Shown here: one piece after another, positions 1 through 23,975 of the stretch
Layout: each line of letters opens with the position of its first letter
How positions within the stretch are numbered: the first letter of the stretch is position 1
Assembly (NCBI GenBank): GCA_048940645.1
Contig: JBHLOI010000048.1
Coordinates: 1 to 23,975, forward strand
Source of the DNA: Promethearchaeota archaeon
Lineage (GTDB): Archaea; Asgardarchaeota; Lokiarchaeia; Sigyniarchaeales; SOKP01
Length of the DNA: 23,975 nt
Direction: 5' to 3'
Program-made: the position numbers and the translations under genes
The notes under the pieces: model-generated
What the model saw: only the letters and a program-made list of their open reading frames with translations
Database searches by the model: none
Told to the model about the DNA's origin: nothing

Positions 1-1
1 A

Positions 2-589
2 GGTGCTTTAGCAAGAAAATATTGGCATTTTGATGAAGCTAGTTCTCAAAAGTTTGTTGGTTATAAATTAAATTTAGTTCAATTCTGTAATGTATATAGT
101 GTTTCGAGAGAAGCAATTAATTATTTAGCTAGAATCAAATTAATAAAGAGCGATTTTGGATTCTATTTAATAAAACGGGAATCTAATGATTTCTTTTTTC
201 ATGAGGAAGATTTAGTAGGAACCACAACAATAAGACTCATTAAAGATAGACTAATTGACGAGATAATTAATCTCCAAGAAGGCATCTATGATATGATTTA
301 TGATTTAGATATTATAGCTGAAGAAATAACCGATCAATTAAAGGAGATGGGTTTAATATGGGATGCTATTGAAGAACAATTTCAGTTATTGGTTTTAAAT
401 CTAATTATTAAAAATGCTATCGAAATGGGATTTTTAGATATAGAGAGAGAGAAATTAATGGAAGTGATTTCACAATCACATAAATTATCTAAGTCTGAAG
501 AGGGAAAATTACTTCAAAAAAATATTGTAAATGGTTTGAAAATTGAGTTGAATTTAAATATCCTTACATTAATACCGGATTCTATCTAA
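2..589 (+). CDS. Hypothetical protein, 5'-truncated by the window edge
   Basis: The frame of the listed 293..589 ORF is open without stops from position 2 (GALARKYWHFDEASSQKFVGYKLNLVQFCNVY...EGIYDMIYDLDII...), so the gene begins upstream of the window. Its stop overlaps the convergent nadA stop. Family not recognised. Confidence 0.7.
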   Translation, partial: GALARKYWHFDEASSQKFVGYKLNLVQFCNVYSVSREAINYLARIKLIKSDFGFYLIKRESNDFFFHEEDLVGTTTIRLIKDRLIDEIINLQEGIYDMIYDLDIIAEEITDQLKEMGLIWDAIEEQFQLLVLNLIIKNAIEMGFLDIEREKLMEVISQSHKLSKSEEGKLLQKNIVNGLKIELNLNILTLIPDSI

Positions 590-1530
590 GAAAGTAGGAG
601 CATTTTTTCTATTGGTTGTATAGCTTTTTTAGCAATTTCTAAAGGTACTTTTACTTCATGAAATTTATCATCTAAATTTTCTAACAGATATTTAATTAGT
701 TCGAGATTATGCTTTTTCATATTATAACAGATTAATTTCTCCTTTGCCAAATAATATTTTTTATCGGGAAAATCCTGTGACATCCTTTCAAGTAAGCCTA
801 TTTCTGTTCCAATTATAAATTCATGTTCGTCAGAATGGGAATTCTTGATTCTATTATACATTTGAGAGGTAGAACCAACAAAATCAGCGAAATCTCTCAC
901 CTCTCTTATGCATTCCGGGTGAACAAGAACTTTTGCATCTGGATATTGACTTTTTGTAGCCTTAATATCTTCAATACTAATTTGAGAATGTACATAACAA
1001 TGGCCTTCTGGTGGCATTTTAATTGTTTTAACTTTTGAGAATTGTTCAGCATAGTCAGCTAAATGTGCATCTGGTCCAAATAAAACTTTATTTACTTCAA
1101 ATTCTTCACTTATTTTCTTAACCACCTTGACAGCATTTGCTGATGTGCAGCAAATGTCAGATTCAGCCTTGACAGCAGCAGTAGAATTAACATATACTAC
1201 AGTTGGGGTCTCGGGAAAGTTCCTTTTAAATTCAAGTACTTTTTCTGGTGTAAGAAAAGCAGCCATGGGACAGCATGATTCAGGATTGGGAATTAAAACA
1301 TGTTTATCTTGGTTCAATATAGAAGCAGTTTCGGCCATAAAATCTACACCTGCAAATATAATGTATTCAGTATTAGCCTCGTCTTTGGCAATTCTTGATA
1401 ATCCAAGAGAATCTCCTAAAAAATCTGCAATTTCTTGAATTTCTATTGGTTGATAATAATGTGCTAGGATTATTACATCATTTTGGTTTTTTAATTTTAA
1501 AATTTCTTCTTGTAAATGTTTAACATTCAT
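586..1530 (-). CDS. nadA: Quinolinate synthase A ([4Fe-4S])
   Basis: Motifs ILAHYYQ, ADFLGDSLGL, GVDFMAETA, YVNSTAAVKA, FGPD, HPEC and GTE. Three cluster-ligating Cys in CPMA, HCYVH and CYNMK. Confidence 0.97.
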   Translation of the reverse strand: MNVKHLQEEILKLKNQNDVIILAHYYQPIEIQEIADFLGDSLGLSRIAKDEANTEYIIFAGVDFMAETASILNQDKHVLIPNPESCCPMAAFLTPEKVLEFKRNFPETPTVVYVNSTAAVKAESDICCTSANAVKVVKKISEEFEVNKVLFGPDAHLADYAEQFSKVKTIKMPPEGHCYVHSQISIEDIKATKSQYPDAKVLVHPECIREVRDFADFVGSTSQMYNRIKNSHSDEHEFIIGTEIGLLERMSQDFPDKKYYLAKEKLICYNMKKHNLELIKYLLENLDDKFHEVKVPLEIAKKAIQPIEKMLLLS

Positions 1531-1569
1531 TTTTTTTCTCTAAATATTTGTTTAATTTGATATCAATAA

Positions 1570-2784
1570 TTAAATAATATTATATTTCTCAAAAATCTCC
1601 GAAAAGGCTGAAACAAAATGTTTTACTTGATTCCATGAAAGACCATATGTATTATATTTCATTTCTCGGGAAATACCTGGAGCCATTCCTATAATACCCC
1701 TTTCTTTAAATTCATCTCTAACAAAAAATCCTTTGCGTGGATGTGATTTAGCAATTTCTGCGAAACATTCTGTTTTTATATTTGTCAAAGGATGTATTTT
1801 TGGTAATTTTCCTACTATACTGATCCCATTAAGATTTTTAATCTGATTAACCACGTAATTCGCCTTTTTAGATTCTTCATCTACATTCCTTTTCTGTGTT
1901 CTCTTAACTATACTTGGAAAACTTGCCATTAGAGTAATTAGAGGAGCACCATAGACAGGAGGACAACCCAAAACTGTACAAATTTTATTTGGAAAAGATT
2001 TTGAAGTTAGGTTTCCTCTTATCTCAGAAAGTCTAACTATATCATCATAATAATGGCTATTAAATCCTAAGATTCCTATTGGCCCGGAAGCTGCCATTGA
2101 TTTATGACCACTGCAAGCAATGAAATCAATATGATTCTCAATACAGTTAATAGGTAATATTCCTGCAGAGTAAGCCGCATTCAAAAGAAACGGGATATCA
2201 TGATTTTTACAAATTTCCCCTATTGGTTTAGGATCATTATAATTTCCATATTTATAATCAACATGGGTTAAGACAATTAATAGGGGTAATTGACCTGTTT
2301 CTTTTTTAACTTCATTAATTATTTTCTCAAAATCCTCACTTTCCAAAATATAATGTGGTTCTCCTGAATTTGGTACTTCTTTGGCTTTTAACTTATTATT
2401 TTCAATTGCTAAATAGGTAGTATAATGTGCCAAACTATCTATTACAACAGTTCTTCTTTTGGGATATTTTTTAGCCAATGCTTCCATTACGAGGCGTTTT
2501 GATTCTCTTGCAGCAGCAGTAAGCATAACATTATCAGTACCTAAGAAAGTTGCCATGTCTTTTAAAAAATCAACAACCGGAGGATTATCGATTTCGTCAA
2601 TTCTCCCTTTAAGGCAGTTATCGCAAATTGAATAGCCATCTCCATAATTTATTAATGCTTTATAAGCTTCAGTAGTTAATAAGCCACCTCTTTGAATTGG
2701 ATGAATATTAATATACTCTTCATTTACTGATCGATAAAGATTTGAGTATTTTTGAACGAGTTTAATATTGTTCAATTTATCCAT
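1570..2784 (-). CDS. pscS: O-phospho-L-seryl-tRNA:Cys-tRNA synthase (SepCysS), PLP-dependent
   Basis: Family signature INIHPIQRGG...GDGYSICDNC.KGRID.I..PP, AHYTT, THVDYKYGN, LLNAAY, PLP lysine in SGHKSMAASGP, and third conserved Cys in LGC. Confidence 0.95.
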   Translation of the reverse strand: MDKLNNIKLVQKYSNLYRSVNEEYINIHPIQRGGLLTTEAYKALINYGDGYSICDNCLKGRIDEIDNPPVVDFLKDMATFLGTDNVMLTAAARESKRLVMEALAKKYPKRRTVVIDSLAHYTTYLAIENNKLKAKEVPNSGEPHYILESEDFEKIINEVKKETGQLPLLIVLTHVDYKYGNYNDPKPIGEICKNHDIPFLLNAAYSAGILPINCIENHIDFIACSGHKSMAASGPIGILGFNSHYYDDIVRLSEIRGNLTSKSFPNKICTVLGCPPVYGAPLITLMASFPSIVKRTQKRNVDEESKKANYVVNQIKNLNGISIVGKLPKIHPLTNIKTECFAEIAKSHPRKGFFVRDEFKERGIIGMAPGISREMKYNTYGLSWNQVKHFVSAFSEIFEKYNII

Positions 2785-2979
2785 TTTAATAACTTTTAAT
2801 TTATCAAAACCTTCTATATGAATAAATTATAAATTCAATATATATTTTATATAGAAGTTTTCCTCGTTTCAAAAAAGAGTAATAAAAATTAGAACTAACA
2901 TAATTATTTTAGGAAATCCATAATTATTTAATCTTTTATTTAATTCTAATTCAAAAGAGTAATTTTAAAGTGATTAAAT

Positions 2980-3525
2980 ATGCCAATAATTATGCCTAGT
3001 CCAAGAACAGGAAAGAAACCTCAGATACACGAATCTGTATTTATCGCACCTACTGCCGTCATTATTGGAGATGTATCTATTGATCAAGGTGCAAATATTT
3101 GGTTTGGTGCAGTGCTTAGAGGAGATTGGGGTACTATTAAAATAGGAAAGAACACTAGCATACAAGAAAATGTTACAATCCATAATGAAATTGGGTCCAC
3201 TGTTGAAATAGGCGATAATTGTATAATAGGTCATCACGCAATGGTCCATGGGCCTTGTACAATAGAAAATGGGTGTGTAATAGGTATTGGATCTAATGTT
3301 TTACATAGATCTATAGTTAGAGAAGGAGCTCAAATTGGCGCCGGAGCTGTTGTAGTTAATAAAGAAATCCCGCAACGAACATTAGCTGTTGGGGTTCCTG
3401 CAAAAGTCAAAAAGGAATTACCTCAGACTGGTAAATTAGTAGGAGCAAAAACATCTGATGATTATGCCAAAAATGGTGAAAACTTTAGAGAATTTTTTAC
3501 TATCAATCCTCAATATGAAAAATGA
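2980..3525 (+). CDS. Gamma-class carbonic anhydrase-like protein (CaiE/PaaY/YrdA family, left-handed beta-helix)
   Basis: FIAPTAVIIGDV.I....NIWFGAVLRGD, IQENVTIH and IGHHAMVHG (three metal-binding His), hexapeptide repeats, GVPAKV. Confidence 0.92.
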   Translation: MPIIMPSPRTGKKPQIHESVFIAPTAVIIGDVSIDQGANIWFGAVLRGDWGTIKIGKNTSIQENVTIHNEIGSTVEIGDNCIIGHHAMVHGPCTIENGCVIGIGSNVLHRSIVREGAQIGAGAVVVNKEIPQRTLAVGVPAKVKKELPQTGKLVGAKTSDDYAKNGENFREFFTINPQYEK

Positions 3526-3735
3526 TTATTCTTTTTTATTTTATTCCTTTATATTACTCAAAAGGTAAAAAACGATATATCTCAATATTATTTTAATATT
3601 AATATATCATCTTATTTAGAATAAACTAATATTGCATGAAAACAAACTCTAAAATATTTATATATTTAAAACGATTAAGTAATAATTAAAGGAATCTAAA
3701 ACTCAAAAATTTAAAAAAAAATTGGTTAGATATTT

Positions 3736-4263
3736 ATGAATTTTATAAAAACGTTTTTATTATCATTAGTGATTTACCTAGGATTGAATCTTGTATTCGG
3801 ACTCATCATAGTATATTCTTCCCCTTTAGCAAGTGTACCAGATGCAGCTGTTCTTATAATTTCATTCATGTTTGGTCCTATTACTACGTCTCCAGCTGTT
3901 GCTTGGGTTGATGGAGTTATATCATTAATTCAAACAACTGATCCTTTAATAGATACAATGATGTTTCTTTATTATGTAGTTCCTCCTATACTTACTGTAG
4001 TAATTAGTGGACTTATTGCGGATAGTACTACAATTGCATTTTTATCTTGGTTATTAATTGCATTAATTTGTACAGTGGTGTACGTAATTATTATTGGTCT
4101 AATCGGGTCTGATCCCACAAGTACTCTGTATTTTCTAGTATACATTAATTTGTGGTTTCTATATGGACCAACGGATTTGTATATAGCAATAATTCTATTT
4201 GGAATACTTAATTTATTTTTATATGGCTGTGTCTCATTCCTAGTTACTCGAAAGAAGTTATAA
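3736..4263 (+). CDS. Hypothetical integral membrane protein (about 5 TM)
   Basis: 175-aa ORF that is almost entirely hydrophobic, with a basic C-terminus (RKKL) and its own AT-rich upstream region. No family recognised. Confidence 0.7.
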   Translation: MNFIKTFLLSLVIYLGLNLVFGLIIVYSSPLASVPDAAVLIISFMFGPITTSPAVAWVDGVISLIQTTDPLIDTMMFLYYVVPPILTVVISGLIADSTTIAFLSWLLIALICTVVYVIIIGLIGSDPTSTLYFLVYINLWFLYGPTDLYIAIILFGILNLFLYGCVSFLVTRKKL

Positions 4264-4306
4264 CCAGAAAAAATCTAAAAATTTTATTTTTTTAATTTAT
4301 ATACTC

Positions 4307-5041
4307 TTAACTTGAGCAAATACAATTTTCATTTTTAATTAGATCTATTTTATCAAACATAAGATTAATAAGATTAACCATTAATAATTTATTTTCCAAA
4401 TTTGGTAAACCTAACGATGTCTTAATGACCTCTAGAGCTTCTAAAGTTCCTAAAATTCCAGGAGTTACTCCAATTACGGGTAAAGGCTCTACTCCTTGAT
4501 TAATTGTTTCTGGCTCATTAAAAACACATTGATAACAGGCAGTATGTTTTGGGTCAATCGTCATTATTTGACCGAAAAAATCTTTTATTCCAGCAATTAC
4601 ACATTTCAAATTATACTTAATAGCAATTTTATTAACTAAAAACTTGGTTTTGAAATTATCGCTACAGTCAACAATAAAATCTTGATCAATAATATACTTC
4701 TTAATAGAATTTTCCTCTATATAATCCTTATATACATTGATTTTAACTTCTGAATTAAAATTGGAAAGAACTTCCTTTGCAACCCGAATTTTTTCAATAC
4801 CGATATGATTTTCATTATATAAAATTTGACGTTGTAAATTAGAAATTGAAACAATATCATTATCTATTATAGTGAGTTCTCTAATACCTGCAGCGACTAG
4901 ATAGAAAGCAAATGGTGAGCCTAAACCTCCTGCTCCGACTTGAAGTACTTTTATTCTAGATAATTTTTCTTGACCATCTTCTCCTATAAGAGGAGATAAA
5001 ATTTGACGTGAATATCTTTCTTTTTGATGTTTGGTTAACAT
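4307..5041 (-). CDS. ThiF/MoeB/HesA family (UbaA-like) E1-type adenylyltransferase
   Basis: RYSRQI, GAGGLG nucleotide-binding loop, DNDIVSISNLQRQ, DCSDN, CYQC zinc motif and C-terminal CIC. ATG at 5041 preferred; an in-frame GTG at 5050 overlaps the upstream stop. Confidence 0.9.
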   Translation of the reverse strand: MLTKHQKERYSRQILSPLIGEDGQEKLSRIKVLQVGAGGLGSPFAFYLVAAGIRELTIIDNDIVSISNLQRQILYNENHIGIEKIRVAKEVLSNFNSEVKINVYKDYIEENSIKKYIIDQDFIVDCSDNFKTKFLVNKIAIKYNLKCVIAGIKDFFGQIMTIDPKHTACYQCVFNEPETINQGVEPLPVIGVTPGILGTLEALEVIKTSLGLPNLENKLLMVNLINLMFDKIDLIKNENCICSS

Positions 5042-5042
5042 T

Positions 5043-5417
5043 TTAATCACATTTCGTATAATTTTGTAGATTTTTTAAACATTCTTCAATTTCAATGAAT
5101 ATCAACCCTAAATCTAGGTTTATATCTACAAGTGAAACAATAATTACTTCTTCATCAACGCCAAAAATAATTAGCTGGTAATCATTGAATTCAACTGTTA
5201 TATTAACTAATTTGTCAGAAAATGTTGATATAGCTGTTTCCATTGCTCCAAACATAGTTGCTGCCATAGCACCAAATTTACGCTCATCAATATTTCTTGG
5301 CAGATTTGATAAAATTGTAAGGCCATTACGATTAACTATTGCTATACCTATAATTCCTCCTACAAGTATGAGCTTATCTAATTCCTTATTAAAATTCTCG
5401 ATCGTAATTGAATTCAT
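5043..5417 (-). CDS. Roadblock/LC7 (MglB/LAMTOR-like) domain protein
   Basis: GIIGIAIVNRNGLTILSNLP...KFGAMAATMFGAMETA...LGLI pattern typical of Roadblock/LC7. Start placed at ATG 5417 (MNSIT), about 25 nt downstream of a TATA-like element, rather than 5447. Confidence 0.85.
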   Translation of the reverse strand: MNSITIENFNKELDKLILVGGIIGIAIVNRNGLTILSNLPRNIDERKFGAMAATMFGAMETAISTFSDKLVNITVEFNDYQLIIFGVDEEVIIVSLVDINLDLGLIFIEIEECLKNLQNYTKCD

Positions 5418-5432
5418 TGAAATAAAAGCAAA

Positions 5433-5444
5433 TAATATTATAAA
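5433..5444 (-). promoter_or_regulatory. Putative TATA box for a leaderless roadblock-thiF transcript
   Basis: Minus strand reads TTTATAATATAT starting about 27 nt upstream of ATG 5417, typical archaeal leaderless spacing. The AT-rich background lowers specificity. Confidence 0.4.
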
Positions 5445-5519
5445 CAATTAATAATATGTATTATAAATAATTGCATGTAAAGTTTACTTTAGGACTTGAA
5501 AATAAAAGAAAATAAGTAT

Positions 5520-5720
5520 TTACCTATAAAAACCTTTATTTCCATTAAAAGGGCGATATCTATTTCTCCAACTCGGTTGTCTTAACTTTGCAGTTCTACC
5601 AAAGCCACAACTGGCACAAAATCTCTTTCTCCTGTGATAGCTATGCTTACCACATCTACGACATGTTTTATGAGATGCTGCTTTATTTTTCTTCCCCTTA
5701 CTTGGAGTACCTTTACCCAT
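5520..5720 (-). CDS. rpl37e: 50S ribosomal protein L37e (eL37)
   Basis: MGKGTPS.GK.N...H..CRRCG..SYH.....CASCGFG zinc-ribbon signature; lies downstream of an Lsm gene as in many archaea; AAGGTG SD-like element upstream. Confidence 0.97.
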   Translation of the reverse strand: MGKGTPSKGKKNKAASHKTCRRCGKHSYHRRKRFCASCGFGRTAKLRQPSWRNRYRPFNGNKGFYR

Positions 5721-5744
5721 TAATATAACACCTTATGATGAGCT

Positions 5745-6047
5745 TTACTCAAACTCTTCTCTATACATCAATTTATCTTCATCTGTATCAGAGAATATTA
5801 ATTTTTCCCGGTCTTGACCAATAAAAATTACTGAAGCACCTCTTATCATAACTGTTCCAAGGTCTTTGCTTCTTTTTCCTCCACGACCAAAATAGATTTC
5901 TTTTGCATTTTCAACAATTAAATTCATATAATTGTCAAACATCTTTAATTTTCCTGTTAAGTATGTGTTCCAAATCTTTAATTTTATACGAACTTCTGGT
6001 TTCAAAATTGCTTTACTTAGAGTTCTATGTATTGTTTGTTGAGACAT
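5745..6047 (-). CDS. Sm-like archaeal protein (Lsm/SmAP)
   Basis: Sm1 motif GKLKMFDNYMNLIVENAKE, Sm2 motif LGTVMIRG, and the conserved archaeal Lsm-rpl37e gene pair. Confidence 0.92.
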   Translation of the reverse strand: MSQQTIHRTLSKAILKPEVRIKLKIWNTYLTGKLKMFDNYMNLIVENAKEIYFGRGGKRSKDLGTVMIRGASVIFIGQDREKLIFSDTDEDKLMYREEFE

Positions 6048-6229
6048 TTTTGATCAGCGAGAATTAATAGAATATTCCATAAAATGTAATAAAAATATAA
6101 ATATTTTTTGATTACAGCTTTCCTATACATTCCATCATTTTTCTAAAAGATAAACATTTTTTTATTCTAAAGGATTTAATTAAGCACAATAATTAACTTA
6201 ATATTAATAATTAAGTTGGGGAGTTAGAT

Positions 6230-7267
6230 TTGCAAAAAATTGGTATTTTTGATAGTGGCGTCGAGACACCTGAAGAAATTGTGATGGCTGCTGGTTTCAC
6301 CCCTTATCGATTCTTTGGTGATCCTACATTGCAACCAGAAAGAGCTAATGAGCACATACCACCAACACATTGTATTTGGACTCGAAACCTCCTTGAACAA
6401 GCAATTAGAGGATTAAATGAAAATATAGTAGGAATAATCGGGACACATGGATGTGATAGAACTAATCGAGAGTTTGATATTTGGATTGAATGCCTAAATC
6501 TAGATTTTATGTTTTTTCTAAATTCTCCACGAAAACGTGATAATCTAGCCCTAAATTTCTTTAAAAATGATCTAAAAGAGCTCATTTTACGTTTAGAAGA
6601 ATGTTTTAATATTGATATTACATCGGCAAAATTAAAAGATGCCATTATAAAGATGAATAAAATTCGAAAGTTATTGAAAAAGATCTCTGACTATAGAAAC
6701 AAATTGGTTATTAAGGGTTCAGAATTTCATGAATTAGTTAAAAGTGCTCAATTTCAAGATAAAAACCAAGTATTAGAAAGCCTTGAGCAAAAGTTAGCAG
6801 AATTTGAATCTAGAACTCCTTTTTCAGGAGATAAGGTTAAAAGGGTTTTGCTTACTGGTTCTGAAATTGATGATACTAAATTTATAAAATTTCTTGAAGA
6901 TTTAGGATTTCATATTGTTATTGATGATTTGGGTGTTGGAACCAAATATTTCTGGAATTTAGTGGACGAAAATTCAGAACCAATTGAAGCTTTGGCTAAA
7001 TACCATTTAATAAAACCAATCAATTCTATTAAATATCCCTCTTATGAGAGATTTAACATTCTTGAAAAATTAACGGAAGATTATAAAGTTGATGGTGTGA
7101 TAAATATCGCACAGAAATTTTGTGAACCTGTTTTATATGATCACCCCTATTTAAATAAAAAATTTAAAGAACTTGAGATTCCCTACTTATTCATAGAAGT
7201 TACATATAATAGAGAATCCTATTCCCAATTATCAACCAGATTTTCAGCATTTGCTGAAATAATATGA
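6230..7267 (+). CDS. 2-hydroxyacyl-CoA dehydratase / benzoyl-CoA reductase family subunit (HgdB/FldC/BcrC-like)
   Basis: PEEIVMAAG, three Fe-S Cys (HCIW, HGCD, KFCEP), RVLLTGS, VDGVI, QLSTRFSAFAE; TTG start after a GGGGAG SD-like element. Confidence 0.88.
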   Translation: MQKIGIFDSGVETPEEIVMAAGFTPYRFFGDPTLQPERANEHIPPTHCIWTRNLLEQAIRGLNENIVGIIGTHGCDRTNREFDIWIECLNLDFMFFLNSPRKRDNLALNFFKNDLKELILRLEECFNIDITSAKLKDAIIKMNKIRKLLKKISDYRNKLVIKGSEFHELVKSAQFQDKNQVLESLEQKLAEFESRTPFSGDKVKRVLLTGSEIDDTKFIKFLEDLGFHIVIDDLGVGTKYFWNLVDENSEPIEALAKYHLIKPINSIKYPSYERFNILEKLTEDYKVDGVINIAQKFCEPVLYDHPYLNKKFKELEIPYLFIEVTYNRESYSQLSTRFSAFAEII

Positions 7268-7277
7268 GGATGGTAAA

Positions 7278-8540
7278 ATGTCAAAAGAAAAAACAAAACA
7301 TAGAAAGATGTTAAATGCAACACAAGGTTTAAAAAATGTAATGGGTAGGCACTTTTTAGCAATCGAGCAAGCATTTCGAGATGGAAAACCAATTGCTTGG
7401 GCAACATCAGGTAGTCCTGTAGAACTTCTATATGCCATGGATGTACAACCTATATTACCCGAAAATTCTGCAACCATCTCAGCAGCTCAAAAATATTCTA
7501 AAAATTTCATTGAAATTGCTGAGGCAGAAGGATTTTCATATGATTTATGTTCATATTTTAAAACTAATGTAGGAGCTGTATTAAGCAATGCTGATATAAC
7601 TAAAGGAGGTACCGGAAAACCAACCTTTATGTTATCTACAGATGTCATATGTGATACGCATGTTAATTGGTTTGAAGTTCAAGCCGAAAGATTAAATGTG
7701 CCTCATTATACACTAGATATACCACATGTTGTCAGTAATACTAATAATAGGCAATACAATTACTTTAAAAAATATATTGCAGAACAACTATATGATTTTC
7801 TTGATTTCATTCAAGAAGTTACTGGTAATGAATACAATGAAGAGAGAGCTAAACAAGTCTCACAGAATTCATGGGATTTAAGTATGGTATGGCAAGATAT
7901 CTATGAATTAAGAAAGGCTGTTCCGTGTCCAATGAGTACAAGAGATACTTTTGGCGGTTTATTTCCATTGTTTACAATGCCAGGTTTGAAGGAACCTATT
8001 AAACTATATAAAAGAATGTATCGCGAAGCTAAAACACGAGTAGATAACGGTATAGGAGCACTTGAAAAGGAGGAATTCCGCCTGATGTTCGAAGGTATTC
8101 CCTTTTGGTATAACCTCAAGTTCTTTGGCATGTTAGAAAAATGGAATTCTATTATAGTTTATGAACCTTATACATATGCATTTAGTAAATATATGAACCC
8201 TAATGTTACTAAAGAAATGGTTTTAGGTCAACCTATTGAAGCTATGTCTGAATTATTGCTAAGTTTTTGGTATATATATGATCTGAAAACACGTATCAAG
8301 AAATTTGAAGAAACTGTACGAGAATGGAAGATAGATGGAGTATTATTGCATGAAAATTTATCATGTCGACCAAATTCTTGTGGATTATACGATTTAAAAC
8401 GTCATTTAATGGATGATTACGATATCCCTTGCTTAGTAATCTCTAGTGATATGAATGACCCGAGAAAAATGAATGAAACTCAAGTTATCAATCAGATAGA
8501 AAGCTTTATTGAAATTCTTCGCAAAAGAATGAAAAAATAA
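7278..8540 (+). CDS. 2-hydroxyacyl-CoA dehydratase / benzoyl-CoA reductase family subunit (HgdA/FldB/BcrB-like)
   Basis: PVELLYAMD..PEN, EGFSYDLCSY, ICD, IDGVLLH..LSCRP, DMNDPR, QIESFIE; 10 nt downstream of its partner subunit. Confidence 0.88.
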   Translation: MSKEKTKHRKMLNATQGLKNVMGRHFLAIEQAFRDGKPIAWATSGSPVELLYAMDVQPILPENSATISAAQKYSKNFIEIAEAEGFSYDLCSYFKTNVGAVLSNADITKGGTGKPTFMLSTDVICDTHVNWFEVQAERLNVPHYTLDIPHVVSNTNNRQYNYFKKYIAEQLYDFLDFIQEVTGNEYNEERAKQVSQNSWDLSMVWQDIYELRKAVPCPMSTRDTFGGLFPLFTMPGLKEPIKLYKRMYREAKTRVDNGIGALEKEEFRLMFEGIPFWYNLKFFGMLEKWNSIIVYEPYTYAFSKYMNPNVTKEMVLGQPIEAMSELLLSFWYIYDLKTRIKKFEETVREWKIDGVLLHENLSCRPNSCGLYDLKRHLMDDYDIPCLVISSDMNDPRKMNETQVINQIESFIEILRKRMKK

Positions 8541-8575
8541 TATCTTAAATTAATATATACAAAAATATGAATTAG

Positions 8576-9238
8576 ATGCCAAGTTCTGTACTTTCTCACC
8601 AAGCACCAGCATTATTAATTAAATTAAAATATCCAAATAGATTTGATGGAACAGCACTTTGCATCAGTACATTTATTCCTGATATAGATGTAATAATTGA
8701 CTTTTTTTTACCATTTTCAATTAGAGGGATTACTCATAGCCTTTTAGGGTTAATATTATGGACGATTCCCTTAACGATAATCTTAACAATACTATTTTCT
8801 AGATATATAGGACCTTTAAGTGCTAACATTGTAAAGAATAAAAAAATTTTCAAACCTTTAAGGTATTTTGGTATAGATGAATTGACTAATTTGAAGAATA
8901 AAAGATACAACTATAGATTTTTTACTGTTACATTTTATTCAGCTTTAATCGGAGGCTTAACACATCTGTTACTTGATCTCCCTTCACATGAATTAATATA
9001 TATCTTTTATCCTTGGATAATACAATCTCCTGATTTCTTATTATACACAATTAAAGAAGGTAATACTATTTATGTTGGACAAAGTCTTATTGATACGAGT
9101 TTATATGTTTATCGTCTTATTTGGCTTATTGAAACTATTGTAACTTTATTTTTATCTCTTTATCTTCTTAGATATATTAAAAAACATAAATTGATTACCA
9201 AGTGGTATAATTCAAAAAGACTAGAAAAAAATAAATAA
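8576..9238 (+). CDS. DUF4184 family membrane protein (YdjM-like putative metal-binding hydrolase)
   Basis: MP....SH.A, PD, THS and THLLLD...H motifs interleaved with TM helices. Confidence 0.75.
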   Translation: MPSSVLSHQAPALLIKLKYPNRFDGTALCISTFIPDIDVIIDFFLPFSIRGITHSLLGLILWTIPLTIILTILFSRYIGPLSANIVKNKKIFKPLRYFGIDELTNLKNKRYNYRFFTVTFYSALIGGLTHLLLDLPSHELIYIFYPWIIQSPDFLLYTIKEGNTIYVGQSLIDTSLYVYRLIWLIETIVTLFLSLYLLRYIKKHKLITKWYNSKRLEKNK

Positions 9239-9253
9239 CTTAAACCTTTAAGG

Positions 9254-9595
9254 TTAGTTTGCAATTTTAACAAGAGAATTAGGGGTTAAAATCAAATATT
9301 CATCACCAATACGTGCCATAGAACCACCATTCTCTCTTAAAAATGATTTTAAATCTTCAATTCCTCGTTTAAGTTTTGAAACGTCTACTTTTTGAAGAAG
9401 AGTTTTTACATTAATAATAAGAATTCTACGTCCTAACAATTCTTTTTTTATATCTTCAATTTGTTCTAATGATGAAAAATCATATTTCTTAATTAAGAAA
9501 CTTTGTTTTAATGAAGGTAAATCTCTTGAAAAACCCATAGTTTCCTCGGGTGAACCTAGCAAATCTTCATCAAATTTTTTCCAAAATTTACCCAA
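9254..9595 (-). CDS. sepF: Cell division protein SepF (archaeal type, FtsZ membrane anchor)
   Basis: C-terminal core IKKEL..RRILIINV..L......LKRGIEDLK......GGSMARIGDEYLILTP and an N-terminal amphipathic segment (MGKFWKKF). TTG at 9595 follows an SD-like GGAAGTGA; alternative TTG at 9613. Confidence 0.82.
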   Translation of the reverse strand: MGKFWKKFDEDLLGSPEETMGFSRDLPSLKQSFLIKKYDFSSLEQIEDIKKELLGRRILIINVKTLLQKVDVSKLKRGIEDLKSFLRENGGSMARIGDEYLILTPNSLVKIAN

Positions 9596-10011
9596 TTTAG
9601 AGATCACTTCCAAATTGACTTCTATAATAATTACGGTAGAAATGTATATAATCTTATATTTAAATTAATAAGTTATTGTGATGATAGCTTTTCAAATATA
9701 GAGAAAATACAAAATTTACCTTTTATCAACTTAATTTAGAGATATAATGTAAAATAAACCACTTTAAACAGTGTAATATGTAGATAACACCCAAATTAAG
9801 TAACTCACTATTAGCATTATAAGATTCCTTAGAATTACTCCATTAATCCTCCTAACTTTCATATTTTTTTATTTAAATATATTAAAAACCTGATTCAAGA
9901 GAATAATATCCTTATAAATATATAGTTCGCGAAATAATTATCTTGAATTTAAAGTTAAACTAGTACGTTAAAATTTTATTTTAAATAGGTAAAGTAAAAC
10001 TTGAGAATTTA

Positions 10012-10017
10012 TTTATA
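10012..10017 (+). promoter_or_regulatory. Putative TATA box of the DUF35/thiolase-like operon
   Basis: TTTATA about 60 nt upstream of ATG 10076, preceded by a purine-rich stretch (GAGAA) and followed by three AATCAT direct repeats. Confidence 0.35.
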
Positions 10018-10075
10018 CTACTAATCATAATATTAATCATTATAAAATCATAAAAGAAATTTTGGAAAAGAAGTT

Positions 10076-10537
10076 ATGAACGAAAAAGTTATAATTGGTA
10101 ACAAGGGTTTAATTCGGGCAGAATTCAATTTCTGGGTGGGTCGATATCTTGATAAATTTTATGATAATCTCGAAAATAAGAAAATCGTTGGAAATAAATG
10201 CCCAAAATGCGGCGATGTGTTTGTACCTCCAAGAAAAGTATGTGGAAAGTGTAATGGAGTTATTACTTTTGAAGAAAATTGGGTTAATTTACCTGAAACG
10301 GGAACATTACTGAATTATACAATAACACCATATAAAGTAAATGATAGAGCATTTAGGAAAGTGAAAAAGCCTCAAAAAATTGGGATGATTCAAATTGATG
10401 GAAGCGATACTGCTATTGTTTACCGACTATTAGACTTAGAACCAAATGAGATCAAATTAGGGATGAAATTAAAGGTTGAATGGGAGGAAAAAACAAAAGG
10501 AGACCCTTCAGATATAAAGGGTTTCACAAAGCAATAG
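10076..10537 (+). CDS. DUF35 protein (Zn-ribbon plus OB-fold, ChsH2-like acyl-CoA-binding scaffold)
   Basis: KIVGNKCPKCG.VFVPPRKVCGKC, WV.L.ETGTL..YT, IQIDGSDT, IKLGMKLKVEW. Confidence 0.93.
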   Translation: MNEKVIIGNKGLIRAEFNFWVGRYLDKFYDNLENKKIVGNKCPKCGDVFVPPRKVCGKCNGVITFEENWVNLPETGTLLNYTITPYKVNDRAFRKVKKPQKIGMIQIDGSDTAIVYRLLDLEPNEIKLGMKLKVEWEEKTKGDPSDIKGFTKQ

Positions 10538-10543
10538 AGGGGG

Positions 10544-11695
10544 TTGAAATCAATGCAGAAAGTTGGTATTGTTGGATATAATCAAGTAAAATTATACTCA
10601 GATGCTAATTATGGTAGATATGAGATGATTTTTGAGGCTGTACGAGGTGCTCTAGACAGCGTAGGTCTGAAAAAGAAAGATATATCGACTGTAGTTTCGG
10701 CTACTAATGACTATTATGATGGTCGAACAATCTCAAATGCATTAACTGTAGAGCCTGGAGGAGGATACTTAACTGATGAATCCAAGGTTGAAATGGACGG
10801 TGCTCATGCTGTATTATATGGATTAATGCGGATTTTATCCGGTAATCATAGTTTGGCAGTTGTATGGGGTGGGAGTATGGCATCCTGTTTTCCATACCAT
10901 ACTGCTCGATTATATGAAACAGATCCTATATGGGAGCGTCCATTAGCTTATGTAAATGATATAAGTTCTTCCGGCTTTCAGATGAGAGCTTATATGGAAA
11001 AGTTTGGGGTAAGTGCTGAAGATATTGCTAAAATCGCTGTTAAAAATAGAAAAAACGCTGCAAAAAACCAATTAGCTTTAGTAGAAGCTCAAAATCCAAA
11101 CTTAACAATTAAAGATGTTTTAGAATCTGAGATTTATGCTGATCCGGTAACAGAACTAATGGTAGCTCAACCTTGCGATGGTGTGGCAGCTTTATTATTA
11201 GCACCAGAAAAGCAAGCACTAAAGATCACAGATAATCCAGTTTGGATTATAGGTGTGGGTTATAATCAAGAAACTTATTATCTTGGAGAAAGAGACTTAT
11301 CTATTAGTAAATCCATGGAATTAGCAAGTAAAATGGCTTTTAATGCCGCTGGAGTCAAAGATCCTATAAATGAAATTGACGTGGCTGAGTTATTTGAAGC
11401 TTATGCTCACGAAGAATTAATACTTAGCGAAGCTTTAGGATTTGCTGAAAAAGGTAAAGGAACAACTTTAAACTCTGAAATTGATGGTGATATGCCCATT
11501 AATCCGTCTGGAGGCGCTTTGGGGGGAAATCCACCTTGTGCAACTGGTTTAATAAGAATTATTGAGGCTGTTAAACAACTAAGAGGGGAGGCAAGTGGCT
11601 ATCAGGTCAAAGGTGCTAAAAAAGCTATTGCCTCGGGTCAAATAGGTTTATGCGCCCAAAACAATATATTGTATGTATTAGAAGGAGGTAATTAA
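10544..11695 (+). CDS. Thiolase-fold (SCP-x type) protein, Ltp4-like putative aldolase subunit
   Basis: DYYDGR...ESKVEMDGAHA, where the thiolase nucleophile Cys position is replaced, resembling the ESHVEMDAAWA segment I recall from mycobacterial Ltp4. Also KNRKNA, DGVAAL, INPSGG. Confidence 0.82.
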   Translation: MKSMQKVGIVGYNQVKLYSDANYGRYEMIFEAVRGALDSVGLKKKDISTVVSATNDYYDGRTISNALTVEPGGGYLTDESKVEMDGAHAVLYGLMRILSGNHSLAVVWGGSMASCFPYHTARLYETDPIWERPLAYVNDISSSGFQMRAYMEKFGVSAEDIAKIAVKNRKNAAKNQLALVEAQNPNLTIKDVLESEIYADPVTELMVAQPCDGVAALLLAPEKQALKITDNPVWIIGVGYNQETYYLGERDLSISKSMELASKMAFNAAGVKDPINEIDVAELFEAYAHEELILSEALGFAEKGKGTTLNSEIDGDMPINPSGGALGGNPPCATGLIRIIEAVKQLRGEASGYQVKGAKKAIASGQIGLCAQNNILYVLEGGN

Positions 11696-11697
11696 AA

Positions 11698-12945
11698 ATG
11701 GGAAGACAAGTTTGTGTTGCGGGTGCAGGTTTTAGTGAGCATGCATCAAAGCGTTCAGATGTAAACATGCCGGAACTAGTAAATGAAGCAATAAAAGATT
11801 GCCTAAAAAGAGTTCCAGGTCTTGATATTAAAGATATTGATGCTTTTGTAAATGGGAATATGCCTGCGTTTGAAGGATCAAATATTCCTGAATTATGGAT
11901 GACAGATTGGATGGGTGCCAGAAATAAACCATTACTGCGAGTCACGACAGGAGGTACTACAGGTGGTTCGGTAGCTATTGCTGGATATTACTCTGTTGCT
12001 GCTGGGATACCCGGTATTGATACTGTGTTAGCTATCGCTTTCGAACAGCAATCTCAAGGTGATACAAGTGTTGGACTTGCTAGTGTAGCTTATGGAGAAA
12101 TATCAGTCATGAACTCACTAGGTATTCCTTATGATCAATTAACACTCCTTTTATCCGGTGGTGCTGCTATAGGAATTGCTTCTTATCAAGCTACTAATTA
12201 TATGCGTAAAAGTAAGATTACTGAAGAAGATTTAGCAAGAGTTGTTGTTCAAAATAGACATAATGCAGCAAAAACATGGTGGGCTCATCTTAAAATGCCC
12301 GATCTTACAATTGAGGATGTTTTAGATACACCCTATATTTCATATCCTTTAAGATATGGAATGGTTTGTCCAGCATCCGATGGAGCATGCGCAATGCTAT
12401 TTACAACCGAAGAAAAAGCGAAAGATATATGTGACATTCCCGTTTATGTAAATGGAGTAGGTAGTGTAGCAAATGAGACAGCTCTCATTGGCTATGGGGG
12501 GAGTGGATCTGGTCAATTAGACCTTTCTGAACAATTAGGAGCTCAAAGAACTTCCGAAATAGCTTTTAAACAAGCAGGAATTCTTTTTCCAAGAAAACAA
12601 ATTGATTATGCCGAAGTTTATTCACCATTTCCTAACCAAGAACTTATGTGGGTCGAAAAATTGGGTCTATTTGAAGAAAATACGGCGCCAAAAATGTATA
12701 AAACTGGAGTTACTGCTTTAAATGGCGAATTACCAATCAACTGTTCGGGAGGAGTTAATTCTACAAATGCTATAGGAGCCTCAGCATTAGAAAGACCTGC
12801 TGAAGCGGCTTTACAAATTATGGGAACGGCTAGCAATCAAGTCCCTAAAACTGTACATACATCATTGGGACATGGATGGGGAGGTTATGTCAATTTGGTA
12901 ACAATGATGGTTATGGCTGATGAACCAGCGAGAAAATTTAAATAA
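11698..12945 (+). CDS. Thiolase-fold (SCP-x type) protein, Ltp3-like putative aldolase subunit
   Basis: KRSDVNMPELV.EAI, FEG..IPELWM.D.MGA.NKPLLRV.TGG..GGS, AFEQQS, WAHL.MPDLT, CPASDGACA, AEVYSPF, SGGV.STNAIGAS, GHGWGG; co-linear with actinobacterial Ltp3 as I recall it. GGAGGT SD. Confidence 0.85.
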   Translation: MGRQVCVAGAGFSEHASKRSDVNMPELVNEAIKDCLKRVPGLDIKDIDAFVNGNMPAFEGSNIPELWMTDWMGARNKPLLRVTTGGTTGGSVAIAGYYSVAAGIPGIDTVLAIAFEQQSQGDTSVGLASVAYGEISVMNSLGIPYDQLTLLLSGGAAIGIASYQATNYMRKSKITEEDLARVVVQNRHNAAKTWWAHLKMPDLTIEDVLDTPYISYPLRYGMVCPASDGACAMLFTTEEKAKDICDIPVYVNGVGSVANETALIGYGGSGSGQLDLSEQLGAQRTSEIAFKQAGILFPRKQIDYAEVYSPFPNQELMWVEKLGLFEENTAPKMYKTGVTALNGELPINCSGGVNSTNAIGASALERPAEAALQIMGTASNQVPKTVHTSLGHGWGGYVNLVTMMVMADEPARKFK

Positions 12946-12964
12946 AAAAAGGAGGTAGTAAAAA

Positions 12965-13495
12965 TTGTCTAAAAGAACGTTAAGGAAATCAATGGACTAT
13001 ATTAAAAAAGAATATGTTAGAACAAGGACTATGCCAGCAAGCTGGTATTTATCCAGTTATAAATTTAAATTTAATATTACTCATATGACACCATTTCTTG
13101 ATAAATTAAAGCAGAAAAAGTTGGTTGGGTTGCAGTGCTCAAGTTGTAATAGAATTTATTTTCCACCACGACAAATTTGTGGCAAGTGCCTTGTGAAACC
13201 TGATAGGTGGGTTGATTTGCGAGAAACTGGGAGAGTTGCCTCTTTCACTGCGACTTATTTAAAAGATCCAGAAACTGGCGAAGTTATAGAACGACCTATT
13301 GTGTGTGCCCAATTAGATGGAGCAGATACTTCTTACCCAGCACAATTGGATCCTGATGTTGAATTTAAGGATACATACATTGGTATGCCCATAAAGGTTC
13401 ATTGGGCAGATGATATTAAGGGTGGACTAATGGATATCGAATATTATGATCCTATTGAAGACAACGCTAAAGATTTACAATCTAAAGAAGATTAA
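12965..13495 (+). CDS. DUF35 protein (Zn-ribbon plus OB-fold)
   Basis: KLVGLQCSSC.RIYFPPRQICGKC, WVDL.ETG.V.SFT, QLDGADT, IGMPIKVHW; GGAGGT SD before the TTG start. Confidence 0.93.
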   Translation: MSKRTLRKSMDYIKKEYVRTRTMPASWYLSSYKFKFNITHMTPFLDKLKQKKLVGLQCSSCNRIYFPPRQICGKCLVKPDRWVDLRETGRVASFTATYLKDPETGEVIERPIVCAQLDGADTSYPAQLDPDVEFKDTYIGMPIKVHWADDIKGGLMDIEYYDPIEDNAKDLQSKED

Positions 13496-13517
13496 TAAAA
13501 AAATTTTACATTTTTAT
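13496..13517. terminator. Probable bidirectional oligo-T terminator between convergent genes
   Basis: 22-nt gap carrying an A-tract then a T-tract (TAAAAAAATTTTACATTTTTA), giving a T-run on each strand just after each stop codon. Confidence 0.4.
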
Positions 13518-15191
13518 TTATTTGAATATTATTCCCTCTAAAGGATTTAATTTAATATTTCCATCATACGCTTCGAAGTCTAATGCAACTCTGTTAGATA
13601 AAGTAGAGAATAGTAGACTCGGGTTATGTATTGGACTTTTAACTAATCTTTTTTCTTTGGAGAAATTTAGAATTACAAAAATTTGCTCATTAAGATTGTA
13701 TCTACGATACGCTAAATATTTATTTTTTGCTCCATTTAGTTTTAAAAATTCAAATTTACCTTCCTGTAATAATCCATTTGCTTTACGTGTCTTTAGTAAT
13801 CTTTTATAGCAATTTAATAAAGAGCTGGGATTCTTTTCTTCTTTTACCACATTTACTTTCTTGTATGTTTCTGGAACTCTTAACCAGGGTTTAATTTGAT
13901 AATTAATCGAGAAACCTGCATTTTGTTCCGAATTCCATTGCATAGGTGTTCGACATCTATCACGAGTTAAAGAAAAACCAATTAATTTGCTGATTAAAGG
14001 AATTGGGAAAAATGAAAATTTCTGACCAATTGGATCTTGACTATCTTTTAATTTAATATCAACGTTTAACATCCCAATTTCTTCTCCGTAATAGATAAAT
14101 GGGATTCCCCTTAACGTTAATTGCATAGTAGCTAACAATTTAGCCTTTTGAATATTTTTATTTATGATAGAAATGTATCTATCTCTATCATGATTACCGT
14201 AAACATAAGAAGGTGTAAAAGGGGGGTGTAATATTTCCTCTATTTGTGAAATCAATCTAAAAATCTTCCTTGGTTTAAATGAGAGTGCTATAGAGGTAAA
14301 TTTAAATAGAAAAACTGAATGTAAACCATCATTATTCGGACCATAGTATTTTGCTAATTCTTTAATATTTCCGAATACTTCTCCTATTAGGAATCTTTCT
14401 GGTTCATATTCATCCGTAACTTTTCGCAATTCCATGGCAAAATCATAAGTTTCAGGAAGATTCAAATCATATTTATGCTTTCGAAATAAAGAAGCTACGC
14501 TATTTTCTGATGGAAGTAATTTTAAGCAGAATTCATCATTTCTCAATTTGGCATCTTCAAAGATGGAATGTAAAATATCTAAACGAAACCCATCAACCCC
14601 CTTATCTAACCAAAATCTTAATGTATTAAACATTTCTTCCTTAACTTCTGGGTTTCTATAATTTAAATCAGGTTGAAAAGGTAAAAAGTGAAAATAAACC
14701 CATTGATCTGTATTTTTAAAATATCTCCATGCTAAACCCCCTGGTATAGCTTTCCAATTATTTGGTGGTTTCTTCCCTTTAGGTTTCTTACCATCACGCC
14801 ATATATACCAATCACGTTTAGGATTATCTTTACTGGAAGCTGATTCTTTAAACCATGGATGTTCATCTGAAGTATGATTAAGCACTAAATCTAAAACGAT
14901 CTTCATGTTTCTTCTATGTATTTCATTGAGAAGATCATCAAAATTTCTCATTGTACCATAAACAGGATCTATAGATCGAAAATTAGAAACATCGTAACCA
15001 TGGTCTCCTTGAGGAGAGTTAAAAAATGGATTAAGCCAAATCGTTTCAATTCCTAATCCTTCTAAATAATCAAGATTTTCAAATACTCCTCTTAGATCTC
15101 CTATTCCATTACCAGTAGTATCTTTAAAACTTCTAGGATAAATTTGATAAACAACTGTTTTTTGCCACCACTTTAAATTATCCCCACTCAT
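13518..15191 (-). CDS. GH13 alpha-glucosidase / oligo-1,6-glucosidase family
   Basis: WWQ..VVYQIYPRSFKD..GNGIGDL, DHGYDV, DLVLNHTSDEHPWF, QPDLN; catalytic GFRLD, IGE and GNHD; RD..RTPMQW. Confidence 0.95.
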   Translation of the reverse strand: MSGDNLKWWQKTVVYQIYPRSFKDTTGNGIGDLRGVFENLDYLEGLGIETIWLNPFFNSPQGDHGYDVSNFRSIDPVYGTMRNFDDLLNEIHRRNMKIVLDLVLNHTSDEHPWFKESASSKDNPKRDWYIWRDGKKPKGKKPPNNWKAIPGGLAWRYFKNTDQWVYFHFLPFQPDLNYRNPEVKEEMFNTLRFWLDKGVDGFRLDILHSIFEDAKLRNDEFCLKLLPSENSVASLFRKHKYDLNLPETYDFAMELRKVTDEYEPERFLIGEVFGNIKELAKYYGPNNDGLHSVFLFKFTSIALSFKPRKIFRLISQIEEILHPPFTPSYVYGNHDRDRYISIINKNIQKAKLLATMQLTLRGIPFIYYGEEIGMLNVDIKLKDSQDPIGQKFSFFPIPLISKLIGFSLTRDRCRTPMQWNSEQNAGFSINYQIKPWLRVPETYKKVNVVKEEKNPSSLLNCYKRLLKTRKANGLLQEGKFEFLKLNGAKNKYLAYRRYNLNEQIFVILNFSKEKRLVKSPIHNPSLLFSTLSNRVALDFEAYDGNIKLNPLEGIIFK

Positions 15192-15295
15192 AAATCATGC
15201 AATATTTAAAATAATAAAATCTTTTTTCAATTATTCTATTGTAGCCTCTAATTTTAAGAAAAGTATAAATTATTTCAATGCCCTATTTTTAAATT

Positions 15296-15829
15296 ATGGA
15301 ATCAAAAACTTTGGAATTAATAGATCTTATAAAGTCCCGACGAAGTGTTAGAAATTTTATCTATGAAAAGATTGATAATGAATCAATAAAAGAAATAATA
15401 GAATGTGGTAGATGGGCGCCATCAGGTCAAAATAACCAACCTTGGAAAGTCTGTATTGTAGTCCATCCAACTGTTAAAAGAATGATTGCTGAGCAGTCTG
15501 AATATGGGGGTATTATTGAAAGTGCTTATGTTAATCTTGTAATATTTTTAGATCTCGATCGAAGTTATGATAGAACAAAAGACCTTCAAGCCATGGGTGC
15601 TTTTATTCAGAACATTCTATTAGGAATCCATGCAAAAGGATTAGGAGGAGTATGGATCGGTGAAATCTTAAAAAGTAAGGAAAAAATTAACGAGATTTTC
15701 AAACTTCCAATAGAAAAATATGAACTCATGTGTGTTATTACCTTCGGTATAATTGATGAAGCAATGGAAGGAAAAAGTAAAAAAGAGAGAGAAAGAAGAC
15801 CCATAGATGAATATATTGATTGGTTTTAA
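15296..15829 (+). CDS. Nitroreductase family flavoprotein
   Basis: IKSRRSVRNF, WAPSGQNNQPW, QNILL..HA.GLGGVW, terminal RRP. Confidence 0.93.
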   Translation: MESKTLELIDLIKSRRSVRNFIYEKIDNESIKEIIECGRWAPSGQNNQPWKVCIVVHPTVKRMIAEQSEYGGIIESAYVNLVIFLDLDRSYDRTKDLQAMGAFIQNILLGIHAKGLGGVWIGEILKSKEKINEIFKLPIEKYELMCVITFGIIDEAMEGKSKKERERRPIDEYIDWF

Positions 15830-15888
15830 CAATAATTATATAATAAATCGAATAAACTTTCAATACTGTTTCTTGTTTCGACTAACTT

Positions 15889-17331
15889 TTACTTAGCCTC
15901 ATTATTTTTTCTTAATTCAATTCCTCTCTGTTTTAGGATATTTGAGATTCGATCTACATCTTTATTTACCCATCTTGTGGCAAAAAGCCATAACAAACCA
16001 CCAATTATGCCAATACTCATTGTTATAGATACGGTTATTTGGTAATTCTGATTAAAAGATACCAAGAGAAAGCCTGCTATAATGGGACCGGAACCACTTC
16101 CAATCAACTCTAGGAATTGGTTTGCAGAACTAATAGTTCCCTGAGCTTCTGGTAAATTAATTGCTTGTAATATTGGTGGCTGATTTATATTCCATAACCC
16201 AACCACAGCACGAGCAAGAAAGGCTAATAGACCCATCACCCATATAATGGGAAAAGAAAATACATATAATAGATTTCCGCCATCTTCCTCAGAAATATGA
16301 GGGATCGGAAGGTTAAAAATAACTATATAGAAACCAAAAAGAATAGCAATAGATAATACAATCATATATATTCTATTTTTAATATTTTTCTTAGCTAATT
16401 TATCAGAAAGCTTAGCGAGTGCTAAAGATCCAAATAATCCACCAGGAAGACCAAAAATTATCATATAAATACTTGAAACCGACGGAGATATGTTATGTGG
16501 TTGATCTTGTATATAAGGAATGAATAAGAAATCAGGAACCATCAATAAAATTGTAGTAAATACCCCCTCAATAAAAGCAACTAGATTTGTAGGAGCAAAA
16601 ATAGTTGATTTTATAGTTTCTCTGGTTAATTTATAATTATACTTAATTTTTACATCAATAAGAATATGTTTTAATTCATCATGACTTGCTGCTCTTTTTG
16701 GTTCTTTTCCTTTTAAAAGAATTACAAATCCAAAAATAATGAAAATTGAACCTGTGAACCAAAAGTATTCTCTCCAATAAAGATTTTCAAATAAAAACGC
16801 TGAAATAATCATTCCAATTATTTGAAAAAGTTGAAAAAGCGCCTGTAAAATCCCAAAAAATTGAGAACGCTGGTTTTCTTCTGTGGCATCATTTGCGAAA
16901 GAATTGATAATCGGATAAAAACCACCAGAAGCAAAACCTCTAATTAAATTGAAAACTAAGAAAAAAATAAAAGTGGGTGTTCCTAATCCAGCAGGAGCAA
17001 GACCATTACAAAGTAATCCAACTCCAAAAATTATTTCTGTTAATGACATTAATAGTATACGGGAATATTTGTCTGCTAAAATTCCAAATAAGATACCTGA
17101 TATAGCCATACAATACATGCCAGTACCCACCATTATACCCATTTCAGTTGCATGAAAGTCCTCTCCTGGCCACATTATATTTGAAAATATCAAGAAATTA
17201 ATGAAAATAGTAGATAAATTAAATGCATAAGAATTATATATAAGAAAAGCTGACCAAAGTTTTTTTAAAAAATAAAGAAAACCTACTGATTTTTCTGAAT
17301 TTTTTAAATCCTCCTCAATTTCCATAACCAT
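15889..17331 (-). CDS. MFS transporter (12 TM)
   Basis: Motif A GILADKYSR and its second-half equivalent AKLSDKLAK, R in TM4 (LIRGFASG), YWRE, KEPKR; about 12 hydrophobic segments. Confidence 0.92.
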   Translation of the reverse strand: MVMEIEEDLKNSEKSVGFLYFLKKLWSAFLIYNSYAFNLSTIFINFLIFSNIMWPGEDFHATEMGIMVGTGMYCMAISGILFGILADKYSRILLMSLTEIIFGVGLLCNGLAPAGLGTPTFIFFLVFNLIRGFASGGFYPIINSFANDATEENQRSQFFGILQALFQLFQIIGMIISAFLFENLYWREYFWFTGSIFIIFGFVILLKGKEPKRAASHDELKHILIDVKIKYNYKLTRETIKSTIFAPTNLVAFIEGVFTTILLMVPDFLFIPYIQDQPHNISPSVSSIYMIIFGLPGGLFGSLALAKLSDKLAKKNIKNRIYMIVLSIAILFGFYIVIFNLPIPHISEEDGGNLLYVFSFPIIWVMGLLAFLARAVVGLWNINQPPILQAINLPEAQGTISSANQFLELIGSGSGPIIAGFLLVSFNQNYQITVSITMSIGIIGGLLWLFATRWVNKDVDRISNILKQRGIELRKNNEAK

Positions 17332-17414
17332 TGAAAAGGATTAAATAATTTAAAACTTTCTTTTGTAATCTAAAATGAGTAATTGTAGAAAAGTTAAAAT
17401 ACTAAAAAATGTGG

Positions 17415-18062
17415 CTATCTCCAGAAATGGATGAAATCAGAAAAAATTGGACCAATCCAGTAGTAAAATTCGACCCATAATTGATATGTAAATCCAAGAT
17501 ATAAGAAAGCGTAAATAAAAGCAAAAATAAACCCAAAAATTACATCAATTGGAAAGTGAACTCCTAAGATAAGCCGCGAAATAGCCATCACAATATCTAA
17601 ACCAAAGAAGATGATGAATATATAAAAATTATTGAAATACCAAGCAAATATTATTCCAAAAAAAAGAAAAAACGAAACATGACCGCTTGGAAAAGATTTT
17701 TGTTCAGATTCTGACATTAAGTATGGGATTCTTATAAAATCATCATGCTTTTTTACCCCCTTGCTTTCTAAAATAACATAAGGCCGTTTTCTTCTTATTA
17801 AACGATATCTAATAAGGCTATGAATTACTACACTCTGTTCGAATCCGCTTGTGAAAATCACGAGTAAGTAATAATCCTTTGTGATATAAGCATAGATAAA
17901 CCATACTAACCAGAGCCCTCCCCAAAAATAAAGACTACCAAAGAAGGAATATATTTCAGCGAAAATTTTAGTTCGTTTGCTAAAATCACTATTATATAAA
18001 TTTAGGAAGACTCTATGGTCCCAATCCTCTAGTTTTCCAATATATTCAGAAAGAAAAGACAT
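17415..18062 (-). CDS. PAP2 family membrane phosphatase
   Basis: C1 R..I.R.RP, C2 SFPSGH and C3 SRLILGVHFPIDV motifs. Confidence 0.92.
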   Translation of the reverse strand: MSFLSEYIGKLEDWDHRVFLNLYNSDFSKRTKIFAEIYSFFGSLYFWGGLWLVWFIYAYITKDYYLLVIFTSGFEQSVVIHSLIRYRLIRRKRPYVILESKGVKKHDDFIRIPYLMSESEQKSFPSGHVSFFLFFGIIFAWYFNNFYIFIIFFGLDIVMAISRLILGVHFPIDVIFGFIFAFIYAFLYLGFTYQLWVEFYYWIGPIFSDFIHFWR

Positions 18063-18287
18063 AGCATTAAATTCTTATTGGATGATTTACTTTTATAAAT
18101 TGAAATATTAAAACTTTATCCTACTATTAATAATTTTGATACTTTTAATCTTATAGTAAAGATTTTTTCAAACTTTTATCCACTATGTAGAATCAACAAC
18201 ATTTATATAGAATAAACAATATATAAATTTAAATAATACAATAGTATTCTCTATATTTTAAAATAAAAATGTAAGGTGAAAATCAAT

Positions 18288-18815
18288 ATGGTTGAAAAAA
18301 AGTATGCTGGATTTTCAGAAGAACACTTACGCAGAATTGCTTTAAAGAAGGTACAATTTAGAATGTCAATTAAAATACACACAGGAATATTTATTGTAGT
18401 TAATATTTTAATGCTAATTCTAAATTTATTTTTTAGTCCAAATAATCTTTGGGTTATTTTTCCATTCTTTGGATGGTTAATTGGACTTGCTGAGCATATA
18501 GCTACTTATGTTGTTTACGCAAGGGGAATATACCCTGGAGCCAAGAGAGGAGTGCTTTTTCATTCTGTTGCTTATATTTTTGTTATTTTATATCTCTTTA
18601 TTATAAACATACTTGTAACTCCTGATTTTTACTGGGTAATATTTCCAACAATATTCTGGGGTACAGCATTAATTATTCATTTAATAGCATATTTCATATA
18701 TCGTCGACCTTTCATTGATAGGGAGGGCACCTTAAAATCTAAAACCGATCGTGCCGTAGAGAAAGAGTTAGAGAAGATGAAAAAGAAAATGAATCAGAAG
18801 GGTGTATTAAGTTAG
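18288..18815 (+). CDS. Membrane protein with two tandem 2TM domains
   Basis: Two copies of H...(F/Y)..V...L..(L/I)N....P...WVIFP...W...L..H, then a C-terminal AVEKELEKMKK helix typical of 2TM proteins. ATG 18288 follows an AAGGTGA SD; alternative GTG at 18276. Confidence 0.8.
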   Translation: MVEKKYAGFSEEHLRRIALKKVQFRMSIKIHTGIFIVVNILMLILNLFFSPNNLWVIFPFFGWLIGLAEHIATYVVYARGIYPGAKRGVLFHSVAYIFVILYLFIINILVTPDFYWVIFPTIFWGTALIIHLIAYFIYRRPFIDREGTLKSKTDRAVEKELEKMKKKMNQKGVLS

Positions 18816-19462
18816 TGTGGCTTGGTAAATTCCTAAACCTTGAAGAAGATCTGGATGAATTAAAAAATAAACTAAAACAAGGTATTTTAGAAAATATTAA
18901 AAGGAATAAAATTACACCTCTTGAATTTACCATTATTGAAACGATCTTCAATAGCAAGGAATTATCTGGATATGATCTTATATTAAATTTGAATAGACAT
19001 TTCGCTGGTACTTGGGAAGCTCAATCTGGCACAATTTATCCGATGTTATCAAAATTAAAAAAGGAAAATTTTTTAAAATTTAGACCTGTAAAAAGTCCAT
19101 TAGGTCCAATTAGAAAAGTTTATTCCTTAACAGAAGCAGGAGAAGAGATTCTCAAGGTGAAAGTTAATAAAAACTTTGAAGACCAACTAAGATTTATTGA
19201 GAATTTCCTTGTAGAACTCTCTTCAATTTACATCCAGTCATACCCTGACAACGAAAGAGATCAAAGGATGGAAGAGGTAAAAAATAGTTTGAAAGAAATT
19301 TTTGAAAATGCTGTAAAAAAAATACCCCCCACCCTTAACTTTAAAGCAAGGTGTTCAGAGTGTGGAGCTGAAATTAATAGACAAGCATTATTTTGCCCGA
19401 TATGTGGAGCTGCCATAACTTCTAAAGATAATGATAATAATAAAGCAAAATCTACTGAATAA
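18815..19462 (+). CDS. PadR-family transcriptional regulator with C-terminal zinc ribbon
   Basis: LSGYDLI..L......W....GTIYPMLSKL...........RKVYSLTEAG PadR winged helix; C-terminal CSECG...FCPICG. Start overlaps the upstream stop by 1 nt (TAGTG). Confidence 0.9.
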   Translation: MWLGKFLNLEEDLDELKNKLKQGILENIKRNKITPLEFTIIETIFNSKELSGYDLILNLNRHFAGTWEAQSGTIYPMLSKLKKENFLKFRPVKSPLGPIRKVYSLTEAGEEILKVKVNKNFEDQLRFIENFLVELSSIYIQSYPDNERDQRMEEVKNSLKEIFENAVKKIPPTLNFKARCSECGAEINRQALFCPICGAAITSKDNDNNKAKSTE

Positions 19463-19566
19463 TTTAAATTAACTGTGGATTTTATTTTAATCCTTTTTTT
19501 CAAAAATTAGGAAAAATATAATTGAAAGTTATATGAATTCAGTCTATTTCAGTATTTTCAGTTAAG

Positions 19567-20136
19567 TTAAGTTTTAACTATTGCATTAATATAGAAAGAT
19601 GCTATGATAAGTGAACCTCCTGTAATAATATATATTAATCTCCAATAATATAAACCCAAAAAGTTAAAGATGACGAAAGAAAAAATCAGGAACCCAAGAA
19701 AAACAACTAGAGAGATTATTACATTAGTTCTATTTTCTTGTTTAGGGAATATATTATTGAGAGAGAACTCGTACATAGTTGGAATTGAAAACCCACAGAA
19801 AGGACCACTTACGATTGTTAAGATGATATAGTGTTCAGATCTCCAAGTAATTGAGAAAAAGATCAGTAAGAATGCCGAAATAAGAAGGGTTACCATAAAG
19901 ATCAATGTACTTTGGATTTTCTCCTTGAATTTAAAACTTACTAAAAAAACTACGATAAAAAGTATAAAACTAATTGTACTATAATCTGCTATAAGAAGAT
20001 TACTGAGATACCAAGAATAATAATATTCTGGTATAAGTGGCAATATAAATGCTGTAATCATGTAAAAAGGCAATAATAATACACTGAATACTGAAATAAT
20101 ATTTATGGTATGTTTTGAAATATTTTTAATATTCAT
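19567..20136 (-). CDS. Hypothetical 6-TM membrane protein resembling one half of an MFS transporter
   Basis: Six hydrophobic segments; SGPFCGFSIP and GLYYWRLIYIITG resemble MFS TM4 and the 'WR' entry to TM6. Motif A is not recognisable. Confidence 0.6.
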   Translation of the reverse strand: MNIKNISKHTINIISVFSVLLLPFYMITAFILPLIPEYYYSWYLSNLLIADYSTISFILFIVVFLVSFKFKEKIQSTLIFMVTLLISAFLLIFFSITWRSEHYIILTIVSGPFCGFSIPTMYEFSLNNIFPKQENRTNVIISLVVFLGFLIFSFVIFNFLGLYYWRLIYIITGGSLIIASFYINAIVKT

Positions 20137-20236
20137 AAAATTAATTTATATTAAATGCTTTTAAAAGTTTTTTCAAATTAAAACTTGCTAAAAGTCATGA
20201 GTAAAAGTTTATAAAGTATACAATAAATAATTTATT

Positions 20237-22318
20237 ATGTCTAAGCTATTCAAATTAAGGCTTGCTTTTATTCTATTAATAGTGGGTATAGGTTTAATAC
20301 CAACTGCCTTTCTAGCTAACGGGTATTTTCGAGATCAAGTCCCCGCCAATGCATCAGAAACACTTTTAATTCTTAAAAATGAAGGAATTTCATATGTAGA
20401 GGAAGAATTTAAAGGATTAGGCATTCCAGAAATTCTTCCCCAGATGATGGAGGATGAAATATCTGATCTTGAAGAAGATATTGCAAAAATAAAACCAATT
20501 CCTGAATTTCTGATATTTGCTAAAAATGAAGTTATTAATGGGTTTCCTCGAATAATTAATGGTTCAACTGCTGCAGAAGAAATAGATGGTGTAATATCTT
20601 TAGTTCAAGTACAGAACCTTACAAGTACAGCTGATGCTAGGAATCAATTCTTTAATAATTATGAATTTCAAGATAATTATTCTACTCCGTTTGAAGGTGT
20701 TTCTGAGCGTATGATGGGATCAGTTAGTCTTAATTATTCTGGTTTTGCTCGAGCAAGATTGCTTGATGGTTATACATATAATGGTACAGCATATCCAGGT
20801 TTAATTACTGATCTTAATTTTGGAAGAGGACTTAATAATTGGCTTGATTTCTATTCTTATGCTAAATCAGACATCGGAACGAACAGATCATTAATTCAAT
20901 TAGTTTATAATTGTTCCTGGTCATCAGGTCAGCTCCAGAATTTATCAGCTTATATAAAAACATATATGTGGAATGTCTTAGTATTTAACTATTATGATTC
21001 AAAAGGTATTGCTTTCCCTGCTGAATATGAATTTTACGCTCAATGGGCAAATTTAAGCTTTTACAATAACCCAATTAATTTAAATCTTTTTAGTGATATA
21101 ATCAATCGAAGTATAACTGGTATAGAAGCAGCATATCCCAGTGCAACATATATACGATCTTCAACAGCAATAGATTTATGGGATTCGACTAATTCTTCTT
21201 CCTTTGTTAATGATACCGGGTTTTTAAAATGGGAATTAGCGAGGGGTACTAGTAATGAATCACTGGATATGCAAAATGAATTAGGTAGTACTTTTAATAT
21301 ATCTCAAACTCAAGTAGATCAAATTATTGCATGGTTATTTACCCCAGTAAAACAGAACCTTATTCCAAACTTAATGAAATTTCCTGAACCTTATGGATAT
21401 GGTATGAATATAACACAGTATTCAGAAGTTTTGTTTTATGAACAGTGGGCAAATGGGACTGTTGTTACAGATGGAATTGAATTACAACAAGGATATAAGG
21501 GTATTGAAGCATGCATCGTCTATAACAATACTTCCATGGAAATATTGTATATCGATAAAACTAATATTTCATTAGAAACAACTCAAGATATGTTTGATGA
21601 AACTAATAGTTCATCATTTATAAACAGGAATGGAATTTTGAAGTGGATCGAAGCCGCAGAAGGAGACGTGATAGTTCAAAATGAATTGGTCTCAACATTC
21701 AATTTAAGTATAGAGCAAATAAATTTAATAAATAATTGGTTATTCTCCGACTTTAGATATAATATAATACCACATCTTGTAAACCGCTACCCTATAACAA
21801 CATGTAAAGAGTATAGGAATTCATTGGACGAATTTGCAGAGGTTGAATTTTACCGCCAATGGGCAAATGGATCGCTATTTACTGAAGGAATTGATATTGC
21901 ACCTTTCTTATCATTAGGGTCTCCAATTAAAAATTTTGAGATTGGAATAAATCTGAATTGTTTCCAATCAAGACTTTTATGGGATGAAGATAACTACTAC
22001 TCATTTGTTAATCGAAAAGGAATATCAATTTGGTACGAAGCTTTGGAATCTTCTAATCATTACAACGAACTTAGGTCATCTAATACTAATTTTAACTTAA
22101 CCGATAGTGATATGAGTACTATCTTAGATTGGTTAATTTTTATTAGAGACAATTTGACCCTTCAATATACACAATTAAAATATAATTTACCAGCAAATTA
22201 TTATATACTAGCTGATTGGTATTTTATGGGAATAATGATAGGTGCTATTGGATTTTCGAGCTTTGGTTTAATTCTTGGAGTGATTTTGTTAGTTTTCCAA
22301 AAAAAAGATGAAAGATAA
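20237..22318 (+). CDS. Large surface glycoprotein with N- and C-terminal TM segments and ~135-aa 'FYxQWAN' repeats
   Basis: Hydrophobic segments at about aa 9-27 and aa 662-687, a short charged tail (QKKDER), about 25 N-x-S/T sequons by manual count, and three clear internal repeats. Confidence 0.85.
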   Translation: MSKLFKLRLAFILLIVGIGLIPTAFLANGYFRDQVPANASETLLILKNEGISYVEEEFKGLGIPEILPQMMEDEISDLEEDIAKIKPIPEFLIFAKNEVINGFPRIINGSTAAEEIDGVISLVQVQNLTSTADARNQFFNNYEFQDNYSTPFEGVSERMMGSVSLNYSGFARARLLDGYTYNGTAYPGLITDLNFGRGLNNWLDFYSYAKSDIGTNRSLIQLVYNCSWSSGQLQNLSAYIKTYMWNVLVFNYYDSKGIAFPAEYEFYAQWANLSFYNNPINLNLFSDIINRSITGIEAAYPSATYIRSSTAIDLWDSTNSSSFVNDTGFLKWELARGTSNESLDMQNELGSTFNISQTQVDQIIAWLFTPVKQNLIPNLMKFPEPYGYGMNITQYSEVLFYEQWANGTVVTDGIELQQGYKGIEACIVYNNTSMEILYIDKTNISLETTQDMFDETNSSSFINRNGILKWIEAAEGDVIVQNELVSTFNLSIEQINLINNWLFSDFRYNIIPHLVNRYPITTCKEYRNSLDEFAEVEFYRQWANGSLFTEGIDIAPFLSLGSPIKNFEIGINLNCFQSRLLWDEDNYYSFVNRKGISIWYEALESSNHYNELRSSNTNFNLTDSDMSTILDWLIFIRDNLTLQYTQLKYNLPANYYILADWYFMGIMIGAIGFSSFGLILGVILLVFQKKDER
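21020..22140 (+). repeat. Three protein-level tandem repeats within the 693-aa gene
   Basis: QWAN codons start at 21041, 21443 and 21857 (spacing 402 and 414 nt = 134 and 138 aa). Each unit also has (L/M)(W/F)D..N..SF(V/I)N..G...W, NEL...FN(I/L)(S/T) and I..WL. Confidence 0.9.
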
Positions 22319-22461
22319 AATAATTAAAATATCTCTTTTTCTTAATTTTCTTATAGTTAGCATTTAACATTTCAGCACTATTTCACTATCTACTTAAATT
22401 AATTTTTAAGTATCACAAATTAAAAGTAAAAAAATTTATTTAATTATATATTTTTCTTATT

Positions 22462-23727
22462 TTACTCAGGAAATATTCCATATTTTTTAAAGACCTTAAT
22501 CAATTCTTCATTTGCTAAAAGTTTCATAATATCTGACATTGGAGCTAAGACTTCATCTTTTTTTAATTGTCTTTTGTTACTAATTCTTCCTTCTTTTACT
22601 TCAAAAGCATTTTGCGACCAACTATATTCGTCATTAAAGGTAAACCAAATATCTTTATATGCTCCTTCCTGTCCACCATCTCCTGCTAGTGGTTTTTCTT
22701 CGATAGGAACTTCTGGATCTTGTAGATAACACCAATCCAAAATGACCCATTCTAAATTTCTCTCAGATTCAGGTCTATCAGCCAGATATATACAATAAGC
22801 ATGACCTCCAAGTTCAGAATCAGAGGGGGCGAATACGGGGTCAGCCACAACCTGAGCAGCACAAACTTTAACTCGCCATGAGGGGATTCCTGCATTAATC
22901 AATAAACTCGCTATAAGAATAGCACCATCTTCACAGTCACCTATCTCAGATTGAATTGATTCAAAAGGAAATTGCCAAAATTCAGGGCAATCAACCGATT
23001 CATCATCATATTTATATTTGAGGAAATTACAAACAAAATTTTGTATAGCATGGGCAGTTTCGTTTGGGGTATCTCTCCTTAGACCAACTTGGGTAATGAC
23101 ATGCCATAAGATGGCATCATCCTTTTTGATAAAAGTCTTTACATCCGCATCAATTTGTTTTCTATAGGATTCACCTCTTAACGCCCTCCCCGTGTAAATT
23201 ATTGGTGCTGTTTCCCATTTATTATTCCAATAATCTGGACCATAATCTCCAAAATCACCTTTAAATTCTTCGATAGGTATATATTCAATGGGTTTAATAG
23301 GTGTTGGGGCAGGTTCTTTTTTAGGTTTTGGCTTTTTAGGCGCACCTTCTAGATCTTTAGCCTTCTCAATCCAGTTCTCTAAATCTTTCAGAGCTGGAAC
23401 CTTACTTAGAAGTTTTGGTTTTTCGTTGCTTAATTGCTTTAGTTTTTCTAAAGTACTTTTAGCATTCCTATAAGCAAATTCTTTTACTGAATCAATTCCG
23501 ATTAAATTTAAACCATTTGCGATTATCGGATCAACCCCTTCAATCCGCATTAAGTCAGCGTGTTCTTGCCAGGTATCAAGTGTTTTTACTGAAACTCCAA
23601 TACTTCTTGCTAATTTCTTGATCTGATAAGGTGTTAATGAGAGTAAATCTTCGATTTCCCTAATCCCAGCTTTTTCCAAGAGTTTTGCATGCTTATCTTC
23701 TAATCCTACAATATCAATCAATTTCAT
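22462..23727 (-). CDS. DUF4332 (tandem helix-hairpin-helix) domain fused to a transglutaminase-like cysteine-protease domain
   Basis: N-terminal MKLIDIVGL...AGI..IEDLL...W..HADLMRIEGV...G.DSVKE.A.RN...P.....NWIEKAK matches DUF4332. A Pro/Lys linker follows, then EFWQFP.E....GDCEDGAIL...GGHAY...ILDW giving a Cys-His-Asp triad. ATG 23727 preferred over 23739. Confidence 0.87.
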   Translation of the reverse strand: MKLIDIVGLEDKHAKLLEKAGIREIEDLLSLTPYQIKKLARSIGVSVKTLDTWQEHADLMRIEGVDPIIANGLNLIGIDSVKEFAYRNAKSTLEKLKQLSNEKPKLLSKVPALKDLENWIEKAKDLEGAPKKPKPKKEPAPTPIKPIEYIPIEEFKGDFGDYGPDYWNNKWETAPIIYTGRALRGESYRKQIDADVKTFIKKDDAILWHVITQVGLRRDTPNETAHAIQNFVCNFLKYKYDDESVDCPEFWQFPFESIQSEIGDCEDGAILIASLLINAGIPSWRVKVCAAQVVADPVFAPSDSELGGHAYCIYLADRPESERNLEWVILDWCYLQDPEVPIEEKPLAGDGGQEGAYKDIWFTFNDEYSWSQNAFEVKEGRISNKRQLKKDEVLAPMSDIMKLLANEELIKVFKKYGIFPE

Positions 23728-23901
23728 TATTATTACCAAGAAATTTAAATAAAATTAATTTATAGAAAAAATTAATTAGTAAAAATATTAATTGCTTATT
23801 TTAAAAGATTTTACTAATTAACACACTAAAAAATTGGATTAAAAAATAATATATAGAAGCAATAAAAGAAAACTTTAGTTTTTCTTTGAAAAAGATACAA
23901 A

Positions 23902-23975
23902 TGGCGGGGGGGAGATTTGAACTCCCGAAGGCCTTTGCCACTGGATCTTAAGTCCAGCACCTATAATCGGTCTTG
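23902..23975 (-). tRNA. tRNA-Leu (anticodon UAA), 5' end beyond the window
   Basis: Minus strand: anticodon arm CTGGA-CTTAAGA-TCCAG (anticodon at 23950-23948), variable arm GGC-AAAG-GCC, T arm GGGAG-TTCAAAT-CTCCC, acceptor 3' strand CCCCGCC with discriminator A. Confidence 0.9.

Follow-up and report, generated by a model that had tools for sequence, protein, structure and literature searches.

The locus at 10076-13495 of the window (the whole 23,975-nucleotide stretch of DNA analyzed here) raises the question of which reaction, if any, two adjacent thiolase-fold proteins without a nucleophilic cysteine might catalyze in the company of two DUF35 proteins. The four genes lie on the forward strand in the order DUF35, thiolase-like alpha, thiolase-like beta, DUF35 (Table 1), with intergenic gaps of 6, 2 and 19 nt by ORF coordinates and with Shine-Dalgarno-like GGAGG motifs upstream of beta and of DUF35b. 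The first-pass annotation had described tight spacing with Shine-Dalgarno sites, and this stands apart from the start of alpha: because homologs of alpha are 380 aa long, as when read from the ATG at 10553, this codon is probably the true start, and the gap to DUF35a is then 15 nt. The GGGGG located 8 nt ahead of this ATG overlaps the TTG at 10544. Neighboring genes in the window encode SepF, a DUF4184 protein, an HgdAB-like protein, an amylase and a nitroreductase; both here and elsewhere in the genus it is flanked by sepF on one side and by nitroreductase or amylase genes on the other, none of them a pathway partner.

Table 1. Coordinates and features of the four cassette genes within the window.
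Gene	Coordinates	Strand	Length	Features
DUF35a	10076..10537	+	153 aa	zinc ribbon (C-x2-C ... C-x2-C) + OB fold
alpha	10544..11695	+	383 aa (ORF)	Cys-less SCP2-type thiolase-fold protein, Ltp4 superclade
beta	11698..12945	+	415 aa	Cys-less thiolase-fold protein, Ltp3 superclade
DUF35b	12965..13495	+	176 aa, TTG start behind GGAGG	zinc ribbon + OB fold

The arrangement is more than a chance neighborhood, since the four genes recur together and in this order in several Asgard families while their flanks change. Alpha and beta are always adjacent and accompanied by two DUF35 units, in Asgard archaea, other archaea and many (anaerobic) bacteria; DUF35a is kept upstream of alpha in all cassettes of the C99 type, DUF35b is kept downstream of beta, and a paralog of the cassette is present on contig C52 of the same genome. 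Pfam searches assigned the first and fourth gene products a zinc ribbon and OB fold of the ChsH2/DUF35 type. For DUF35a both PF12172 and PF01796 scored above cut-off, while DUF35b gave 30.8 bits for PF12172 and 18.4 bits for PF01796, the latter under its cut-off of 27.1 bits; each translation contains the four cysteines of a Cys4 ribbon ahead of the OB fold, and DUF35b, despite its weaker OB-fold match, can be aligned to either half of the tandem DUF35 of actinobacteria. The gene layout confirms the earlier view that the two units are separate genes and not one tandem fusion. In this they differ from the Rv3521-type protein, as they also do in having four cysteines each, whereas the N-terminal half of the actinobacterial tandem DUF35 lacks zinc ligands (three fusions examined). 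DUF35a is predicted to be the docking partner of one thiolase-fold subunit, and DUF35b a second docking partner.

The two central genes each encode Thiolase_N and Thiolase_C_1 domains (Pfam; 93.8 bits for Thiolase_C_1 of alpha), and the CoA-binding motifs N-x-S-G-G and K-N-x-x-N are retained together with the fold. An AF2 model of beta (pLDDT 89) adopts the thiolase fold, with Foldseek TM scores of 0.77-0.85 to archaeal and SCP2 thiolases; thiolases and the archaeal protein ST0096 rank above Ltp2 and Sal among its structural neighbors. C5 and C28, true thiolases encoded by the same genome, keep the nucleophilic Cys, HDCF and GHP. Aligning alpha and beta with them bore out the initial observation that both proteins lack the nucleophile, and showed that the Cys of HDCF and the His of GHP are likewise missing from alpha and beta. 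The nucleophile loop of alpha is three residues shorter and reads K-V-E-M-D-G (motif ESKVEMDG), with F-E-A-Y replacing HDCF and G-N-P replacing GHP. At the nucleophile site of beta there is a Gly (T-T-G-G-T-T-G-G, within RVTTGGTTGG), Y-S-P-F stands at HDCF, and T-N-A with Asn357 stands at GHP; Tyr308, the Tyr of AEVYSPF, occupies the position of the HDCF His, as had been read from the translation. This combination of Gly, Tyr and Asn is retained across most of the beta/Ltp3 superclade, and the equivalent positions vary in the alpha/Ltp4 superclade (FEAY, SERY, HAPF, YDAF and others).

Neither alpha nor beta can be a thiolase, because the complex has no cysteine with which to form an acyl-enzyme. 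That it should nonetheless be a true thiolase, using an unconventional nucleophile or one borrowed from a partner, would accord with the preserved fold and CoA-binding motifs and with the JGI name, but is very improbable: neither subunit has a Cys or Ser aligned with the nucleophile, HDCF and GHP are lost, and the Cys of N-C-S-G-G in beta, the only one near the site, is not conserved among orthologs. Database names for these proteins are hypothetical, thiolase-domain or, from JGI, ‘acetyl-CoA C-acetyltransferase’, much as the first-pass annotation had anticipated in expecting automatic labeling as ‘acetyl-CoA acetyltransferase’.

The cassette is distantly related to the bacterial Ltp4/Ltp3 aldol-lyase set for sterol side chains, with which it shares an adjacent Cys-less pair, Ltp4-like then Ltp3-like, and two DUF35 units. 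Ltp3 and Ltp4 are described as aldol-lyases (PMC6273163, PMC10832528) and, together with the tandem DUF35 of the Rv3521 type, are genetically required for the degradation of C24-branched sterol side chains (Wilbrink et al., 2012, as reported in PMC6273163 and PMC10832528); the literature searched yielded no in vitro work on Ltp3 or Ltp4 themselves. Beta shares 36-40% identity with Ltp3-type proteins and alpha about 29% with Ltp4. Among NCBIfam models, the best match of beta is NF006180 (PRK08313) at 357.5 bits, under the cut-off of 514, and that of alpha is PRK06065 at 219 bits, with NF005924 (PRK07937) fourth-best at 189.7 bits against a cut-off of 419; the Ltp3-type protein of Tsukamurella, encoded beside an EchA19 equivalog, reaches 734 bits and its Ltp4-type protein 593 bits. 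The match to Ltp4 and Ltp3, earlier claimed motif by motif, extends to the three catalytic sites of beta (Gly / Y-S-P-F / T-N-A vs Gly / Y-V-P-F / S-N-P in Ltp3, or Gly / Y-x-P-F / [ST]-N-[PA] overall), to the shortened E-S-x-V-E-M-D loop and G-N-P of alpha, and to the position of alpha upstream of the Ltp3-like gene, but not to membership of the two families, since both scores fall below the cut-offs. Moreover, the loop occurs throughout the alpha superclade and is not peculiar to Ltp4, and alpha has F-E-A-Y where Ltp4 has H-A-P-F.

Tree inference agrees with this placement. Beta belongs to the superclade of Ltp3 and alpha to that of Ltp4, each outside the Ltp3 or Ltp4 clade proper, and both are apart from the true thiolases; Ltp2 groups with the true thiolases, in a different clade from alpha and beta. 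The clade containing beta consists of Asgard sequences and one Actinomycetota MAG cluster, is separate from the actinobacterial Ltp3 clade, and was recovered as its sister (SH-aLRT 95) in a 73-row C20 tree and as part of a polytomy in a 138-row tree. Alpha forms a clade of its own.

Kinship of this kind invites the reading put forward in the first-pass annotation, in which the cassette debranches the side chains of sterols or hopanoids, the task of Ltp3/Ltp4 on C24-alkyl sterols after carboxylation and hydration. Its appeal lies in the part-for-part likeness to the Rv3521-type / Ltp4 / Ltp3 locus of Tsukamurella, Nocardia and S. clavuligerus and in Ltp3 being nearest to beta in the C20 tree; it is nevertheless highly unlikely. 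Genuine Ltp3 and Ltp4 pass the cut-offs that alpha and beta miss, and the latter branch separately. No carboxyltransferase (Carboxyl_trans) gene was found in the 89.6%-complete genome, nor was a hydratase or steroid gene found linked to the cassette, and the EchA19, FadD19, P450 and steroid thiolase context of the Tsukamurella locus is absent, as is a KstR-type cluster among the window neighbors. The host, a Loki-type archaeon, is anaerobic, and the cassette is widespread in anaerobes not known as steroid degraders. The substrate is almost certainly not a sterol.

While that substrate falls away, the aldolase part of the earlier reading survives. With moderate confidence, we propose that the cassette encodes an acyl-CoA aldolase that is heterotetrameric and Cys-independent, in which beta is the catalytic subunit and alpha its partner, and which breaks or forms a C-C bond of a hydroxyacyl-CoA. 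Retro-aldol chemistry appears the best inference because of the conserved Tyr308, whose counterpart in Nocardia Ltp2 is the Tyr of Y-D-H-F. In TcLtp2 (YDHF) and CtSal (YDCY), two DUF35-bound aldolases that have the thiolase fold but no nucleophilic Cys, the Tyr in the first position of the HDCF motif has been proven to act as the catalytic base (PMC12329534). Like beta, these steroid side-chain retro-aldolases (TcLtp2-ChsH2, PDB 6OK1; CtSal-Shy, PDB 9MYR) have an SCP2-thiolase fold with Gly at the site of the nucleophilic Cys, and each thiolase-fold subunit has a DUF35 partner, as is predicted for the cassette. They differ in being homodimers, where an alpha-beta heterodimer is predicted from the genes here, and in having DUF35 fused to a MaoC hydratase. 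Neither the catalytic acid Tyr344 of Ltp2 (at the GHP position) nor Cys304 of Sal (in YDCY) is conserved in beta, and because Asn357 and Pro310 stand at these acid positions the Ltp2/Sal mechanism cannot be transferred one-to-one.

In the proposed aldolase, the four proteins would form one complex, an alpha-beta heterodimer with one DUF35 docked on each side (DUF35a-alpha-beta-DUF35b), and would interconvert a 3-hydroxyacyl-CoA with acetyl-CoA (or propionyl-CoA) and an aldehyde or ketone. Tyr308 of beta would take the proton from the beta-hydroxyl, while Asn357 and backbone amides would hold the thioester enolate. Alpha is predicted to be non-catalytic, because its equivalent positions drift freely, and may serve to shape the substrate pocket.

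It is fairly unlikely that the complex performs other chemistry (decarboxylation, hydrolysis, acyl transfer or isomerization) or is a non-catalytic assembly for CoA-ester binding or scaffolding. The only activity shown by TbSLP, another relative that lacks the Cys, is a very slow decarboxylation of malonyl-CoA (PMC12329534), and the loss from beta of the acid residues of Ltp2 and Sal points the same way. The best sequence and structure match of beta in the PDB is ST0096 of Sulfolobus tokodaii (PDB 4YZO; about 29% identity), a thiolase-like protein without assigned function that also lacks Cys at the nucleophile position but, unlike beta, keeps the His of HD.. and of GHP. DUF35 proteins also act as scaffolds in the thiolase/HMGCS, PhlABC and archaeal fatty-acid synthase complexes. 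In the archaeal thiolase-HMGCS-DUF35 complex (PDB 6ET9) and the S. acidocaldarius KT/DUF35 fatty-acid synthase complex, a DUF35 gene adjoins an SCP2-type thiolase-fold gene as in the cassette, but these enzymes keep the catalytic Cys, are Claisen condensing or thiolytic, and form homodimers with one kind of DUF35; several ketothiolase/DUF35 pairs have been noted in Asgard genomes (bioRxiv 10.1101/2024.07.05.601840). Against a non-aldolase function, Tyr308, Asn357 and the CoA-binding loops of beta are strongly conserved over a wide phylogenetic distance, which argues for catalysis, and the only relatives with a genetic phenotype have been placed at a C-C cleavage step.

Gene neighborhoods in related Loki genomes fit the aldolase, comprising enzymes that would make 3-hydroxyacyl-CoA (acyl-CoA ligase, ACAD, crotonase) and enzymes that handle aldehydes (a threonine-aldolase-like PLP enzyme, Fe- and Zn-ADH, aldehyde:ferredoxin oxidoreductase), as well as BKACE. 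Two more specific versions of the aldolase name a substrate. In one, distinctly unlikely on present evidence, isoprenoid acids from archaeal lipid or phytol chains would supply a tertiary 3-hydroxy-3-methylacyl-CoA, whose retro-aldol cleavage to a methyl ketone and acetyl-CoA would bypass, without oxygen, the obstacle that a beta-methyl group poses to beta-oxidation. Ltp2 cleaves a tertiary alcohol (PMC12329534), the frequently neighboring BKACE genes act on beta-keto acids, and the neighbors of the cassette in several related genomes, or of the C52 paralog in the source genome, include a long-chain-type acyl-CoA ligase, a crotonase, a flavoprotein of the CrtI/phytoene-desaturase family, an FNR-like reductase and lipid carriers of the SCP2 type. 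The isoprenoid idea of the first-pass annotation gains loose hints from other genomes (CrtI-like, SCP2), but these neighbors are generic and absent from the window, the CrtI-family matches are far under cut-offs, no ketone-processing genes were identified, and the aldehyde-handling neighbors (ADH, AOR) point to a secondary and not a tertiary alcohol.

The other version, which we regard as improbable, is aldehyde assimilation, with acetyl-CoA joined to an aldehyde freed from beta-hydroxy amino acids by the PLP enzyme (e.g., acetaldehyde from threonine) to give a 3-hydroxyacyl-CoA for butyrate-type fermentation. This GntG/low-specificity threonine-aldolase-type enzyme (NF041359, 359 bits, cut-off 230) adjoins the cassette in 12 of the 39 named C99-type loci in two arrangements, either convergent downstream or directly upstream on the same strand. 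Cassette and PLP enzyme occur together in 55 genomes of family f1 (cassette alone in 33, PLP enzyme alone in 9, neither in 24), these being related genomes and not independent counts. For the downstream steps the source genome encodes at least six 3-hydroxyacyl-CoA dehydrogenases and several ACADs. However, the PLP gene is the first in an operon for an amino-acid ABC transporter, so that in genus g2 it may adjoin the cassette through inherited synteny, and the enzyme was not found in the source genome or in half of its genus, where the cassette is kept.

The cassette proteins belong to a large branch of the thiolase superfamily of which only Ltp3 and Ltp4 have been studied, and these solely by genetics; counted as thiolases, they inflate predictions of beta-oxidation and butyrate pathways in Asgard archaea. 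Assigning their reaction would mend a recurrent mis-annotation, would explain for the first time how a heteromeric thiolase-fold aldolase works, and could show what anaerobic archaea do with acyl-CoAs that are branched or yield aldehydes. A decidedly tentative, rather unlikely extension is that the cassette provides Asgard archaea and other sediment anaerobes with a widespread, oxygen-independent route past ordinary beta-oxidation, in which a Cys-free heterotetramer would cleave isoprenoid tertiary 3-hydroxy-3-methylacyl-CoAs or, in reverse, would join fermentation aldehydes onto acetyl-CoA.

The cassette under study lies in an assembly of 3.83 Mb (30% G+C, 89.6% complete), and the labels of its close homologues are those of Promethearchaeota or Lokiarchaeota MAGs. 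Pfam assigns a ChsH2-type zinc ribbon with an OB fold (DUF35) to the first and fourth genes and Thiolase_N with Thiolase_C_1 to the second and third (alpha and beta), and the translations of both DUF35 proteins carry a full C-x2-C ... C-x2-C ribbon. A GGAGG box precedes both beta and DUF35b. For alpha, a GGGGG that overlaps the TTG at 10544 stands 8 nt 5' of an ATG at 10553; since the homologues are 380 aa long, the ATG is the likelier start. The four-gene arrangement read in the first-pass annotation, a thiolase-fold pair between two DUF35 genes, is confirmed by the ORFs, the domains and the motif alignment.

Coordinates of the cassette and of the other loci discussed
Feature	Sequence	Positions	Strand	Source
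Cassette, four co-directional ORFs	window	10076-13495	+	ORF listing
Alpha	window	10544-11695	+	
Beta	window	11698-12945	+	
Roadblock/LC7 gene, overlapping start of ThiF/E1-like gene	window	4307-5447		Pfam
Two adjoining 2-hydroxyglutaryl-CoA-dehydratase D-component genes (HgdA/B-like)	window	6230-8540		
SepF gene	window	9254-9613		
Acyl-CoA island (L019, L020)	source genome, C52	100052-120316		
Thiolase-like/DUF35/SCP2-like triple (L021)	source genome, C23	2371-4487		
Same triple	L036	15768-17895		
Thiolase-like gene next to ACAD	source genome, C126	63242-64465		
True thiolase and DUF35 (L022)	source genome, C5	3941-7453		
GntG/low-specificity threonine-aldolase-type PLP gene	L052 (genus g2)	11865-12920		
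Actinobacterial tandem DUF35	L041	6990-7919		
Actinobacterial tandem DUF35	L043	3920-4942		
Actinobacterial tandem DUF35	L042	4931-5950		

The ten thiolase-fold ORFs of the source genome were aligned with Ltp3-, Ltp4- and Ltp2-type proteins from Tsukamurella, S. clavuligerus and Nocardia.

Residues at the three active-site positions of the alignment
Protein	Nucleophile site	HDCF position	GHP position
True thiolases of source genome (C5, C28)	Cys	H-D-C-F	G-H-P
Beta	Gly	Y-S-P-F	T-N-A
Ltp3 types	Gly	Y-V-P-F	S-N-P
Alpha	loop 3 residues shorter (K-V-E-M-D-G)	F-E-A-Y	G-N-P
Ltp4 types	short loop as in alpha (H-V-E-M-D-A)	H-A-P-F	G-N-P or A-[HN]-P
Ltp2		Y-D-H-F	Tyr

The first Tyr of the motif acts as catalytic base in both Ltp2 and Sal, whose acids differ: Ltp2 uses the second Tyr and Sal the Cys of the motif (PMC12329534); judged by these residues, beta has the base Tyr and neither of the known acids. 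Across about 60 members of the superclade that unites beta and Ltp3, the Gly, Tyr and Asn are mostly kept, whereas the alpha/Ltp4 superclade (about 40 members compared) shows free variation at the HDCF and GHP positions and conserves only the short acidic loop, which suggests that beta is the catalytic subunit and alpha its partner. We lean towards a Cys-independent aldol or retro-aldol reaction with catalysis by beta, a reading in which we infer both mechanism and substrate.

Kinship to Ltp3 and Ltp4 was assessed with family models and trees. The nearest NCBIfam model to beta is NF006180 (357 bits against a cut-off of 514), and alpha is matched about equally by several models, among which NF005924 (cut-off 419) gives 190 bits. 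As a control we used two thiolase-domain proteins from one Tsukamurella locus, which also encodes an EchA19 equivalog, an acyl-CoA ligase, an F420 LLM oxidoreductase, a P450 and a steroid thiolase; one scores 734 bits against NF006180 and the other 593 bits against NF005924, which indicates that these models stand for Ltp3 and Ltp4, and that the archaeal beta and alpha are therefore non-members. Pairwise identity is 36-40% between beta and Ltp3 and about 29% between alpha and Ltp4. Both trees (138 rows, LG+G4; 73 rows, LG+C20 PMSF, a quick C20 tree) gave three groups: a beta superclade including Ltp3, an alpha superclade including Ltp4, and the true thiolases together with Ltp2 and other single thiolase/DUF35 types. 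In the 73-row tree the beta clade of the window is sister to Ltp3 (SH-aLRT 95); the 138-row tree leaves its position unresolved. The proposal of an Ltp4/Ltp3-like, non-thiolase pair, probably an aldolase with two DUF35 partners, is hence upheld by trees and motifs as regards kinship but not as regards family membership, given the scores below the cut-offs. AF2 modelled beta with confidence (pLDDT 89), and the best structural matches are ST0096 (4YZO), a Pyrococcus thiolase and the archaeal thiolase of 6ET9, with Ltp2 and Sal ranked lower; no Ltp3/Ltp4-type structure was seen in this search, and a literature search for in vitro work on Ltp3/Ltp4 returned genetic statements only.

In the actinobacterial tandem DUF35 proteins the N-terminal half is devoid of zinc-ribbon cysteines, and the number left in the C-terminal half is four for S. 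clavuligerus, three for Tsukamurella and zero for Nocardia; the archaeal DUF35a and DUF35b each retain all four. A one-to-one correspondence of DUF35a and DUF35b with the N- and C-terminal halves was given up, because either half gives a similar BLAST score.

Sterol or hopanoid side chains, suggested earlier as substrates, are unsupported: a search of the source genome, at its 89.6% completeness, gave no Carboxyl_trans domain, its three MaoC genes all lie away from the cassette, and neither these checks nor gene context gave a link between cassette and steroids. The idea that the aldolase stands in for 3-hydroxyacyl-CoA dehydrogenase plus thiolase was likewise rejected, since the genome has at least six 3HCDH genes as well as true thiolases.

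Within the genus of the window the cassette is flanked by sepF and by nitroreductase or amylase genes. In other Loki genera the recurrent neighbours include a GntG/threonine-aldolase-type PLP gene, no more than two ORFs away from the cassette at 12 of 39 loci and in two arrangements, BKACE (nine loci) and a long-chain-type acyl-CoA ligase (seven loci); ACAD, crotonase, NMO-type and CrtI-family flavoproteins, FNR-like reductase, SCP2, Fe- and Zn-ADH and aldehyde:ferredoxin oxidoreductase also recur. Where the PLP gene adjoins the cassette (L052 and its equivalents, L084, L087), DUF362 and a polar amino-acid ABC transporter follow it. Of the genomes of the family, 55 have both cassette and PLP enzyme, 33 only the cassette, nine only the PLP enzyme and 24 neither, an association inflated by relatedness; the PLP gene was not found in the source genome. 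The upstream HgdA/B-like pair, for which the window has no activator gene, was considered as a pathway partner and taken as synteny: sepF and other genes separate it from the cassette, and the linkage, present in the genus of the window and in one neighbouring genus, is lost elsewhere. The Roadblock/LC7 and ThiF/E1-like pair, together with SepF, is consistent with an Asgard origin.

Three modules of two thiolase-fold and two DUF35 genes are present in the source genome, namely the window cassette and two paralogues on contig C52 with the order T-T-D-D (T, thiolase-fold; D, DUF35), in addition to single thiolase-fold/DUF35 pairs. The C52 island further contains two BKACE genes, one of which comes nearest to 3,5-dioxohexanoate:acetyl-CoA acetone transferase with 352 bits, short of the cut-off. 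It also has an F420-type LLM oxidoreductase, a crotonase and an ACAD, and a block of acyl-CoA ligase, crotonase, CrtI-family flavoprotein, FNR-like reductase, SCP2 and Fe-ADH that directly adjoins the window-type cassette in other Loki genomes. A different Cys-less type, grouping with the true-thiolase clade, is found in the conserved triple with DUF35 and a 122-aa SCP2-like protein; it reads A-T-G-G-A-T-G-G at the nucleophile loop and retains H-D-A-F and G-H-A. The C126 protein, which has no neighbouring DUF35, carries Pro at the nucleophile position (K-N-G-P-A-S-G-G) and retains H-D-A-F and G-H-P. The C5 locus, with a 392-aa gene on one side and a MaoC dehydratase on the other, resembles in layout the thiolase/HMGCS/DUF35 complex and the archaeal KT/DUF35/MaoC fatty-acid synthase complex.

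A whole-library search placed beta in a single 50%-identity cluster, with the next relatives, at 45-47% identity, in Actinomycetota MAGs and then in Dehalococcoidia and Streptomyces. Matches of 82-92% were not taken as unusual conservation because many MAGs come from the same genera; identity drops to 68-73% between members of the family and to about 45% beyond it. Of 121 genomes sampled from the family, 88 have a beta orthologue (at least 68% identity); none was found in genus g3 (0/4) or in several near-complete genomes, so that the cassette is accessory; its four genes move as a unit, with flanks that differ between genomes. A scan of named species genomes showed that the D-a-b-D or a-b-D-D layout (a, alpha; b, beta) is widespread, its hosts including Sigyn-, Jord-, Frey- and Hadarchaeota and Thermoproteota among the Archaea, and Actinomycetota, Dehalococcoidia, Deltaproteobacteria, Acidobacteria and Syntrophomonadaceae among the Bacteria. 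The window cassette is a further example of this layout rather than a new kind.

Follow-up and report, generated by a model that had tools for sequence, protein, structure and literature searches.

A helical repeat module links a putative two-anchor surface glycoprotein family of Asgard archaea to CD36-domain proteins

Receptors of the CD36 family, including CD36, SR-BI and LIMP-2 (PF01130), are hairpins in topology, with short cytoplasmic tails and a large ectodomain that is N-glycosylated, and CD36/SR-B receptors function in lipid uptake, pathogen recognition and lysosomal sorting. To our knowledge, the family has been regarded as eukaryote-only, and no mention of CD36 in archaea was found in the searchable literature. 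The apex is the ligand-contacting part of animal class B scavenger receptors, and the apex expansions of protist SR-Bs have been described as lineage-specific and said to "have independent origins" (Genome Biol Evol 2023, PMC10715195); Dictyostelium LmpA-C and Tetrahymena SR-B_2 are among the proteins depicted there with an expanded apex. As for the surface of Asgard cells, cultured Lokiarchaeum displays small unordered surface densities without an ordered S-layer (PMC9834061), and an S-layer protein was not detected in P. syntrophicum (PMC11284389). The gene described here, P0001, is encoded by a Promethearchaeota archaeon of the order Sigyniarchaeales (assembly GCA_048940645.1, contig JBHLOI010000048.1), and "the window" refers to the whole stretch of 23,975 nucleotides that was analysed. 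Its features are as follows.

20237..22318, + strand: whole gene P0001, a single ORF of 693 aa, stop codon included, encoding a putative two-anchor surface glycoprotein
20246..20347, + strand: N-terminal membrane helix and juxtamembrane motif, aa ~4-37 (KD hydropathy; AF2 helix 3-37)
20348..21010, + strand: N-terminal helical region, aa 38-258, with stalk helices 39-57, 63-83 and 88-126 followed by a helical domain (AF2)
20825..21004, + strand: possible degenerate partial repeat copy, aa ~197-256, three helices (weak hhalign support)
21011..21412, + strand: QWAN repeat 1, aa 259-392 (repeat-versus-repeat matches)
21413..21826, + strand: QWAN repeat 2, aa 393-530 (repeat-versus-repeat matches; own-genome profile search E 1.3e-36)
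21827..22216, + strand: QWAN repeat 3, aa 531-660 (repeat-versus-repeat matches)
22220..22303, + strand: C-terminal membrane helix, aa ~662-689 (KD hydropathy; AF2 helix 655-692), followed by the 4-residue tail KDER

The only hydrophobic stretches of P0001 (KD > 1.6) lie at aa ~1-31 and ~662-689, and the protein contains 25 N-x-S/T sequons against 8.5 +/- 2.6 expected (2000 shuffles, maximum 18). This excess is a family trait, with a median of 18 sequons against 7 expected in 43 homologs, and the Asn of QWAN-x-S/T in repeats 1 and 2 lies in a sequon in 100% of family sequences; the conservation of sequons across the family, this Asn included, suggests an outward-facing ectodomain. The AF2 model (pLDDT 90.8, pTM 0.78) contains 32 helices, with strands of only 3-4 residues in an almost all-helical ectodomain, and packs the N-terminal helix (3-37) against the C-terminal helix. 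An earlier note, made from the DNA sequence alone, had described membrane segments at both termini of a sequon-rich ectodomain in which the canonical CD36 beta-barrel was not evident; hydropathy and sequon counts bear out the first point, and the barrel-less helical model agrees with the second. Hydropathy, sequons and model describe a CD36-type topology, consisting of a helix at each terminus, short tails and a large sequon-rich loop, with the glycosylation and orientation of this loop being predictions.

The repeats are ~135 aa in length and carry the FYxQWAN motif at aa 266, 400 and 538. Compared with one another (259-392, 393-530 and 531-660), they match with pairwise E-values of 4.8e-24, 7.9e-11 and 2.2e-14 at 33-41% identity, and as family profiles with E-values of 2e-46 to 1e-32, so the three repeats proposed by the earlier note are significant by both comparisons. 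Its "possible degenerate fourth copy" is matched in register but weakly: aa ~197-251 align, in the same register, with the three final helices of each repeat at profile-profile E-values of 0.03-0.09 (hhalign), and in the same register with the repeat of a CD36 protein at a weak E-value of 0.58, while BLAST comparison gave no signal. The QWAN domain, about 125-135 aa long, comprises five helices as well as a long loop, and four of its residues (Trp, Glu, Trp, Trp) are invariant; repeat 1 folded alone yields these 5 helices and long loop with high confidence (AF2, pLDDT 93.9, pTM 0.87).

Searches of P0001 against Pfam and NCBIfam returned no family at E<=10, and hmmscan found no match to Pfam CD36 (PF01130) even at this threshold. 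The 43 QWAN family members likewise had no Pfam CD36 match, only scattered weak matches to membrane-segment or unrelated families; the same library recovered a CD36 protein of the window's own genome at E 2e-89. PDB sequence searches with P0001 and with the repeat profile as queries gave nothing meaningful, the best Foldseek hit of the whole model in the PDB had an E-value of 0.07 at a TM-score of 0.08, and a wide fold search (VIA) with the whole model matched the terminal helix hairpin only. The ESM Atlas entry for P0001 is a poor model (pLDDT 0.43) whose neighbours are meaningless. QWAN is a new helical domain that has neither a Pfam entry nor a fold relative in the PDB, and the profile search matched no widespread prokaryotic domain; the earlier note, too, had not recognised the repeat as a standard prokaryotic domain. 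By sequence and predicted structure, P0001 itself lies outside the CD36 family, and the possible lipid capture suggested by the earlier note has no structural basis here, given an all-helical model that lacks a barrel and no Pfam CD36 match at E<=10.

A search of 5.8 billion proteins returned 151 homologs of P0001, of which all named ones are from Asgard MAGs and are annotated "hypothetical". The repeat profile matched 293 clusters among 1.84 billion proteins, the named ones belonging only to Asgard archaea or to protists (four oomycete genera, an amoebozoan and a ciliate), the "Asgard plus protists" range that had been put forward as supportive. A single bacterial occurrence, on a contig of a "Nanopelagicaceae" MAG, was rejected; the contig is syntenic with Asgard contigs, has 34% GC and is probably misbinned. 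Stand-alone QWAN proteins have, like P0001, at least two tandem modules between the N-terminal helical region and the C-terminal anchor. They are found only in the window's own order, in 82/134 species genomes of its own family (f1), 5/14 of f3 and 1/4 of f4, with several paralogs per genome, whereas genomes of other Asgard families that contain the module have a single copy of it and encode CD36 as well. An HMM of the N-terminal region finds only P0001 (E 9e-93) and a paralog on contig C74 (1e-39) in the window's genome. Stand-alone relatives contain 2-6 modules, P0001 having three, and their N-terminal helical region measures 259, 287.5, 317 and 331 aa for 3, 4, 5 and 6 repeats, with its first ~70 aa duplicated in relatives with 5-6 repeats. 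This scaling of length with repeat number, the secondary structure and the hairpin matches suggest that the ectodomain folds back on itself.

The named QWAN matches also include CD36-domain proteins of Thraustotheca, Pythium, Aphanomyces, Phytophthora, Cavostelium and Muranothrix, and of Hodarchaeales and Heimdall-group MAGs. The resemblance to inserts in protist CD36 proteins that the earlier note suggested is thereby confirmed for oomycetes, an amoebozoan and a ciliate. In protist and some Asgard CD36 proteins the module lies inside a split Pfam CD36 domain (model positions ~133-155), and this split point is the apex position. CD36-domain genes were detected in 28/400 Asgard species genomes, including 19/134 of the window's family, and 11/11 Asgard CD36 ORFs tested carry the QWAN module. 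The window's own genome encodes one such protein (P0282, C56:410-2848; Pfam CD36 E 2e-89), with a QWAN module at E 1.6e-14. An alignment of the stand-alone family matches that of the Asgard CD36 proteins at 98.3% probability (hhalign, E 2e-14). At the level of sequence, then, the QWAN module links a large Asgard family of unannotated surface proteins to genuine CD36-domain genes.

A second link is located in the N-terminal membrane segment, the most conserved region of P0001 among close orthologs (90%), with a "G.GLIPTG"-type motif in which G17, G19 and P22 are conserved and G17 is invariant. An HMM of this 42-aa segment, searched against 5839 ORFs of the same genome, found only P0001, its paralog and the CD36-family protein, the last at E 1.3e-9 against 0.18 for the next best ORF. 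Similarity to the CD36 group of the window's order ranges from E 1e-5 to 1e-13; no eukaryotic CD36 member was matched, and the homology is with Asgard members only. The conservation of the segment, its invariant G17 and its homology to the N-terminal segment of Asgard CD36 suggest that the N-terminal helix is an uncleaved anchor.

We consider it reasonably likely that P0001 is a barrel-less, hairpin-anchored glycoprotein derived from an Asgard CD36-like receptor, serving as an outward binding or adhesion module and not conducting lipids. Both termini would be cytoplasmic, with tails of at most 8 aa and about 620 aa facing outward; a sensor or transducer role was rejected because the tails are so short. 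The chain would leave the membrane as the uncleaved N-terminal helix, continue through the long stalk helices into the helical domain, and return through the three QWAN domains, arranged in tandem, to a second membrane helix packed on the first. Its glycosylated tip modules would be displayed outside the cell and may bind external partners such as other cells, particles or polymers, or P0001 may instead be a surface exposed to viruses. On this reading P0001 would also belong to the non-S-layer coat of the cell. Within its syntenic block no gene has diverged more than P0001, and close orthologs differ most in repeat 1 (56% identity), which points to an exposed, fast-evolving protein. The gene has no conserved operon partner, and synteny is retained only among close kin.

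It is possible, though rather unlikely, that P0001 is only a structural coat protein, a glycosylated block that has no specific ligand and helps to build the unordered, non-S-layer envelope of Loki-type Asgard cells. Such a role would suit a sequon-rich, membrane-anchored family with several paralogs per genome and the surfaces reported for Lokiarchaeum and P. syntrophicum (PMC9834061, PMC11284389). P0001 matched no S-layer domain or anchor (e.g., PGF-CTERM) in Pfam or NCBIfam and its model is all-helical, however S-layer proteins are diverse and a coat role is compatible with this result. Against a purely structural role, the protein occurs in only 82 of the 134 species genomes of the window's family and is missing from most Asgard families, so it is not a universal envelope component; in addition, the module is homologous to a receptor tip, divergence is rapid and fastest in repeat 1, and no lattice-type fold was found.

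It is quite unlikely that P0001 acts as a partner or co-receptor of the CD36 protein of its own genome, capturing a ligand (possibly lipid or lipoprotein-like) for the CD36 barrel or forming mixed oligomers through the N-terminal helices. Both proteins are encoded in one genome and have the N-terminal membrane segment in common, and in genomes G208 and G213 a 2-repeat QWAN gene lies next to a CD36 gene in divergent orientation. However, this arrangement was seen in only two genomes out of about 20, the window's own 3-repeat gene is not adjacent to a CD36 gene, and most genomes with stand-alone QWAN proteins have no detected CD36 (in the window's family, CD36 in 19/134 and QWAN in 82/134). Less probable still is that P0001 is secreted in the ordinary way, its N-terminal signal peptide cleaved off and the C-terminal helix its sole anchor, with its CD36 likeness due to chance and its repeat a shuffled module. 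The basic n-region and hydrophobic core of the N-terminus would fit a signal peptide, and the C-terminal helix has no significant similarity to that of CD36 proteins (E 0.059), but the hydrophobic stretch is long (about 20-23 aa), the segment is the best conserved of the protein with Gly and Pro invariant or nearly so, its similarity to the CD36 paralog is specific, and in the model it pairs with the C-terminal helix. Finally, a true CD36-type lipid receptor or transporter with a barrel diverged past detection, which would draw on topology and the shared module only, is exceedingly improbable, as there is no Pfam CD36 match at E<=10, the confident all-helical model leaves no space for a ~300-aa barrel, and the stretch from TM1 to repeat 1 is helical, with no relation to the N-terminal part of CD36.

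Derivation of P0001 from a CD36-like receptor would be a lineage-specific event in which the barrel was lost and the tip module multiplied. This status is suggested by the restriction of stand-alone QWAN proteins to the window's own order, the single module accompanied by CD36 elsewhere, and the divergent CD36/QWAN neighbours. In the QWAN-domain tree (100 rows, 120 columns), resolution was too poor to place stand-alone modules before or after CD36-embedded ones, so descent from a CD36 gene is a proposal, and the QWAN module may instead have come first and been inserted into CD36 later. In an unrooted CD36 tree, Asgard and module-bearing protist proteins group together with support of 97/89, with their mutual order left open, and the "eukaryotic-signature" status suggested in the earlier note, a matter of vertical descent versus transfer, is therefore unsupported. 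We put forward only tentatively, and with some doubt, that the QWAN tip and CD36 were already together in the Asgard ancestor of eukaryotes, the module-bearing protist CD36 proteins being survivors and the three-helix apex of animals a reduced state. If so, stand-alone QWAN proteins would represent archaeal trials of the ancestral ligand-binding head and would offer a directly testable way to learn how the surface of the archaeal host recognized partners or took up material before there were eukaryotes.

The CD36 family extends into Asgard archaea, with a module common to the apex expansions of protists. On sequence similarity, this argues for shared ancestry of the apex expansions in at least these module-bearing lineages, against the independent origins published previously (PMC10715195). 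The question of vertical descent or transfer can now be tested, and whichever holds is relevant to the surface of the archaeal cell that took part in eukaryogenesis. The QWAN family is also a candidate for some of the complex surface proteins of cultured Lokiarchaeia, the molecular identities of which are unknown (PMC9834061).

Among described proteins, animal CD36, SR-BI and LIMP-2 resemble P0001 in hairpin topology, short tails and a large loop, which in P0001 is putatively glycosylated. They differ in having an asymmetric beta-barrel, a lipid tunnel and a small three-helix apex, and no similarity of sequence or fold to P0001 was detected by Pfam, PDB sequence and fold searches. The protist SR-B/CD36 proteins (Phytophthora infestans, Pythium, Aphanomyces, Cavostelium and Muranothrix) are closer, with the same two-anchor topology and a homologous module at the apex (profile E 1e-14 to 1e-52), however they retain the CD36 barrel; the oomycete copies number 5-9 and are mostly partial (profile positions ~30-112). 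Closest are the Asgard CD36 proteins with an apex insert (P0282 and P0177 of Hodarchaeales), which are unpublished and annotated "hypothetical", and which have in common with P0001 the N-terminal segment motif, QWAN modules, two-anchor topology, a sequon-rich ectodomain and host lineage. In these proteins one or two QWAN modules are flanked by the split Pfam CD36 domain (E 1e-52 to 1e-89), while P0001 has, in place of the CD36 part, a family-specific helical N-terminal region and three tandem modules.

P0001 is encoded by a single open frame with coordinates identical to those of the feature described in the earlier note, within a window of approximately 30% G+C. The gene and its repeats are as follows.

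20237-22318, + strand, P0001 gene (693 aa)
P0001 aa 259-392, repeat 1
P0001 aa 393-530, repeat 2
P0001 aa 531-660, repeat 3

The three tandem FYxQWAN repeats proposed earlier, with motifs at aa 266, 400 and 538, match one another in pairwise BLAST (E-values 4.8e-24, 7.9e-11 and 2.2e-14) and when compared as family profiles (2e-46 to 1e-32). The suggestion of a degenerate fourth copy holds weakly and in part: aa ~197-251 alone aligns with the final three repeat helices, in constant register, at E-values of 0.03-0.09 between family profiles. The hydrophobic segment at each terminus and the approximately 25 sequons were borne out, as Kyte-Doolittle hydropathy exceeds 1.6 only at aa ~1-31 and ~662-689, and 25 N-x-S/T sequons were counted versus 8.5 ± 2.6 expected (maximum 18 in 2000 composition-preserving shuffles). 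Across the P0001 family the median is 18 sequons versus 7 expected, with the QWAN-motif Asn forming a sequon in 100% of family sequences at repeats 1 and 2; P0001 is presumably N-glycosylated.

The AlphaFold2 model of P0001, built from a 43-sequence alignment (pLDDT 90.8, pTM 0.78), contains 32 helices and few strands, each of 3-4 residues, and therefore no beta-barrel. A single repeat folded alone with the 74-sequence repeat alignment (pLDDT 93.9, pTM 0.87) forms five helices and a 35-residue loop. No match to the P0001 model was found in the PDB using Foldseek, and a Foldseek-independent search returned only two-helix hairpins spanning model residues 1 to 693, which places helix 3-37 and helix 655-692 side by side in the model, a pairing that would be expected for a membrane hairpin. 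Sequence searches of Pfam, NCBIfam and the PDB with P0001 also gave no match. P0001 is thus a two-anchor, sequon-rich, all-helical protein carrying three copies of an uncatalogued domain, likely with both termini inside, an uncleaved first helix and the shape of a fold-back rod. In a small, related sample, the first repeat lies a median of 259, 287.5, 317 and 331 aa from the start in proteins with 3, 4, 5 and 6 repeats, respectively. Longer forms with 5-6 repeats (P0059, P0072, P0075 and P0079) have a duplication of the initial ~70 residues of the N-region, indicating that the stalk lengthens together with module number; this scaling is compatible with stalk helices running beside the module stack.

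A profile of the repeat searched against 1.84 billion representative proteins matched 293 clusters at E ≤ 1e-3, of which 163 reach E ≤ 1e-10. These include oomycete proteins of 2000-2700 aa from Thraustotheca, Pythium and Aphanomyces, one Phytophthora infestans protein, one protein each from the amoebozoan Cavostelium and the ciliate Muranothrix, and proteins of 900-1650 aa from Hodarchaeales, Heimdall-group and Kariarchaeaceae MAGs. Every such protein tested carries the Pfam CD36 domain (E-values 1e-16 to 2e-89), and wherever both halves were detected this domain is split at model positions ~133-155 with the QWAN module between them. A 2023 survey of eukaryotic SR-B proteins (PMC10715195) locates expansions of this kind at the apex, which interacts with ligands, and terms them lineage-specific, of independent origins, with archaea unmentioned. 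The P0001 domain shares homology with the inserts at the apex of one CD36 subfamily, which occurs in Asgard archaea and in several protists, and the likeness to protist CD36 inserts suggested in the earlier note has real support.

A Pfam CD36 search of the assembly containing the window identified one gene, on another contig.

C56:410-2848 (locus L069:112-2550), + strand, CD36-family gene, 813-aa frame

Its product matches CD36 model positions 4-162 and 133-462 (whole protein E 2e-89); an insert of roughly 270 aa, which bears one QWAN module (E 1.6e-14), splits the domain at positions ~133-162. The G+C content of this contig, 29.7%, is consistent with that of the genome (29.9 ± 1.2%), and the gene is a genuine CD36-family member of the same archaeal genome. 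Of 400 Asgard species genomes, 28 have a detected CD36 gene, versus none of 14 control genomes; the module is present in each of the 11 Asgard CD36 frames tested. Searches of the non-subscription literature for CD36, LIMP-2, SCARB2 or PF01130 with archaea found no paper, and no CD36 entry was found in the supplements of a 2023 Heimdallarchaeia paper.

P0001 has 151 homologs in a set of 5.8 billion proteins, all named ones being hypothetical proteins of Asgard (Promethearchaeota) MAGs. Pattern scanning across 185,579 species genomes gave 65 loci, 64 of them Asgard. The remaining one, contig DATKTW010000076.1 (34% G+C), is labelled as a Nanopelagicaceae bacterium MAG, however it is syntenic with Asgard loci and is thus probably an Asgard contig misbinned into a bacterial MAG; a gene flanking its QWAN-family gene is 82% identical to the counterpart in an Asgard locus. 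Stand-alone QWAN proteins occur only in the window's own order (82 of 134, 5 of 14 and 1 of 4 genomes in families f1, f3 and f4), while other Asgard families carry one module per genome, solely in CD36-bearing genomes. Repeat number among P0001 relatives ranges from 2 to 6, with tandem paralogs in some genomes; three Asgard MAGs have head-to-tail 2-repeat paralogs of ~550-567 aa each. The genome containing the window encodes a further paralog, with the N-terminal anchor, N-region and C-terminal anchor as in P0001.

C74:4186-5871 (locus L002:1348-3033), - strand, 2-repeat P0001 paralog, about 561 aa

Identity among close orthologs is highest in the N-terminal membrane segment (90%), followed by repeat 3 (80%), repeat 2 (69%) and repeat 1 (56%, the lowest). 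In four syntenic relatives, no gene of the block has diverged more than that of P0001 (73, 66, 68 and 42% identity), its block neighbours having 77-94% identity in three and 45-80% in the fourth. The family is confined to one Asgard order and is fast-evolving.

A 42-residue N-terminal HMM of the P0001 family, searched against the full set of 5839 ORFs in the genome, retrieved P0001 (9e-21), the C74 paralog (2e-14) and the C56 CD36 protein (1.3e-9), the next ORF scoring 0.18. It also matches most CD36 proteins of the same order (1e-5 to 1e-13), Heimdall-group ones more weakly, and gave no match to eukaryotic CD36-type proteins. The N-terminal anchor is thus common to P0001 and Asgard CD36 proteins. 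In two genomes, a CD36 gene on the - strand (~853 aa) lies next to a stand-alone QWAN gene with two repeats on the + strand (~570 aa); the two are divergent, with frames <50 bp apart.

L081, G208:C27:5000-11500, divergent CD36/QWAN pair
L082, G213:C246:3500-10000, divergent CD36/QWAN pair

This arrangement looks like the remnant of an inverted duplication or a sign of common regulation. The shared anchor, the restriction to one order, the linkage of the module to CD36 elsewhere and the divergent pairs favour the view that the stand-alone family descends from an Asgard CD36-like gene that lost its barrel and multiplied its tip module; resolution in the module tree is too low to establish the direction between stand-alone and CD36-embedded forms.

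In an exploratory tree of the C-terminal CD36 half (318 columns; oomycete proteins were left out, with <200 columns aligned), all Asgard CD36 and module-bearing protist proteins form one group (support 97/89) whose inner order is not separated. Its module-bearing protist members are the proteins of Muranothrix and Cavostelium, a further EukProt sequence and unnamed metagenomic sequences; the canonical CD36 proteins of protists and animals fall outside. Being unrooted and thinly sampled, the tree cannot choose between ancient shared ancestry and transfer.

The neighbours of the P0001 gene are conserved in close kin only and give no functional hint. The set comprises DUF4332/HhH/transglutaminase-like, half-size MFS-like, PadR with zinc ribbon, 2TM, PAP2, MFS, nitroreductase and alpha-amylase proteins. 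Individual genes of the window other than that of P0001 are listed below.

11698-12945, + strand, thiolase-like protein
12965-13495, + strand, ChsH2/DUF35-type zinc-ribbon and OB protein
18276-19462, + strand, 2TM-domain membrane protein (179 aa), then PadR-type regulator fused to a C-terminal zinc ribbon (215 aa)
19567-20136, - strand, half-size transporter-like membrane protein (189 aa; first half of the MFS_1 profile only, below cut-off)
22462-23739, - strand, N-terminal DUF4332 and helix-hairpin-helix with weak transglutaminase-like core (E 1e-3), 425 aa

The first two lie in a + strand gene run (~10000-13500) where G+C rises to 34-38%. The 2TM stop overlaps the PadR-zinc ribbon start at 18815 and the pair, conserved in syntenic relatives, is probably a two-gene unit. 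The half-size transporter-like protein is fast-evolving (45% identity in L008), and the 425-aa protein, 78-93% identical in syntenic relatives, is far more conserved than the adjoining QWAN gene.

The absence of a barrel, and the ligand-contacting position of the module in CD36 relatives, suggest a role for P0001 in surface binding or adhesion, rather than lipid conduction. The main alternative is a purely structural coat. Asgard CD36 proteins share the QWAN module and N-terminal anchor with P0001, whereas the N-region (aa 38-258) is specific to the P0001 family, and the C-terminal helix is likewise not common to them; the CD36 proteins of oomycetes, Cavostelium and Muranothrix carry a module homologous to the P0001 repeat inside their own split CD36 domain.
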